From: a virus
Lineage: Duplodnaviria > Caudoviricetes
Direction: 5' to 3' (one strand)
Length of the DNA: 64,000 nt
IMG/VR virus record: IMGVR_UViG_3300038679_000357
Location: 32,001-96,000 of that record
Each line of letters opens with the position of its first letter. Position 1 is the stretch's first letter. The notes under the pieces are model-generated. The model saw only the letters and a program-made list of their open reading frames with translations, was not told where the DNA came from and did not search any database. Position numbers and translations under genes: made by a program. Below are positions 1 through 64,000 of the stretch, in pieces.

Positions 1-43
1 CTGCTTGCAAAGCAGACGCTCTAGCCAACTGAGCTAAGGCCCC
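1..43 (-). tRNA. tRNA-Ala(TGC), 5' part only (cut by window edge)
   Basis: Minus strand GGGGCCTTAGCTCAGTTGGCTAGAGCG, then anticodon arm TCTGC-TT-TGC-AA-GCAG; runs off position 1. Confidence 0.9.
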
Positions 44-72
44 ATTGAATATCCAAAATAATTAACAATTGG

Positions 73-666
73 TTATTTTTTGCTTCGATTGAATCTCTTG
101 CTCTTCCCTTTATTCAAATTTCCATAAGTCTCGGTCAAGCTATGACAATTAGGACATATAAGCTCTATGTTGGAAGGTCTACTGTTTGAACAATCACCAT
201 CTATATGATGAACTGTAAGTGGAACCTTTTTTGTATGTTCGTTCATCTTATTCCACCCGCATTTTTGGCAACAATTATTATACTTTTCCAACAACCACCT
301 TCTAACATAATTAGAAACTGCAATTGTGGAATCATTATTCGCGTTGCCACTTTCCTCACCAGAAAGCCATCGATCGATGTACTTCAGATAGCGATAATCG
401 CAACTGCATTTAGACGAGCAAAAAGTATTTTTTCTTTGTTTATTATCGCCTCCACAATGAAGACATTTGGAAGTCCCCTTCCTTTTCTTCCTGGCGTTGT
501 TGTAGGAGGCCGAGCATGAAGAATTACAAAATTTTCTTTTCTTTGTATCACTAGGCTTTTCATACCCCTTTACCGTCAAGATTTCGCCACAATACAGACA
601 AAAACACGGATCGTTATCGTATTTCTCCAAAGCTCTTTTTCTTAGTACACCGATACTGTCTGACAT
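73..666 (-). CDS. HNH homing endonuclease with N-terminal Cys-rich zinc-finger repeats
   Basis: HHIDGDCSNSRPSNIELICPNCHS HNH motif; CxxC/FCxxxC repeats. ATG at 666 follows AGGAGA, preferred over TTG at 672. Confidence 0.9.
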   Translation of the reverse strand: MSDSIGVLRKRALEKYDNDPCFCLYCGEILTVKGYEKPSDTKKRKFCNSSCSASYNNARKKRKGTSKCLHCGGDNKQRKNTFCSSKCSCDYRYLKYIDRWLSGEESGNANNDSTIAVSNYVRRWLLEKYNNCCQKCGWNKMNEHTKKVPLTVHHIDGDCSNSRPSNIELICPNCHSLTETYGNLNKGKSKRFNRSKK

Positions 667-679
667 TTTCAATCTCCTG

Positions 680-709
680 AAGTTATTCAGGAGTATTCCG
701 AAATGTCAA
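680..709 (-). promoter_or_regulatory. Putative sigma70-type promoter for the HNH gene
   Basis: Perfect TTGACA (709-704); weak -10 (TAACTT) 18 nt downstream. Confidence 0.35.
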
Positions 710-746
710 CGACAATCCCTTTGTTGATATAGTAGCAATTTCGACT

Positions 747-820
747 TGGAGCGTCCAGCGGGAATCGAACCCGCCTGACCAGCTTGGGAAGCTGGGACAT
801 TACCACTATGCTATGGACGC
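747..820 (-). tRNA. tRNA-Gly(CCC)
   Basis: Cloverleaf GCGTCCA...TGGACGC-T-CCA; anticodon arm CCAGC-TT-CCC-AA-GCTGG; T-loop TTCGATT. Confidence 0.95.
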
Positions 821-878
821 ACGGCTCCCGGTCGAGCAGGAGCTAATGCCCTTCATCCGACTACGCTCTCGACAGCTT
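821..878 (-). ncRNA. Conserved structured leader directly 5' of tRNA-Gly(CCC), copy 1
   Basis: Near-identical to 973-1031; interleaved stems GTCGAG/CTCGAC and GCTCC/GGAGC. Confidence 0.5.
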
Positions 879-898
879 CCGCGCCGGATGAAGAGACT

Positions 899-972
899 TG
901 GAGCGTCCGGCGGGAATTGAACCCGCCTATCCACGTTGGCAACGTGGAGCATTACCACTATGCTACGGACGC
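899..972 (-). tRNA. tRNA-Gly(GCC)
   Basis: Cloverleaf GCGTCCG...CGGACGC-T-CCA; anticodon arm CCACG-TT-GCC-AA-CGTGG. Confidence 0.95.
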
Positions 973-1031
973 ACGGCTCCCGGTCGAGCAGGAGCTTAAT
1001 ACCCTTCACCGTACTACGCTCTCGACAGCTT
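973..1031 (-). ncRNA. Conserved structured leader directly 5' of tRNA-Gly(GCC), copy 2
   Basis: About 4 differences from 821-878; the same two stems are intact. Confidence 0.5.
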
Positions 1032-1078
1032 ACATGCACTGTGTCAATGATACTCGGTAGAGTATCCACACTTTCTAC

Positions 1079-1107
1079 ACGTTAGATTCCTCTGCGTTGA
1101 TTGTCAA
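1079..1107 (-). promoter_or_regulatory. Putative sigma70-type promoter for the tRNA-Gly pair
   Basis: TTGACA-N17-TAACGT. Confidence 0.5.
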
Positions 1108-1292
1108 GTGGTCTCGACATCTTCGGCGTTCCGATACTTTTTCGTTAACATAAGTTAACAAATGCATGATAGATGTTTAGTCCATCAAGGGGGTATCTCC
1201 CAAAGAAAGTTGCTGCGAACAGCGACTTTCGCATGGCTTGGTGGTCGTTTCGGTATGCCTTCTGGATACTGAGAAACAACTAGCTGACAGTG

Positions 1293-1321
1293 ATTGTCGG
1301 AAAACCGATGCAATATGTCAA
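1293..1321 (-). promoter_or_regulatory. Putative sigma70-type promoter upstream of a structured non-coding segment
   Basis: TTGACA-N17-GACAAT. Confidence 0.45.
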
Positions 1322-1466
1322 CCATAATCTCTCAAATTCATAGAGCCAATCTGCATGAAATTCAAGAACATAGAAAGATAAATCAAAAAATTATTCAACA
1401 GTTAAACAACCCTTTCGGGTATCGTTCCGTTTTTACGATCGGGCGTCCATTTGCCCACACTTCGGT

Positions 1467-1542
1467 TGGAGCCCGCGCCCGGAATTGGACCGGGGACCTT
1501 CAACTTACCAAGTTGACGCTCTACCAACTGAGCTACGTGGGC
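1467..1542 (-). tRNA. tRNA-Thr(GGT)
   Basis: Cloverleaf; anticodon arm TCAAC-TT-GGT-AA-GTTGA; CCA end; T-loop is the variant TCCAATT. Confidence 0.93.
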
Positions 1543-1554
1543 ATTAAAAAGAAT

Positions 1555-1721
1555 CCGACCGACCGGCGGGAGTCGAACCCGCAAATAATGCCCGCGTTGG
1601 ACTGCAGACATTTGGACGGTTTTTGCCATGATTCCAAACTACGCAGGATCGCCCTGCGCGGTCATTCCTTGTTAACGGCTTGACCTCGACCGTGTATGCC
1701 ATTTCCACCACGGTCAGTCGG
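1555..1721 (-). ncRNA. 167-nt tRNA-like RNA (D-arm and T-arm, 11-bp terminal stem, several internal hairpins, no CCA)
   Basis: CCGACTGACCG pairs with CGGTCGGTCGG; Leu/Ser-like D-arm TGGTGGAAATGGCATACAC; T-arm GCGGG-TTCGACT-CCCGC. Confidence 0.65.
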
Positions 1722-1734
1722 CTTCTTTGATTAT

Positions 1735-2391
1735 TTATTCCTTAGACAATTCGACGTTCCAGTACAATCTTGACAAGAACCTTTCCCACTGTTGTGGTAT
1801 TTGGATCGGAGCGATAATCTTCCGAGAGCGCCGACTGTTTCTAATTTCAGTTGAAGTTGGCACATACGGCTTTTTCATCAGCTTCATGCCAGCTTCGTCT
1901 GGGAGCATGTCCTTCTTCTTATCGTTGCAAGAAATACAGGAGAGGACGATGTTCGTCCATTCTGTACGTCCGCCACGACACCTTGGAATGACGTGATCGA
2001 GATTCAAGGTCGTTTCTTCCTCGGTTGCGCCACAGTATTGACACTTATGGCGGTCTCGAATAAAAAGATTTATCCTTGAGAATCTCGCTGGGAGTTTGCC
2101 ATTCTTGCCGTCCAACCGACTACAGGTTGAGGCATGGTTGTAATAACGAAGAGCGATAACATGCGGGACTGGCAGTTCTCCAGAAGCGAGTTTAATCACT
2201 TCCTTTTCAGAGGCAATGCAAAGATCCTTTGCAGCCTGCCAATCTCCGAGCCACTCATCGAACGACCTTGCCTGGTCGTATTCATCGATGACATCAGCTC
2301 TTTCATTATAGAGGAGTTGTACGGCTCTGTGTAGAGAAACGGAATAGACAGCCTGCCGCAAGGCGTCTAACACCAACACTGGATGTTTCAT
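1735..2391 (-). CDS. HNH endonuclease (McrA/COG1403-like, VLVL N-terminal type)
   Basis: RDRHKCQYCG...LDHVIPRCRGGRTEWTNIVLSCISCNDKK. Confidence 0.92.
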   Translation of the reverse strand: MKHPVLVLDALRQAVYSVSLHRAVQLLYNERADVIDEYDQARSFDEWLGDWQAAKDLCIASEKEVIKLASGELPVPHVIALRYYNHASTCSRLDGKNGKLPARFSRINLFIRDRHKCQYCGATEEETTLNLDHVIPRCRGGRTEWTNIVLSCISCNDKKKDMLPDEAGMKLMKKPYVPTSTEIRNSRRSRKIIAPIQIPQQWERFLSRLYWNVELSKE

Positions 2392-2455
2392 GGCATGTCC
2401 TTTTTCGTTGTTTCCCTACTCCGTTATTCAACGGGAGATAGGCGGTTTCTTGTTT

Positions 2456-2544
2456 TGGTGGGTGCTGAAGGAGTTGAACCTTCCGCCCGCCGCCGCACAT
2501 ATTAAAGGCGCGGGTTTTACAGACCCGCGTGTGGAACAGCACCC
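2456..2544 (-). tRNA. Atypical D-armless tRNA-Tyr(GTA)-like gene
   Basis: Acceptor GGGTGCT/AGCACCC-A-CCA; 6-bp anticodon stem GCGGGT-CT-GTA-AA-ACCCGC; T-arm GAAGG-TTCAACT-CCTTC; only 9 nt where the D-arm should be; 26-nt variable region. Confidence 0.7.
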
Positions 2545-3020
2545 ATTTTTCTTCCAGGGCAATAAGTTTCAGTCTGAGAGTGACAATTAGGGCATAAGAT
2601 GCGTAAATTTTGCATTCTATTATCGCGTGAATCTCCATTTATATGGTCTAAATGCAAAACCAACTTTTTTCCCCTCCACATTGGTAGTAACCCACATTCG
2701 CTACACTCATTCTTCAGAATGTCCAATTTGAATAGCTTGTGCTTCAAATTATGAGACGTCCATCCGGGACCATCCTTTACAAGAACATCTTTTATGAATT
2801 GTTCCTTGGAACGACAACCCTTCAGGGCACTAGCTCGATTGCGCTCTGATATGTCGAAATGGGAAGTGTTTATTCCATAAGATAGAACCTTTTTGCGAAA
2901 AATCTCATAATTACTCCCTCTCGGAATAAGACCCATGGATCGCATCGCTTCAGATATTGAATTGCTTTTAGAAATTGCTTCTGCAATTTCTTCCCTACTG
3001 TATGGAGCTTTTCTTGGCAT
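2517..3020 (-). CDS. HNH homing endonuclease with N-terminal helical domain
   Basis: LHLDHINGDSRDNRMQNLRILCPNCHSQT. ATG at 3020 follows GGAAGGTG; the longer ORF call starts inside a tRNA. Stop codon lies in the anticodon loop of the Tyr-like tRNA. Confidence 0.9.
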   Translation of the reverse strand: MPRKAPYSREEIAEAISKSNSISEAMRSMGLIPRGSNYEIFRKKVLSYGINTSHFDISERNRASALKGCRSKEQFIKDVLVKDGPGWTSHNLKHKLFKLDILKNECSECGLLPMWRGKKLVLHLDHINGDSRDNRMQNLRILCPNCHSQTETYCPGRKMGAVPHAGL

Positions 3021-3034
3021 AAACACCTTCCTTC

Positions 3035-3111
3035 TGGTATCCCGAGTGGGACTCGAACCCACACCATTGGGAGCTTAAATCCCATGCATCTGCCAATTGT
3101 GCTACCGGGAC
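3035..3111 (-). tRNA. tRNA-Leu(TAA) with short variable loop
   Basis: 77 nt; anticodon arm TGGGA-TT-TAA-GC-TCCCA; variable loop ATGGT; CCA. Confidence 0.88.
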
Positions 3112-3122
3112 GATCTTGATGC

Positions 3123-3198
3123 TGGAGCCAGCGATCGGATTTGAACCGATGACATCCTGCTTACAAGGCAGGTGCTCTACCAACTGAGCTACGCAGGC
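3123..3198 (-). tRNA. tRNA-Thr(TGT)
   Basis: Anticodon arm CCTGC-CT-TGT-AA-GCAGG; CCA. Confidence 0.95.
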
Positions 3199-3234
3199 AA
3201 TCTAAGATACCAATTAAATCACGAAATTCAATAT

Positions 3235-3311
3235 TGGTACCGCAGGGGGGACTCGAACCCCCAACATTCAGATTTTGAATCTGACGCGACTGCCAATTGC
3301 ACCACTGCGGC
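3235..3311 (-). tRNA. tRNA-Leu(CAA) with short variable loop
   Basis: 77 nt; anticodon arm TCAGA-TT-CAA-AA-TCTGA; variable loop ATGTT; CCA. Confidence 0.9.
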
Positions 3312-3317
3312 ATGAAA

Positions 3318-3394
3318 TGGTCGGTCCGGCGAGAATTGAACTCGCGACCTTCTGCTCCCAAGGCAGACGCGCTACCAAACTGCGCTACGAACCG
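3318..3394 (-). tRNA. tRNA-Pro(TGG)
   Basis: CGGTTCG...CGGACCG-A-CCA; anticodon arm TCTGC-CT-TGG-GA-GCAGA. Confidence 0.95.
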
Positions 3395-3408
3395 ACTGAA
3401 AAGAAACG

Positions 3409-3442
3409 CTGGACGCTCTAACATTTTCTGAGCTATCTCCTG
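3409..3442 (-). pseudogene. tRNA 5'-half remnant
   Basis: CAGGAGA-TA-GCTC-AGAAAATGTTA-GAGC-G-TCCAG: acceptor 5' strand plus D-arm, with no closing anticodon stem or T-arm. Confidence 0.5.
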
Positions 3443-3446
3443 GCGC

Positions 3447-3522
3447 TGGTGGGCGGTAAAGGACTTGAACCTTTATTTTGGCGTTCGTAGCGCCATGTCC
3501 TATCCTGTTGAACGAACTGCCC
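3447..3522 (-). tRNA. tRNA-Arg(ACG)
   Basis: GGGCAGT...ACCGCCC-A-CCA; anticodon arm TGGCG-CT-ACG-AA-CGCCA. Confidence 0.9.
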
Positions 3523-4159
3523 ATGTTGATTTTACCTTGTCAACCCATCCTTGCAATCTATTACGAAGGGTCGTATCGTTGACGGAAACAGAGACAATGC
3601 CATACTGCGATCTCCTATTGGATACTTGCTTTTTTTCTTGGAAATGTATGTCATCTTGATGAACTCCAAGGGCATCAGCCCAAAAATCTCTCAGCTTTGG
3701 CAGCTCGCTCTTCTCGCACCACAATCTAATTTTCACCCTTCTGACCGAAAACAATTTAAGATGTTCGAAGCACAATAAAATAATCAAAGGATCTGTATTG
3801 GCTACCATTACAGAGTTTTTCGATCTCCGATGTCCCTCTCCAATATAAATACACACAAAGTCTCTCACAAGGAGATTTTTCTCCATTAACACATCGGCTT
3901 CATCCCACCCTGCTTTGTACGCTGCCTCTCTCTGCAAACGCCACTTCCACTGAGTGTCTCTCCCCTTGGTCTTCTCACCATTTTTTCTCCTAGCCCTCTG
4001 CTGAATATTTTCGCCATCAATTTCAGGGACGTCCATATCTTTTATCCAGCTATAAACAGTTGCCTTAGATGCCCCGAATGTTTGTACAAGAGTAGGGAGA
4101 GACGCTCCTTGACTTCTCATTCTTCTCACTTCTTGGATAATCTCATTTCCGTATTTCAT
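3500..4159 (-). CDS. HTH plus LAGLIDADG-like homing endonuclease
   Basis: N-terminal HTH (GASLPTLVQTFGASKATVYSW); IYIGEG...VANTDP...FWADALG...YG pattern of single-motif LAGLIDADG proteins; 3' end overlaps tRNA-Arg. Confidence 0.7.
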   Translation of the reverse strand: MKYGNEIIQEVRRMRSQGASLPTLVQTFGASKATVYSWIKDMDVPEIDGENIQQRARRKNGEKTKGRDTQWKWRLQREAAYKAGWDEADVLMEKNLLVRDFVCIYIGEGHRRSKNSVMVANTDPLIILLCFEHLKLFSVRRVKIRLWCEKSELPKLRDFWADALGVHQDDIHFQEKKQVSNRRSQYGIVSVSVNDTTLRNRLQGWVDKVKSTWAVRSTG

Positions 4160-4255
4160 TTGAACCTCTGAGTATTTGATTCACACGACAAATGTCGCAG
4201 GTTTACTCAGACATGATTCTGGGTGAAATATCATTTTCCCTCTTTTGAAGACTGA

Positions 4256-4332
4256 TGGTCAACATGACTGGATTTGAACCAGCGACTTCTTGCTCCCAAG
4301 GCAAGCGCTCTACCAAGCTGAGCCACATGTTG
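4256..4332 (-). tRNA. tRNA-Pro(TGG), second copy
   Basis: CAACATG/CATGTTG-A-CCA; anticodon arm CTTGC-CT-TGG-GA-GCAAG. Confidence 0.92.
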
Positions 4333-4477
4333 ACAACGGCGGACGCCGATCGTCCGCCGGTTATCAATATCGAACACAGCACTCGTTGGCGGAGAGTGCT
4401 GTAGACTACTGCAAGTTGTCAATGAACCCGCTCGATTTCACTAGGATCTCCTATCTTCGTGAGGGTCGGCAACCCTG

Positions 4478-4515
4478 AAAAACTTGAAGCCCGGAACCTT
4501 TTGGCTCCGGGCTTC
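4478..4515 (-). terminator. Putative intrinsic terminator
   Basis: 10-bp stem GAAGCCCGGA/TCCGGGCTTC followed by AAGTTTTT on the minus strand. Confidence 0.6.
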
Positions 4516-4759
4516 TTAAAGCTTCCTGGAATTTTTCCTACTTCACCAGGTACTCAAAAGATCGGAGCCGTCTACCGTAAGTGGTAGATAACCGAACACG
4601 AATAACCCAACATGGGCTGCTCGTGCGGCGGGCTTTTGTTCTTTTGTGGTGATAATCATTTTCGGACATTCCTTAGTTGCGGCTGCATGCCGCGTTGTTT
4701 TCTGAAAACAATATAGGCTCGATAAACGACATTATCAACCTCTACTGCAAAAAAAACTT

Positions 4760-6091
4760 TTAACTCACTGATCGAGCAAAGTTAATCGCCGCCTGACGAG
4801 CTTCCTGCAGTGTCTCGATTGGCTTCTTGCCGCATTTCCTATATGGAACGGAACTATCAGTGCAAGTTCCTTCTTCATAGAGCATATCACCGAGCTTGAA
4901 CCCGCAGATTGCCCAATGACTCCATCCATACCATTTTTTATCTTTTGTGCTATATCCGATTGAGCACACGGAATGATCAGGAGATGCTTTTTCTGGTCGA
5001 ATTCCTTTCGTGGTGCAAATGAAGTGTGCTTCCTTAGAATTTCCGATGAAATCTCCAGATGGATTATAAGCCATCCTTTCCATAACTATATCTTCGCCAT
5101 CGAGCGTCCAAACTTCATCCCGAAGAATATATCCAGATCGATAGCGACGCTCACGAATAACCTTTTTCGTTTCAACGCCACTAGCAATTTTCAAAAGTGG
5201 AATCGAATCTACACAGGCAGCGACAATGCTTACGGCGTCATCATCGCGTTCTGGAATATCGATCTCCCCCTCCTCATCAACGTCAATGTCAACAATATTT
5301 ACCTCGTTGTCGTTCGCCTGAACAGTTATCTCAACTGCTTCCGAGGTGACATAGTTCAACGCGATATACTTAACGTTCTTCTTGGATGAGCCCCAGGCAA
5401 ATATTTCAGTGGAAGCATCCCACATTCTGGATGCAAGCTGAGTAGATAGCTCTGCTGCCGCGCAAGAAGGATTTTCCATAGCGACAGGCATTACATCGAG
5501 AAACATTGGTTTCATCGCCTCAACTGCGGCAGCCAATCCGTCGAAATGTCCACGCGGAAGGGCGCATGCTTTTTTGATACCTGTAGGCATTGCTCCCATG
5601 GAAGGCAGTGAATAGAACTCTTTAATGACCCGGACAATGGAGTATTTATTGAGAGAATCTTGATGTAGTTTGATCGCTCCACCGTCTCTTACGGTCAAAG
5701 ATGCAGACATGTTCCCGTTACCAACACATCTTTGCAGGGTCATAAGTTGATCAACTGTTGGTTCTTTTCCGATCTCCACATACACATCGCCACCGACAAT
5801 AGAGAAGCGGATGCCGCCATCGCGTTCAAACATCAGTATGGCTTCATACTTTTCCAAGTATCCGTCCGTATCATACGCTTGAGCAATGGAGCCATGATCG
5901 ATATCGCGATGATACCCGCTTTCAGATCCATTGAGCATTTTTCCATCTGGAATAATCCAGATGGCCATTGATGGGTCATTCGTTACGCCGAAAAGATCCT
6001 TAGCCCTCGTCATGACATCGCCAGTAGAAATGGGTAATTCATCAGTCGGAGTGTCTTCCTGATTTTGTCCAAATTTATCAAACCAAGTCAT
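4760..6091 (-). CDS. Multi-domain hypothetical phage protein
   Basis: 443-aa ORF with SD GGAG; N-terminal WIIPDG...R-DIDH and C-terminal CSIGYS...KWYGWSHWA motifs resemble recurrent large-phage hypothetical domains (from memory). Confidence 0.75.
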   Translation of the reverse strand: MTWFDKFGQNQEDTPTDELPISTGDVMTRAKDLFGVTNDPSMAIWIIPDGKMLNGSESGYHRDIDHGSIAQAYDTDGYLEKYEAILMFERDGGIRFSIVGGDVYVEIGKEPTVDQLMTLQRCVGNGNMSASLTVRDGGAIKLHQDSLNKYSIVRVIKEFYSLPSMGAMPTGIKKACALPRGHFDGLAAAVEAMKPMFLDVMPVAMENPSCAAAELSTQLASRMWDASTEIFAWGSSKKNVKYIALNYVTSEAVEITVQANDNEVNIVDIDVDEEGEIDIPERDDDAVSIVAACVDSIPLLKIASGVETKKVIRERRYRSGYILRDEVWTLDGEDIVMERMAYNPSGDFIGNSKEAHFICTTKGIRPEKASPDHSVCSIGYSTKDKKWYGWSHWAICGFKLGDMLYEEGTCTDSSVPYRKCGKKPIETLQEARQAAINFARSVS

Positions 6092-6100
6092 TGTGTCTCC

Positions 6101-6406
6101 TCAGATAGTTGGCGGCTTCCCATACATTACAGAATACATATGCAAAATCCTGTCAAATCTAGGTTTGAGAATTGGAGGAAGAAGATTCTTGAATACCGCC
6201 AACCCATCTCGATCGTTCTTTGACAATCTATCGACAATGTAATTAAATAGTAAATCATCGCACATCGTTTCCGTATGATCAATCTCTTTCTGCATTTCTG
6301 AGATAGACTGAATATACGACTTCAAATGTGCGACGACTTCATTTCTTTCGGCAGCCCGACGCTCGCGCAAGGCACTTGCCAATTCATACCTGACGTCGTC
6401 TGGCAA
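6101..6406 (-). CDS. Hypothetical protein
   Basis: Fills the gap between neighbours on the coding strand; TTG start after AGGA. Confidence 0.65.
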   Translation of the reverse strand: MPDDVRYELASALRERRAAERNEVVAHLKSYIQSISEMQKEIDHTETMCDDLLFNYIVDRLSKNDRDGLAVFKNLLPPILKPRFDRILHMYSVMYGKPPTI

Positions 6407-6442
6407 TTAAAATTTCCTATTTTGACGCCGGTTTGATCCGGA

Positions 6443-7030
6443 TCATTGAGAGGAACCGCACGAATCAATCATCGCCATCACAACATCAACCTTTTGATAA
6501 AGATCTTCAAAAGAACCGTCATTGACGACAAGAAAATCATACTTCAATTCATCAATTGCCGATTCTGAAGCATGATTTGCGATACCGGACGGCGCTCCGT
6601 TTCCAACATCTGGACGAACGACCTTAATGAAGAGTGATTTTCTACCACATTCTGCAAGATATTTCTTCAATCCATCAACTTCATTATGGAAACGGACATC
6701 AGCAATCACCGACAAGGGGCTTTTCATCGACCTGGAAACGCAATTCTTGACCCATATATTCTCATCAACTTGCACTCGGAACAATTCAGTTCCGACGAAC
6801 TGCAGTAATTTTCTTACAGTCCATCCTTCCCATCCGACAAGGGGTTCTTCACGCTTTTCCCTATCGTACATCGTCTCATTGTCGATGTCGAAAATAATTT
6901 GAACCGCTTTTTTCAGCGGATCAGCAAGGGCGATTTTTGAGAAGCCATAACGCCGAACTATGTAATCAGCTACGGTGTCTTTGCCTGAACCTGCCTTGCC
7001 AATCATTCCAATCGTGATTTGGTTATTCAT
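6443..7030 (-). CDS. Deoxynucleoside monophosphate kinase (T4 gp1-like)
   Basis: GKAGSGKDT P-loop, ALADPLK, RKLLQFVGTE, IADVRF.NE, HASE. Confidence 0.9.
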   Translation of the reverse strand: MNNQITIGMIGKAGSGKDTVADYIVRRYGFSKIALADPLKKAVQIIFDIDNETMYDREKREEPLVGWEGWTVRKLLQFVGTELFRVQVDENIWVKNCVSRSMKSPLSVIADVRFHNEVDGLKKYLAECGRKSLFIKVVRPDVGNGAPSGIANHASESAIDELKYDFLVVNDGSFEDLYQKVDVVMAMIDSCGSSQ

Positions 7031-8067
7031 TGCTCATCTTCCTTGATTTCGATTAAATTATTATCTTCCATCATGCGAGCCCGCATCCATCGACGACATT
7101 GATTGAGAATGCGTTTATCAACGAAATCCATATGTTTGTCGACCATCATTTGACGAACATCCTTATCGTAAATACCAAGATGACGTTGTTTACTGACGTT
7201 AGACAAATATGGTAGTGCGTCATCCATGCTGATCTTCCGTCTTTTATACATATACAACCAATGCATATTAGCGACGAAAACAGCGTTTTTAGCCTTTTTC
7301 CCGATTTTTATTGGAAGTTGCTTCATCCAGTAATCAAACAAAAGCGGCGGCATCATATGCATGTACAGGGCGAGATAGAAAATACTAACGAGTAATTTCT
7401 CTGTTGGATAGCGTTTCTTATTCTGCTTGCGATCGTAAATAATTCCGAGAGCATCCAACGTTTTTTTACATGCTGGCTTCAAGGAGATATATAAAGTACC
7501 ATCAATCGAGATCAATTCTCCACCAGCAAGCATTCCGGCAAATAACTGTTCAATATTGTTTTCCTTTTTCACGAGAAGGAATGGTATACCTCGTGTTCGG
7601 ACAATGTATTTAGCCCATTTCCCAGTAAACTTCGCGAACTCTACGCGACAAGATCTAAGAAAATCAACTACCTGTTTGCGCCTCGTAACACCAACAAACT
7701 CCACAGACGGATACATAACATTTTTGCCACTGACATAAGCGCCTCCTGCAATAATGAGTCCTTCCATAAAATCACGCGAACAAGGAATATAGGTCGGCAT
7801 TGGCATTTCGGCTATTTTACGTTCAAGACGTTTTATTCCGATCGTTGTATCAACGATATCAGAGCGAATGCCCACGCACCGTTCATACAATCCATATTTT
7901 TTCCACAATGGAAGAAGAGCGGTGACGTTCTCAATTTTATCGCCGGAATTGGTGGAGAGAATATATTCGGCAATCACTTTTGTGACGTCTTCTCTATCTA
8001 CTTCAGATAATATCTTGCTTTTTTCTCTATGCATAACTAGAAGATATATCCTGTGCAGAGTTTTCAA
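7027..8067 (-). CDS. Hypothetical protein
   Basis: 346-aa ORF; ATGA overlap with the dNMP kinase start; exact start uncertain. Confidence 0.7.
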   Translation of the reverse strand: MKTLHRIYLLVMHREKSKILSEVDREDVTKVIAEYILSTNSGDKIENVTALLPLWKKYGLYERCVGIRSDIVDTTIGIKRLERKIAEMPMPTYIPCSRDFMEGLIIAGGAYVSGKNVMYPSVEFVGVTRRKQVVDFLRSCRVEFAKFTGKWAKYIVRTRGIPFLLVKKENNIEQLFAGMLAGGELISIDGTLYISLKPACKKTLDALGIIYDRKQNKKRYPTEKLLVSIFYLALYMHMMPPLLFDYWMKQLPIKIGKKAKNAVFVANMHWLYMYKRRKISMDDALPYLSNVSKQRHLGIYDKDVRQMMVDKHMDFVDKRILNQCRRWMRARMMEDNNLIEIKEDEQ

Positions 8068-8101
8068 GAAAAATCAACAACATATCTGCATGTTCAGATA
8101 T

Positions 8102-9370
8102 TTAAGGATCAATACATGTGAATGTTAATGTTGGCGGGCAACTGCCAAAATAACAAGTGTTAAGCGTTGCCAAACCAACCGGGCATTCAATACTACCGAA
8201 TGTATAATTAGCGAAAAATCCTCCGGAACCAATATCTCCAGTCCACGATCCAAGTCCGCCGTAAATGCTAGATCCTGTAAGATCCCCATTCCAGGTGCAA
8301 CTGCCTTCGCTAACCCATCTTGAATAATGCTCACCTAACTCCAAACAATATAAATTTTCGCAACAATCTGTGCAATCATCAATAACTATAGAAAAAGAGG
8401 AACTACTGGATGACAAACTGGATGAGCTAAAAGATAAGCTAGATGAGCTAAAAGATAAGCTAGATGAGCTAGAAGATAAACTTGATGAGCTAGAAGATAA
8501 ACTTGATGAGCTAGAAGATAAACTTGATGAGCTGGACGACAAACTGGATGAGCTAGACGACAAACTTGACGAACTTGACGACAAACTGGATGAACTTGAC
8601 GACAAACTGAATGAGCTGGAACTACTGGACGAGCTACTGCTTGAACTTGATGTTAACGACACTGAGACTAGAAACGTAATATCATCGTCAAGATCAGAAT
8701 AAATCGATGTGAATGTGTAATATAGCCCGCCATAATAGAAAATATTGTGATCAGTCAGTTCAATTTCAACTCCATACACGACCAATACACCGTCTTCGTT
8801 TCTGACCTCAAACGGGATGCCGTTAACAAACAAGGTCATATAGCGATTTGTTTCCATATGGGATCGGAAACAAGCGAATTCGCCATCATAAAGGGCAATC
8901 GACCTTTCGTCACCTTCATTTACTAACGGACAACTAATGTAAGCGTCACTGGAAGAGCTGCTAAAAATTGGTGTTTCTGTGTAAGAGAAAGTCCAATCAA
9001 ATCCAACCTCACCTTCATTTACGCCAAGAGAAGTGGACAATCTAAGGTAAACGTAGGCAGAGCAATAGCCATCGATCATGGGAACTGATAGGGAAGTAGA
9101 CGAAGAGGAGAACTCATACGGCAATTCGCCATCAACCACTTCAAACGTATCTGATACCCAATATTTCAGAACTCCATCGTCAAGAATCAAAGATTTCGGA
9201 GGAATAACGGTAAACGTCAGATTAGATATTGAATCCACACCTTCAAAACAGACCGACAAAACAACCAGTCGGCTATCAGACCCAGGAGAAGAGGTCCCGA
9301 AGTCTACGTGTGTGATCTCACCGACCGCAGAGCCATCAAATGGATCATGTTGTCTTGTTTTTATCAGCAT
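8102..9370 (-). CDS. Serine-rich repeat protein with Cys-rich C-terminus (putative virion/fibre protein)
   Basis: About 85-aa poly-Ser/(SSSSSSL)n tract between a beta-rich N-terminal region and a Cys/Gly-rich C-terminal region. Confidence 0.75.
   Translation of the reverse strand: MLIKTRQHDPFDGSAVGEITHVDFGTSSPGSDSRLVVLSVCFEGVDSISNLTFTVIPPKSLILDDGVLKYWVSDTFEVVDGELPYEFSSSSTSLSVPMIDGYCSAYVYLRLSTSLGVNEGEVGFDWTFSYTETPIFSSSSSDAYISCPLVNEGDERSIALYDGEFACFRSHMETNRYMTLFVNGIPFEVRNEDGVLVVYGVEIELTDHNIFYYGGLYYTFTSIYSDLDDDITFLVSVSLTSSSSSSSSSSSSSFSLSSSSSSLSSSSSSLSSSSSSLSSSSSSLSSSSSSLSSSSSSLSSSSSSLSFSSSSLSFSSSSLSSSSSSFSIVIDDCTDCCENLYCLELGEHYSRWVSEGSCTWNGDLTGSSIYGGLGSWTGDIGSGGFFANYTFGSIECPVGLATLNTCYFGSCPPTLTFTCIDP
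8406..8650. repeat. Degenerate 21-bp tandem repeat (9 full units, 8418-8606)
   Basis: Unit CTNGATGAGCTAGAAGATAAA and variants; encodes S/L/F heptads on the minus strand. Confidence 0.95.
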
Positions 9371-9373
9371 TAT

Positions 9374-9553
9374 CTATTCGTGATAAAGTGGTTTCTTTTC
9401 TGGGAACAACTGCGTATCAATATAGGGAGATGGCTCACCGGGAATATATTTTGGAGCGTCCTCTTTCATATCTCGTATGCGTTTCTTCGACTCTTCTAAT
9501 TTCCGAAAAACTTTCATACCTGGAGTTTCTTCTAATTTTTCTTTTCCGCTCAT
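9374..9553 (-). CDS. Small hypothetical protein (59 aa), absent from the ORF track
   Basis: MSGKEKLEETPGMKVFRKLEESKKRIRDMKEDAPKYIPGEPSPYIDTQLFPEKKPLYHE; stop is 3 nt before the next ATG; promoter-motif variant at 9604-9614. Confidence 0.65.
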   Translation of the reverse strand: MSGKEKLEETPGMKVFRKLEESKKRIRDMKEDAPKYIPGEPSPYIDTQLFPEKKPLYHE

Positions 9554-9606
9554 AACGTCGCACTCGCTTTCTAATTAAACATTGGAGCATCTTTTATAGT
9601 TCAATT

Positions 9607-10218
9607 TTACAACGCGACGAACCTTTCACTCAAAAATTTGGACACTCCTGCAGAATTCATTAAATAAAGATTGACGGCATGAATTCCACAGACAACCTCT
9701 GAAGTCAATCTTGGCTGCCGAATAACGTGCGTTCTTGGCTCAACATCCGCATATCGAATCGCCTCCCCATATAGAGACTGCGGCTCTGATCCTACGAGAT
9801 GTAAAATTCGACTGGACGTACAAAAATAACCAGAGATCAGAGCGTTCGTTACAGTATCCACAACATCTTTAGACACTGGATACCATTCTGACTCAGGAAG
9901 TGACTCTCCATCAATAACTCTTTGTACCGCTAAGGCGAACTCCTCAACTAATGAATGAACTCTCACAACAACCCCCTTACCATAGCGAAGAACATTTTTT
10001 TCCATAACGGAGAGAGTCTTTGACGCCATTGAGATAGGATTTACCTTGGATGACTCACTATGCATCCCGCCAACGCCAAAAACAATTGATTTAGACACAT
10101 AGAAAAAGTAATCATCAGCCGCCATTGCGGCTGTAAGAGAAAGCGACGGAAGCGAAATATTCCTTTCGATAAGGAGTGACTCGCTTCCGTCGGCAGACGT
10201 GTTGCAATAGGTAAACAA
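9607..10218 (-). CDS. Hypothetical protein
   Basis: 203-aa ORF in the co-oriented gene run; start uncertain. Confidence 0.6.
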   Translation of the reverse strand: MFTYCNTSADGSESLLIERNISLPSLSLTAAMAADDYFFYVSKSIVFGVGGMHSESSKVNPISMASKTLSVMEKNVLRYGKGVVVRVHSLVEEFALAVQRVIDGESLPESEWYPVSKDVVDTVTNALISGYFCTSSRILHLVGSEPQSLYGEAIRYADVEPRTHVIRQPRLTSEVVCGIHAVNLYLMNSAGVSKFLSERFVAL

Positions 10219-10230
10219 ACGTTCAGTTCG

Positions 10231-10785
10231 TTAGAATAGCTCCTTGCCGGAGATTTCTTCATCTCCATCCGCATCCGCATCATCCAACAATTGCTGGAAT
10301 TGACGATTGTGATCGTCAACGCTGTTCGACTCCTTTTTTTCAGAAGTTTCTGCATGAGCTTGCGTTACGGGAAGAGTTTCAGCCACTGAGGTTGGCTGCG
10401 TAGCTGGCTTCGCTTCTTTGGTTAAAAGAGATCCGGCAAGTATTCCGTAGTTCGGAGTTGCGGGATTAACTGAAGAGGCAACAGGTTCTTGCTTCTCGAC
10501 CTCTTGACCAGGCTCGTTAGCAGAATTAGGCTCGTTAGCTGGTTCAGATTCGTTGATCTTATCATCAGTAAAAAGTGGAACTGGAATGAGATTGTATGTG
10601 ACAATCTGTTCCGACTTCACGGGGGTTAAAAACCTCGCTGGAACATATACCAACCCTGGATTCGCCTTTGCCAAATTATTAGCAGTGACAATGGCGTCCT
10701 TCTGAGAAAACGAATTTGAGGAAGTATACACCAATGTTGCGTGTGCCACATCGTAATGCAGAACGTAGAATTCTTCTTTTGCCAT
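10231..10785 (-). CDS. Hypothetical protein with low-complexity acidic/Pro-rich C-terminal half
   Basis: 184-aa ORF with SD GAGG. Confidence 0.7.
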   Translation of the reverse strand: MAKEEFYVLHYDVAHATLVYTSSNSFSQKDAIVTANNLAKANPGLVYVPARFLTPVKSEQIVTYNLIPVPLFTDDKINESEPANEPNSANEPGQEVEKQEPVASSVNPATPNYGILAGSLLTKEAKPATQPTSVAETLPVTQAHAETSEKKESNSVDDHNRQFQQLLDDADADGDEEISGKELF

Positions 10786-10799
10786 AAAACACCTCTCTT

Positions 10800-11411
10800 T
10801 TAGAATGTGAATTCTTCACATATGTCGATTACATTACCAGCCTTTGCCTTTTCAAGACATAAGGCTAAAACATTCAATGAGCTTTTTGCATCTCCTAACC
10901 CACGATGCCCACCATGAACAATACCATATACCTTGCAAAGAGTTTCCAGCTTATGATCTGGGGAACTCAAATATTTTCTAGCAAGGATTAGAGTATCCGC
11001 GATATATATCTTACTTCCGGAAGGAAATGGATGACCAGCTCGACGACATGCAGTAACAATGAATTCGATGTCGAATTTCTTTACATTATGTCCGACAATA
11101 ACCGTTTTGAGATCAATTCCATTCCCCTTTCTCACGCCAAGGAGAAAATCACGATATCGCGGAGCCTTTTCAGCAAATGTGACAAGCCCACTTCTCTCCT
11201 CATCAGTTATGCCATGTGCTGCTAAGGCTCCGGGCTTACTGACACCACCGCCAAACATTTTGGAATGCTCCCAAGATACCCGTCCTTCAATAACCTCTAC
11301 GAGACCTATTTCAATAATTGTATCCTGATCTTTTGACACGCCAGTGGTCTCAATGTCCCCGGCTATCAAAACCGTACCTTTAGTCATCCTTATAAATTCA
11401 TCTCTATCCAT
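10800..11411 (-). CDS. dnaQ: DEDDh 3'-5' exonuclease (DNA Pol III epsilon-like)
   Basis: DIETTG (ExoI), GHNVKKFD (ExoII), HRGLGDA (ExoIII). Confidence 0.88.
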   Translation of the reverse strand: MDRDEFIRMTKGTVLIAGDIETTGVSKDQDTIIEIGLVEVIEGRVSWEHSKMFGGGVSKPGALAAHGITDEERSGLVTFAEKAPRYRDFLLGVRKGNGIDLKTVIVGHNVKKFDIEFIVTACRRAGHPFPSGSKIYIADTLILARKYLSSPDHKLETLCKVYGIVHGGHRGLGDAKSSLNVLALCLEKAKAGNVIDICEEFTF

Positions 11412-11412
11412 T

Positions 11413-11970
11413 TTACCCACCGCCCTTTTTATCGATATTTGTTTTCTTTTCTGGAACCTTCAATAATTTGATCATATCTGCATCAGTCAATACAACTTCT
11501 TCGGTTGGCTCTTTTGGAGTATATTGTTTTACTGGCGCTGGTCGTGGCGTCCCAACAACTCCTGCGTCTACAACCCCTGAGTTCTCCGGCGGAACATGTT
11601 TTTGAGCAAATGTAAGAGGGACTTTGACTATGGGACTACCTTCTTGCGAAGAAGTGTCCTGGGGGATTGGCTGAGGGATTAGGTTGGTAGCTAGTTGAAG
11701 AATTGGTTGATCAGCTTCGTTTGCCGGGCGAGACGCACTCATGCTTTTGACTGTTTCTTTGGCGATATATTTTGCTGCTTCAACCCACTTCATAAACGAA
11801 GATTGAGGGTCATCTGAAATAATAGTCGATGGTGCTGCCGTAATGATATCATGTTCTTTTGGCATTTTTTTCAGAAGCGCCAATTCTTCCTGAGAATAAA
11901 GAATAACCACCGGTTCAGTAGATGAATTGACTACGCGAATGCCATTCGCGTCTTTTGTGACAATAATCAT
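11413..11970 (-). CDS. Hypothetical Pro-rich protein
   Basis: 185-aa ORF with SD GAGAG. Confidence 0.65.
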   Translation of the reverse strand: MIIVTKDANGIRVVNSSTEPVVILYSQEELALLKKMPKEHDIITAAPSTIISDDPQSSFMKWVEAAKYIAKETVKSMSASRPANEADQPILQLATNLIPQPIPQDTSSQEGSPIVKVPLTFAQKHVPPENSGVVDAGVVGTPRPAPVKQYTPKEPTEEVVLTDADMIKLLKVPEKKTNIDKKGGG

Positions 11971-12055
11971 ACGCTCTCTCTTTTCTCATTTCAGTTTTGA
12001 AACAAGAAAAAATACCAGCAGTTATGATGCATTCAAGGTGAGAAAATGAAAAACA

Positions 12056-13366
12056 TCACAATATCTTTGATGCCAACTCAGCCAACTTACTTCTTTCCCC
12101 TTTGACTAGCTCAATGTGAGCATAAATATCTTGCCCTTTAAATTTATTGATCAAGTAAGAAAAACCATTCGATTCAGAGTCAAGGTATGGGTTATCAATC
12201 TGGTCAATATCTCCGGTCAACACAAGTTTTGTGCCATTCCCAGCACGAGTAATCAACGTTTTGACTTCATGAGGGGTAAGGTTCTGCGCTTCATCTACAA
12301 TCATGAAGCTATTGGCTATACTACGCCCACGAACGTAACTGAGCGGCGCAACGTCCAAATACTCAGACAATTCCAATGTAAGTGGAAGTTGTGTTTTTTT
12401 ACCTCGACGATCCGCCTCTCTGATAGCATCGAGTGCATCATATATTGGGCGCATCCATGGTGCCATTTTTTCATTAAGATCGCCTGGAAGGAACCCAACA
12501 TCCTTACCGACCGGAATTACAGGGCGAGTTATAGTTAATTTTCGCCCCTTAGTTTCTTCTGCGGAAAGAACGTAATGAAGACCGACAGCCATAGCAAGTA
12601 GAGTTTTACCGGTTCCTGCCTTTCCACGCAAAGTCACCACTCGAATTGATTCATCCTGAAGAGCGTCAAGAGCAAATATCTGCTCCATATTTCGCCCCTT
12701 TATCCCATAAAAGTTGGCGTTAAGATTACTGGTTATCCTATGAAGAGACAAACCATCAATACCAACACGAGCCAGACCAAAGTGAGATGAATCTACGTCG
12801 GACTGCATTCTAATGTAATGATTCGCAGGAAGTTTAGAATCGTATTGTACTTCTCCATCATTATGGACTGCATCAATAATGTCTTTCGACAAAACTATCT
12901 CAGAATATCCCTTATAGGAACCAATCTTCTGCCTATCTTTTTTGTAATCTTCAGCAGGAACATCAACGCCGTCAGCGCGTATTCTGAGGTTAATATCTTT
13001 AGTGACAACAACAGTTCGCAAACCACTACCTATTGCCATTTTATGCGCTGTCGTTAATAATTGATTGTCTACAATAGTGAGATCAAGTCCAAGACCATTT
13101 TTCATATGTTGAATGACGAATATCTTACCTCCATTATCCAGAGCGACGCCTTCTTTGAGATGTCCTTTTTCCCGCAATCCATCAAGATGTCTGGCAATAT
13201 TCCTGGCATTTGCTCCTATTTCGCCTGGATGAGTCTTGAATTTGTCCAACTCCTCAAGAACCGACACCAAAATATAGACATTATTATCTTCAAAAGCGAA
13301 GATCGAATACGGGTCGTGAAGGAGAACGTTTGTGTCAATGAGGTAGTTCTTTATTTTCCCACTCAT
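12056..13366 (-). CDS. phoH: PIN domain-PhoH family ATPase (PhoH2/YlaK-like)
   Basis: IDTNVLL PIN motif; GKAGTGKT; RGRSI; IVDEAQN; GDIDQID. Confidence 0.95.
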   Translation of the reverse strand: MSGKIKNYLIDTNVLLHDPYSIFAFEDNNVYILVSVLEELDKFKTHPGEIGANARNIARHLDGLREKGHLKEGVALDNGGKIFVIQHMKNGLGLDLTIVDNQLLTTAHKMAIGSGLRTVVVTKDINLRIRADGVDVPAEDYKKDRQKIGSYKGYSEIVLSKDIIDAVHNDGEVQYDSKLPANHYIRMQSDVDSSHFGLARVGIDGLSLHRITSNLNANFYGIKGRNMEQIFALDALQDESIRVVTLRGKAGTGKTLLAMAVGLHYVLSAEETKGRKLTITRPVIPVGKDVGFLPGDLNEKMAPWMRPIYDALDAIREADRRGKKTQLPLTLELSEYLDVAPLSYVRGRSIANSFMIVDEAQNLTPHEVKTLITRAGNGTKLVLTGDIDQIDNPYLDSESNGFSYLINKFKGQDIYAHIELVKGERSKLAELASKIL

Positions 13367-13421
13367 GAAAAAATCCTTGGTTGATTGGTTCGCCTTTGAT
13401 CCCTAAAAAGAATGATTATCA

Positions 13422-13775
13422 TCACTCTTCTTCGTCATCGTCCTGCTCTTCATCCTCGTCTGTATCGTCCGGCGAATCACCTCCCTCATCCTCCATGAAT
13501 ACATCCATATCATCTTGAAAATCAAAGTCATCATCGTGAGAAAAATCAGTTTCAACGAGCCGTTCGAGAGCCATTCTTTCCATTTCCGAATCGGTGTTAT
13601 AGATTTTCATCGGTCTACCGGCATTATCGTAGGCATACAAACAAAAACAACCGAAAATCTCAGACAATCTTGAAGCAACATCCTTCACCATGTCAAAGGG
13701 AACAATAACTGGGGTTTCACTTGACTGATTGTCAGTATCGTATGTGACCCCTTTTTTAAGGGCATATCTGGACAT
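13422..13775 (-). CDS. Hypothetical protein with highly acidic C-terminal tail
   Basis: 117-aa ORF with SD GGAGGA. Confidence 0.7.
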   Translation of the reverse strand: MSRYALKKGVTYDTDNQSSETPVIVPFDMVKDVASRLSEIFGCFCLYAYDNAGRPMKIYNTDSEMERMALERLVETDFSHDDDFDFQDDMDVFMEDEGGDSPDDTDEDEEQDDDEEE

Positions 13776-13817
13776 ATCGTTCCTCCCTTTCGCGTGGCGG
13801 GCTACACCGTCATTATT

Positions 13818-14927
13818 CTAAATGTTGCCATCATGTCCCTTTTGCTTTCTTCTCAACATTTCAGCAACGCGCTCGTTAAACTTTTCCAATTTTGAATGTT
13901 TCGCAGCCTTGATGACATCGACATATTCTCCTGGCTGCATCTTCGGAATGTCAATCTTTACTGTAACAATTTGATCTCCTCGACAACACCCAGGCACAGA
14001 GGAGCCAGTTTCCAAGCCCATTCCGTTCATCCTCAAGCATGTTCCATCAAGAGTGCCAGGTGAAATGTTGATCTCAGCCGCTCCGTCAAGAGTAGGTATT
14101 TTAATGCGTCCACCGCATGCCGCTGTCGGAAAATCTATCCATAAATCACACTTAATGTTCACTCCATCAACCGAAAACAAGCCATCATCAACGGCAACGA
14201 TTTTACAATATAAATCCCCATATTTCCTACTTCTTTGGTCATAATTCCCCTCCCCCTTTGCTTCAAACAAAAGAGAGTTACCTATATGCCCATTTTTTTC
14301 AAAAAGCATAGTACGTCGGTTTTGCACGGTACCAGTGCCACTGCACTCACCGCATGTTGTTTTATTTCTAATTTTTCCATACCCATGACAATGAACACAA
14401 TTAGATCTAATCACGTTCATTGTACTGCACATTGGACATGGAACAATCGCCCCCATTGATCCCCCCAATCCATCGCAAATAGCACATTTTTTCAAAGTCG
14501 AAATCATGCAGTTAAACTTTTTCTGAGCGTAAAACTGCGTCACAGATATGAAAAATTTTACGTCCGTAGGCGGAGCATGAAGCGAAAACGGTGGTTCACT
14601 AGCATTAATTGGTGAATTATAAAAGACGTTAAATGGAGCACCCGTTGTGGTTCCCATATTGTAAAAATTACCAGCATTGCCAGCGTTAAATTTGACATAA
14701 AAATTTCTCCCATGCAACTCTCTATCGTAAGCAGTTCTTTTATTCTGATCAGAAAGGATATCGTATGCATGCGTGATTTCTTTGAACCTGGACTCAGCTT
14801 GAGCCTTGTCCGCCTCGCACTTTATTGTATCAGGATGACATTGCTTCGCAAGAACTTTGAAGGCAGCGCGAATATCGTCCGCTGTTGCGTTTTCGTTCAC
14901 GCCTAATATTTTATACAGATTTTCCAT
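13818..14927 (-). CDS. dnaJ: DnaJ chaperone
   Basis: J-domain with HPD; CxxCxGxG repeats; C-terminal domain with GDLY and IPTLDG. Confidence 0.95.
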   Translation of the reverse strand: MENLYKILGVNENATADDIRAAFKVLAKQCHPDTIKCEADKAQAESRFKEITHAYDILSDQNKRTAYDRELHGRNFYVKFNAGNAGNFYNMGTTTGAPFNVFYNSPINASEPPFSLHAPPTDVKFFISVTQFYAQKKFNCMISTLKKCAICDGLGGSMGAIVPCPMCSTMNVIRSNCVHCHGYGKIRNKTTCGECSGTGTVQNRRTMLFEKNGHIGNSLLFEAKGEGNYDQRSRKYGDLYCKIVAVDDGLFSVDGVNIKCDLWIDFPTAACGGRIKIPTLDGAAEINISPGTLDGTCLRMNGMGLETGSSVPGCCRGDQIVTVKIDIPKMQPGEYVDVIKAAKHSKLEKFNERVAEMLRRKQKGHDGNI

Positions 14928-14980
14928 GGTGTCCTAATATATCGACGATATATTGAAAAAAACGCACAAGGAATAAAAAA

Positions 14981-16675
14981 ATGTGGACGCAAAGATTATA
15001 CAACGCCGAACTCGCTCAAAAACTAACCAAAGAAGGGGTTCTTGAATCGTTTGCAACCATAATCGCCGGAAGAGATAATGGCATTGTCGAAAAAACCGAC
15101 ATTGGCAAATACGCGGCAAAAAACCTAAAAGACATCGACAAGCCATATAATACGGCTGGGATGGAAAAAGCTGTCAAAATCGTCAAAAAAACAGCAACCA
15201 ATGCAAAATGCGCTGTCATCTTTGGAGATTATGACGTTGACGGGATTACATCATCAGTGATCTGCACAAAGATGCTGTTTGAGCTAGGATTTGAAAGAAT
15301 TGTCACCTATCTCCCAAATCGCATTGATGATGGATATGGCTTAAATGACGCTTCTATAAAAAATTTCATCAACAAGATAAATGCAGTCGCTGCAGTTCCT
15401 GAGCTTATTATGATCCTCGACTGCGGAACTTCCAGCGAAAAGCAAATTCGCGTCTTAAAATCGACGTGGAATGTTCCCATCATTGTGGTGGACCATCATA
15501 TTATTGAAGAGGCTGATTTCTCAAAATCTGCCGACGCTGTCGTAAACTACAGGTTAAATGATAGCCACCCATTTTGTACTGCTGGCTCTATGTATCAGTT
15601 TGCAAGAGCTGCGTTAAAACCTTTCGACTCGCAAAAATACATCATGCATGCTGCAATTGGCACAGTAGCAGATGTATGTATGATGCAAGGATCAAATCGC
15701 ATTATTGTACATAATGGAATCGCCGTCTTAAAGAATACAGATGATTGCGGACTGAGTTCGCTACTTTCAGCATGCAATATCAATCGAAGTAAAATTGACG
15801 AAGACACTATTGGTTTCTCTATCGCACCAGTGCTGAACGCCGCCGGACGACTTGCAGACCCAATGGTCGCATACGAACTATTGACATGTATAGACTCAGC
15901 CGATGCGAACAGGCTTTCATATGACCTCGTAGCAACCAATGAGCGTCGTAAAGATCTTCAACGAGAAATTATCAAATCTGTCGAATATAGCATAAAAGAT
16001 CAAATGAAGGGGAAGGATAGCATTGTTGCGATTGGAGATTGGCATGGTGGTATTGTTGGTATTGTTGCTGGTCAGTTAGCGGAAAAACATAACGTACCAG
16101 TGATTTGCTTCGGACGCGACGAAAACGGTCGAATCACCGGCAGCGGAAGATCCAAGACAGGAATACACATTAAAAAAGCAATGGATAATTGCTCCGAGCT
16201 ATTCTCCAGATACGGAGGACACGAACAAGCGGCTGGAGCGACATTGAAGCCAGAGTGTATTGATACTGCGTGGGATTTGTTTGATGCCGCCGTAAAGAAA
16301 CAGATTTCCGAGAACAAAATTGAGAAAACCGGTACTCCGTATGATGTGAAAATTGATATTTCGCAATTCAGGATGATCAATACGTCTTTCTGTGAGAGAC
16401 TGGCGATGATCGGTCCGTTTGGGCAAGAGAATAGAAAGCCTATTTTCAGAGTTGACGGAATTACGTGTAAGTCAGCTTATGCTTGGTCCAGCAACAAAGG
16501 CGGAGGTGTCGTTTTCCAAGAGAACGATATAGATTCATTCGCCATGGTTCCAGACGTCGACAAAATTCTTGGCGGAAAGAGAGTTGATATATTGTTTACC
16601 ATAGAACGATCGTTCAAGGATTCAATTGAATGGTCAATTAAGGTGCAGAACGCAAGATTGGCGGGCGCAGGCTGA
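14981..16675 (+). CDS. recJ: ssDNA-specific exonuclease RecJ
   Basis: GDYDVDG, DCG, DHH, GTVAD, PVLNAAGRL, GSGRS, GGHEQAAG, PFGQEN. Confidence 0.96.
   Translation: MWTQRLYNAELAQKLTKEGVLESFATIIAGRDNGIVEKTDIGKYAAKNLKDIDKPYNTAGMEKAVKIVKKTATNAKCAVIFGDYDVDGITSSVICTKMLFELGFERIVTYLPNRIDDGYGLNDASIKNFINKINAVAAVPELIMILDCGTSSEKQIRVLKSTWNVPIIVVDHHIIEEADFSKSADAVVNYRLNDSHPFCTAGSMYQFARAALKPFDSQKYIMHAAIGTVADVCMMQGSNRIIVHNGIAVLKNTDDCGLSSLLSACNINRSKIDEDTIGFSIAPVLNAAGRLADPMVAYELLTCIDSADANRLSYDLVATNERRKDLQREIIKSVEYSIKDQMKGKDSIVAIGDWHGGIVGIVAGQLAEKHNVPVICFGRDENGRITGSGRSKTGIHIKKAMDNCSELFSRYGGHEQAAGATLKPECIDTAWDLFDAAVKKQISENKIEKTGTPYDVKIDISQFRMINTSFCERLAMIGPFGQENRKPIFRVDGITCKSAYAWSSNKGGGVVFQENDIDSFAMVPDVDKILGGKRVDILFTIERSFKDSIEWSIKVQNARLAGAG
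14995..15005 (-). promoter_or_regulatory. Recurrent putative phage promoter CGTTGTATAAT (upstream of dnaJ)
   Basis: Exact motif also at 19955, 26903, 41143 and, without the first C, at 48086. Confidence 0.7.
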
Positions 16676-16676
16676 T

Positions 16677-17573
16677 TCAGTTCGAGAATGCCTGATCATA
16701 AAACGCCTGAGAGTTTCTTTCCATGCGTCCAACAATACCGCGATTGTTGACTTTTTTGCCTTTATTTACTAAGTCTCGTGTCTTAATGTACTCACGATGA
16801 TTAAGGTATTCTTCCGATGCATCTTCCCATTGTCTGGCATTCATCAGCGCAATGGTTTTGGGACCTAAGTCACCACGGAAAAGAGCGTCAATAATAGCGT
16901 TTTTTGTCTGTTGCCTGAGACCTTGGAAGTCATGTATTCTCCTATTGGCAATTGCCAATTTTGATTGGACATCTTCCGTAAACAGGGCGATTTCCTGGTC
17001 TCTGGTCAGCTTCTGCTTTTTAGACAATATGGCGTTATAGTCCACTGAATCGCCAAATAACCGTTCAAAGATAGCGCGACTTCGATCGGTCAGCAAGTGT
17101 CCAATGCCGATTGTTGGAAGTCCATACGAATCGTTGTACACCTGTCCATGTCCAGTTCCTTCATTACTGGATATGTAGTTAAATAATGAGGTGTAATCAA
17201 TATTCCCAGAAGATGGCAGAGCTGGGGTTGTAGGCGTCGCTGTAGTTTCTTTCTTTTCAGATGGAACATCAAGCGATTTCCAATCCAACTTTTCGTCTTC
17301 AATTAAAGATTCAAGCTCTTTCACATTTATCGGCTTTGAGGAAGTTACTGAATCAGACACTCTTTCGACCACTTCCGCCCATTTTGCACCACTATATCCG
17401 GCAATAGCCAATGCGGAAATCACTGCGCTAACAGCGATCCCAGATTTAATTGCCTTAACAATAGCGTCAACGACTGACTTCCATCCCTTTGCCGAATACC
17501 TGCAAACGAATAGCTCCCTGGAAAATGATTCCAGGGAGCTGTGCTTATTGTAGCTGTTCAGCCAACAGCCCAC
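16677..17573 (-). CDS. Lysozyme-like muramidase (T4L/GH24 type) with N-terminal hydrophobic segment
   Basis: NEG...VYND.YGLPTIGIGH catalytic E/D/T triad; hydrophobic IAVSAVISALAIAG; GTG start at 17573 after GAGG preferred. Confidence 0.8.
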   Translation of the reverse strand: MGCWLNSYNKHSSLESFSRELFVCRYSAKGWKSVVDAIVKAIKSGIAVSAVISALAIAGYSGAKWAEVVERVSDSVTSSKPINVKELESLIEDEKLDWKSLDVPSEKKETTATPTTPALPSSGNIDYTSLFNYISSNEGTGHGQVYNDSYGLPTIGIGHLLTDRSRAIFERLFGDSVDYNAILSKKQKLTRDQEIALFTEDVQSKLAIANRRIHDFQGLRQQTKNAIIDALFRGDLGPKTIALMNARQWEDASEEYLNHREYIKTRDLVNKGKKVNNRGIVGRMERNSQAFYDQAFSN

Positions 17574-17580
17574 GACATCC

Positions 17581-17880
17581 TCAGTATACAACAGTAGATG
17601 ACGCGGCTTCGACCACCTTACGGGGAGTCTTCTTCTGAAGACCGATCATATGCTGGTTGAACCAGTTTCCCTGATTATTGACCTTGACGACTCCGCCAAC
17701 AGTCAACGTTTCATTGGAATACTGCATCACGCCAGACTTGGTTACATCACCAACAACAACCTTGGCTGCAACGGATTTTACGTCTTCCAAGGTCGCTTTT
17801 GCCTGAGCGGCAGAAGAGGAGAAGTTAAACTTCTTGTCGTCCGCATAATCAGCCATAGCTGCAAGAGTTTCAAAAATCAT
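17581..17880 (-). CDS. Hypothetical protein
   Basis: 99-aa ORF with SD GGAGGG. Confidence 0.7.
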   Translation of the reverse strand: MIFETLAAMADYADDKKFNFSSSAAQAKATLEDVKSVAAKVVVGDVTKSGVMQYSNETLTVGGVVKVNNQGNWFNQHMIGLQKKTPRKVVEAASSTVVY

Positions 17881-17967
17881 GGATACCCTCCATTGTTTTC
17901 ACTTCGACATATGGTCAAAAACCATCAAGAAAGATCTTCTACAATCGACCTTCGGAATCCTCTTTTC

Positions 17968-18708
17968 TTAAACTTCACGCACAGAAACCCACTTTACCAG
18001 GTCTCGTATTGCTGCCGCCCACTCCAACATCCCCTCATACGAAACAACGAATAATTGATTGGACATTTCCGGGTCAAATGTTTGGTGCAACGTATAATAC
18101 TGCAATACATACGGATAATCACGACCAATCAAACCAGCAACCTCTTTAATCACATTAAAATCAACAAATTTCGAACAACATGTCGTTCTAAACTCGCAGG
18201 CTAAAGCACTCTTAGCGACTTCCATAGACGACAGAATTTTTTCTACGACTTTTACGTCTCCAGTCCCGCACACCTGCATATATTTTTCAATCGATGATGG
18301 CGAAGTCTTAATGTCCATAACGATATGATCAACCAAACCATCCGTTACCACTTCGCGCAATCTTTCTGGAAAAGTCCCATTTGTTGCTAGGGCGACTTTC
18401 ATTTTTCTAGCTTTGATTTCTTGCAAGAGATTTGGCGTATTAACATTTGAAAGAGGTTCGCCACCGGAGACAAATAACCATTTTTCCATAGCGGCAAAAT
18501 GCTCGTTAACAATAGCGATAGCATCCAGACGCCCGAGTCCATCTCCTATAATAGCTCGATTAATACAATATGGGCATCGAAGATTACATCCGCCAATAAA
18601 TATCCCAGGCATGGTTATCGTTGGATTACCGATCATGGCAATCGGCGTAACACCAGCCACGGGTGGCATGTGTCCATTACCGTATTTTTTTAGCAGCTCT
18701 GTCGACAT
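17968..18708 (-). CDS. nrdG: Radical SAM protein, anaerobic ribonucleotide reductase activase-like
   Basis: GGCNLRCPYC (CxxxCxxC), VSGGEPL, LATNGT, MDIK, EFRTT, YVLQ. Confidence 0.8.
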   Translation of the reverse strand: MSTELLKKYGNGHMPPVAGVTPIAMIGNPTITMPGIFIGGCNLRCPYCINRAIIGDGLGRLDAIAIVNEHFAAMEKWLFVSGGEPLSNVNTPNLLQEIKARKMKVALATNGTFPERLREVVTDGLVDHIVMDIKTSPSSIEKYMQVCGTGDVKVVEKILSSMEVAKSALACEFRTTCCSKFVDFNVIKEVAGLIGRDYPYVLQYYTLHQTFDPEMSNQLFVVSYEGMLEWAAAIRDLVKWVSVREV

Positions 18709-18955
18709 CTTTTTCCTCATACCCCTTCTTAAAAACAATTCCACTCACAAAAAACGACGGTAGATCATCCAGTCCATACGCTTCTGCAAGTTTAGACGCC
18801 TCGTCTGGATCATGTTCATACACTACCTCTATAAACGAAATACTGATCTTCCTGTTTGCAAAGTCAGAAGTCAAACGAGATTTCAACTCGCCACACTCTT
18901 TACAGCCATCAGATATGATCCCGACGGCATTAACATATCTCACGCTATCATTCAT
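18677..18955 (-). CDS. Thioredoxin/glutaredoxin-like protein
   Basis: CKEC motif after a beta strand; LPSF cis-Pro motif; next to the NrdG-like gene. Confidence 0.7.
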   Translation of the reverse strand: MNDSVRYVNAVGIISDGCKECGELKSRLTSDFANRKISISFIEVVYEHDPDEASKLAEAYGLDDLPSFFVSGIVFKKGYEEKDVDRAAKKIR

Positions 18956-19193
18956 GCTGAATCTGCACCTTTAATCCACGCCATCTGTCATACAGCGCTG
19001 CTACCTTACTAAGCTCTTTTGCCTTATCCATTCCCGGCTTATAAGAATAATGTCCTTCTGGAAGTGAAAATTGACAGTCACGTCCATTCAAATCAAGATC
19101 AAACACTATCGACATTTTCACTTCATCGAAGTAAACTCTCTTTAAAATACCCTCAGCAGAAGTTGAAGGTTTATTTTCCGACATCCAAATCAC
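18948..19193 (-). CDS. Hypothetical protein
   Basis: 81-aa ORF overlapping both neighbours. Confidence 0.6.
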   Translation of the reverse strand: MIWMSENKPSTSAEGILKRVYFDEVKMSIVFDLDLNGRDCQFSLPEGHYSYKPGMDKAKELSKVAALYDRWRGLKVQIQHE

Positions 19194-19929
19194 CCATCAA
19201 TGCGCGTTCAAACTTTTCCAAATAATCCTCTGCCTGCTCCTTTGTGCAAGCAAGGAAAAATGTAGACAAAGTAGAAAGGCGATCTTCTCCAAGATACTTA
19301 GCAAGTGCCCAATCATGAATCGTTCGATAATTGTACCGCTTGTCGATCTTGGCTTGATCATAACCGTAAACGACCATATCAATAGTGTCAAGCTGACTAA
19401 ATAAGTCGTCAATCGTTTCCTTCGAAGGAACACCTGCCGGATTAACAACATGACGACACTGTACATTCAATGGCAACGACTTCTTTTCAAATCCAGTCGC
19501 TTCAATAAACCGCGTCACACGCTTCTCATACGCCTCTTGACTCCATTGCCCGTAGACTCGGCAATTCAATGGTCGATCATCATACTCCATGCATCCTGGA
19601 AGACCATCTACACCTCGTCCGAGAAGAGGACATGGATTAACCATGCTGTTACTAAAGAAATAACGCATGCACTTGACGATAAATTTCTTTCTATCCATAT
19701 CAAGCCATGAAGACCAGATCTTATCCAGAATAGTGGCTGCTTCGCATTGATTCATTTGAGGACACGCCACCATACAGCATGTGCATTGGCGACAACAAGT
19801 CGTGTCAAGTGGAGAAGATCCATATACAGCTTGAATCTTCTGTCGCATTGTCACGACTTTACCAGAAGATTTCCGCACAGTTTTATGAACTTTTCGACTA
19901 ACGATCTTCCTCTTCCTACTTTTTGCCAT
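19171..19929 (-). CDS. YkgJ-family cysteine-cluster protein
   Basis: CCRQCTCC...CPLL...C.EY..RPLNCRVYG; basic N-terminal tail. Confidence 0.8.
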   Translation of the reverse strand: MAKSRKRKIVSRKVHKTVRKSSGKVVTMRQKIQAVYGSSPLDTTCCRQCTCCMVACPQMNQCEAATILDKIWSSWLDMDRKKFIVKCMRYFFSNSMVNPCPLLGRGVDGLPGCMEYDDRPLNCRVYGQWSQEAYEKRVTRFIEATGFEKKSLPLNVQCRHVVNPAGVPSKETIDDLFSQLDTIDMVVYGYDQAKIDKRYNYRTIHDWALAKYLGEDRLSTLSTFFLACTKEQAEDYLEKFERALMGDLDVGK

Positions 19930-19954
19930 AGCCGTCCTCTCTTTGTTTTCAACA

Positions 19955-19965
19955 ATTATACAACG
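19955..19965 (-). promoter_or_regulatory. Recurrent putative promoter CGTTGTATAAT
   Basis: 26 nt upstream of the ATG at 19929. Confidence 0.7.
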
Positions 19966-20558
19966 CGCTTAATGCGTTTGACGGTTGGCTTTGGGCAAAA
20001 ATCTTCACTCTGACTTTTTTCATTTTGCTTCGCTTTTTCTTTTTCTTCCGCTAGTTTTTTCTCTTCATCCTTGAGTGAAGCACGTTTATTAAAGTCTTCT
20101 TTTGCATCATCAACAAGAGACTGATATTTGTTTTTTGCCTTATTAACCGTATTGTCTAACGAATACTCGTCTTCTTCAAGTACCTCGTCATCAGCACTCG
20201 CTTTGATATCATTATAAATTTCAAGTGCAACGGTATAATCATCACAATTGTCCGACATCAATATTTCATTCAAAAAACAATGGTATTCATTTTCTTTCAT
20301 CATTTCCTTAATACGAGAAAGCATGATTCTGACGCATTTTTCCCTATACGGGAACAAAGCATCTCGAATCGCGCCAGAAAGATTGCATTTAGGCATGGGC
20401 TCCGGGTCGACAGCGCTAACGATCATATTAATTGAATCATCAATAATAGTATCGCAATTTTCCATCCAGGAAATAAAATCGTAATCCTCCTGCGTTGTTT
20501 TCAATTCATTAAATTTCGCAGTAACGATCGACATCATATTTTTACTTTTTTCCGACAT
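19956..20558 (-). CDS. Hypothetical protein
   Basis: 200-aa ORF 3 nt after the sbcC-like stop. Confidence 0.7.
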   Translation of the reverse strand: MSEKSKNMMSIVTAKFNELKTTQEDYDFISWMENCDTIIDDSINMIVSAVDPEPMPKCNLSGAIRDALFPYREKCVRIMLSRIKEMMKENEYHCFLNEILMSDNCDDYTVALEIYNDIKASADDEVLEEDEYSLDNTVNKAKNKYQSLVDDAKEDFNKRASLKDEEKKLAEEKEKAKQNEKSQSEDFCPKPTVKRIKRVV

Positions 20559-20561
20559 TTC

Positions 20562-22931
20562 TCACCTCAGTTGTTTGATATTGCTAATGCCATCGATCTT
20601 ATCGACCAAAAGCGAAACGGGGAATCTCTCTTTCAATGTTTCGTCGTGGGTGATGACGCATATTCTCTCGAAATTTCGATTCAGCCGGTCAAGCAGCTTG
20701 AATACATTGTCCTTGGTGCTGATATCCAATGAAGCAAACACTTCATCAAGGAATATCATATCTGGGATATCTGATGCGCCGCCAATAGATAACATACTCA
20801 ATGCCATATTTACCGACAGACGCACCGCTTCTTTTTCACCGCCGCTTAATAAACCAAACACCGGGGCAGACCCGCCAATTAAACTAATTGCCAAGCCAGA
20901 ATCGCCACTGAACTGCATTCTGATCGTACTTTTTAATACAGCAAGAAATTCATTCGTGTAAAGTGTAATCAAAGGGATACACGACTCGGCAGATTCAACT
21001 TTGATTTTGTTGGAAAGGAGTTTATCAAAATACATGATCTGCGCCATCTTTTTTGAAAGACGATTAGACTCTTCCTGTGCCGCCTTTAAGTCAGCTTCAT
21101 CTTTTCCAATTGACGCCAATCTTTCATCCGCCTTAATGATACTAGACTGCAATGACAATCGCTCCGAATCACATCCAGCCGCTTCCGACTGCACAGAAGA
21201 TACTCTGGAATTAATTTCCTCAACCTTCTTAGTTGCCTTAACGATATCTGCGTTGGCTGCTTCTAAAGATTTATCAAGAGATTGCTTTTCAATGTCGAAC
21301 GTCCTGGATTTATTAATGATCTCCAGGCGCACTGCCTCAACATCCTGCTGAGCTGATGATTTAGATAAAATTACCGCCATTTCACGCTCTTTTATATTTG
21401 CCGCCTCCTTTTTACAAAACTCCACATCAAACACGGCAGCCTTCACGCGCTCTTCATCCGCAGCGATCACAGGTTCATCAGATAACTTTGATTCAAATGC
21501 GATCAACTTATCTTGCACATGCTTCAATGACGCTTCTGCGGCGCGATATCGGGTATCGATATCTGGTTTTTTACCAACCCACTCGGCAATCTTCAATGCA
21601 ATAGCCTTTTCTTCGTCTTCTAAGGCAGTAGAATTCAATTCAGAGCCACATTTATCGCAAGTGACGGCTGTATCAGGCTTGGCTCCAGATTTAAGCGCCT
21701 TGATGTTCGTTAGCCTTGTTTCAAGCTCGGCGATCTTAGCTTTTACTTCTGCAGCGTCTGACTTTATCGAAAAAATCGTTTCTTTAAGTGAGTCAGCAGA
21801 TTTTTTCAAATCTACAGTCGATTCTTTAGCTGCTGTTACAACATCTTTACGAGATTTAATAGAAGCGTTGGTGATTTTTTCTATTACAGAAAGAGACTTT
21901 GAATATCTCTCCTGAAATTCCTTTTTCGTCTTTTCAATGCCAGAAATCTCATTCTCAATCTTCGTTAGCGCCTCTGTATTTTTATCAAGACGCTTCTTTG
22001 CGTCTTCAATAGCCTTCTCCATATTTTCTTTATTGACTTTGATCTTTTCTTTGACCATCAATAATTTTGACGAAGCCTCTTGAGATTCCTTCAACAAACC
22101 ATCGCGCTCCATCAATAGAGAGGTATATCTAGTGTTGATGTCGATCAACTTTTTAGAAAGAGCATCCATAGCGATTGCGGCATCCATCTTCTGCTTTCTA
22201 ATAACGTCAGGAGACGCCGTACTCATTCTTGAAAGGAATACATCTAATCTGCCATTGTTGACTTTTTGACTGTCCGAAGTTTCCTTTTTCCAAACATCGC
22301 GAAGAACCTTAATCATATCATCAATGACATTAACGCCGCGCAAGTCCATTAAAATATCCTTTCGGTCATTATCTGTACCTGAAAGGAATTTGCCGATGTT
22401 ATTCTGCGCAAAGAAAGTGCTATTCAAAAATGACTGATAATCGACTCCGATTAACTTCTCCAAACGTCTTTTATGATCTTCTTTGTTGCCAGACTCAAGC
22501 AACTCTTCCGATCCAACTTTCACGACCTCCATAATGGGAGACATTTTTCCAGATTTTGCGATATTACGCCCGCGCTTCAGTCGCCAGTGCTCACCATCTT
22601 TTGACTCAAAAATGACCTCAACATAAGCATCTCGAATATCGCTTGGAATTGTTCCATCCTCATTACACCGAACAATTTCAGAAACAACAGTCCCTTTTCG
22701 ATCTGAACTTCCCTCCGCCATAATACGAGGAAGTTTTTCAAAAAAAGCCCAATAAATCGCCTCGCCAACGGAAGATTTACCAGCACCATTTGACTTTCGC
22801 GTATCGCCGTCTGTCGCTCCAGAAATCATCGCAATAGAAGAACCATTAGTAAATAAAGAGTCGAAATCAATGAAGTTATTTTCATTACCAAATCGAAAAA
22901 CGTTGTGCAATTTTACTGAAATAATTCTCAT
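20562..22931 (-). CDS. sbcC: SbcC/Rad50/gp46-like SMC ATPase
   Basis: NGAGKSS Walker A, coiled coil with CDKC zinc hook, LSGGEK, FLDEVF, ITHD; start MRIIS overlaps the sbcD stop. Confidence 0.93.
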   Translation of the reverse strand: MRIISVKLHNVFRFGNENNFIDFDSLFTNGSSIAMISGATDGDTRKSNGAGKSSVGEAIYWAFFEKLPRIMAEGSSDRKGTVVSEIVRCNEDGTIPSDIRDAYVEVIFESKDGEHWRLKRGRNIAKSGKMSPIMEVVKVGSEELLESGNKEDHKRRLEKLIGVDYQSFLNSTFFAQNNIGKFLSGTDNDRKDILMDLRGVNVIDDMIKVLRDVWKKETSDSQKVNNGRLDVFLSRMSTASPDVIRKQKMDAAIAMDALSKKLIDINTRYTSLLMERDGLLKESQEASSKLLMVKEKIKVNKENMEKAIEDAKKRLDKNTEALTKIENEISGIEKTKKEFQERYSKSLSVIEKITNASIKSRKDVVTAAKESTVDLKKSADSLKETIFSIKSDAAEVKAKIAELETRLTNIKALKSGAKPDTAVTCDKCGSELNSTALEDEEKAIALKIAEWVGKKPDIDTRYRAAEASLKHVQDKLIAFESKLSDEPVIAADEERVKAAVFDVEFCKKEAANIKEREMAVILSKSSAQQDVEAVRLEIINKSRTFDIEKQSLDKSLEAANADIVKATKKVEEINSRVSSVQSEAAGCDSERLSLQSSIIKADERLASIGKDEADLKAAQEESNRLSKKMAQIMYFDKLLSNKIKVESAESCIPLITLYTNEFLAVLKSTIRMQFSGDSGLAISLIGGSAPVFGLLSGGEKEAVRLSVNMALSMLSIGGASDIPDMIFLDEVFASLDISTKDNVFKLLDRLNRNFERICVITHDETLKERFPVSLLVDKIDGISNIKQLR

Positions 22932-24064
22932 ACTTTCACCGCTTCCTTCCAAAGACTATCAGCCATGGTCAAGTAAATAGAACGCTCCTCACCTTCCGGA
23001 AAGTCAGCCTCTATGTTCTTATTAATCATTGAGCGAATATCAAGCTGATCAATAGTTTCGACCTTGCCGCTCTGATTTGTCTTTTCATCGTCTCCATACT
23101 TTACGTCCTGCATGTAAATATGCAGTCCGCCCCTCGCCTTGAATTCACGACGAAGATCTCCAGCGCGACGTTTGATTTCAGCATATTCCGTCTTCTCTCC
23201 AGCGAAATCAATCCTTGCAATATAGCCAGTCCAATCCGTACCATCTGTTATTTCTTTCATCGCCTCATCGTATGACGACGAATAAATTTTCTTCATCGGT
23301 CGATATCCGGTGTACAGAACTCGATCAATTTCCATTGTTTCGGTGTTAAATATCGTAAACCCACGTTCCGTAGAAGTGTCAGTCATATTGTGTCGTTCCA
23401 GGCTACCGACATAATACGCAGGAATATCACATTCCAATCGCTGGAATTTGTGAAAATGTCCAAGAAAAGCGACTTGCGCTCCTGTCGCTAAAATATCAGA
23501 AAGGGCGGCATCAGTGCGGCTTGAATGGACATGATAGTCATTAGAAACGCTACCATTCACGGCGAAATGACCAAAAAACACTACAGGTCCAGTCAGTGCC
23601 GTCCGGTCCTGGACTACAGAATTCACAATCTGCGGAAATGTTTTTACTCCACGCTGTACATCTATGGTATGCGGCACATAAATGCATGAATAGGTTGGTG
23701 TAATCTCAACAATTTCTTTATCAACCACCTTAACTAACTTGTTCCATCCTTCGGATGGCATTAAGGCGTGATGATTATCACACGTATCATGATTCCCGAC
23801 CATGATAACAACCTGAATTTTCGCCGCGACCAACTTCTGAACCTGTCTATTAAACAGTCGTTGAACTGTGTTGACTGGAGCGTGGGTATCATAAACGTCT
23901 CCAGCAATGACCGCTCGATCAATCTTTTTTTCAATACACGAATCAACGAAAAATGAAAGGGCTTTCAATGAATCTACAGTTCGAATAGGAAGTCCAGTAT
24001 CCTTGTCCATCACTCCGTACACTGAGTTATTCAAGTGTAAATCGGCTGTAATAGCCATAATCAT
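22928..24064 (-). CDS. sbcD: SbcD/Mre11/gp47-like nuclease
   Basis: ADLH, AGDVYD, GNHD, GHF, LGHFH, YVGS; ATG at 24064 after GAGAGG. Confidence 0.93.
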   Translation of the reverse strand: MIMAITADLHLNNSVYGVMDKDTGLPIRTVDSLKALSFFVDSCIEKKIDRAVIAGDVYDTHAPVNTVQRLFNRQVQKLVAAKIQVVIMVGNHDTCDNHHALMPSEGWNKLVKVVDKEIVEITPTYSCIYVPHTIDVQRGVKTFPQIVNSVVQDRTALTGPVVFFGHFAVNGSVSNDYHVHSSRTDAALSDILATGAQVAFLGHFHKFQRLECDIPAYYVGSLERHNMTDTSTERGFTIFNTETMEIDRVLYTGYRPMKKIYSSSYDEAMKEITDGTDWTGYIARIDFAGEKTEYAEIKRRAGDLRREFKARGGLHIYMQDVKYGDDEKTNQSGKVETIDQLDIRSMINKNIEADFPEGEERSIYLTMADSLWKEAVKV

Positions 24065-24145
24065 AATAAGTACCTCTCTCTTGCTCGCATTTTGTTGAAA
24101 TATATAGCTCAAAACAAAACGAACAAGCGTAATTGGACTATTTTG

Positions 24146-25180
24146 TTAACCTATAGGAAGATTGCAAAGGAAGCCAGACTCGCGCTTGGAATCGCAAACA
24201 CCTTCCGAAACAATCGATTCAAACTGCTCCTTAAAGCAAAAATATAACCTAATAACCGAAGAAGGAGTGGGCTTCCACCCAGACAACCCAAGAGAGTCTT
24301 TAGCCAGCGTCTGCTGTATTTCAGCCCCAGCACCAACAGATACATGGGCTGATTTCAGCGATCGAAACGCAGAATGTTGATCCTGAAGAGAGGGGTTATC
24401 ATGCGTCGAGTAACATACGGAATAAACATAAGCATCCGCATCATCACTTCCACTTCCTTTTTCGTAAAACTCATCATGAATATCTACGGAAGGAGAGAAA
24501 ATTACATTACCACCCGTAATCCAAACCTTTGAAAAAGACGTGTTGTAGCGAGGTAAAATTGATTCAAAAAACACAAAACCAAATGCTGGAACAACATTAT
24601 CCCTGCCGATAACAATCGACGCAATATCGCGGCGATCGTCATCTGTGAAAAAGAATTGTCGAACCGAACCATTCGGCTGCCGGAACCCATCCCACCACAT
24701 CGCGCCTGAATCAAACGTAATGTAATTCTGAGGAGTCCACTCATATCCACATTCCTTGCAAAATAAACCATTTACAAATGGCGTTCCATGAACCGGACAG
24801 CATTTCTCATATGATTCAAGATGCGGTCCAGTCATCTTCATCCCAGTAATTGGGTTCATACCCTTAACGGACGGAACAACCGCTGTATTCATCGAGTCGT
24901 TTTCACGCCAATCAAACCAGATCCCCCAATCTGTATCGACTGGGCACACAAAACCGCCTTCCTTTATCCATTCTTTTGGGCACCCAGGGAGACAGTCTAC
25001 GGGAAATACTGGTATCGGAACTCCTGGTGGCAAACAATGAGGAGAGCCGGTATCCGCCAATCTTTCCGCCCGCATAATCGACGCCTTGAATCCAAGATGC
25101 TCCATCGTCGTCGTAGCTGCGCGAATTAAAGACGGAGTAGAAAGTGAATAGAACGATTCCATATCAGTCATTCTATACAT
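24146..25180 (-). CDS. Conserved uncharacterised protein with Zn-ribbon-like insertion
   Basis: Motifs LPPG...P..W...GG..P, NPITG, WWDG...G.VRQF, GAG..I.Q; insert CCPVHG...CKEC. Start moved to avoid a 70-nt overlap. Confidence 0.65.
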   Translation of the reverse strand: MYRMTDMESFYSLSTPSLIRAATTTMEHLGFKASIMRAERLADTGSPHCLPPGVPIPVFPVDCLPGCPKEWIKEGGFVCPVDTDWGIWFDWRENDSMNTAVVPSVKGMNPITGMKMTGPHLESYEKCCPVHGTPFVNGLFCKECGYEWTPQNYITFDSGAMWWDGFRQPNGSVRQFFFTDDDRRDIASIVIGRDNVVPAFGFVFFESILPRYNTSFSKVWITGGNVIFSPSVDIHDEFYEKGSGSDDADAYVYSVCYSTHDNPSLQDQHSAFRSLKSAHVSVGAGAEIQQTLAKDSLGLSGWKPTPSSVIRLYFCFKEQFESIVSEGVCDSKRESGFLCNLPIG

Positions 25181-25181
25181 G

Positions 25182-26183
25182 TTAAAAACTCCTATTTCCA
25201 CGCTCACGACGGACATCAATGGGGTCACTCTTTTTAACCCCATCACTGGCACGAATCTTCAATTGCGGAAGGAGGCTGAAAAGAACAAGATCGTTATACA
25301 TCTCTTGTATCTCTGGATACTCACGGGCAAGATCATCCAAACCGCGTCGAGCCAATTCAATGATGGCAGTTACTTCGCTCCTTTTTTCGAATGTATACCC
25401 AGCTTTTACCACAAGTGCAATAAACTGTCGCGCATTCAATTCTACATTCTCCCAACTCTCACGACAGCAATCACAATACGATTCATACAGAGAGACATTA
25501 TTGTGAATAGGGCACAACTCCATATGTGCGGACGGAAATTCCCCAGCACGATATAATTTCAAAACATTTTTTTCCACCTTGAAATTAGCTGGCGGATGAA
25601 TACCGCGCCTGGCGCTACGGAGAAATCCAAGAGTGCGATCAATATTCACGGAAGTGCCATCTCTGTCATTGAAAAGAATAAACGCCATGCCGTGAGCGCG
25701 TTTTTCCAGCTCATCAACAATCTCCTGTTGACAATTCGCCCCATATTCACTTACAAGATCTTCATCTTTCCATTGTCCAACTGGACGAGATTCCGACACA
25801 CACTCAAGCCTGGCTGGAGGAGGAGGAATAACGAGTTTCTCAAACGCCTCCATAACCCTGACGGACATACCCTTGAATTCAGTAGGAACAATTTCAGAAA
25901 ATTTTCCATAGCACAAAAAACGATCCATGCCAGCTACATCATCATCAGAGGAAATACCTAAAGTTGACAACTCCTTAGCAATAGCCGTCATACAGGCATG
26001 CTTGGATATTTCTTTATTGGGGGAGTTTACATTGCGGAAAAGAACTTCAACAGCAGCATTAATACGGGAATTAAGCACGGTAGAATTTGACATGTGAATG
26101 CCCTCAATAGCCTTTTTCTCGGCTTGTTTTGTCGGCTTTCTCACGGCACCACGCCGAGATTTCGCACGACTTTTAGCCTCCAT
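25182..26183 (-). CDS. Hypothetical protein (CPIH...CDCC Cys cluster)
   Basis: 333-aa ORF with basic N-terminus. Confidence 0.7.
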   Translation of the reverse strand: MEAKSRAKSRRGAVRKPTKQAEKKAIEGIHMSNSTVLNSRINAAVEVLFRNVNSPNKEISKHACMTAIAKELSTLGISSDDDVAGMDRFLCYGKFSEIVPTEFKGMSVRVMEAFEKLVIPPPPARLECVSESRPVGQWKDEDLVSEYGANCQQEIVDELEKRAHGMAFILFNDRDGTSVNIDRTLGFLRSARRGIHPPANFKVEKNVLKLYRAGEFPSAHMELCPIHNNVSLYESYCDCCRESWENVELNARQFIALVVKAGYTFEKRSEVTAIIELARRGLDDLAREYPEIQEMYNDLVLFSLLPQLKIRASDGVKKSDPIDVRRERGNRSF

Positions 26184-26223
26184 GATGGAGGTTACAGCAA
26201 TATAGGATCAAAAATTAAGTTTT

Positions 26224-26865
26224 TCAACCACCAACAAAAACATAAAAACTAATTCCTGTCCGCTTCTCTCCGTTCATTTCTGTTTCAATGAAAAGTGGAG
26301 TGCAATATAAATCCTTCCCATGGACTGCGACAAATCCTCGCGCCACAGCAAGTGCCTTAACAGCTTTTCCTATCGAAAGACTTCCAAAACACCTAACCTG
26401 CACTTCACCATGTTCGCGAAGCGCGTTTGCAATCGATCCGGCAAGCTTTCTCATTGCATCTCGCCTATTTTCGCTAGATACATCCTCTCCATCCGCCTTA
26501 ACCCGCAACTGCTTTGTCGATTCAAGTTTTTCCGCCGCATTAAGTTTACCTTCTTCGGCAAAAGTAGAAAAACTCAATCCAGTTTTCACGCCGTCGTCCA
26601 TTTCTGTATCGATAAAGGCGGGGGCGCAATACAAGGAAAGATTATGTTCAAGCATAAATTCCCTGGCAATTGCAAGAGATTTAGCTCCTTTTCCAACCGC
26701 AGAATTACCAAAACACCGAACGGATATTTCACCATTATTACGTAAGGCGTGAACAATAGCTCCAGCTAAATTCCTGGCTGACCGACGCCGATCGTCTCCG
26801 GAAACTCCCTCTGGATCTGCCTTAACCCTGATAATGCTACTATCTTGATTGCCACTATAAGTCAT
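26224..26865 (-). CDS. spoVS: Tandem (two-domain) SpoVS-family protein
   Basis: Two repeats matching SpoVS: LAGAI..AL...GE..V...G..A..KA.KA.A.ARGF...G.DL.C.P.F...E..GE.RT; ATG at 26865 after AAAGGA. Confidence 0.88.
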   Translation of the reverse strand: MTYSGNQDSSIIRVKADPEGVSGDDRRRSARNLAGAIVHALRNNGEISVRCFGNSAVGKGAKSLAIAREFMLEHNLSLYCAPAFIDTEMDDGVKTGLSFSTFAEEGKLNAAEKLESTKQLRVKADGEDVSSENRRDAMRKLAGSIANALREHGEVQVRCFGSLSIGKAVKALAVARGFVAVHGKDLYCTPLFIETEMNGEKRTGISFYVFVGG

Positions 26866-26902
26866 CCGACACATCCTTTCGATTGTTAATTAGATGTGAA
26901 GG

Positions 26903-26913
26903 ATTATACAACG
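26903..26913 (-). promoter_or_regulatory. Recurrent putative promoter CGTTGTATAAT
   Basis: 38 nt upstream of the spoVS-like ATG. Confidence 0.7.
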
Positions 26914-26920
26914 CAAACAA

Positions 26921-27661
26921 TTACATCGGCACAACAGCAGATGCGACGAAACGTAAATAATCAATGCATTTTTTAGAACTTACGACAACAGAGTAATTTA
27001 CATAATCTCCATCGCATCTTTTACCGATAAGTGAATACGCATTACTGGGGAGTCCAACGTCTTTTTTTATTGCATCTTCAGGGGATTGACCAGACAACTT
27101 CACACTGCCGCTATATTCACGTCGCCGACTCATAGATGAGGAGCCATTCATCAAATCAGTAAAGAAATCAACGAGTATCCAACTACGTGAAGCAAGATAA
27201 TTTGTAACTGCCCGAACATCTACATTATTCATCCAGACGTCAGACTCGTCAGGAATAACGTCATGATACGTCATTCCTTCTCCATCTCCATCAACATCAT
27301 CATCCATTCTTACGAATACAGACTCTGGGTTCATCTCACTCTCCATCGTAGTACGTTTCTTTCGATTCTTTCCCTTCAACATGTTGGCAACGTGGTTAAT
27401 TACAGCCGTATAAAAATACGTATTGAACGACTTATGACTTTTTTGCCCTTTTCCATTATTGGCATACTGCAAAACAGACTTCATGAAAACGCACTTAAAT
27501 TCAGAATCCATATCCTCTGCAACGAAATGGTATTTTGACGCTAAGAATCTTATAGTTGGGACCCGGTTGGTGAACACTTCGTTCAAAATGTCCGGATCTC
27601 CAGTCTGTTGATACTCAATGACTAGCTCACTCTCTCTCTTCCGATCGATGCCGAATTTCAT
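26921..27661 (-). CDS. Sigma-70-family factor (region 2 recognisable, no canonical region 4)
   Basis: ELVIEYQQTGD...IRFLASKY...EDMDSE...KSFNTYFYTAVINHV; the C-terminus is not region-4-like. Confidence 0.7.
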   Translation of the reverse strand: MKFGIDRKRESELVIEYQQTGDPDILNEVFTNRVPTIRFLASKYHFVAEDMDSEFKCVFMKSVLQYANNGKGQKSHKSFNTYFYTAVINHVANMLKGKNRKKRTTMESEMNPESVFVRMDDDVDGDGEGMTYHDVIPDESDVWMNNVDVRAVTNYLASRSWILVDFFTDLMNGSSSMSRRREYSGSVKLSGQSPEDAIKKDVGLPSNAYSLIGKRCDGDYVNYSVVVSSKKCIDYLRFVASAVVPM

Positions 27662-28295
27662 CTCGTTCACTATCAGCCTCTCTTGCCATGTATTCAATAC
27701 ACATATCGCTGAACCGGCAACCATGGCAATGTTTACCGATTACGGCTTTTTTCTCCCCGCTTGAAATAGATATTAACATGGTTTCTCTCGCCAATCTAAG
27801 TATCTCTCTCAGGATCGCATAACCTTCCTTCACCTGTGGAGATACTGAAAGACAACTTGTAATCCCGCCATCATCACGAACGTGTATCATAACAGCATTC
27901 CAAATTCCAGACAGATACATGCACGCAATTGTTTCCTGTTCATCGATATGGAGATTCCCTCCGTCTCGGAAAAATTTGACAATTGATTTTTCTCCAGCAT
28001 ATGAAATGACTGCATCGATTAGCACCGTAATATAGTCATTATCGTCAGAAAGAACGATGGTTGCGGTAGATATAGAAAAATTAGTATCCAACAATCGGCT
28101 CTTATACTGAAGTTTCCACTCTTCCTCCTCTTTTCTCACCTCCACGCCACGTGAAAGACATGCTCTTTTTTGGCACGTCAACAAATCGCCGACCTGTGGA
28201 TGAGGGAGAATAATGACTTTTTCCATGAAGGCTTTTTCGACTTCTATGGAAAAGGCACTCTTACGAGAATAAGAAGGAACCGACTCCACTATCAC
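27627..28295 (-). CDS. PD-(D/E)XK / Cas4-AddB-like nuclease, possibly degenerate
   Basis: N-terminal Cys (TCQKR), IDAVI, C-terminal HCHGCRFSDMC; no acidic residue before the Lys in SIVKF. Confidence 0.5.
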   Translation of the reverse strand: MIVESVPSYSRKSAFSIEVEKAFMEKVIILPHPQVGDLLTCQKRACLSRGVEVRKEEEEWKLQYKSRLLDTNFSISTATIVLSDDNDYITVLIDAVISYAGEKSIVKFFRDGGNLHIDEQETIACMYLSGIWNAVMIHVRDDGGITSCLSVSPQVKEGYAILREILRLARETMLISISSGEKKAVIGKHCHGCRFSDMCIEYMAREADSERDEIRHRSEERE

Positions 28296-29070
28296 TCTCT
28301 TTCTTTATGTTCCTCTCCATTGAGAGGAATTCCTGCAGGCTATGATCCATAACAAACTCATCAGGATCATACGCCGTACCATCACCCTTCAATGGAAGGA
28401 CGATTGCAGAAAGTTTATCAAACTCACCGGATACATTAAATGTTTCCACTAATCTCTTTAATCCTGACTGACCGCCGCCTTCTTTGCCATTTTTCATTGG
28501 ATCAGTATCAAAACATACGCACAACCTATTACAATACCTCAATATTACTCCAGCTTGCATATGAGTCAAGGTAATTCCCATGATTGACACAGAATTTTTT
28601 AACCCAGCTTGAAATAAGTACATTCGATCAACATACCCCTCAAAAAGATACACTTTATTTCGATGAAATACTTCATTTCTGGCAGAATCCATCCCATAAA
28701 TATAAGCTTCTTTCCTAAAAGGGGTATTCCACCACCCTTTTTCTTTAGCTACAATTGACCTGGTTGCCACCGCAACAATCTCGCCAGAGTCATCCCTTAT
28801 TGGAACAATCATCTTATTTAACATTTTATCAGCAAGATAATCCGCACCAAATCCCCATGCATCTTCTGGCTCCGGCATATTTGCGACAAAATCACGAAAC
28901 GTGGTTAAGTCGCAATAACCAAGTTTCTCGATTTTTACAATGTCTACGGACAACCCGCGTTCAACCGTAATATAGTTGAACGCGGGTTTACATGTGCGTA
29001 GAGACTCGTGAGAATTACTGACCAGGGTCTTCAAGCAACCCTTGATCATCTGGCGTAGATCCTTCTGCAT
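28261..29070 (-). CDS. dnaG: DNA primase catalytic (TOPRIM) domain lacking the Zn-binding domain
   Basis: Y...RGL...LGY, IVPIRD..GEIVA...R, FEGYVD, GITLT, FDTD...G; no N-terminal CHC2. Confidence 0.85.
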
Positions 29071-30157
29071 TACTGTCTTCCACGATGTTTTCTACACTAT
29101 CTGGCACTGCGTCTTTCTGGACCGGAGAAACGACTTTCTCTCCCTTCACCTTAGCAAGTAACGCCTTTTCGATACTGGCGTACAACTTTGGATCATTTCG
29201 GATAGTGTCTTTTGTTTGGTCTCTTCCCTGTCCAAGCTGATCGCTTCCATAAGAGAACCAAGCACCTCTCTTCTCAACAATTTCATTCTCAATCGCCATA
29301 TCGATAATATTGCCAGCTTTATCGATGCCGTTCGGAAATATGATGTCGAATTCAGCGATACGGAACGGTGCAGCCAATTTGTTTTTGACGATCTTGATCC
29401 TTGTATGGAATCCGGTTGGACGATCCTTCTCTCCAAGAGCCTCTTTTCTCCTGATATCCATGCGAATTGACGCATAAAACTTCAGGGCGTTACCGCCTGT
29501 GGTTGTCTCAGGATTACCAAACATAACGCCGATTTTTTCGCGGATCTGGTTGGTGAAAATCAAACATGTACTAGATTGAGCCACCGCGCTGGTCAATTTC
29601 CTTAGCGCCTGGGACATGAGACGGGCGTGTAAGCCAACATGACTATCGCCCATTGAACCTTCGATTTCAGCACGAGGAACGAGAGCGGCAACGGAATCTA
29701 CAACGACAACGGAAAAAACACCGGAACGAACCATCATTTCAACGATATTTAATGCATCTTCGCCACAATCTGGTTGAGAAACGACAAGTCGATTTATATC
29801 AACGCCAATAAATGTTGCATACTGCGGGTCAAGAGCATGTTCTGTATCAACGATAGCGCACCTTCCGCCAGCAGCTTGCGCACGCTCAATCACTGTAAGA
29901 CATACGGTGGTTTTGCCGCTTGACTCAGGTCCATATATCTCAACAACACGACCACGTGGGAATCCGCCTACCCCCAACGCCATGTCAAGAGAAAAAACAC
30001 CAGTTGGAATCGAAGAGCAGCTTACCGCCCCCTTGGAACCAAGGGACATAACTGACCCTTTCCCAAATTCTTTCTCAATTTGAGACATTACTGCTTGATA
30101 CTTGGCGTCTTCTGGAGACAACTCTTCAGACTTCTTTTGATCTTTTTTCGCTGCCAT
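29015..30157 (-). CDS. recA: RecA recombinase
   Basis: [63 protein letters not shown]. Confidence 0.98.
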
Positions 30158-30171
30158 ACAATCTCCTCGTG

Positions 30172-30208
30172 AGTAAAAAAAAACATGGGGCGTGTTTTCA
30201 CGCCCCAT
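30172..30208 (-). terminator. Intrinsic terminator between SSB and recA
   Basis: Stem ATGGGGCGTG-TTTT-CACGCCCCAT (30185-30208) followed by T8 on the minus strand. Confidence 0.8.
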
Positions 30209-30224
30209 TTTGGATCACTACAAG

Positions 30225-31061
30225 CTAAAACAATGTCTTAGCCGATCCAGATTCATCGCCCTCGTCGTCATCAAGAGCTTTTCCATATTCACTCTCGGTG
30301 GCATGATCAGTTGTTTCCTCATCAAACTTCACGCCACCAGTTGTGCTGGTGCTTGCTCCGGAAGAGGAGGTGCCGTTAGCGGCAGCGACTCGGCTTGCCT
30401 TACGTGCCTTATACCAATCTCCAGAGCCAGGAATAATCTTGCTCTCAGGATCTTTAAGGTAAGCTTCGTAAAGTTCGGCGATCTCTTCGGGAGACTTCGG
30501 CTGACGAAGAACGCTGAGTGGGTTCTCCTGAATAAACTTTTCAACCCTTTCCCTTTCTTCCTTGGTCAAAGGAGTAACTTCGGCGGGAAGAAGAGTATAG
30601 CGCGTTTGCAGTTTGCCAGCTTCGCCCTTCGTAACTTTACACTGAAGAACCCAGTCGCACCCATTATCATAATCACGGGGCATCGTTCCGCCATGCATTT
30701 CCATCCACGTCATCATAGTGTCGAGATGAGTCTTGTTAAAATCCCAGGCATTGAGAATGCCATCAGCACGGTTGATAACATAGACGGTATACGATTTCTT
30801 TGGCTTGAATCCACCTTCGCGCCAGCAGATATCATTGTCCTTTCCGGGGCTGATTGCTTGAATCGGCGAGAAATAACGCCAGAATTCAATCATTTTGGAG
30901 ACAATCCGGAAACGAACAGACTGATTTTGAGCTGGCTTGATATATGGGACGCTCAAGAAGCGCCTACCGCCTTCACCGGCGTCACGCTTCTTTTGGCGAT
31001 CAACAACAACATCCCAGTCAACCTCTCCTCCGATCGGAGGACGCTTTGCAGTATCTGACAT
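30225..31061 (-). CDS. Phage ssDNA-binding protein (gp32-like)
   Basis: Aromatic-rich core (FRIV, FWRYF, YTVYVINR, G.D..L...VTK...TRY); acidic tail ending in LF; adjacent to recA. Confidence 0.65.
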   Translation of the reverse strand: MSDTAKRPPIGGEVDWDVVVDRQKKRDAGEGGRRFLSVPYIKPAQNQSVRFRIVSKMIEFWRYFSPIQAISPGKDNDICWREGGFKPKKSYTVYVINRADGILNAWDFNKTHLDTMMTWMEMHGGTMPRDYDNGCDWVLQCKVTKGEAGKLQTRYTLLPAEVTPLTKEERERVEKFIQENPLSVLRQPKSPEEIAELYEAYLKDPESKIIPGSGDWYKARKASRVAAANGTSSSGASTSTTGGVKFDEETTDHATESEYGKALDDDEGDESGSAKTLF

Positions 31062-31210
31062 AACACTACCTCTCTTTCTTTCTTTTAATCCGCAGTTCTC
31101 GCGTAAGAATACACTATGCGGGTTTTTCTGCACCGCGACACCATATCGCAGCGCCTCACAATTAAAGATACCGTCGAAGAATTCTCATTCAATTGAAAAT
31201 GAATGAAAAA

Positions 31211-31804
31211 TTAAAAGATTTCTCTTGCTGGAGTATTTTCATCATTTGATGAATCACTATTCTCAAAAAGCTCATCCATTCGTCCCTTTCGCACTTGTGA
31301 TGAAGAATCGGGGGAAGTTGAAAATCGATGTGATCCACCAAAATTATTCATGAGCAACTGCATACAAGTAACAACTCGCGACAACGACTCATGACGACTA
31401 TCAAGATTTTTCATTTTGCTAATGCAATACTTATAAAAAGCTTCCGATCTCGCTTTAGCGAAGTGATAATCAGAAGCCAACATTGCAGCTTCTCCCTTAC
31501 GTTTATCGGCGCTAGACTGCGTTGCAGCAGCGGCAGCGGCATTAATCATCATATCGCTAATTTGATCGACAAGAGCGTACTCAGACTGAGCGTCCGCCGC
31601 GATCTCAGAAACGCGATCCTTCACTGCTTGAACTCTTGCGATCATTGCAGCGGCATCAGTAACGCTTAACGACACTGTTTGCGATCCAAGTCCTGCCTGC
31701 AGGAGGTCAATCTCCTTTTTCATGGCGGCAATATCTTCGTCGGTCTTACAACCTGAAAGAACAATATTCGCCCTAGACTTCAAAGAATCAAAAGTCGTAG
31801 CCAT
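31211..31804 (-). CDS. Coiled-coil protein, possibly UvsY-like recombination mediator
   Basis: Helical 197-aa protein in an SSB-recA neighbourhood; the assignment rests on context. Confidence 0.4.
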   Translation of the reverse strand: MATTFDSLKSRANIVLSGCKTDEDIAAMKKEIDLLQAGLGSQTVSLSVTDAAAMIARVQAVKDRVSEIAADAQSEYALVDQISDMMINAAAAAATQSSADKRKGEAAMLASDYHFAKARSEAFYKYCISKMKNLDSRHESLSRVVTCMQLLMNNFGGSHRFSTSPDSSSQVRKGRMDELFENSDSSNDENTPAREIF

Positions 31805-31813
31805 ATAACACCA

Positions 31814-32206
31814 TTAAGTCAAAGACAATGTAATCCCGTCGTCCGAGGCAGTTAAAGTGGTCTTTTCTTCTGTCGGAGCGCTTCCTTCAACGTAAATGGC
31901 GGTATATTCTCTGTCGTTAACCTGGACGATTTTATCGAGAATCAAGTCAACGGTCTTTCCGTCTACAATCATCTTAAACGAAAATGAGTGAAGACTCTTC
32001 AATTCCTTGAACTTTTCTACCGTAGGAGACTCACACATTCCAGGAATTTCAACTTTGACTTCCCGGACGCCGGTTTCTTCATTTCTCCCAGATATGATGT
32101 TATAACTATTCAGGTAATTGAAAGCAGCGGCGTGAGAGAACACGGCTGCAAACGACTCTTCAACCTCGAAATCACTGTAATTATCCAACTTCTTATCTCT
32201 TGCCAT
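31814..32206 (-). CDS. Hypothetical protein
   Basis: 130-aa ORF with SD GGAG. Confidence 0.7.
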   Translation of the reverse strand: MARDKKLDNYSDFEVEESFAAVFSHAAAFNYLNSYNIISGRNEETGVREVKVEIPGMCESPTVEKFKELKSLHSFSFKMIVDGKTVDLILDKIVQVNDREYTAIYVEGSAPTEEKTTLTASDDGITLSLT

Positions 32207-32282
32207 ATGTATATGTCTCCTTTAGTCAATTGTTGATTGACGCTTCACGACACAAGATATAGAGCGTTTAATCTCTTTCAAC

Positions 32283-34118
32283 TCACAAACCTAAAAGATC
32301 TGTAATGGACGGCGCTCCATCATATCCACTTTCATCAACTTTTGAGGCTTTTTTCTCTTTCTTAAATGCAAGGAGATACGCCACCATTTCATCTCGCGAC
32401 ATATCAAATATTTTCATCGCGCCTCCATCACTCAATAACTCAATGATTTTCTTGGAGACCTTACTGTTTTTTGTCAAAAATTCTCTAAAATCAGCATATG
32501 GCTGATTGTCTATTACCTGCCTTACGGCGATGTCTCCGACGCCTTTTAGGAAAGTTAATGGAGTACGAATTGCGCGACCTTCGATCGTGAATATTTCCTT
32601 ACTATGATTGATATCCGGAGCAAGAAGGGGGATTTTTAACACGGTACTCGTTTCAATCATATACCTTTCTAAACTTTTATCACCAATATTGGCAGACATA
32701 AGAGCACACATATACTCAATCGTGTAGTATCTCTTCAAGTAGGCGGTTTGATAAACAAGAAACGCATAACATGCAGCATGTGAGCGGTTAAACCCATAAC
32801 CACCAAACATTTCTATCTTGTTCCAGGTGTCTAGGGCAACGCTCTCTAAAATTCCATTTGACAAACAGCCAGAAACAAACTTCCCCTTCATTTCAGCCAT
32901 CAATTCCATATTCTTTTTACCGATAGCCTTACGTAATTTATCGGCTTCTGACGAGGTAAATCCCGCCATCGATTTCGATAAATTCATAATCTGTTCCTGA
33001 TATACGATCATACTATAAGTCGGACTCAGAACGGCTTTCATGCTGGGGTGAGCATATTCAATTTTCATCTTCCCCAATTTATAGTCGCAATAAAACTCAT
33101 TCACCTTCGCCCTCAATGGTCCTGGGCGGTAAATAGCGTTAGCAGCAACTATATCTTCAAAAGAATCGACATGCATTTGTTTAAGCAACTTCGTCATTCC
33201 GTAACTTTCAACCTGAAAAATACCGTTGGTAATACCGGCATTAAGCATTTTGAAAACTTCTGCGTCATTTGGTTCAAGAGCATCGATATCAAACTTAACG
33301 CCATGACGCTCTTCAATCATTTTCATTGTACGATCAACAACAGAAAGCATCTTTAACGCAAGAATATCAAACTTTAACAACCCGATATATTCAACTTCAT
33401 CCTTATCGAACTGAGAGCAAACAACTCCCTTAGACGCCCTCATCGGAGTTAATTCTTTGACTTTCTTATTACTAACAACAATACCTGCGGCATGAACACC
33501 GCCGCTTGATACCCGTCCTTCAATCTTCTTACACGCCCTTGCATACGCTGGATATTTCTTCATAATGGCAGAAAGCTCGGGAGACGCCTCAATAGCTTCT
33601 TCCAACGTAGCAGCCTTTGAATCTGCCATCTTCGCTATTGCATCAGACATCTCCATTGTGCCCTTGCCAGTTTTATTTCCGGCAATCCAATCATTTGCCA
33701 GATCCATCACCTTGGCAACATGTCTTAGCGCAGCGCGTGACTTCAATACATTGTACGTACCGATATTACACGTGTATTCAGCTCCATACGTCTGAATCAA
33801 GTAGTTATACACTTCATCGCGACGGAAATAATCAAAATCCATATCGACATCAGGAGGAGAGACACGAGCTGGAGCCATAGTTTCACTTGGGCGGAAATTG
33901 CCTATCGGCTTGGCTCCAGTCATTCCTGTCCAATACGCTATGTAGGAGTTACATTTATTTCGAGTACCCTTCTTCAACTTACCAGAAAGAAAGTCTTCAT
34001 ACGTTTTTACGAAGTTATCGTAAACTTTGGTGTCTCTCATCCTGCGTTCTTCAATCAAAAATACACTCTCATTGTACTCCGAATGACTTTCACACGCAGT
34101 CTTCAAATCCACGCTCAT
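32283..34118 (-). CDS. dnaE: DNA polymerase III alpha, C-terminal part (palm/fingers/HhH)
   Basis: SPPDVDMDF, GVHAAGIV, KFDILAL, GIFQ.ES, YRPGP, YQEQIM, YGFNRSHA..Y, PDINHS, KGVG; SD GGAGGT. Confidence 0.95.
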   Translation of the reverse strand: MSVDLKTACESHSEYNESVFLIEERRMRDTKVYDNFVKTYEDFLSGKLKKGTRNKCNSYIAYWTGMTGAKPIGNFRPSETMAPARVSPPDVDMDFDYFRRDEVYNYLIQTYGAEYTCNIGTYNVLKSRAALRHVAKVMDLANDWIAGNKTGKGTMEMSDAIAKMADSKAATLEEAIEASPELSAIMKKYPAYARACKKIEGRVSSGGVHAAGIVVSNKKVKELTPMRASKGVVCSQFDKDEVEYIGLLKFDILALKMLSVVDRTMKMIEERHGVKFDIDALEPNDAEVFKMLNAGITNGIFQVESYGMTKLLKQMHVDSFEDIVAANAIYRPGPLRAKVNEFYCDYKLGKMKIEYAHPSMKAVLSPTYSMIVYQEQIMNLSKSMAGFTSSEADKLRKAIGKKNMELMAEMKGKFVSGCLSNGILESVALDTWNKIEMFGGYGFNRSHAACYAFLVYQTAYLKRYYTIEYMCALMSANIGDKSLERYMIETSTVLKIPLLAPDINHSKEIFTIEGRAIRTPLTFLKGVGDIAVRQVIDNQPYADFREFLTKNSKVSKKIIELLSDGGAMKIFDMSRDEMVAYLLAFKKEKKASKVDESGYDGAPSITDLLGL

Positions 34119-35335
34119 ATAACCACCTCCATTCCGAAATCACTCGCATCAATCTTATAGTCAGTTTTCACGGACAGAAATCGCTCAAGCAACAAATCAT
34201 ATTTAATAGGGTCCAGCTTGGTGATTCCAAGAACATAAAGTGCGAGTGAGCCAGCAGCGCTACCACGCCCTGGACCGACACGAATTCCACGCGACTTAGC
34301 ATTTGCGACGAAATCCCATAGAACAAGAAAATACAGAATGTAATCACAAGCCTCAAACACACGCAATTCATATTCCAGACGATCAACATATCGTTCGTCT
34401 TTATCTAGCCCTTTTTCGCGCAATCCGGCAAATACAAGTTGACGGAAAAATTCATTAGGCGGTTGCTTACCGCTGATGTGGGAGCCTGGAATGTAATTGC
34501 CCTTTGTTTTCATTGTGTCAGAATCAATCGACTCTGCGATCTCGACTGTATTTCGTAAATATTCCGGTTTATCCTTAAACAACTCGCACATTTCACTTTC
34601 CGACTTCAAGTAATATTCTGGTTGTTTGAGTCTAAACCTAGATTGATCCTTAACGCACTTTGCCCCCTCAAGACACGTAAAAATATCATGAACGTCAGCA
34701 TCCTCGCGCACTAAGTATCTAACATCGTTTGCGGCGACGCATTTTATTCCCTGAGCCTGGGCAATATCCTCCATTTTTGCCATTACTTCTGCTTCAGCCG
34801 TATCCCCAGGATGTCGAAGAATTTCAAAATATAAATTATCACCAAACAACGATCGATATTTTTTTATTGCTTTCCGAGCTTTATCATATTCATTCATCCA
34901 CACCATTCTTGGTATGTGACTATACATGTTCCCCGTCAAGCAAATCAAACCTTCCGTTCTTCCTTCCAGATACTGGAAGTCAATTCGAGGTTTTCCATAA
35001 AATCCAGTCACAAACGATTCCGTGGATATGTCTAGTAAATTTTTATACCCAACATTGTTCTTTGCCAAAACAACAATCGTCCTTCTTCTCTGTCCATCAC
35101 CTTTTTCCTTAACATTACGATCAGCAACGACCATCAATTCTAAACCAAGAATTGGTTTTATCCCGGCTTTCTCGCAACCAGTAACAAATTTAGGGAATCC
35201 GGCACACGACCCAAGATCGGTTATTGCAATAGCCTTAAACTCCTTGGACTTTGCGGCAGCAACAATTTCTTTGGGCGTTGGCATTGCATGTAGCATACTA
35301 TAATGAGACTTGACGTGTAGGTGTACGAAATCCAT
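34115..35335 (-). CDS. dnaE: DNA polymerase III alpha, N-terminal part (PHP plus start of palm)
   Basis: FVHLHV, AITD.G, KPILGLE, YGKPRID, YLKS..EM, GPGRGSAAGSL..Y.LGIT..DP..Y.L..ERFL. Confidence 0.95.
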   Translation of the reverse strand: MDFVHLHVKSHYSMLHAMPTPKEIVAAAKSKEFKAIAITDLGSCAGFPKFVTGCEKAGIKPILGLELMVVADRNVKEKGDGQRRRTIVVLAKNNVGYKNLLDISTESFVTGFYGKPRIDFQYLEGRTEGLICLTGNMYSHIPRMVWMNEYDKARKAIKKYRSLFGDNLYFEILRHPGDTAEAEVMAKMEDIAQAQGIKCVAANDVRYLVREDADVHDIFTCLEGAKCVKDQSRFRLKQPEYYLKSESEMCELFKDKPEYLRNTVEIAESIDSDTMKTKGNYIPGSHISGKQPPNEFFRQLVFAGLREKGLDKDERYVDRLEYELRVFEACDYILYFLVLWDFVANAKSRGIRVGPGRGSAAGSLALYVLGITKLDPIKYDLLLERFLSVKTDYKIDASDFGMEVVI

Positions 35336-35416
35336 AAGACGACCTCTCTTTCAATAGGACAAACAGAGAACATTTTAGAATACATCATCAGGAAGCTTTT
35401 TCAAGGAAGAAACGAT

Positions 35417-35902
35417 ATGATCCCAGACGACACCGGTAAACCATTTTCCACAATATCTGTCGACATTGCTACGTATGACGGTGGCTATAATACCGGCTAT
35501 AAACATTCAAGGTCAGTCAATCTTAAAAAAGCAAATCCTGGGCAACCGACTGAGCCAGTAGTTATACGCATGTTCGTAAATAATGCCAGAGCAATCAAGA
35601 ATATAAAAATAGCCGTAGTTGAGTCCAATAATATAACCGTTTCATCATCTGGAACGCAAAATCCAGATGGCAGTATGACCGGCGGCAATGCGGGCATTTC
35701 CCACTCAGTGACGCCGTCTATTCCCATAACATCATATTTCAAAGGATACAACACTACTGGAACTCCAACCGACCCGAACAATGTTTCCGTCGAAAATGGT
35801 ACAAAAAACAGCTCTGAATACATCGCACTGAACGTAACAACCCCTAATTTCATCTGCGAAGGATATCTATCCTACAGGTGGTTCTTTGACTTGGTGGAAT
35901 AA
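35417..35902 (+). CDS. Hypothetical beta-rich (virion-type) protein
   Basis: Plus-strand ORF; ATG at 35417 after AAGGAAG; abuts the next gene (TAAATG). Confidence 0.65.
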   Translation: MIPDDTGKPFSTISVDIATYDGGYNTGYKHSRSVNLKKANPGQPTEPVVIRMFVNNARAIKNIKIAVVESNNITVSSSGTQNPDGSMTGGNAGISHSVTPSIPITSYFKGYNTTGTPTDPNNVSVENGTKNSSEYIALNVTTPNFICEGYLSYRWFFDLVE

Positions 35903-36631
35903 ATGTCAATCGATATAAAGACAATACATAGTCTACCCGTTACGTCAGCAGTTTTTCAGCATCTTGGATACGTTTCGTTTTCAGCCGTCAAGCGAGAGAT
36001 GCTATATGCGGTATGGGAATCAGCTCCACTCGATGGAACGGAAGGGCTAATATCTTGGACGTCGTTCAATTTCTCGATCTTGAAAAACTCAAATGCAGAT
36101 ATGATCTACGTATACTGGAAAACATCCGACACAGAAGATATGTCGGCGGAAAAATGGTCAGCTCCAACATCAAATAACTCCGGATCAATCAAGTCAACAA
36201 AAAGATACCTGGCGCTCAGGATCGTCATTAAAACGCCAATTTCCATTCCATATAACTACTATGGCTCCACAATAGGTCCGGTTATAAGCAATCTTACGAT
36301 AGCGGGAGTCGCAACAGAAAACGCCTCGCTGCTCTTTACAAAGACATACGACCTTGGCTTCTTCCCAAAATCAATCGTCACCACAGCAATTGCTGACGTC
36401 CCTGATGGATCTACATTGGATATCGGCATAACAAGTCTCGACAGTATTGATCCAGACGACTATCAATTCATTCCTACAGGATCTGTTGTCAAACTGAATG
36501 AACTGGCAATCACAGGGACCAAACTAAAATTGATGCTGCGAATGTCTGGCAGTGGAGATTCAAAAGTAGTTGTTCATGAATTCGCTGCCATGTTCTCTGG
36601 GGAAGGTCAAATACGACTTAATCAATCCTGA
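35903..36631 (+). CDS. Hypothetical beta-rich (virion-type) protein
   Basis: 242-aa ORF coupled to the previous one; converges with recD2. Confidence 0.7.
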   Translation: MSIDIKTIHSLPVTSAVFQHLGYVSFSAVKREMLYAVWESAPLDGTEGLISWTSFNFSILKNSNADMIYVYWKTSDTEDMSAEKWSAPTSNNSGSIKSTKRYLALRIVIKTPISIPYNYYGSTIGPVISNLTIAGVATENASLLFTKTYDLGFFPKSIVTTAIADVPDGSTLDIGITSLDSIDPDDYQFIPTGSVVKLNELAITGTKLKLMLRMSGSGDSKVVVHEFAAMFSGEGQIRLNQS

Positions 36632-39051
36632 TCAGCACAACTGCAAAGGTGAAGATTTCTAACCACCATATCTGGAATAACCAAATTTCCCGTGCCAATC
36701 ATAATCATTTCCTTGGTATGAGTGCTTCTGGCTCGAATTAAACTTAACTTTGACGCATTATGAATCAACCTAGCATTACCAACGACATGAAGCATTGAAG
36801 CCGCTCTTGTCATAGCGGTGTAAACAAGTTCTTTCTTCATCATAATAGTGTGTGAGTTTGGGGCTACAAACACAATGGTATTTGCCTGCGAACCTTGAAA
36901 TTTATGAACAGTGCAACACCAACACACCATAACGTCGTCAATTTGCCGTTTAACATACTTACAAATCTCTGGATGCATCTCAATGCCATTCACTGGCGGC
37001 GAATCATAACGAACAACAATAAACTTCTCCTTGCGCCCCTGCTGACTGATTTCTTCACCACAATCAATTACAGTCCCGATGTTACCATTGAAAACGTCCT
37101 TCTCATAATCGTTGACGATCTGCATAACGCGATCCCCAACATAGAACTTACGCTGGTTGTAGTTGATGGATTTATCCCTTGAATCATCAAATAAAATAGC
37201 TTGTATCGCATCATTCATCTCATTTACGCAAACTGCACCACGTTTCTTCATGGATGCGATAACCTGAAAGCCATCCATTGTATTATTATTGCGGATGTAA
37301 TCGCGCATTATACTTAATACACGCTGTCGAATCATCTCTTCGTTTTGAGACTCATAAAATGAGATATCAGTGGCGTCATCCGGGAATGAGTCGAACACTC
37401 CCTTTGCCATCTCATCCGCAACTTGCGGGATATAGCTCGTTTCACTTTGACGATGCACGATATTAAGTTTGATTACATTCGCCGCTTGAGAGTCAATAAT
37501 GTCTGATAGAAAATTCCCTGGAGAAACACTAGGCAATTGTTGAGGATCTCCAACAAACACAACATTCATATTCGAACAATCGCTTATCGCCTTAATGACC
37601 GCAACCATAGTATCCAATCCAACCATGGAAAATTCATCAATAACCAAAATATTACACTTCAAAACGGGATCTTCTCCCTTCCCCTTCACACCTGGGAAAA
37701 TTCTCAAGGCGCGATGAATTGTCATTGCATCACAGCCGGTTTTATTAGAAAGAACCTTAGCTGCCGCTCCGGTTGGAGCCAAGAAGGTCACAGTCAGGTA
37801 TTTTTTCGATGCAATTGTCTTAATACATTGGCAGATAGTGCTCTTACCTGTGCCACCACCACCAGTAATAACCGTTAACCTATTGACAAAAGAGCTGAGA
37901 ATGGCATCTCTTTGACACCTATCAAGCGTAATATCCTTTCCCGTCCACCTCGAAACATGTTCCTGGGCAAGATCAACGTCATCTTCATCAGCCGTGACGT
38001 ACGACTCCGACCGAGAAATATCAACAATACCCTTGGCTATAAACCGCTCTGCCTCAAAAATCTTTGGAAGATATACAAAAGTACGATTGAATAGTTTAAG
38101 CGTAACAAATGAAGTCTTTATACTGTCTGAGAAGACCTTCGCAAACGTCCCGTTTTCTTGAAAGTCGCTCAAAAACTTTCCGCACTCACGCGCAAGCCTA
38201 TCGATTTCCATGCACAAATTACCTTCCCGCACCCATGCATTCATGACATGCGCAACACAAGCGGAAGTACGATGAACCGAGTCAACATTTCCTATTCTGT
38301 GGGCGAAATTGTCAGCAATGTGAAAGCCCACCTCATGAACTTCTGCCACGAGATAGGGGTTTCGCTCTAACTTGCGTCTTAAATCCTTGCCAAAAGCTTG
38401 AAAAACAACCCCAATCTTATTCATCGGAAAGTCATTTGCGACTAACCACATATATGTATCGCGCATGGCTATATCACGGTTCCACGCGACAGCAATATGC
38501 CTTGCGCGATCTTCCGTAATCCCACTAATCTGAGTCAACGCCACTGCGTCGTTACTCATCGCCTCGGCTATACTTTCTAGCCCATTCCCGCCAAACATAC
38601 TGATAATCTTATTGGATCTGATAGGTCCAACATGCGGCAACTTATCAAGATACTTCCTTAACCCAAAAGCATCCGCCAAGCCTTCTATGTAGTAAAAATC
38701 GACATCAAATTGCTTTCCATATTTCGGATTTTCAACAACCCTTCCGGAGAACATATATGTAACCAAAGGGTTTATCACATCGATTTCGATGCGGATAATT
38801 ACACAGAATTTCCTTTTCAACCATTCGTTCGGGAACCCCATATCATCTGGCATGAGTTCATCTGACTTTGACGCATCAAGCCAGGCGTCTACGACAAGAT
38901 AATCCCCCTCGCCGCCGTCAAAAATTGGTTTCTCAGAGATTCTGCATGGAAGAAGTATCCTTTTTGAACGATCAACAGCAGCATCGACACTTCCAGTGGT
39001 GTCTGTATCAATCAGATCGTGCTCCAGAAAACCTTTCTCTTCCTGTTCCAT
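36622..39051 (-). CDS. recD2: RecD2-like SF1B helicase
   Basis: N-terminal OB/HhH (YG.QF, GIT..RA, NPY....GF..AD), TGGGGTGKS, IDEFSM, VGDPQQLPSV.PG, VHRQ, TVHKFQGSQ, YTAMTRA. Confidence 0.93.
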   Translation of the reverse strand: MEQEEKGFLEHDLIDTDTTGSVDAAVDRSKRILLPCRISEKPIFDGGEGDYLVVDAWLDASKSDELMPDDMGFPNEWLKRKFCVIIRIEIDVINPLVTYMFSGRVVENPKYGKQFDVDFYYIEGLADAFGLRKYLDKLPHVGPIRSNKIISMFGGNGLESIAEAMSNDAVALTQISGITEDRARHIAVAWNRDIAMRDTYMWLVANDFPMNKIGVVFQAFGKDLRRKLERNPYLVAEVHEVGFHIADNFAHRIGNVDSVHRTSACVAHVMNAWVREGNLCMEIDRLARECGKFLSDFQENGTFAKVFSDSIKTSFVTLKLFNRTFVYLPKIFEAERFIAKGIVDISRSESYVTADEDDVDLAQEHVSRWTGKDITLDRCQRDAILSSFVNRLTVITGGGGTGKSTICQCIKTIASKKYLTVTFLAPTGAAAKVLSNKTGCDAMTIHRALRIFPGVKGKGEDPVLKCNILVIDEFSMVGLDTMVAVIKAISDCSNMNVVFVGDPQQLPSVSPGNFLSDIIDSQAANVIKLNIVHRQSETSYIPQVADEMAKGVFDSFPDDATDISFYESQNEEMIRQRVLSIMRDYIRNNNTMDGFQVIASMKKRGAVCVNEMNDAIQAILFDDSRDKSINYNQRKFYVGDRVMQIVNDYEKDVFNGNIGTVIDCGEEISQQGRKEKFIVVRYDSPPVNGIEMHPEICKYVKRQIDDVMVCWCCTVHKFQGSQANTIVFVAPNSHTIMMKKELVYTAMTRAASMLHVVGNARLIHNASKLSLIRARSTHTKEMIMIGTGNLVIPDMVVRNLHLCSCADQD

Positions 39052-39069
39052 TCGTTTCTCTCTTGGTTG

Positions 39070-39100
39070 AAAAATAGAATGTCCGGGATTTCTCCCGGAC
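39070..39100 (-). terminator. Putative intrinsic terminator
   Basis: Stem GTCCGGGA/TCCCGGAC (39081-39100) followed by ATTCTATTTTT on the minus strand. Confidence 0.65.
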
Positions 39101-39140
39101 TAAAATATCTTCAAAAAAAGAAGATTCAAGCACTATCTGT

Positions 39141-40118
39141 CTAAGCTTTTTCTCGAATCATTTTTTTGACCTGGGAAATTTTATTAGAAGTAATTTTAAA
39201 AGTCGCTTGCGTTGATACCTGCGCTCCACCGTCAATTAACTCTGATATAGCAGAAGAATCAACAACCTCAATTTTGGCATGTTCATCTAATTGCGATAAT
39301 TTTTCTTGCATTTTTGCAGTCAATGACGCCATGTACTCTTCTTTTTTTGATACAAGATCCATTGCCTGAACTTTAGTCTCATTATAAATTGCATCAAGAA
39401 TAATGCTTTCCACCAAAATAGATGATTCAGCAACGGTTTCGCGTCCACCATACGGATCGTAAGTTAACACTTTTAGAGAAGTGGTTGGAATTTTCTTTTG
39501 TTCCAGAACTGGATTGCCAGAAGAATCAAAAAGAGGTTGTTTGGTGACTTTATCTACTGCTTGCTTCATTAATGGAAGACCATTACTATCAACGCCTGGC
39601 TTGCTAACAATCCTTCCATTTTTATCAACAGATATAGTCGATAACACTATTGTGTTTTGTGCAAGCATTGTTTGAATATATGGATACCCCCCTTTCTTCA
39701 ATTTCTCAATAATCTCTGGATAAAACTTAACCAATTCACGGTTGGGGATAACTGCTTCTACATTAATTATTCGTTCGTGATTTTCCCCCTCTTTTTTCTT
39801 TCTATTAACCACGGCATCATATATTGTGATGTCTTTATTTACATTTAATGGATTTACACTCGCTGGATAATATCCAAGACCTTTTGCAGCAGCATGATCT
39901 TTATCTAATTTTGGGTTGTATACCCCTGGAGTATGCATTTGCGGATTAATAAAATTTTTCCCCGTCTTAGTGGCCAAGGCAACAAGATAATCTTTCATAC
40001 TCATATTTTTCTCTTCGCCATCAATCGTAACACTAGCCATTTTCTCAGATATACTCTTAATCAAACTTTTAGCAAAATTTGCCTCAAGCCCAAGAGAAAT
40101 GCACTTCATTCCCGACAT
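39141..40118 (-). CDS. Hypothetical protein
   Basis: 325-aa ORF with SD GAGG. Confidence 0.75.
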   Translation of the reverse strand: MSGMKCISLGLEANFAKSLIKSISEKMASVTIDGEEKNMSMKDYLVALATKTGKNFINPQMHTPGVYNPKLDKDHAAAKGLGYYPASVNPLNVNKDITIYDAVVNRKKKEGENHERIINVEAVIPNRELVKFYPEIIEKLKKGGYPYIQTMLAQNTIVLSTISVDKNGRIVSKPGVDSNGLPLMKQAVDKVTKQPLFDSSGNPVLEQKKIPTTSLKVLTYDPYGGRETVAESSILVESIILDAIYNETKVQAMDLVSKKEEYMASLTAKMQEKLSQLDEHAKIEVVDSSAISELIDGGAQVSTQATFKITSNKISQVKKMIREKA

Positions 40119-40180
40119 ACAATATACCTCATCTATGATTTTATCATTTAAGGCTTATTCAAAACCGACAATGCTCTTTC

Positions 40181-40417
40181 CTATTCGGCAACATGGCTTG
40201 ATATCAATGTAACGTGCCGAGGACGCCATCCAATCAAAGTACAGGCATGAATAAAAGATGTGGCTCGTATTTCAGCTACTTTATTGTCGAACCTGGTATT
40301 ACGAATGACGTAAACCGTCTTCCAATCCTTCAACTTTTCCGAATAGCTATTGGAGCGCAGTTTTGATTGATCGATCTTATCTACTCCATCAGAAGATCTC
40401 TGTTTATTCTTTGACAT
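40181..40417 (-). CDS. Hypothetical protein
   Basis: 78-aa ORF starting 1 nt after the upstream stop. Confidence 0.65.
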   Translation of the reverse strand: MSKNKQRSSDGVDKIDQSKLRSNSYSEKLKDWKTVYVIRNTRFDNKVAEIRATSFIHACTLIGWRPRHVTLISSHVAE

Positions 40418-40418
40418 T

Positions 40419-41105
40419 TCAATATTCCTTGCTGATTGATTGTAATTTTGAAAAAATACGGTTTACGAAAGCCTTCTCATTTTCCGTACTACACTCCCCC
40501 ATTAGACTCTCAAACAAATTGATATATGCACTTTTCGCTATAGTAAACACTTCACCATGCGCTTTCATTTCTCCAAGCATGTCTGCACGAAAGCGTAGCA
40601 GCTTTTCCATGGTTGCAGTAATTTTACACGTAGAATCTGTTTTAAGCTTCTCTACGGTAGCTGCTGGGACTTCTGGGTCTTCCAGAGCATTGATCGACAC
40701 AAGTCTTTCATTCAATGCTGTCAAAGTCATTTCCAACTTATCAAGAGTTGACAACCCAGATGAATTCAAGAGAGAGATTCTATGGATATATTCTCTTTTC
40801 CGTAATTCTTCACCACTGGAGCCAAGATGATGTTCCATATGATGCTTGATGACTGGAATGGTATATTTTTCTCCAGCGTCGGTAAAAATATGACTAACGG
40901 TATCGGCGTTACGACTGTCAGTCCATTCCTTCTCAGCTCTTTTTCTCACTGGGCTGCAGCATAGGGGGCAATTCTGATCATGGAAAATGCCATCACCAGA
41001 AAGATTGATCATTCTCATGAGATAGGCTTCTACATCTTCCTGCCCGCTAAGAATGCTCTTGATGCCTCGGTTATTCATCCCGACCATATCAAATCCGTTG
41101 GACAT
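40419..41105 (-). CDS. Hypothetical protein with CPLC...HHMEHH motif and coiled coil
   Basis: 228-aa ORF with SD AAAGGA. Confidence 0.7.
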   Translation of the reverse strand: MSNGFDMVGMNNRGIKSILSGQEDVEAYLMRMINLSGDGIFHDQNCPLCCSPVRKRAEKEWTDSRNADTVSHIFTDAGEKYTIPVIKHHMEHHLGSSGEELRKREYIHRISLLNSSGLSTLDKLEMTLTALNERLVSINALEDPEVPAATVEKLKTDSTCKITATMEKLLRFRADMLGEMKAHGEVFTIAKSAYINLFESLMGECSTENEKAFVNRIFSKLQSISKEY

Positions 41106-41142
41106 AACAAATTCCTTTGAGCAACCATTTTTCGTTGCTTAA

Positions 41143-41153
41143 ATTATACAACG
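41143..41153 (-). promoter_or_regulatory. Recurrent putative promoter CGTTGTATAAT
   Basis: 38 nt upstream of the ATG at 41105. Confidence 0.7.
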
Positions 41154-41164
41154 GAGTAGTGGAT

Positions 41165-41470
41165 TCAGCTCTTCTTTTTGTTTTTTGGACTATTGAGGAT
41201 TTGAATCGCTCGATCAACATCGGCGCGAAACACGTAGAAGGGCTTGGATTTAACGGATTCGATCAATGAATCATACATTTCATCATTAGGTAGCCCTAAC
41301 GACTCAGCAATTTTTTTAGTGGCACGCAATACAGCAACCACATCCCCTATGCGTTGATGCATGGCTAGTTCCCGGCAATTTCCGAGAAAAGCAGTTATCT
41401 CCTCTGCCGGAGATATTGAGAGCTTATCAGATGGAGATTCTTTCGGCATCGACGACGGTCTCCATGTCAT
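41165..41470 (-). CDS. Hypothetical protein
   Basis: 101-aa ORF in the co-oriented run; start uncertain. Confidence 0.55.
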   Translation of the reverse strand: MTWRPSSMPKESPSDKLSISPAEEITAFLGNCRELAMHQRIGDVVAVLRATKKIAESLGLPNDEMYDSLIESVKSKPFYVFRADVDRAIQILNSPKNKKKS

Positions 41471-41864
41471 CGGCAGACAAGATTTTTCTCAGGGATCTAG
41501 CCGCAATTTCGATTGCATCCTCGCGAGTTGCGGCTGTTACTGGAGATAGACCATATGTGGACGCACTCCATTTCTTCCCTCTGCCGTCACGGATTGTAAA
41601 ATCCCAACGGTACATCTCATCCACTTCCGTACCAGCAAAGACATCAACAAAGGCATCTACAGCCTGGGGATCAACAGAATGGCTATCAATCGACACCAAT
41701 TCTTTAATCTCATCAGTTGACAATCCCATCTCCCGATACGAACTTGCCATTTTCTCCAGCTTGGCTCTATTGGATGCCGCCTTCGACTCCATTGCGTCCA
41801 TCTGCTTTCGCAGACTATCCGCGAAGAGAAAACTTTGCATCACCCTATTGCTCAAACTGCTCAT
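41427..41864 (-). CDS. Hypothetical protein
   Basis: 145-aa ORF with SD GAGAG. Confidence 0.65.
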   Translation of the reverse strand: MSSLSNRVMQSFLFADSLRKQMDAMESKAASNRAKLEKMASSYREMGLSTDEIKELVSIDSHSVDPQAVDAFVDVFAGTEVDEMYRWDFTIRDGRGKKWSASTYGLSPVTAATREDAIEIAARSLRKILSADDMETVVDAERISI

Positions 41865-41881
41865 GTTTTCTTCTCTCTATT

Positions 41882-42898
41882 CTATTTCCGACCTTTTACT
41901 CGTATCAATTCTTTGATTCTTTCAGCATCAGCTATATTCCTGCAAAAAGCTTGACACCGTCCGAATCTCACATCGTTATTATTCAAATTCAAGCTAGAAG
42001 TGATAATTTCCTTTGAAGATCCTGCTATTTTTTCTCCAACGAATACAGAATGTTTCATTTCATCGGTTGGACGCTCCAATTCATAGGTGAATGGCTTCCC
42101 GTCAATAACGAACTTATCACTGACGTCAAACCATCTTCCAGCACGAAATGCCTTAACAGTAAATACGCCGCCAGCTTCTGGAACGAAATCAATCGCCTCA
42201 TTCCCATTAAAGTCACTTTTAGCCGTAACAGAGACTTTGGCAACAAAGCCTCGCTTGTCAGCCTCACCAATAAAAACGGCGCGAATGCATGGTTTACCGT
42301 TATTTGCCACAGTCTCGATCGCGTTAACAACATGCATTTTATATTTTGCGACAGTGTTGGACATAACAGAATTAGCATTCGACAATAAATCCGCCTCACT
42401 TACGTCCAATCCGCTAAGATACTTTTCTTTCTCAAACGGCTCCACCATAAACCCCAGCATAGATTGTACTTCTTCAATGCCGCGAATCATCCTGCATAAC
42501 ATTTTTTGATCGTCGTCAGAGGCGGATTGAAACAATGCAATTGCATCATTTTTTATACTTTCAAGAATACGAGAAATCTTACCATCATGCGCATTAAGCT
42601 TAGAATTATCTGTCGACTCCTTTCCGGAACCACTTACTTCATTCTCACCATTCCCTTTCGCCGCACGCTTTCGACGCATTTTACGAATAGCCTCAGCGGG
42701 AGACATAAAAGCGAACTCTTGTTCGCCATCATTGCCAGCAGACTCTGAATTCATGTCAGATGGAATAACTCCAGCCATACGTTGCATAAACCCGTCAATA
42801 AGCAACTTCTCGGTATTAATTTCTTCATTATGATTTGGGTCTACGCCACGAATGTTATTGATAAGTTCTCCGTCTTCTCTAGCTACCCGATTTGCCAT
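41882..42898 (-). CDS. Hypothetical protein
   Basis: 338-aa ORF with SD GAGGT. Confidence 0.75.
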   Translation of the reverse strand: MANRVAREDGELINNIRGVDPNHNEEINTEKLLIDGFMQRMAGVIPSDMNSESAGNDGEQEFAFMSPAEAIRKMRRKRAAKGNGENEVSGSGKESTDNSKLNAHDGKISRILESIKNDAIALFQSASDDDQKMLCRMIRGIEEVQSMLGFMVEPFEKEKYLSGLDVSEADLLSNANSVMSNTVAKYKMHVVNAIETVANNGKPCIRAVFIGEADKRGFVAKVSVTAKSDFNGNEAIDFVPEAGGVFTVKAFRAGRWFDVSDKFVIDGKPFTYELERPTDEMKHSVFVGEKIAGSSKEIITSSLNLNNNDVRFGRCQAFCRNIADAERIKELIRVKGRK

Positions 42899-42900
42899 TT

Positions 42901-43125
42901 TTACCTCAATGATTTCTTTGTTTTTTCACGGGAGTTGCAATTCGGACACCCGTTAATAAAAGTTTTCTCAGACGCAACAAAAGAGCAATTACGGCACTCC
43001 GCATATCCACGAGACGGATCATGTGGAGTCTCAAGGGTAGATAATGCTTCCTTTCTCAACACGCGCCCTGTATGAGTACGCCCCATTACAGACTGCAGGT
43101 CGATGATACGTTGCCAATCGCGCAT
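42901..43125 (-). CDS. Small zinc-ribbon protein
   Basis: ECRNC...GCPNC. Confidence 0.65.
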   Translation of the reverse strand: MRDWQRIIDLQSVMGRTHTGRVLRKEALSTLETPHDPSRGYAECRNCSFVASEKTFINGCPNCNSREKTKKSLR

Positions 43126-43814
43126 TCAAACACCATATAGGTTTTTATTGTAGCCGCACGGACAGTTTCAGAGAACTGAGACTGAGTCATCTGTCTTATC
43201 TTCCCTGGAGTCAGTCCGTTATCCTTCATAAACTTTGGCGGAATCAAAGCCTCTTTTGATGTACTGGACAATGACCCAAACAATGCGCTATCGGTTTGAA
43301 TGGTCAACATTCCAAGAAGAGTTCTTGCCAACATATAGGAATCGCCAACATTGTCATCGTCGAAATTCTCTCCAGTATGTTGCTTAATTAAATCAAGATA
43401 TAATCTCTTTTCGGCTTTTTTCGTACCCTTTACCGCCGCGCCATTCTGTATGCAAAATTTCTTATGGGTATTTGGCGGAATTTTGTGATACGAAGCAATC
43501 CTTCCCGATTCCACAGCTTTTCTGAACAGCATCAAATCCACACAGCCGCCAAGGGCTCCCAGGTCAAAAATAGATCTCCCCTTGGACGAAAACGAGAATT
43601 CTTCCCTGGTGATTTTCATAACTCCATCAAATTTATCAATAAATAGAGATATTCTCTTACAGATTTCATCCAATCTTTCCACCCCAGTCAACTTAGTTTT
43701 AACCAACTCAGTCGACAAAACCTTACATTCAGGAGTTAGGGCGCACATCGCCGTCCCCGTCAATGATTGGTCGATTCCAATGTAATATATCGAAGCCATC
43801 TTTTCTCCTACCAT
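43086..43814 (-). CDS. ruvC: RuvC-like Holliday junction resolvase
   Basis: IGIDQSLTGTA, REEF, PP..HKKF, DDNVGDS. Confidence 0.8.
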   Translation of the reverse strand: MVGEKMASIYYIGIDQSLTGTAMCALTPECKVLSTELVKTKLTGVERLDEICKRISLFIDKFDGVMKITREEFSFSSKGRSIFDLGALGGCVDLMLFRKAVESGRIASYHKIPPNTHKKFCIQNGAAVKGTKKAEKRLYLDLIKQHTGENFDDDNVGDSYMLARTLLGMLTIQTDSALFGSLSSTSKEALIPPKFMKDNGLTPGKIRQMTQSQFSETVRAATIKTYMVFECAIGNVSSTCSL

Positions 43815-44778
43815 AGCAAATAGCTGCGGCTTTTAAGTACAATCTATCTATCGAGTATGGCAACTTGCCATTTCGATGAAGGAGAAAATCAGATGAAGAC
43901 TCCTTCAATAATGATTGTACACCGTCGCCAATCCTATTTACGATCTTCATGGCACAATCGACCATAAATTTCGTTGGACGAGCTTTTACTTTGGTGGGGG
44001 GCTCATCCCACCAGTGTTCGTTGAATTTGTCAATATGAACTTCCTCAAACTCCCCATCAAAAGAATTCACTGATCGACACCCTACAGATAACAATTTACT
44101 AATAGCCATGTCAACAGATTCTATCCCCTTAGTAGCCCAATGCTCATTGATTTCTCGAATGGAGGAAGAAAAGTCGCCATTGGCTAACGCGGTGTAAAGA
44201 CTGAAAAATCTAAACGAACTATCTCCAACTACACATAGATTGACATCTCCCTCAGTAATATGACCGTTTGAAACGACCAGTAACTTGTCCACTTCGCAAA
44301 TCAACATTGAAACATCTTCATGACCAACAATTGAAACAAGCATGTTAGCAGCCTTAACGTCAATCTTTCCTCCGGTAGAGATCGCTCGATCAATTACTAA
44401 ATCAACCGCGCTTTCAAACCCATTTAATAATCCAAGACGAATAATCCTTACTGCATTTTCCGGCATTGACTTAATTATGGACATGCACTTTGCGGAAATT
44501 GAATCAACCCGGCAAATCAACATACATTGCGAAGAAACGTTTTCGATCAATAACTTCAACCGATTGCAAAGACTCTCAGAAAACAACGACTCTGGGACAA
44601 TAATGATTTTATTTCCAAAAAAAATGGATGGGATGCACAATTCGTCATCAACACTTTCTATAGAGTCAATCTCAATGCAGCAACCAGAATCGCCAAGAAA
44701 CATTTTCTTAACGTTTTCCATGGGACTATGAGTGAGTCTATGATCGCCTACGAAAATAGCCGCAATTGTTCGAGCCAT
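43729..44778 (-). CDS. holA: DNA Pol III delta subunit-like (clamp loader)
   Basis: AAA+-like fold; EVDKL...GHIT..DV...V.....F.F pattern; directly downstream of dnaN. Confidence 0.7.
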   Translation of the reverse strand: MARTIAAIFVGDHRLTHSPMENVKKMFLGDSGCCIEIDSIESVDDELCIPSIFFGNKIIIVPESLFSESLCNRLKLLIENVSSQCMLICRVDSISAKCMSIIKSMPENAVRIIRLGLLNGFESAVDLVIDRAISTGGKIDVKAANMLVSIVGHEDVSMLICEVDKLLVVSNGHITEGDVNLCVVGDSSFRFFSLYTALANGDFSSSIREINEHWATKGIESVDMAISKLLSVGCRSVNSFDGEFEEVHIDKFNEHWWDEPPTKVKARPTKFMVDCAMKIVNRIGDGVQSLLKESSSDFLLHRNGKLPYSIDRLYLKAAAICYGRRKDGFDILHWNRPIIDGDGDVRPNS

Positions 44779-44779
44779 A

Positions 44780-45964
44780 TCAAATTCCGTATTCTTGTTG
44801 GATAACAACAGAAGTCTGTATGATGGCATTAAATCCATCGCTCGACAATATTATGCCAATTGGCCAATTGGATTTTTTCTCGTTTTTCTGTATGGAAAAT
44901 TCCATTTTCACATCAGAGATACTCCTCCTTACAAAATCCACCATCAACACAGGCGGAATGGCAAAATCATAAGGCGGAATATCAGGCTTTGTCGGCGTAG
45001 CGTATTCGACGGCGCTATGATATTTAGTCCCCCTGGAAGAAACCGACATGAAATTTATCGCTCCATCGCGCACTCTAACGTACATTTCCGTTGAATTAAT
45101 TCTGTTACACGCACCTATGGATTCCAGAAGTTTTTCCGAAGACAAAATGAATCCTGAATCTGTAGCAACACCAATCAATCTAAGAAAATCTGGAGATTTC
45201 TTTTCAAGTCCTTCAGGAAGGCACATTCTAATGCAGGAAGAAGTATTACGTACGTAAACCTTTGTGCCGCTCATTCCCACACTAATCAAACCATCATCGA
45301 ACACTTTTCCAATATATTTGACCATCATTGCCGGTATGAAAAATGGTTTAATCGGGGCGTGATCGCGGATATAAGTGTAGCTAAACGCCCGACCAGTCCC
45401 GCCTCCAACAAATAACCGTTTACCGTCACATCGGAAAGAAAAGTTATTTTTCACTTCTTCTGCATCAAACGCAGTGAACGGTGCAACGCGCTGCATTGCC
45501 GCAACCAAACCTTTATAATCCATTTCACACCATTCAATGTCACTACCAGGAAATTCAAAGTCACTGTACATCTTGCGATTAATACACTGTAAAGATAACC
45601 TTACCTTACCGCTACATAAAACAATCGAGCCATTCTGATCGGCGTCAGTAACAACATGCTCGACAAGGATTTCTTCCTCTTTTGGAAAGAATCTCATAAC
45701 ATCCTGCATCTCTTCAAGAGACAATGACGCCGACCCTTCAACTGCCTGCATGTCAGATATTGGAATAAATGACATTGACGCCATGGATGGTCCGCTTGTC
45801 AGTACCTTCAGCTTACCTTCAGAAAGAGCAATATGCCCATAACCACGGAATGTTGACTTCAACATAGGGTCAGCTTTCAACGACACTCCGCCACGCGCCA
45901 TAACAGCTAAAAGGTCTTCCTTAATCACCCTGAATTTCACGATAAACTCCTCAGTCTTCGTCAA
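44780..45964 (-). CDS. dnaN: DNA Pol III beta sliding clamp
   Basis: Three-domain length with clamp-type patterns (G..L....T, F.IP, G..PDF.R.I). Confidence 0.75.
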   Translation of the reverse strand: MTKTEEFIVKFRVIKEDLLAVMARGGVSLKADPMLKSTFRGYGHIALSEGKLKVLTSGPSMASMSFIPISDMQAVEGSASLSLEEMQDVMRFFPKEEEILVEHVVTDADQNGSIVLCSGKVRLSLQCINRKMYSDFEFPGSDIEWCEMDYKGLVAAMQRVAPFTAFDAEEVKNNFSFRCDGKRLFVGGGTGRAFSYTYIRDHAPIKPFFIPAMMVKYIGKVFDDGLISVGMSGTKVYVRNTSSCIRMCLPEGLEKKSPDFLRLIGVATDSGFILSSEKLLESIGACNRINSTEMYVRVRDGAINFMSVSSRGTKYHSAVEYATPTKPDIPPYDFAIPPVLMVDFVRRSISDVKMEFSIQKNEKKSNWPIGIILSSDGFNAIIQTSVVIQQEYGI

Positions 45965-46922
45965 ACAGGGGAATTTTCACATCGCATTGTGTTCTCAGCG
46001 AAGTAGCCTTAGCCCTCACCCTGATGAGAGCATTATCAACTGACTTTTCGTTATACCGCCGCTGATATTTTCTTGACACTTCTTTTGCGATGTCCCTGTA
46101 TGACCTCTTCTCAAGATGCATGATGAATACATCATATTCAAGCGGGCTTAACGTTTTTCCAAGTAGTTCCTTGGTCATTCGAACATCTTCATTACAGCAC
46201 ATATCCTTCAAAAAATCAAACTCATCCCCAAGGACATTCATTAAACAACCATTATCTTCTGATTCATCCTCTGACGGAAACGCTTGTTCAAGTGGAATTG
46301 ATCGATTCAACGGTTGATCACGACGTCGATTTTTAGCTGTATTCAATAAGGTAATAATATACCTTTTCATGCACATCTTAGAAAAATTCACAAAACTCAT
46401 GTTTTTATCTGGATTGAACTTGTTTATTGCCCGGCGACACAGTGCAATACAGGCTTCTTGATAAACATCCTTACCTTCCATTCCTGGGATAATAAACTTT
46501 CTATAGGCGGTGGCGAACACAAATTTATGCATATACGCCAAAATGCGGTTAAAAATCACATCATCTTCACCATATTTTTGTATATACATGGCGAATGCAT
46601 TCATCATTGGTTTCACCTCGACTGGCGGCATATCTCTGAAATCTTTCTCTGGAATATCAAGATATGCATACACTACGTCTTTGGTGATTTTACTCCCCTC
46701 AGACTTGTTTTTTTTCTCTCTTTTAGCCTGCTTTTTTAAAAGCTTCTTTTCTACCTTCTTTTCCGCCTTTTTCCCAGCCTTCTTTCTCTGCCTCTTCTCC
46801 GGCTTCGCGGGCTCTCTTTTTGCTGTTTTTTTTATCTCTCTTTTTTTGCGCTCTTTAATGACCTTTTTTCCCGACTTCTTAGATATCTTGGATTTATTTC
46901 CAGAACCCTTTTTTCTAGGCAT
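45951..46922 (-). CDS. sigH: SigH-like sigma factor with Lys-rich N-terminal extension
   Basis: FIIPGME..DVYQE, F.P.K..SF..F...C.KR.IIT....A...R..PLN.S, LS.LE..V.......SY..IA, KSVDNAL.RV..K. Confidence 0.8.
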   Translation of the reverse strand: MPRKKGSGNKSKISKKSGKKVIKERKKREIKKTAKREPAKPEKRQRKKAGKKAEKKVEKKLLKKQAKREKKNKSEGSKITKDVVYAYLDIPEKDFRDMPPVEVKPMMNAFAMYIQKYGEDDVIFNRILAYMHKFVFATAYRKFIIPGMEGKDVYQEACIALCRRAINKFNPDKNMSFVNFSKMCMKRYIITLLNTAKNRRRDQPLNRSIPLEQAFPSEDESEDNGCLMNVLGDEFDFLKDMCCNEDVRMTKELLGKTLSPLEYDVFIMHLEKRSYRDIAKEVSRKYQRRYNEKSVDNALIRVRAKATSLRTQCDVKIPLFDED

Positions 46923-46980
46923 CTCCTATAACTCCGCTCTTGAATATCGAGCGGGCGTTGAAATTTTATTATACGATGAC

Positions 46981-48066
46981 TTATGCCTTACTGCATAAGC
47001 TTGCTACGAGTGTCTCAAGCACCCACTTTTTGTTATGGTTAACTGTCATTGAGTATTCACATTCTGTAAACCTGGCGGAAAAGCAAAGTAAACGCTTCAG
47101 TCCGCATGATGAAGCAATATTAGATACCAGATCCTTTTCCGAATCAGCCATTGTATATCCAGTTTTCGCCTCAGCAGCCATAAGCATTGCATTCCTAAAA
47201 ACCTCAGACAAGCCACTTACAAGCATCTGCACATTTATTCCGGTTGACACCACTGTCTCGACAGCATCCAGCGCGGCTCCGGCGCTATTTCCAGCAATAT
47301 GCCCTGCAATTTTGTACAAATCATCACGACCAACCAGTCCAAGCATTTGCCTGGCGGCGTCGGCAGTCAATTTACCGTCCGACTGAACAAGAAGGCTCTG
47401 GAAAAAGTTTAAGGCAATACGCATATTGCCTCCACTAATCGCAGACACTTGACGACAAACATCAGGCTCAACATTAGCATTGATGTGAACGGCGAGTTTC
47501 TTCAAATAGTCAGCTACAATACTGTCGCTGATCGGAGCGAAGGGAACTAAAACAAATCTGGACGCAAGGGTTGACGGAATCTTTTGATATTCCGAAGTAC
47601 AAAGAATATACATCACATTGCTGTTTGGCTCCTCGGTAGGCTTGAGGAGAGAACTTATAGCGTCTTTTGTTAAAGAATGGGCTTCATCAATGATAAATAC
47701 CTTTTTTCTTAACGAAGCTGGGCTATATAAACTGGACTCTATAATTCTTTTTATTTCCTCCTTACCTCCATCTGATGCACCGTCCAATTCACGGACGTCC
47801 ATTGCCATATCCATTTTTATTGACTGACACGAAGTACACTCACCACATGGATTGGCTTCCCCATCCTTTCGATTCAAACAATTAACAGACATAGCAAGAA
47901 TACGAGCAGCAGTAGTTTTCCCAGATCCAGAATGACCGACAAGCAAATAAGCATGGTGAAAGGCGTTCTTTTTCGCATATTGCGAAAGAATCTTCACGGC
48001 AGCTTTTTGCCCGACCATCTTTTCGAACTTATTTGGGCGGAATTTACGGTAAAAAACTTCTGACAT
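46981..48066 (-). CDS. dnaX: DNA Pol III gamma/tau clamp-loader ATPase
   Basis: YRKFRP..F...VGQ, HAYL..G..GSGKTT.ARI, PCGEC.SC, ELDGAS, KVFIIDEAH, TLASR. Confidence 0.96.
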   Translation of the reverse strand: MSEVFYRKFRPNKFEKMVGQKAAVKILSQYAKKNAFHHAYLLVGHSGSGKTTAARILAMSVNCLNRKDGEANPCGECTSCQSIKMDMAMDVRELDGASDGGKEEIKRIIESSLYSPASLRKKVFIIDEAHSLTKDAISSLLKPTEEPNSNVMYILCTSEYQKIPSTLASRFVLVPFAPISDSIVADYLKKLAVHINANVEPDVCRQVSAISGGNMRIALNFFQSLLVQSDGKLTADAARQMLGLVGRDDLYKIAGHIAGNSAGAALDAVETVVSTGINVQMLVSGLSEVFRNAMLMAAEAKTGYTMADSEKDLVSNIASSCGLKRLLCFSARFTECEYSMTVNHNKKWVLETLVASLCSKA

Positions 48067-48085
48067 ACTGACTCCTTCTTCGGCA

Positions 48086-48095
48086 ATTATACAAC
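48086..48095 (-). promoter_or_regulatory. Recurrent putative promoter GTTGTATAAT
   Basis: 20 nt upstream of the dnaX ATG, leaving room for the SD AAGGAG. Confidence 0.7.
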
Positions 48096-48129
48096 ACTGT
48101 CGAAGAAGATATATCGCACATATGGAAAT

Positions 48130-48927
48130 TCAACCGTAATAACTGTCAGCGCGTGTCCATGACACATTTGACATGACAAGACCTGGATTCAACTGTATAT
48201 TTTCAGCAGGATGGAAAACAATATCATGAGTGACGTCTATATCGCCAATGACAAACCTGGTGTTATTGAAAGATAACCCATACTGCCCGTCAGTTACCGG
48301 AACAATCAAATCGCCATCGTTTAAGAACGAAATCTGTCCAGAAATATCCTGAATTGCATTTCCGAGGATAGTAACGCCAAGTGATTCTCCGGTCTTCACC
48401 GCCTTATAACCATTAGTAATCGTGTAGGTAAAACTTGGTATTTTAGCTCCAGAGTAAATACCACTCGAAAATTCAATAAAGCATTTATCATGAGTATATA
48501 TCTTCTCACCCTTAGTATACTCTAATGAAATCGTCCGTTTCATAACCGTGTCTTTCGCCACAATGTTAGCGGAAAAATTAACCAACTCCCCCGCTGTCGC
48601 TGAGAGAGAGAGTGAATCTATCTTACAACCAAGCAAACGTCTTGTTTGATTGTCGTAATGATTGAGATCCATCATGAATTCACTTTGCTGCGCCGCCAGG
48701 TTGTAAAGAAACGCCCCCTTTTCATCCGTCAATGGTCCTGATACCGTCCCCGTAATATCCTTTGTTCCACGACTAAAAATGGTTTTCAACCCGGTTCCGC
48801 CATAAGCTGGCAGAAAAGCATTGGGCTCCTGCTTGACACTTATATCAAATGACGCAAAACGAAGGTATGTGTCGCCTATTTTTGCTATCCCTCTAAATCC
48901 TACTTTCCCAGCGAACGGCATGCTCAC
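48130..48927 (-). CDS. Putative tail tube protein
   Basis: Beta-rich; G.KDITGTVSG, GCKIDSLSLSATAGELVNFS pattern typical of tube proteins. Confidence 0.55.
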   Translation of the reverse strand: MSMPFAGKVGFRGIAKIGDTYLRFASFDISVKQEPNAFLPAYGGTGLKTIFSRGTKDITGTVSGPLTDEKGAFLYNLAAQQSEFMMDLNHYDNQTRRLLGCKIDSLSLSATAGELVNFSANIVAKDTVMKRTISLEYTKGEKIYTHDKCFIEFSSGIYSGAKIPSFTYTITNGYKAVKTGESLGVTILGNAIQDISGQISFLNDGDLIVPVTDGQYGLSFNNTRFVIGDIDVTHDIVFHPAENIQLNPGLVMSNVSWTRADSYYG

Positions 48928-49217
48928 TCCTTGCCGGAAGTTTTCTCATCCGGAACAACCCAAAAAGAGATAAATGAATCAATCTCATTAATCATAGCAC
49001 CAACGGCAAAACGATCAGGATCATTCCTTTCACACATTCCACGCCAAACAGCAGCGACGAGAGGACGCATAGCGTTTACTGAGTTAAAGCTCCTGATCCC
49101 AAGTTCTGATGACTCCAACAACCTTTTCGCTAACTCAAGGTCATTTCCTTGTAATTTTGGCAAAACATCCCTACGAAAGTTCTCTATATCGAATTCTGTA
49201 GCATTCAACCTTGCCAT
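48924..49217 (-). CDS. Hypothetical protein
   Basis: Overlaps both neighbours at the stop/start codons. Confidence 0.65.
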   Translation of the reverse strand: MARLNATEFDIENFRRDVLPKLQGNDLELAKRLLESSELGIRSFNSVNAMRPLVAAVWRGMCERNDPDRFAVGAMINEIDSFISFWVVPDEKTSGKE

Positions 49218-49465
49218 TATGACACCATATATTGAAATTTAGATGTCGATCCGCGAACGTATCCATTTGCAAATCTAATCCTAAATCCGTTTCCTTCCAC
49301 CTTCTCTAAACTCACTTGAGTCCCTTCAATTAACGTAATTAATGCCGTCGTTAGCGGAAACCCGCATGGAACAAACATGGTATCTGACATGCATGTCACA
49401 AACATAATCCCAGACACTGGGAAATTGTCAGACCTTCGCATGTCGTAACGCCTAATCACGATCAA
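49217..49465 (-). CDS. Hypothetical protein
   Basis: 82-aa ORF, translationally coupled. Confidence 0.55.
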   Translation of the reverse strand: MIVIRRYDMRRSDNFPVSGIMFVTCMSDTMFVPCGFPLTTALITLIEGTQVSLEKVEGNGFRIRFANGYVRGSTSKFQYMVS

Positions 49466-50522
49466 TCTCCGAGCAAGAAAAAAGCTGAGCTAAATCATCA
49501 ATATTTTGCAACTCCCAGCCAGCACACACCGACTTAAATTGCGCATCATTCCATCTATTGAATAACTTTGGTTCTGGCAGTTTTAAGCCGCAATACATCT
49601 TTTTTAATGCATATGCTAGTTTTATCCGATCGCGATGAAGAGCGATAATAAGCTCTACCAGCTTGGCTGGATTCCTAACCTTTTTCTGCTCAATTGCCAA
49701 GGCGACTCCTGTGTATGGCATCATCGCACTGCATCTCGTATACGGACTACGATTATCCCCCCTACACGAGATCAATTTATTAATCTCATCTTTATTCAAA
49801 TCTGGATATTCTTTCCTTAACCCATCATAAATCGACATGCAGTGGTCAACAACTGCAGAGTATGACCCATACTGCTTAATCAATTTAACGGCTGTTACCT
49901 CACCGCAGGAAGGAACACCAAATATATTATCGCCATCATCGCCACACAACGCCCCCACATCAACCCATTGACCAGGCTCAATACCATATTCCGCAATGAA
50001 TTTACTTTTTGTTGTAACTGTTTGCTCCCCCTTCATCCTGGTGACGCGGACAACGTTATCGTCGAGTAGTTGAAAATAATCGTCATCATGAGTGAACGCA
50101 ATAACAGGAAACTTACTCTTTAGCATTGCGCAGTACGAACCGATAACATCATCGGCTTCATACCCTTCTTTTACCACTTGTGGGATATCGGTACATGACA
50201 ATATCGATTTTAATGCGGGAACTTGATCGTGTACGGATTGCTTAAATGGATCGATGGCTTCACGATTTTGCTTGTATCGCTCAGGAACAATTCCAAGTTC
50301 GACCGCTCCAGATGATAATTTCGTTCTTTTTACATGTCCGCTATCCCATACAACAACTGGTAAATAACGCTGAAATATCGACCGGACACTGGCTATCTGC
50401 TGTAAAACACCATGAATAACGGACGAGTCCTTTCCAGATGACGTTTTCATTCCATCATGGATGTGGACAGCCTTAAACGCCATGTTATAGGCGTCTATCA
50501 ATAAATACCCAATCTTCTCCAT
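49452..50522 (-). CDS. 5'-3' exonuclease / flap endonuclease (PolI N-terminal, T4 RNase H-like)
   Basis: LIDAYN, VVWD, YKQNR, EADD.IG, DDDY.QL, GDDGDN..GV...G..TA.KLI..YGS. Confidence 0.92.
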   Translation of the reverse strand: MEKIGYLLIDAYNMAFKAVHIHDGMKTSSGKDSSVIHGVLQQIASVRSIFQRYLPVVVWDSGHVKRTKLSSGAVELGIVPERYKQNREAIDPFKQSVHDQVPALKSILSCTDIPQVVKEGYEADDVIGSYCAMLKSKFPVIAFTHDDDYFQLLDDNVVRVTRMKGEQTVTTKSKFIAEYGIEPGQWVDVGALCGDDGDNIFGVPSCGEVTAVKLIKQYGSYSAVVDHCMSIYDGLRKEYPDLNKDEINKLISCRGDNRSPYTRCSAMMPYTGVALAIEQKKVRNPAKLVELIIALHRDRIKLAYALKKMYCGLKLPEPKLFNRWNDAQFKSVCAGWELQNIDDLAQLFSCSEIDRD

Positions 50523-51157
50523 TAAAAAAGCCCTGTTTCCTGCTTCTTTTCCCAATGGTTAATTTTAAACTCAGCAACAAACGCAGCCCCAGCATTAAAT
50601 GATGTGGCTGATTCATCCTGCTCTTCTGAAGACAATTCTCTTTTACCGTCACTTATCGTGGTGACAATAATATCCATGGAGTTGGAATCAAAATCAACTC
50701 CTGAAAAACTGAGATATCCATCAAGTTCCTTAACCACCGCTACTCCACGATTAAAGCCACAAACTTCATAATAGAACTTCATCCGGTTAAATGCTGGCGC
50801 TGAAATATTCCTATCGTTTTTTAGAAGTTCCGTCGTTTCCGACATCACCCTCGAAACACCCTCAAACATTTCTATTTCTACTCTTTCACCTTCCGCCGCC
50901 AAGGCATAGTCGCTTTTATCAAAAGATTCCGTTTTAGATAGAATACTCATTACTGTACTTTCCACCATATACATGGACGGGTACTTTGTTTTATCGACGT
51001 TGCCAAAACTAATTGAATATTTATCCTCATGGTTGTCGATAAATTTTTCGACATTTTCACACATCCAAGCAATTAATTCATTGGCGATATTCGCCGCGAC
51101 AATACCATTCAGCTTAGATATTTCTTCTTCAATCTTTTCAATGCATTCGTTCAACAT
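50522..51157 (-). CDS. Hypothetical protein
   Basis: 211-aa ORF; TAATG coupling with the downstream gene. Confidence 0.7.
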   Translation of the reverse strand: MLNECIEKIEEEISKLNGIVAANIANELIAWMCENVEKFIDNHEDKYSISFGNVDKTKYPSMYMVESTVMSILSKTESFDKSDYALAAEGERVEIEMFEGVSRVMSETTELLKNDRNISAPAFNRMKFYYEVCGFNRGVAVVKELDGYLSFSGVDFDSNSMDIIVTTISDGKRELSSEEQDESATSFNAGAAFVAEFKINHWEKKQETGLF

Positions 51158-51393
51158 ATAATTTTCGCCTTATGTATTCGTTTGTCGTTTCTTACTAAAA
51201 TCAACTTTTCCGACGCCTTATTCTCGTCCCATGGAACATAAATCCTCAGTTCTGGCTTGCCATCCAACACAGATTCGGACACAATATCGATCTTCCTTCC
51301 GAACAGCTCCGAATGGCGTGACAATATTTTAAACACCGCCGAACTATCGTCAGAGTTTACTTCTTTCAGTTGAATTTGAATTAAACACCCCAT
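51151..51393 (-). CDS. Hypothetical protein
   Basis: 80-aa coupled ORF. Confidence 0.6.
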   Translation of the reverse strand: MGCLIQIQLKEVNSDDSSAVFKILSRHSELFGRKIDIVSESVLDGKPELRIYVPWDENKASEKLILVRNDKRIHKAKIIC

Positions 51394-51656
51394 CAGGACA
51401 ATAACATTTTCCTTGTTACGTAAAATGATTTTTGCTGTTCTGTCATCCCTGTCATCTCCGACTCGCTTCCTTGGCGTATGTTAATATATTTTTCAATGAA
51501 TTTCGCAACATCCTCTCCAGACAACTCAATCCTAATATCATTCAATACAATGCACTTAGCGCCTTTCATTAACTCAACATTTTCTTTGGTTAAATCAGTA
51601 AATTGTAGCTCCAACCAAGCGCCATCAACTTCAGGTTTCTTTTGCATATTATTCAC
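51393..51656 (-). CDS. Hypothetical protein
   Basis: 87-aa coupled ORF. Confidence 0.6.
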   Translation of the reverse strand: MNNMQKKPEVDGAWLELQFTDLTKENVELMKGAKCIVLNDIRIELSGEDVAKFIEKYINIRQGSESEMTGMTEQQKSFYVTRKMLLS

Positions 51657-52161
51657 TCCTATTAATAAACAATTCTAGTTCAGACATATTGCGTCCCATT
51701 AACGCGACGACATCATTTCCGGTAACTATTTGCAATTGTTCTCCGGTGAGAATCGGCATAATGAGACCATACAAAAGAGGGATCTCCAGTCTGTAGACTT
51801 TTTTCCCTACTTCTGAATTATAGTACGAAATCATATGAGCTGTATATATTGCCTTGCGCCGGTCATATCCAATATCAATAAAAACCGATCCTATATCGAC
51901 CTGTTCCATGGCACTGAGAAGTACACTCGCCCCCATAGCATAAGGATTGGCAAAGTCACCATGTAGAGTATTATGCACCATCATTCCATCCTCCCCATTT
52001 ATCATGATGGGGAGAAAAAAATCTCCATTGGGAGTTGCTCCCGTAAACACCACGCAATAACTAGTGGCATCGATCTTCATTGACGGTTGACGAGTTAATA
52101 TAACCATAGCCCTTCTCTTTATAAACTCTTCATGTGGTTGAGTAAGAAACCATCTTATCAA
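51649..52161 (-). CDS. Hypothetical protein
   Basis: 170-aa ORF overlapping the Clp ATPase 3' end. Confidence 0.6.
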   Translation of the reverse strand: MIRWFLTQPHEEFIKRRAMVILTRQPSMKIDATSYCVVFTGATPNGDFFLPIMINGEDGMMVHNTLHGDFANPYAMGASVLLSAMEQVDIGSVFIDIGYDRRKAIYTAHMISYYNSEVGKKVYRLEIPLLYGLIMPILTGEQLQIVTGNDVVALMGRNMSELELFINRSE

Positions 52162-54283
52162 GATCAGTACGCATAAGGCGTCTTATTTCTGACGGCGTAG
52201 AAGCGTGTTTACACCTTTCGTACGTCTCAGATATTAACGCTTCACCGACATCGATACTCAATCCCAGTTCAGAAATATCATCTGCAAATGCAGATGCTTC
52301 CAACCATGCGATCTTTTTCATGTCAGGCGCTGAAACTGAATTAAAAACAACTTCACCATCTATTTCCTCCAATATACCAGACCACACCCCTCTTTCAAGA
52401 TGATAATCACCCTCAGATTTTGAGAATCCCATACTTCCAGATGTTTTCTTATCATCCTGGGAAAAAACGATAATCGTGTTTCTAAAATCAACTGGCAACC
52501 CCCTGGAGTCGTCAATCAATCCGGCGCGAATTGTTCTAATGATAATTGACTTAACTGCATGATGCATTGCATCAAAATTAGTAAAAAGGATAACGCAATA
52601 TGGCTTTTTCCTAACGCCGCTATACAATCTCCCCTCATCCTCATATCCAATATAACCAGGAGAAGTGCCAACAATGCTATTAACAGAGGAACTTTTTCTA
52701 TAGTCATTTCCGTCGATTTCAAGAAGCGAGTTGAAGCCGTACAGTATTTCAGACAGCTTACGAATTATCGATTTTTTCCCAACCCCTTTCGGTCCATGGA
52801 CTACAATCGTGCTTATTGGACGATTACGCTTAATCGTACGAGACAAACCAGAAGACACAATACTGCAAAGCTTATTTATCGCCGCATCATTCCCAATAAT
52901 CTCCAGCGGAAGAGAATCTTTAACCTCAGAGAGCCGATCAGATTCCCTTGACCGAATTATATCTATTGGAATCGACGAAAGAGAACTAACAGACTCTTCT
53001 ACAATCGATGGTTCAACCATACAATCATAGATTGACGCCCTGGCGCAAGCATCATCAATGCAGTCAAAAGCCTTATCTGGATATCTCCGATCTACGATAT
53101 ATCGTCCAGATAATAAAACCGCTTTGTCAATCGCTTCCGACGTTATTGATACGCCATGAAAATCCTCGTATGATTCTCGACATTTTTCAAGAATTCCAGA
53201 AGTTTGTTCTGGCGTCATTTCATCCACATTTATTCTTTGAAAACGACGACATAGCGCAGCGTCTCGCCTCATGTGGCGATTGAAATCTCCTATTGTCGTT
53301 GCGCCAATACATCGCACTTCACCCCTAGCTAAATAAGGTTTGAGCATATTCCCCAAATCCGCAGATCCATTATGATCGCCAGTTCCCATCAACATGTGGA
53401 TTTCGTCAATAAACAGAATAACATCAGGTCTACTGACAACGCTCCGCATAAAGAGATTTAACTTTTCTTCTAGCATTCCTCTAAGGTTCGTGCCTGCGAC
53501 CAACGCCGCAACGTCAATAGAATAAATTGTGCAATCCGCAATCCTAGACGGAACTTCATTCTTTGCAATCATCATTGCAAGACGTTCAACGATCGCTGTT
53601 TTACCGACTCCAGCCTCTCCAATCAACAACGGATTCCCCTTGACCTTACGAAGAAGAGTTAAAATAACTCTGCTGGTCTCTGTTTCTCTACCATATGCTT
53701 CTGAAAGTTGATTATTTTTAGCTAATTCAGTAAGATTGGTATAAAATGTTGGCTCCACGTTTGAAGGCGTTGGCTTACTGGATGGGTTCTTGGGACGAGA
53801 CTTTGGAGGAAGTGACGAAGCAGGCGGCGCTGCAGATTCGTTTTCTTTTGCCTCAGCAGAATCTCTTCTTAATTCCTCAGACACACCATTTTGTACTATT
53901 GTTAAGTCTAACCCACACGCAATAAGCGTGTCGTGAATCTCCTTGTCCGCAAGCATGGCGTCGAACAAACATGACATCGCGCCACCACTAACTTTTTTAG
54001 ACCGAATAATATCAGACACGCGCTTGTCGTATACTAAGTCAAACAGTTTAACTGGATCACTAGATGTGTTGGTGTCCGGTAATCTACTAGAAAACATAGA
54101 CAAAATGTTATTGACTGTAGCATGATCTATGTACGATTCTATATATTCTCTACAAGTGATGAATAAAGAGTAGGTAAACAGGTCAAGATCAATGCGTTTC
54201 ATACCTCGATTCATGGCAGCGCTCTGCATATACAATAACGACGCCATCACATTTTTGTCGATGTATTTTCCGCGAATAGTCAT
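52130..54283 (-). CDS. ClpA/ClpC-like AAA+ chaperone with degenerate second ATPase ring
   Basis: D1: GEAGVGKT, GT..RG..EE, FIDEIH, IGATT, RRFQ. D2: GPKGVGKK, PGYIGY, Walker B replaced by FTNFD; SMGFS loop. Confidence 0.88.
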   Translation of the reverse strand: MTIRGKYIDKNVMASLLYMQSAAMNRGMKRIDLDLFTYSLFITCREYIESYIDHATVNNILSMFSSRLPDTNTSSDPVKLFDLVYDKRVSDIIRSKKVSGGAMSCLFDAMLADKEIHDTLIACGLDLTIVQNGVSEELRRDSAEAKENESAAPPASSLPPKSRPKNPSSKPTPSNVEPTFYTNLTELAKNNQLSEAYGRETETSRVILTLLRKVKGNPLLIGEAGVGKTAIVERLAMMIAKNEVPSRIADCTIYSIDVAALVAGTNLRGMLEEKLNLFMRSVVSRPDVILFIDEIHMLMGTGDHNGSADLGNMLKPYLARGEVRCIGATTIGDFNRHMRRDAALCRRFQRINVDEMTPEQTSGILEKCRESYEDFHGVSITSEAIDKAVLLSGRYIVDRRYPDKAFDCIDDACARASIYDCMVEPSIVEESVSSLSSIPIDIIRSRESDRLSEVKDSLPLEIIGNDAAINKLCSIVSSGLSRTIKRNRPISTIVVHGPKGVGKKSIIRKLSEILYGFNSLLEIDGNDYRKSSSVNSIVGTSPGYIGYEDEGRLYSGVRKKPYCVILFTNFDAMHHAVKSIIIRTIRAGLIDDSRGLPVDFRNTIIVFSQDDKKTSGSMGFSKSEGDYHLERGVWSGILEEIDGEVVFNSVSAPDMKKIAWLEASAFADDISELGLSIDVGEALISETYERCKHASTPSEIRRLMRTDLDKMVSYSTT

Positions 54284-54528
54284 GCGCAGTATATATCTCC
54301 ATCGGATTGATACGATAAAGCTTTCAACATAGACTCAACGTCTGCTCCAATAATGTTTTCGGAGTAAAATTTTGTTATAAACGCTCTCTCTTCTTCACTC
54401 ATTCTCTTTGATCGAAAAACAGAAAAAGAACATGAAACGATATTAAGCCGAAAGAGAACCCGACCATCGATGTTTTTAGCAACGACAATAGGGGCGTCAA
54501 TCTCTACAGTTATGCCAAAATCGCTCAT
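54280..54528 (-). CDS. Hypothetical protein
   Basis: 82 aa; ATGA overlaps at both ends. Confidence 0.65.
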   Translation of the reverse strand: MSDFGITVEIDAPIVVAKNIDGRVLFRLNIVSCSFSVFRSKRMSEEERAFITKFYSENIIGADVESMLKALSYQSDGDIYCA

Positions 54529-55451
54529 AATTTCTTTAAGTGCCTAATCATATACAAATTGCTATCGTAAAGATATTTTTCAAGAGATGCAAGCATAGAT
54601 AAAATCTTTGTTACGTCTCTTGTATCTTCCACCATGAGATGATCCATCAACTGCTGACAAATGTCATCAATGAACTTATCATTATAAAAATTCTGACGCA
54701 AAACCGATCTGATTTTCAACATTGTTACCCGTAGTATATTCCTTAACTTCACCCATCTTTTAGGCTGATCGGCGATCGCCTCAATTTTTTTCATCATTGC
54801 AAGGATGAGCTTGAATGTTATAAATCTCTTCGTTACAATGCCATTATGTAACGCCAAAGCGACTTGGTCATTCATATCGCTCCCAAAAGCGCTTTCATAT
54901 CTCGACCCAGGCAGACATACTGGGTTACAAGGAATAATATCAAGACGGAACTTTCGACGCAAATCCTCGCCTTCTGGAAATGAAAGGGCATGTCTTCTTG
55001 AGATATCGGCTGCAAACGCAACCGGAGGATCTCCTTCATATCTATAACAATAATTCCACACCCTTTTTGCGTAATCGTCCGAATTTTCGCAAAGATATTT
55101 TAGTATCCTTGGACGATCATCACTGAGAAGCTTAACGAGATCCGTGAGTTTCCCACGCAATCTGTTTATCTCATTGAAAAATGGAGTAATGGACCTTTCG
55201 GGAATAAAAATTCCAAAAAACGTTCTGTAAGCATAATCGTCAAAACACTGAACAATTTCATGACTAATCTTAATGGATGTTCTAAATTCCGGGATATTAT
55301 ACTTTCGCATCCGTTTTCTGGAACCGTCAGAATTATCATCAACCCATTGCATGGACCCCTTCCAGACAAACATTTTGCGGTTGACAAATATACCAGTATC
55401 CAACGCTGGTCTTACAACCGCTTCCTGTTCTGGAGTGAGTGATTTTAACAT
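54525..55451 (-). CDS. Hypothetical protein
   Basis: 308-aa ORF coupled to gmd. Confidence 0.7.
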   Translation of the reverse strand: MLKSLTPEQEAVVRPALDTGIFVNRKMFVWKGSMQWVDDNSDGSRKRMRKYNIPEFRTSIKISHEIVQCFDDYAYRTFFGIFIPERSITPFFNEINRLRGKLTDLVKLLSDDRPRILKYLCENSDDYAKRVWNYCYRYEGDPPVAFAADISRRHALSFPEGEDLRRKFRLDIIPCNPVCLPGSRYESAFGSDMNDQVALALHNGIVTKRFITFKLILAMMKKIEAIADQPKRWVKLRNILRVTMLKIRSVLRQNFYNDKFIDDICQQLMDHLMVEDTRDVTKILSMLASLEKYLYDSNLYMIRHLKKL

Positions 55452-56464
55452 TGTTTTCTCTCAATATCGTAATCGTTTTTTACCATCAAAGAAACCATTG
55501 AGTCAAAAGTCGTCTCCGGCTTCCATCCAAGAAGATTCATTATCTTCGATGCGTCACCGCAAAGGCAATTAACTTCTGCTGGACGATAAAATTTTTCATC
55601 CACACACACGACGGTCTCTCCAGTCTTCTTTGAAATATAACATTCGTGAATTCCATGACCGCCATTCGACTCTATGGGGTAATCAATTTCTGCAAATGCC
55701 TTTTCAAGAAACTCACGAACTGAATACATTTTTCCAGTAGCAACGACAAAATCGGTAGGTGTCGCATGAGATAGGATCAATTGCATTGCCTTAACGTAAT
55801 CTCCAGCGTAACCCCAATCTCGCATTGCATCGAGATTACCCAGCCGAAGCCTTTCATCAACGCCAAGTTTAATCCTAGCTGCCGCCCTTGTAATCTTTCG
55901 AGTGACAAACTCATATCCACGATATTCCGATTCATGATTGAATAAGATGCCGTTTGCGGCATATGTACCATAACTTTCACGAGCGTTCACTACGGACCAA
56001 TAGCCGTGAAGTTTAGCGACCCCATACGGAGAACGAGGATGCATAATTGTCGTCTCATGCTGAGGCGGGGGTGTACTTCCAAACAATTCCGAGGTGCTTG
56101 CCTGGTACACTTTACATCCATTACCTACGGTACGAGCAGCCTCTAAAACATTCAATACACCAGTTCCATTCACCACACTGGTATATACCGGGTTAACAAA
56201 ACTAACAGCAACATGACTTTGCGCCGCTAAATTATAAATTTCATCTGGCTTGTACTGCGAAATAGCAGCAACAATAGAAGCGTAGTCTGACACATCACCC
56301 ATTATCAGTCTTATGTGTGGGCTGGTTCGCTTTTTTAGCCTATCCACAGAATCTGATGTAGACGATTGTCTTATCAAGCCGCATACCTCATACCCCAAAT
56401 TCATCAAATGCGAAGCTAAAAAACCACCATCTTGACCAGTAACACCTGTAATTAACGCCCTCAT
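55445..56464 (-). CDS. gmd: GDP-mannose 4,6-dehydratase
   Basis: ALITGVTGQDG, YNLAAQSHV, QASTSELFG, PRSPYGVAK, GILFNHES, FVTRKI, RDWG.A.DYV, FYRPAEV. Confidence 0.97.
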   Translation of the reverse strand: MRALITGVTGQDGGFLASHLMNLGYEVCGLIRQSSTSDSVDRLKKRTSPHIRLIMGDVSDYASIVAAISQYKPDEIYNLAAQSHVAVSFVNPVYTSVVNGTGVLNVLEAARTVGNGCKVYQASTSELFGSTPPPQHETTIMHPRSPYGVAKLHGYWSVVNARESYGTYAANGILFNHESEYRGYEFVTRKITRAAARIKLGVDERLRLGNLDAMRDWGYAGDYVKAMQLILSHATPTDFVVATGKMYSVREFLEKAFAEIDYPIESNGGHGIHECYISKKTGETVVCVDEKFYRPAEVNCLCGDASKIMNLLGWKPETTFDSMVSLMVKNDYDIERKQC

Positions 56465-57036
56465 AGTTCCCCTTTTTTAGTTAAGTAAATATCACGAGCT
56501 TGATTGTAAATCTCCCTCATCTCATGCTGATTAAAATCTTCAATGCACTCATTCATTCTGGAATAAGCGTTTTTGACCCAGCTTCTAACCTTTTCATCCG
56601 AACTTAACCGAAGAAGCAATCTACATTGCATTGCTGCCATCATGTGCTCCATTGCTAAAAGTCCGCCCTTACCTGAATCCAATGACGAAGAAACGGCAAT
56701 AGTTTTTTCTACAACTGGTCCATCTATATTTATGCCGAATTCTTCGCATATTTTATCAAGAGCCTCTTGATAACTCAAGGTAAAGTAAGTCATAAAGAAT
56801 TGTACAACACTTCCCTTAGCGCCACAGCCAAAACAATGAAACCACCACCCATTATTCCCCTTACTAATACTAAATGATGGATCACTATCGCCATGAAATG
56901 GGCACAAACACTTACACTGTTCACGACACCCTATCCATCGTATAGCAATACCCAATTCCGACTCCATATACGCCGGAAGATCAATACTCGCTGATGCAAG
57001 GCGCTTTGCGTCGGTGAAAAACTTGCCGCCCTTCAT
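56461..57036 (-). CDS. Stand-alone primase zinc-binding (CHC2) domain protein
   Basis: CLCPFHGDSDPSFSI...WFHCFGCGAKG; C-terminal helical extension; no TOPRIM domain. Confidence 0.88.
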   Translation of the reverse strand: MKGGKFFTDAKRLASASIDLPAYMESELGIAIRWIGCREQCKCLCPFHGDSDPSFSISKGNNGWWFHCFGCGAKGSVVQFFMTYFTLSYQEALDKICEEFGINIDGPVVEKTIAVSSSLDSGKGGLLAMEHMMAAMQCRLLLRLSSDEKVRSWVKNAYSRMNECIEDFNQHEMREIYNQARDIYLTKKGEL

Positions 57037-58736
57037 TTTTCTACCGACAAAGATGCGGACTCAACAGGAAGAAAACTAACTGAAAGTTTTTTATTCACCG
57101 ACTCCTCTCCTCCAAGGGCGAAAAATGACGACAGATACGATGTCGCCAAACTAGATACCCCAGGTCGGCGAAGGCTAGATGCAACCATGCATTTTTCGTC
57201 CATCAACACATGCGTAACGTCCGGCATTGTTGCTTTAACGGAATGCATTTCAAATAGACTAGATTCCATGTCATAGATATCACAGATATCGCGATCCCAT
57301 CCTACAACCCAGCGAAGCCCAGCCGGAGCGTCTAAACGAGCTTTCGTCGCATAAATGATCAGCCCGTTCCGGGGGTGCTGAACAACCGAAAATACATAGT
57401 CTGGATCTCTTGTCAGCGCCTGAGAACCACCAACGTTTTCCACACCAACAAAAATGCTTGATTTTTCACCCTTATCGAGAAATTCTTTTTTACGGAATTC
57501 CTTGATCTTTTCACTGGGGATCGATTGTGCGCTACAAACGAAAACATTATGCTTCTTTCCCCATGCCTGGATCTGCTGACTGATCCAAGCAAGTTCGAGA
57601 TCGCGACGATCCCTAACGTTCGACATCTTTTTCGGGTTGATTCCAAAAACCTCCAAATAATCAAAATATACCGCATCAAAACCGCCCATAACGGCAGCAT
57701 ACTTATCAACCAACGCAAGGATGTCGTCGACCATCATCCCCTGCTCGACCGTGATCGTGAATAGATTACATCCTTCTGTCCGGTCAAACTCTTCTTTTGC
57801 AGTATAAAGACGATTCCATAACTCGTCAGTCATTCCTTCTGGACCGCGAACAAGCTTCATTTTCTTGGATGGAATACGGGACCGACGTGCTAACAGTCGT
57901 TTCGTCACCTCTTTTCCGGTTGATTCGACAGTGACATACCCAACCTTATACCCTGTTCTTGCCATATTGCTGGCAAAATTCAACATCACCGATGTCTTTC
58001 CGCCGTTTGGAAACCCAAGGATGACTGCGTATTTGCCACGAGCGAAACCAAGGAACTCATCATCAATACACGATAATCCACACAGCAGATCACGATCTCT
58101 CAGCTCAACCGTCTTTGCTTTTTCCATATCGGCAATCACCTGATTGGATAAAGAAGAACTGAAATCAGCGGAGAATCTTTTTTCATTCGTCCTTGCGGAA
58201 GTCATGATTATATCATTGATATCATCCCCGAGCTTCTGTATGACCTTATGTTGATCAGTTTTGGTCGTTTTGAAGATATCGTCAAGCAACGCTCCACCGC
58301 GAATCAACTGGTATAATTTATTTTGCGTACAACGAGATATGAGCGCCTCCTTCAGTCGAGGGTAATCTTCTGAGGACACCTTCTGCGTGTCGTACGTCGA
58401 ATACCGTGCAATCCATCGGGGAACTTCAAGAGAGGGTACGTGTGCCTCTGCAATGCTACGGAAAGACAAATCAGTCAACTGCGCCCCGCCGTACCTCATA
58501 TAATAAATCATGAGATACAGGTAAAATTCTGCATGCTCAGTCCACATAAAATGATCGCATGTGATGCCGCTATGCTCTATCGCATCAACAAGCAAATCCT
58601 TATGGTGAATCATCAAGGCTATAAAAAATGATTCATCGGTTTTTGCCGCATTGTAGAATGCAAGATTTTCAATTCTTTTCCTGTTTTTCAACTCGGCAAT
58701 TTTTTTCGCTACGTCAATTTTATCGATTGGAATCAT
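57033..58736 (-). CDS. dnaB: DnaB-like replicative helicase
   Basis: GFPNGGKTS Walker A, VTVE, YFDYLE Walker B, SAQ, K.R; adjacent to the primase Zn domain. Confidence 0.85.
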   Translation of the reverse strand: MIPIDKIDVAKKIAELKNRKRIENLAFYNAAKTDESFFIALMIHHKDLLVDAIEHSGITCDHFMWTEHAEFYLYLMIYYMRYGGAQLTDLSFRSIAEAHVPSLEVPRWIARYSTYDTQKVSSEDYPRLKEALISRCTQNKLYQLIRGGALLDDIFKTTKTDQHKVIQKLGDDINDIIMTSARTNEKRFSADFSSSLSNQVIADMEKAKTVELRDRDLLCGLSCIDDEFLGFARGKYAVILGFPNGGKTSVMLNFASNMARTGYKVGYVTVESTGKEVTKRLLARRSRIPSKKMKLVRGPEGMTDELWNRLYTAKEEFDRTEGCNLFTITVEQGMMVDDILALVDKYAAVMGGFDAVYFDYLEVFGINPKKMSNVRDRRDLELAWISQQIQAWGKKHNVFVCSAQSIPSEKIKEFRKKEFLDKGEKSSIFVGVENVGGSQALTRDPDYVFSVVQHPRNGLIIYATKARLDAPAGLRWVVGWDRDICDIYDMESSLFEMHSVKATMPDVTHVLMDEKCMVASSLRRPGVSSLATSYLSSFFALGGEESVNKKLSVSFLPVESASLSVEK

Positions 58737-58740
58737 ATCT

Positions 58741-59580
58741 TTATGCCTCGCCCTTCATTATATTTGATGATTCATTATTATTTGAAACAGTACCGCCCAT
58801 CTGATCTGATGTTTTATCTCCTTTTGGGCGAGTAGTAAGTCTAACAATACGCCGATCATAATCAATCGATGATTGAAGCATATGTGAAGTCTTCAAAATA
58901 TTATCCAGCTCCACGCCAATTCCCCGCCTCAAACATGCGGAGCAACCATCACGAAACGAGATAATTGTAGTTTTACCGCCATCTATCCTACTTCTCATAA
59001 TTTCATCAATTCTGGATAACGCATACACCAATGCTTTTTGATGGAGAGCCCATTCGCTTTTCATCTCAGAAATGAAAAGAAAATCAGCACTACAAACCAT
59101 ATCGCAAAATTCATCACGTCTTATCTTATCGTAATCAAGAATGGCGTTCAAAAATTTCGAAAAGTCAAAATGCCTAGCCAACAAATTAGATGAAAAATCG
59201 TTACACAATGAGGCGTACGAAACGGCTGACACGAGCACAGACATTCCGATCAGTCTTCTAACCTCATCTTGAGGAGTTTTTTGAGACTCCGAAAAGCCAT
59301 CAATCAATATGAAATATTTCTTAGTCCAAATGTCTGGTCTGTTGTAAATAAAATCGATCGCCACCTTATCGCCAATCAACGAATTTTTCACAGCAATATG
59401 CGGGATATTCCAGTAACCTTCGTCTACACCAGCCTCATTCAACGACTTCGTCCAATACCTATATGCCGACAATACAGCAGCTTTAACTCCATCATTGCCA
59501 ATTTCACTCACGTCAAACCTCCGAGACGTTGTAGCTAGAAATAACCCGTATGAAATCAGCCAAACCGTCGTCCCATTCAC
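58741..59580 (-). CDS. DnaC/IstB-like helicase loader, degenerate AAA+
   Basis: ADFLFISEM, IDEIMRSR...GKTTIIS; Walker A reduced to GFSESQKT; directly upstream of dnaB. Confidence 0.5.
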   Translation of the reverse strand: MNGTTVWLISYGLFLATTSRRFDVSEIGNDGVKAAVLSAYRYWTKSLNEAGVDEGYWNIPHIAVKNSLIGDKVAIDFIYNRPDIWTKKYFILIDGFSESQKTPQDEVRRLIGMSVLVSAVSYASLCNDFSSNLLARHFDFSKFLNAILDYDKIRRDEFCDMVCSADFLFISEMKSEWALHQKALVYALSRIDEIMRSRIDGGKTTIISFRDGCSACLRRGIGVELDNILKTSHMLQSSIDYDRRIVRLTTRPKGDKTSDQMGGTVSNNNESSNIMKGEA

Positions 59581-61012
59581 TTTTATTTTTCACCGGAAAA
59601 TTGGAACCATACAGTTTAGCAATCATCGCCTCAGACCGCAGCATCGAACTTACTCCAGTGACATTTTTCTCCGTAACCTTTCGAATCATTTTATACGAAG
59701 TGGAGTTAATGTCGAGTTTTCTGATACGGGCTAAGCCAATTTCGACTTCATTAGGATCTTCTCTCTTGTTTACTCGCTGTCGATATTCTTGAATGTAAGC
59801 GCACACCACAGATATTCCATAGATACACGACAGAAAAATAAATCGTCTATCGCCAGGTTCTGTGCTCCATATTTGTTCAAGGTGGTCAAAAATATGGAAT
59901 CTCGCCCTCATTAAACTCCCTGGATCTGTGCCGGAGGCAGCAAACTCCGACTCTTTTGAGAGTAATAATTTTGTTATGTCAAATTTACCATGAGAAGTAG
60001 TAGTTAAAGATTCACGGGTAACATTATGCGCGAGCCAGCGACAATATATCCACGTTCGCCCATAAGATGTGGCTTCCAGCCTTTTTACCACATTCATGAC
60101 GTCCTGCTTACATGCCACATTAATGAAAAATGGGTAATCATGTTGTAACGCGCATCGGCGACGGATCTCTCGTGATAAATATTCAACCACATGACTATAC
60201 GCCTTATGAGGGACTAACTCACAGTCATTCATTTCCGCCAACTTATCTCTCCACCCATCCTTATCAACAATGGATGGTTTCACCCATACTTTCTCTTCTG
60301 ACTTTTTGAAAACAGAGGAAATTGGAACAATGCCCATTTCCCCTTCATCAATGCCAACAAAACCCTTATCAAGAATCGATCTATGAATCAAATCAACCTT
60401 TAATCTCGCCCTATCAATACAGGAAAATGAATCAATTGACTTCAAATACGAAATAATTTCGTCCATCGTATTTTTGTCGGAAAATCGATCTCCAGCGAAA
60501 GAGCGAACAAGAGGATGTAGCGATGCTAACTTTTTCCTGATCAACTTATCATATGATGATGTCGTAAACGGGCAATCCGCGTCGCATCTCGGACCAACAG
60601 AATGAAGTCGCAATATCAATGACGGATAAAGGGCAACAATTGCCGTGTTCATCGATTTCCACGACAGAAAAAACAACTCTGGAGAAAGAGAGATTTCATC
60701 GTCATTTGTTAAAATCCCATAAACCATATTGGCAGCCGACATTGATGCAATTTCTTCAAGAAAAGCAATCTTCCTCGCGTTAATATCACATCGCTTTCCG
60801 TAAATTGCCTGTACCACTTCATTGACTGGCTTTTTTTTAGTCCACACCGACCGCCAGCCGGTTGTAAATCCAGAAGAGGAGATCTCATCCACAATATAAG
60901 AAAACACCTTAAAATGCTTCGCTGTAGCAACTCGCTCAGCTACCACTATTGACGTCACACTCGGGTTTTCAATACAAGCTGCATACAGCTTGCTGTAATC
61001 ATAACTTACCAT
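59513..61012 (-). CDS. Hypothetical protein
   Basis: 499-aa ORF between the SF2 helicase and the loader-like gene. Confidence 0.75.
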   Translation of the reverse strand: MVSYDYSKLYAACIENPSVTSIVVAERVATAKHFKVFSYIVDEISSSGFTTGWRSVWTKKKPVNEVVQAIYGKRCDINARKIAFLEEIASMSAANMVYGILTNDDEISLSPELFFLSWKSMNTAIVALYPSLILRLHSVGPRCDADCPFTTSSYDKLIRKKLASLHPLVRSFAGDRFSDKNTMDEIISYLKSIDSFSCIDRARLKVDLIHRSILDKGFVGIDEGEMGIVPISSVFKKSEEKVWVKPSIVDKDGWRDKLAEMNDCELVPHKAYSHVVEYLSREIRRRCALQHDYPFFINVACKQDVMNVVKRLEATSYGRTWIYCRWLAHNVTRESLTTTSHGKFDITKLLLSKESEFAASGTDPGSLMRARFHIFDHLEQIWSTEPGDRRFIFLSCIYGISVVCAYIQEYRQRVNKREDPNEVEIGLARIRKLDINSTSYKMIRKVTEKNVTGVSSMLRSEAMIAKLYGSNFPVKNKSEWDDGLADFIRVISSYNVSEV

Positions 61013-62559
61013 TGTTTAATATCCTGCTCATTAATAAAATCACACATAGCTGACTTTAAGTCACCAAGTTTGCCAACCTCATGGATCTTAAAGCATGGTT
61101 CTTGCTCAATAATTTCTCTTACCTTAATCCCTTGCTCGAAAAGATTTTTGACAGTATGGCGAAAATAAACAAAAACTCCATACTTTTTCGACTGATACTT
61201 GCGGATGCACCTACCAATACGTTGAGGGATACGGGTAACACTCGATCCGCCAGACAACATCAATACCGCCTGCAATGGTTTTATGTCCAACCCCTCGTCA
61301 GCCAATGACGTGGCGATAAGCACCTTCAATTCACTTCGGCGCATAGAGCTAATCACTTCTGAGCGTTTCTTCCGTTTCTCCCTTCCACTCAGAAATTCAG
61401 AGCCTGGAATTAACTTTTGCAATGCCTTCCCATGCTTTACTCTATGAACCAAAACTAGGGTTAAAATATCGTTTGTCGACAAAAATTTAACAACATCAAT
61501 TACAGCGTTATTGAAGTCAACGTTGTCAACAACCACTGCCTCGTATCGCTTGGCGTAATTCTCAATATCTCCATCGACCTTCGCCGCCACCCTTGTATAA
61601 AAAATGTGCCCAGGAACAAGGTAGCCTCTTTCAGTTAAATATGTCGCTGAAATCTCCACGATTTTTCTACCAAATAACCCCTGTATGATCAACTCCTTTC
61701 CATCTTCACGCACGGGAGTGGCTGAACCGCCAAATTTATAATAGGCATTGCTCGCTGCAAAAATCACCTCTTTGCAAGTATCGGCAGCAGCGTGGTGGAC
61801 TTCATCAAAATACAAGCCAATACAATCGGCAATATGCTTCTTAATCCGGTCGGCGTTGTTAAGGATAAATGCCTCATCCTCATCCCACACACAATCTGAA
61901 TCAATTTTATGCTTCTTGATGTCAAATTTGACGTCATTAGCATGGAGGCACATGATAGCGGTCTGCACCATACAAACCGTTACATCCTTCAAAATACATT
62001 TTCCATCTCCAATAATCCCGACTTCTACCCCCAAAAAACTTTCCAAGGTGTCGACAGCCTGCTCCATTAAGTCAATCGACATTACAAAATATATAAACGG
62101 TTTAACCTTCAATGCAGCAATCAACTCGGTAACAATCAATGTTTTTCCACCACCCGTAGCAATCTGCATGATCCCTCTGGTATATTGAACGCACCTGGAA
62201 ACTGTCGATTTTGCATATGGTCGTTCTTCATACGGGAAACTTGAAGGGGGAGTAAACGAAACTGAAAAATTTTGAAGAGGTGCAATTCTTTTGTCTTTTA
62301 TATTGATGACATAGCCATACGCGATCAAAGAATCTCTGACGATCGATAGCAGTCCGGTCATAAATGAATTGCCGTCTTCAAGAAGCTTTATCATGCCGTC
62401 CCACTTACCATCAGCATACGCCTGCGTAAATTCACACCCCTGGATTCGATAAGACATAGCCTGCTTGAGATTACGGACGACATCGTCCGGCAATTCAGTA
62501 ACTATGTGAGAATATTGATTAGCGACAATAATCGTCGCGTTTTTTGATTCCTGGGTCAA
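61006..62559 (-). CDS. SF2 DEAD/H helicase (UvsW-like)
   Basis: IATGGGKT, DEVHH, SATP.R.DG, EGLDI, QRIGR.IR. Confidence 0.92.
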   Translation of the reverse strand: MTQESKNATIIVANQYSHIVTELPDDVVRNLKQAMSYRIQGCEFTQAYADGKWDGMIKLLEDGNSFMTGLLSIVRDSLIAYGYVINIKDKRIAPLQNFSVSFTPPSSFPYEERPYAKSTVSRCVQYTRGIMQIATGGGKTLIVTELIAALKVKPFIYFVMSIDLMEQAVDTLESFLGVEVGIIGDGKCILKDVTVCMVQTAIMCLHANDVKFDIKKHKIDSDCVWDEDEAFILNNADRIKKHIADCIGLYFDEVHHAAADTCKEVIFAASNAYYKFGGSATPVREDGKELIIQGLFGRKIVEISATYLTERGYLVPGHIFYTRVAAKVDGDIENYAKRYEAVVVDNVDFNNAVIDVVKFLSTNDILTLVLVHRVKHGKALQKLIPGSEFLSGREKRKKRSEVISSMRRSELKVLIATSLADEGLDIKPLQAVLMLSGGSSVTRIPQRIGRCIRKYQSKKYGVFVYFRHTVKNLFEQGIKVREIIEQEPCFKIHEVGKLGDLKSAMCDFINEQDIKQW

Positions 62560-62851
62560 CTTTCAAGACTCCTTTATTGATAATCGACTCCCTCGTTACA
62601 GGTTTTTTGTCCGGCGGGATGGCGATATCAGGCATGCTCAATACGGATGATTCAAAGTGCAATTCGCACATGGAATCGCACTTGGGACAGACGTAATCTA
62701 TGTAGAAGTCACCAAAAAATATAGGAGAAAGGCAAACCCCGAAGGAAAAAATGGATGTTTCTGGCAGTTCCGCTTGACAATACGGGCACACTCCTCTCAT
62801 CCATGAAGGAATGCCAAATTCTTTTATGGCGATGTTTCTCTCTTTTTTCAC
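62519..62851 (-). CDS. Zinc-ribbon protein
   Basis: CPYC...CPKC. Confidence 0.65.
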   Translation of the reverse strand: MKKERNIAIKEFGIPSWMRGVCPYCQAELPETSIFSFGVCLSPIFFGDFYIDYVCPKCDSMCELHFESSVLSMPDIAIPPDKKPVTRESIINKGVLKVDPGIKKRDDYCR

Positions 62852-62905
62852 GCTCTCTTCTCCGAAGCTCTGTAGCCAAGAACTATACCAATGAGAAGAG
62901 GATTT

Positions 62906-64000
62906 TCAAGCGCGGGAGTTCTTCAACACCATGTCGAAAACACGATTGATGATTTTATAATAACCTTCCTGCTGGGCTGCCCGCATCTCATCCCCCATAT
63001 CATATGGGGCAATCATGTACGCACCATCCGATACAAGATACTCTTTTTCTACCGGCAGTCCAGCTAATGTCGCTGAGTTTGATCGCACAGACTCTATAAT
63101 AACTTGATAGCCGGAATTTTCTTCCGCATCCCTATTTTCCATAACTTTCGCATGCATTCCAACTAAATTAGCTGGAATCAAGCTGTTAAACGTCAAATTA
63201 GACACCCCCTTCTCACGGTCCTTGGATAGAAAATATTTTTTACTTGGGGGAATAAACTGCTCCATCAACTTTTTCATCAAGAAAAAGCGATTCTTTCGAA
63301 CGTATTCAGCGTCCATCTTAGAGAGATGAGTGTAAGACTCCATAGCGTGCGCTGTGGCTTCCGTTGGTGAACTAAGATAATTCTTTGTGTTTTCCAAGAG
63401 CCCGGCAAGTGTCGAGCGATCCACTTGAACTGGTGGTTTCATAGAATCTGGATCTGCTTTACCAGAAATAACCAAAAGATCATCAATATAATGCGATACT
63501 TCATGAATAATTACGTCGCTGACCTTATCCATATTCATACCATGAGACGCCATGTTTATCAAAATCAATGGGGGTTCAATGCCGCCAAAGTTTTTCAATA
63601 ACTCCGCCCTCGATTTATCCGTCAACTGTCTTGGGCTAATATATCCGCCAAGCGTCCCCTTGTCGTTAGGCATAAGCGTCAGAATGATGCTAATGTCTTT
63701 GAAATCCACCCCCCGATCTTCAAACATTTTTTTACATTCTACATAAACTGGAGGGATCGTTTTTATGGAAATTACTTTTCCTGGGTATGCAGACAGATCG
63801 CGAACCTCTTTCCCATGCAGCTTTCGAATTATAAGAATTTCCTTATCATGAATTTCTTTATCGACATTTGTTTTTTTATTATCATTCAATTTTTCATCGA
63901 ACTCAAAGGGAATAAACCCAGTTATGTTATTTGTTGACGGATCAAACTCCTTAACGTCAACCAGTCCATCATAGCCAAAAACGTTAAATGCCTTTTCCGG
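62906..64000 (-). CDS. Zincin-like metalloprotease-domain protein, 5'-truncated by the window edge
   Basis: IIHEVSHYID HEXXH plus PTE..AH; the frame stays open for 37 codons upstream of 63889 to position 64000. Confidence 0.65.
   Translation of the reverse strand, partial: PEKAFNVFGYDGLVDVKEFDPSTNNITGFIPFEFDEKLNDNKKTNVDKEIHDKEILIIRKLHGKEVRDLSAYPGKVISIKTIPPVYVECKKMFEDRGVDFKDISIILTLMPNDKGTLGGYISPRQLTDKSRAELLKNFGGIEPPLILINMASHGMNMDKVSDVIIHEVSHYIDDLLVISGKADPDSMKPPVQVDRSTLAGLLENTKNYLSSPTEATAHAMESYTHLSKMDAEYVRKNRFFLMKKLMEQFIPPSKKYFLSKDREKGVSNLTFNSLIPANLVGMHAKVMENRDAEENSGYQVIIESVRSNSATLAGLPVEKEYLVSDGAYMIAPYDMGDEMRAAQQEGYYKIINRVFDMVLKNSRA

Follow-up and report, generated by a model that had tools for sequence, protein, structure and literature searches.

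A knotted, tRNA-shaped RNA without anticodon loop or CCA end in the tRNA gene array of a groundwater phage

Introduction

The tRNA clusters of phages T4 and T5 have held unexplained small RNAs for decades, and two of these are called tRNA-like in the T5 record. A comparable puzzle is posed by the 64,000-nt stretch of DNA analysed here (the window), whose host replicon is a 255-kb groundwater phage: inside the tRNA gene array lies a tRNA-shaped RNA of about 170 bases, and the question is what such an RNA is and why it is kept among genuine tRNA genes. The initial annotation of the window, made from its sequence, had described this RNA as a tRNA mimic and as a candidate for an undescribed RNA system, possibly forming a pair with the HNH nuclease encoded beside it.

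Results

Locus and conservation

The order of genes at the locus is HNH gene, tRNA-shaped RNA and tRNA-Thr(GGU), and is the same in all three lineages that carry the RNA:

1735–2391, minus strand: HNH nuclease gene, 218 aa, with a putative PLMP-like N-terminal domain and an IscB/Cas9-type HNH domain (Pfam HNH_5 and HNH)
1549–1727, minus strand: whole tRNA-shaped RNA, outer part of the closing helix included (covariance model R1, 172.8 bits)
1467–1542, minus strand: tRNA-Thr(GGU), the conserved downstream neighbour of the tRNA-shaped RNA (ARAGORN)

The core of the RNA corresponds to window positions 1555–1721 of the minus strand, or 1549–1727 with the outer helix. In each of the three lineages the element starts 4–7 nt past the stop codon of the HNH gene (7 nt in the window copy), and in the window its CCGACUGACCG strand begins after 13 nt beyond that stop codon (1737–1735); the 13-nt spacing, as well as a Leu/Ser-type D arm and a perfect T arm, had been read correctly in the initial annotation. 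The minimum-energy fold of the RNA is −75 kcal/mol (z = −3.98), and 0 of 200 shuffled sequences were equally stable. The ARAGORN and Rfam scans that had been suggested for this locus recognised nothing at the element: ARAGORN made no tRNA call, a scan of 1400–3000 at E ≤ 10 matched it to no Rfam family, RF00005 (tRNA) included, and the RF00005 model did not match it when run genome-wide at E ≤ 1.

We found the same RNA in only two further uncultured phage lineages (L009:10665–10835 and L022:6312–6477, the latter equal to L010, L011 and L012), with R1 scores of 172.8 bits for the window, 197.2 for L009 and 195.2 for L022 and one strong copy per genome. Identity among lineages is 68–81% for the RNA, similar to that of the HNH gene (73–79%) and of tRNA-Thr (76–90%), and the RNA therefore drifts like its selected neighbours. 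Despite this drift, 97% of the alignment cells remain paired. Eight pairs of the nested structure are changed on both sides, against 0–1 in slid controls, and the observed value was attained by 0 of 500 shuffles. For pseudoknot X and hairpin Y together, described below, 7 of 16 pairs are changed on both sides, with at most 1 of 500 shuffles attaining the observed value on four of five measures and 9 of 500 on the further-pair-types measure; as three lineages amount effectively to two deep splits, a single event may underlie each covariation. The homologues thus show compensatory changes, where the initial annotation had allowed for decay without compensation. Scores of 173–197 bits on the minus strand, compared with 13–28 bits on the opposite strand, together with the G-U pairs, show that selection acts on the minus-strand RNA.

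Wider searches were negative. Neither megablast and blastn against 50,697 phage records nor a search of GTDB genomes returned a homologue of the RNA. Exact and degenerate motif scans of IMG/VR gave no match in one case and four in the other, the latter judged to be chance given their lack of tRNA-like context, and a motif scan of JGI metagenomes found no contig beyond the one already known. Comparison of the region with contigs of four groundwater or coal runs revealed neither new variants of the element nor any form from which the HNH gene is missing, and relatives sought via DnaE and Tad6 were either too distant or devoid of tRNA arrays.

A sealed acceptor end

The two ends of the RNA are joined in one long helix:

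1711–1727, minus strand: 5' strand of the closing helix, with outer AAGAA (1727–1723), G, then CCGACUGACCG (1721–1711); pairs with 1549–1565
1549–1565, minus strand: 3' strand of the closing helix, with CGGUCGGUCGG (1565–1555), A, then UUCUU (1553–1549), without CCA

The initial annotation had proposed an 11-bp terminal helix lacking CCA. This helix, formed by CCGACUGACCG and CGGUCGGUCGG with one G-U pair, was confirmed, but it does not end there, the outward extension AAGAA/UUCUU bringing it to about 17 bp in the window. Across the three lineages it measures 12–17 bp and its outer pairs covary, A-U against G-C. The L022 lineage shows a shifted register following a 4-nt deletion, with differences in the 5' strand through which 12 bp run uninterrupted in the new register; the acceptor/T stack therefore does not keep strict tRNA geometry.

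All 46 of the 46 called tRNAs of the phage genome encode CCA, which is absent from the tRNA-shaped RNA in three of three lineages, where the 3' end is base-paired. Both ends lie in the 12–17 bp helix in every lineage, and there is no free guide segment at either. An intrinsic terminator was ruled out, as the T run after the helix is missing from L009 and L022. The long closing helix may act as a processing stalk or protect the ends.

The tRNA elbow

Inside the closing helix, the RNA retains both arms that build a tRNA elbow:

1692–1708, minus strand: Leu-type (class II) D arm, GUG-GAAAUGGCAUA-CAC, with only two variable loop positions among orthologues
1566–1582, minus strand: T arm, GCGGG-UUCGACU-CCCGC, invariant apart from one loop position in L009

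The closing helix is followed by UG (U8-G9) and then by the 3-bp D stem GUG/CAC; an alternative D stem of 5 bp, CCGUG/CACGG, can be drawn across 1713–1690. The GAAAUGGCAUA loop agrees at 8 of 11 positions with what we take to be the D loop of E. coli tRNA-Leu, and within the phage the D arm best resembles those of the class II-type tRNAs Cys(gca) and Leu. The retained elbow features include GG in the D loop and UUCGA in the T loop.

A pseudoknotted domain in place of the anticodon loop

The region between the two arms contains the following elements:

1683–1687, minus strand: 5' strand of helix Pa, GAGGU, at the anticodon-stem position; pairs with 1620–1615, with covariation
1615–1620, minus strand: 3' strand of helix Pa, ACCGUC, pairing as ACC(G)UC with GAGGU
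1678–1684, minus strand: GUCAAGC, invariant in the orthologue alignment
1677–1679, minus strand: 5' strand of helix Pb, GCC, predicted by RNAalifold; partner GGC at 1627–1625
1641–1659, minus strand: hairpin Pc, GCGCAGG-GCGAU-CCUGCGU, conserved in position
1633–1637, minus strand: 5' strand of pseudoknot X, UUGGA; partner UCCAA within the hairpin Y loop
1587–1612, minus strand: hairpin Y, AAUGUCUGC-AGUCCAAC-GCGGGCAUU, at the variable-arm position, with the 3' strand of X in its loop (1601–1597)

Four hairpins had initially been drawn here. Two of them, GCGCAGG/CCUGCGU (Pc) and UGUCUGC/GCGGGCA (Y), are conserved, but GGUCA/UGACC and UUUGGA/UCCAAA occur in the window only, and the actual core is not a set of four hairpins but a long arm plus a pseudoknot. 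The pairing of the UCCAA loop with UUGGA, which the initial annotation had offered as an alternative, is real, and it is this pairing that is conserved, as pseudoknot X, which reads GUCCAC/GUGGAC in the relatives with 4 of 6 pairs changed on both sides. Helix Pa reads GCAGU/ACU(G)GC in the L022 lineage, two pairs being altered on both sides. In alignment A1, two pairs of hairpin Pc change on both sides; compared helix to helix, the L009 and L022 copies of Pc are one base pair longer than that of the window. Three pairs of hairpin Y are changed on both sides, and L011 has neither partner of one pair. The linker between the 3' strands of X and Y is 1 nt in the window copy, a tight fit sterically unless Y opens at its top. 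Helix Pb, drawn across an internal loop (CAA/AAAA), is a prediction whose pairs are invariant.

The GUCAAGC segment is probably the relic of a tRNA-Leu(CAA) anticodon loop (U33, CAA, G37), judging from its sequence. It is now divided among helix Pa, the internal loop (CAA) and helix Pb, and no stem closes it, its flanks pairing elsewhere, in helix Pa. GGUCAAG was at first read as a UCA or CAA anticodon loop, a reading that we abandoned because helix Pa has two compensatory pairs. The description of the RNA as tRNA-shaped and unable to decode therefore holds, given that it has neither a 7-nt anticodon loop nor CCA. In structural terms, Pa would be the equivalent of the anticodon stem and Y that of a long variable arm, with the anticodon loop expanded to a domain of about 60 nt comprising the internal loop, Pb, a junction and hairpin Pc; the 3' flank of this domain would pair with the Y loop, as pseudoknot X, and lock the two arms together. 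An HDV-like double pseudoknot was excluded by an unsuitable strand order, as was a ribozyme or riboswitch, nothing in Rfam matching at E ≤ 10.

A paralogue and the tRNA array

The closest paralogue of the RNA lies in the same genome (G000:30138–30259), between two tRNA-Glu genes and with no HNH gene there, and both this paralogue and its L022 copy are also without CCA. The array holds, in addition, several CCA-bearing oversized tRNA-shaped RNAs, so that the phage carries a small family made up of the RNA, its CCA-less paralogue and these larger forms. tRNA finders and Rfam-based annotation miss such RNAs, none of which matched an Rfam family here. A promoter and an attenuator are located near 4738–4486, and no terminator was seen between the array promoter and the element. 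The canonical tRNA set of the phage is complete except for tRNA-Tyr. A candidate Tyr(GUA) tRNA lies at 2457–2545. Aminoacyl-tRNA synthetases of the Leu/Ile/Val, Ser/Thr/Pro/His and Tyr/Trp families that could serve as a dedicated partner are not encoded by the phage; RtcB and the splicing endonuclease EndA were not found in the phage, and Ro60/TROVE (PF05731) is absent from its 255 kb.

Comparison with known RNAs

Phage T5 RNA1 (rna1, AY543070 30501–30644) and RNA2 (32959–33083) carry the annotation 'tRNA-like stable RNA with unknown functions' and, like the window RNA, sit in a phage tRNA region interspersed with HNH homing-endonuclease genes. RNA1 shares with the window RNA the closing helix, a Leu-type D arm (GAAUUGGUAGA), a canonical T arm, the lack of an encoded CCA, a long arm replacing the anticodon loop and a hairpin at the variable-arm position, and RNA2 likewise has a tRNA frame with a larger module for the anticodon loop and no CCA. 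However, R1 run on the T5 tRNA region picked up neither RNA, no sequence relationship links the inserts, and the window RNA has a longer closing helix (12–17 bp) and a larger insert, tied to the variable-arm hairpin by a covariation-supported pseudoknot. The T5 RNAs are recorded as stable RNAs; for the window RNA, whose DNA turned up in no RNA-seq run, expression, mature ends and stability are suggested by analogy with T5 and T4.

T4 RNAC and RNAD resemble the window RNA, as far as their description goes, in being small RNAs within a phage tRNA cluster, and we assume that they may bear tRNA-like features. These RNAs of the T4 tRNA region, whose biological roles are unexplained (PMC3014915), have been seen on northern blots (PMC9697503). 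The proposal of an undescribed RNA system is therefore unsupported, T5 RNA1/RNA2 and T4 RNAC/RNAD (PMC3014915) being the same kind of RNA.

The initial annotation had set the RNA apart from tmRNA and YrlA, and database and motif tests agree. YrlA, a bacterial and mycobacteriophage Y RNA (RF02553), is also non-decoding, with a tRNA-like elbow of D and T arms and a long helix (PMC4201824). However, its long Ro60-binding helix stands in the place of the anticodon stem, in a permuted module order, whereas that of the window RNA is at the acceptor position. The sole RF02553 match reached 28.1 bits, against a gathering threshold of 69, and spanned this T arm and the D arm of the next tRNA, and the GNCGAAN0-1G motif (PMC4201824) is replaced by GUCGAGG in the window and L009 and by GUCGCAG in L022. 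The tRNA-like domain of tmRNA shares the acceptor/T-arm stack and likewise has its anticodon arm replaced by a long helix with pseudoknots; the window RNA differs in its true D stem, the lack of CCA and of G3:U70, and about half the size. The ARAGORN tmRNA search and Rfam were negative for tmRNA, and no frame through the 3' half of the RNA, read by eye, meets a stop codon, so that no tag reading frame was seen. tRNA-Sec gave no match on the element.

Class II tRNA-Leu and the long-arm Cys(gca) tRNA of the phage share with the window RNA the U8-G9, a D arm of 3 bp with 11 nt in its loop, the GCGGG/CCCGC T arm and, ahead of it, a long hairpin; in addition, GUCAAGC resembles the Leu(CAA) anticodon loop. 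Unlike them, the window RNA lacks a 7-nt anticodon loop, a discriminator and CCA, it has about 60 nt inserted, and its acceptor end is sealed.

The neighbouring HNH protein

The best sequence matches of the HNH protein among solved structures were 4h9d and the HNH domains of IscB and Cas9. For a model of its N-terminal region (residues 1–90), the top nine VIA matches were all IscB or IsrB (chain residues ~1–56, Z 5.1–7.6), the next row having Z 3.2; the profile-to-sequence match to the PLMP domain of DtIsrB was not significant (E 0.18). Like IshB (PLMP + HNH, ~180 aa; IscB/IsrB OMEGA family), the protein would combine a PLMP-like domain with its HNH domain, without RuvC, but it lies outside an IS200/IS605 context and its PLMP motif is replaced, the family consensus being WQAV. 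This putative IshB-like nuclease beside the RNA is a lead in its own right. An R1 scan near seven loci with HNH relatives of 38–51% identity (L003–L005, L018–L021) found no RNA, about 210 nt downstream being covered at L018.

Discussion

Conserved helices with compensatory changes, together with the lack of an anticodon loop and of CCA, lead us to conclude that the tRNA-shaped RNA is a non-decoding tRNA derivative under selection, with a layout like that of T5 RNA1. We give an even chance to the fuller proposal that it is a stable, non-decoding RNA gene, descended from a class II (Leu-type) phage tRNA, that serves as a mimic of tRNA shape in trans. The RNA would be transcribed with the tRNA array from the promoter/attenuator near 4738–4486 and then cut from the precursor. 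Acting in trans, it could occupy a partner, protein or RNA, for which the elbow and body of a tRNA suffice for recognition and an anticodon or CCA is not needed; the partner could be a defence nuclease of the host that targets tRNAs, or an enzyme of tRNA processing or modification. Mimicry of tRNA shape is thus our best guess as to its function.

A rather unlikely alternative is that the element acts in cis, in the processing or stability of a polycistronic tRNA-HNH transcript, its body having no function in trans. The closing helix stacked on the T stem (~21–22 bp in total) could form an RNase III-type cleavage stalk, or the compact fold could shield the HNH mRNA from exonucleases at its 3' end. 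The start 4–7 nt past the HNH stop codon in three of three lineages, the 12–17 bp closing helix with its covarying outer pairs and the absence of a terminator between array promoter and element would suit such a role, as would the precedent of tRNA-like elements that define mRNA ends, namely MALAT1 mascRNA and plant mitochondrial t-elements. However, a plain hairpin would suffice, with no call for selected elbow nucleotides, a pseudoknot or helix Pa; the true tRNA (Thr) 12 nt downstream could set the ends alone; and the paralogue, closed by the same style of helix, is flanked by tRNA genes on both sides, where no mRNA needs protection. It is very improbable, in our view, that the RNA is a pseudo-tRNA in decay, insertions having destroyed a class II tRNA gene, perhaps as immunity to a homing endonuclease, and the remnant now drifting. 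The Leu-type relic (GUCAAGC), the lack of CCA, the register shift in one lineage and the strong divergence of the central part could be taken as signs of decay, but this divergence is mostly compensatory (8 nested pairs, three of them in hairpin Y, and 4 in pseudoknot X), L022 has a continuous 12-bp helix after its 4-nt deletion, and the elbow nucleotides are invariant. We consider it extremely improbable that the element is a decoding tRNA with an intron or some other peculiarity. When run at a lowered threshold and permitted to place introns, ARAGORN proposes a Cys(gca) tRNA with a 78-nt intron, and tRNA-Tyr is the only one missing from the canonical set. Yet two of the five pairs in the anticodon stem of this proposal are mismatched, neither L009 nor L022 preserves the stem, and removal of the insert leaves no loop with U33. 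No bulge-helix-bulge motif was seen (the CAA/AAAA loop is symmetric), nor any Rfam intron; to our knowledge the smallest group I introns measure about 200 nt, for which the insert is too short. Moreover, the phage has neither RtcB nor a splicing endonuclease, every tRNA of the genome encodes the CCA that is lacking here, and the Tyr(GUA) candidate is present elsewhere.

The initial annotation had also proposed a nuclease-RNA pair, in which the PLMP-HNH protein would bind the RNA as cofactor, scaffold or regulator, in the manner of IscB/IsrB with omega RNAs. The unchanged order and tight spacing of the two genes in all three lineages, the resemblance of the N-terminal domain to IscB/IsrB PLMP domains (Z 5.1–7.6, the next unrelated row at 3.2), the IscB/Cas9-type HNH domain and the contacts of the IsrB PLMP domain with omega-RNA hairpins (PMC9581776) speak for this proposal. 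However, the three lineages are syntenic relatives, so that the three-of-three co-occurrence counts as one observation; the RNA is sealed by a helix, with no free guide, and lies downstream of the HNH gene, whereas omega RNAs of IscB lie upstream; and HNH and other homing-endonuclease genes are dispersed through this array and that of T5. As more distant HNH relatives (38–51% identity) have no such RNA nearby and the paralogue has no HNH neighbour, the pair is unsupported, and we regard it as quite improbable. Its bolder form, a ribonucleoprotein in which the PLMP domain holds the sealed RNA and the tRNA-like body directs or licenses the nuclease to tRNA genes or tRNAs, is very improbable; if true, it would represent a relative of OMEGA systems that is directed by shape and has no guide, and it could drive homing in phage tRNA arrays or cleave competitor or host tRNA.

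Returning to the non-decoding tRNA derivative, the window RNA is a new, more ornate relative of the 'tRNA-like stable RNAs' of T5 and T4, and the locus extends this kind of RNA to uncultured huge phages. Selection keeps an elaborate, knotted replacement of the anticodon loop along with the tRNA elbow. The defined structure, with clear mutants in X, Y, Pa and the closing helix, allows a test of whether such RNAs serve as decoys against tRNA-directed defences or as cofactors of tRNA enzymes.

Genomic setting of the element

The window spans positions 32001-96000 of an IMG/VR virus record of 255 kb. The DNA of this phage occurs in groundwater metagenomes, and no cultured phage has a DnaE more than 36% identical to its own. 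ARAGORN called 46 tRNA genes in the phage genome, over a ~34-kb array, 45 of them on the minus strand and all 46 with an encoded 3' CCA; every amino acid is covered except tyrosine, for which no tRNA was called. HNH and other homing-endonuclease-like genes are scattered between the tRNAs. This part of the array is headed by two sites:

4738-4710 (-), promoter-like site
4515-4486 (-), terminator-like hairpin

The only further minus-strand terminator-like site that a terminator scan found ahead of the element, 2529-2509, was discounted because it is the anticodon stem of a Tyr-like tRNA. In that tRNA-Tyr(GUA)-like gene (2457-2545, minus strand), the sole Tyr candidate of the phage, a stem of 6-7 bp carries the anticodon loop CUGUAAA, and a T arm, discriminator A and CCA are present but the D arm is missing; ARAGORN does not call the gene, and it scores 31.8 bits with the tRNA-Sec model (threshold 47). 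An upstream HNH ORF (2517-3062) terminates within its anticodon loop, and tRNA-Tyr is normal (88-92 nt) in L009 and L022, contigs of related uncultured phages. The tRNA-Leu(uaa) and tRNA-Leu(caa) genes (3035-3111 and 3235-3311, minus strand) are just 77 nt each, with a class II-type D arm yet a 5-nt variable loop in place of the long variable arm. The only plus-strand tRNA is of suppressor type (whole-genome coordinates G000:18373-18447, anticodon CUA), and the 500-kb relative has one with anticodon UUA (L009:14759-14834). Also kept beside the array in related phages is a gene (4760-6091, minus strand) for a 443-aa protein, the C-terminal 130 residues of which match Pfam Tad6, a type I Thoeris inhibitor (E 4.9e-39).

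Structure and conservation of the element

The features of the element in the window are:

1735-2391 (-), HNH ORF, stop codon at 1737-1735
1721-1711 (-), CCGACUGACCG, 5' strand of the closing helix
1565-1555 (-), CGGUCGGUCGG, 3' strand of the closing helix
1727-1723 with 1553-1549 (-), outward extension of the helix, AAGAA with UUCUU
1582-1566 (-), canonical T arm, GCGGG-UUCGACU-CCCGC

As the initial annotation had read from the sequence, an 11-bp closing helix begins 13 nt past the HNH stop and encloses a D arm and the T arm, with no CCA at the 3' end. The helix also encloses UG, and the D arm, GUG-GAAAUGGCAUA-CAC, is of the class II (Leu) type. The predicted fold (-75 kcal/mol, z = -3.98) is far stabler than those of shuffled sequences. 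The ARAGORN and Rfam checks proposed in that annotation gave no call and no match at the gathering score or at E <= 10, and a genome-wide tRNA model search missed the element at E <= 1.

Direct DNA searches for homologues of the element in phage records, IMG/VR, JGI metagenomes and GTDB genomes yielded no new homologues, and relatives were reached instead via the HNH protein. One HNH relative (P0003, 81% identity) lies on the 500-kb contig L009 and another (P0002, 85% identity) at loci L010, L011 and L012 and on the longer L022; in all of these the gene order is HNH, element, tRNA-Thr(GGU), with 4-7 nt between stop codon and outer helix. R1, the covariance model built for the element, scored 173-197 bits on three orthologues, with a single strong copy per genome. 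Hardly any positions vary in the T arm or in the 5' block up to and including GUCAAGCCG, and the middle of the element is divergent.

Pairwise nucleotide identity at the locus
Element: 68-81%
HNH gene: 73-79%
tRNA-Thr: 76-90%

RNAalifold and pair counting over three lineages, effectively two deep splits, gave the closing helix, D arm, helices Pa and Pb, hairpins Pc and Y and the T arm. Of the cells, 97.2% are paired overall, and there are eight both-side pair changes, against 0-1 with slid partners, a count reached by 0 of 500 shuffles. In Pa, the L022 lineage has GCAGU/ACU(G)GC in place of GAGGU/ACC(G)UC (two compensatory pairs); Pb is GCC/GGC, across an internal loop CAA/AAAA. Hairpins GGUCA/UGACC and UUUGGA/UCCAAA, proposed in the initial annotation, are absent from the relatives, whereas the loop pairing with TTGGA that it had offered as an alternative proved to be the conserved one: the strand immediately 3' of Pc pairs with the Y loop (UUGGA/UCCAA in the window, GUCCAC/GUGGAC in both relatives), with 4 of 6 pairs changed on both sides. 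As this pairing, X, crosses Y, it is a pseudoknot, with a short linker in the window copy. Y itself shows three further both-side changes, and in L011 one of its pairs loses both partners. In the window the closing helix consists of 11 bp, a mismatch and 5 bp, and in L009 of 16 bp. The L022 lineage has lost 4 nt from the repeated 3' strand (CGGU CGGU CGG), which moves the pairing into a new register of 12 bp, with 5'-strand differences at sites that make the helix continuous in it. CCA is missing in all three lineages.

The opposite strand scores only 13-28 bits with R1 and this, together with the G-U pairs, shows that it is the minus-strand RNA that is under selection. The comparisons show a selected, strand-specific RNA, predicted to be compact with a tRNA elbow and to be unfit for aminoacylation or codon reading.

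Origin and related RNAs in the array

The 5' half and T arm are nearest to the class II-type tRNAs of the phage itself, Cys(gca, 86 nt) and Leu. The class II cloverleaf layout is kept, with Pa at the place of the anticodon stem and Y at that of the long variable arm, and a ~60-nt domain, tethered to the variable-arm loop, stands in for the anticodon loop. A T-arm scan found six more T arms in the array outside called tRNAs. Upstream of the window lie further tRNA-shaped RNAs that are oversized, have intact T arms and are not called by ARAGORN:

G000:9397-9637 (-)
G000:28944-29090 (-)
G000:30129-30260 (-)
G000:30812-30979 (-)

The top R1 paralogue (G000:30138-30259, 25 bits), flanked by two tRNA-Glu genes and kept in L022, shares the D arm of the element, is closed by a helix of 12 bp in which one pair is compensatory, and lacks CCA. 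The oversized RNAs at G000 ~9410-9520, 9529-9637 and 30821-30979 retain a 7-bp acceptor and CCA. Several of the upstream oversized RNAs are conserved in L022 (7299-7458, 7990-8097). The tRNA-Cys(gca) (G000:11535-11620, minus strand), of 86 nt, has a long variable arm, UGGAGAAAUCCA, a feature unusual for Cys. This sequence recurs as the Pc tip in the L009 and L022 copies of the element (L009:10726-10748, L022:6375-6397), which suggests exchange among array members.

T5 offers RNAs of the same kind. In its record, RNA1 and RNA2 bear the annotation "tRNA-like stable RNA with unknown functions" and have tRNAs and four HNH homing endonucleases around them. RNA1 folds, like the element, into a closing helix, Leu-type D arm, long arm, hairpin and T arm without CCA. 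Homology is not demonstrable, since R1 finds neither RNA in the T5 tRNA region. T4 also has small RNAs of unknown role from its tRNA region, RNAC and RNAD (PMC3014915, PMC9697503).

Alternative identities and the neighbouring HNH protein

The initial annotation had held the element to be non-decoding and neither tmRNA nor YrlA, and this was borne out. A decoding or odd tRNA is scarcely credible, given the lack of a 7-nt anticodon loop and of CCA, which every called tRNA of this genome encodes. GUCAAGC looks like what is left of a Leu(CAA) loop (U33, CAA, G37), its flanks being taken up by Pa and Pb. An intron-bearing tRNA spliced to a cloverleaf also fails: the relaxed ARAGORN call (Cys gca, 78-nt intron) has a stem with 3 of 5 pairs, which is not conserved. 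RtcB and splicing endonuclease were not found in the phage, and the insert is smaller than group I introns are known to be. An ARAGORN search of the phage for tmRNA was negative, as were YrlA model, motif and Ro60 searches; the lone YrlA match (28 bits, threshold 69) couples the T arm of the element with a D arm that belongs to the following tRNA and was dismissed as an artefact because it spans two adjacent genes. A decaying pseudogene is very improbable, as the changes are mostly compensatory.

The HNH gene product matches Pfam HNH_5 and HNH; among solved structures, its top sequence matches are 4h9d, a nicking HNH of Geobacter, and the HNH domains of IscB and Cas9. When a model of its N-terminus (residues 1-92, pLDDT 82) was compared by VIA-align, the nine best rows were all IscB/IsrB, over the first ~50 residues, which correspond to the N-terminal PLMP domain of these nucleases (Z 5.1-7.6; next row 3.2); a match to the PLMP sequence of DtIsrB in a profile comparison was in register but not significant. 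Because of this fold match and the IscB/Cas9-type HNH domain, the protein, which has no RuvC, looks similar to IshB, which is PLMP plus HNH (PMC10734217). Its family is large (290 matches in bacteria and phages, labelled McrA or HNH endonuclease). The 5' UTR of the gene (2392-2456, minus strand) has a small hairpin, CCGUU-GAAU-AACGG, upstream of an AAGGA ribosome-binding site, which is conserved in the window and L022 but not in L009.

A functional pair of HNH protein and element, as initially proposed, deserves mention, since the PLMP domain of IsrB makes contact with RNA (PMC9581776) and the HNH protein looks IshB-like. We nevertheless consider it improbable: the element has no free end for guide use, its paralogue lacks an HNH partner, and such arrays commonly hold free-standing endonuclease genes. 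Nor did co-occurrence extend to more distant members of the HNH family, R1 being negative near HNH relatives of 38-51% identity, and the evidence is against a general HNH-RNA coupling. That the element acts purely in cis, for processing or stability, is unlikely, though less so than the pair.

We consider it very probable, from comparative data, that the element is a functional tRNA derivative that does not decode, the same kind of RNA as T5 RNA1. It would be co-transcribed with the tRNA array and excised, with the closing helix as a stalk or to protect the ends, and could mimic tRNA shape toward a factor needing neither anticodon nor CCA. A decoy or mimic mechanism specifically is a tentative proposal, and we put even chances on the combined statement of such a derivative acting in this way. 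Candidate factors would be defence nucleases directed at tRNA and enzymes that process or modify tRNA.
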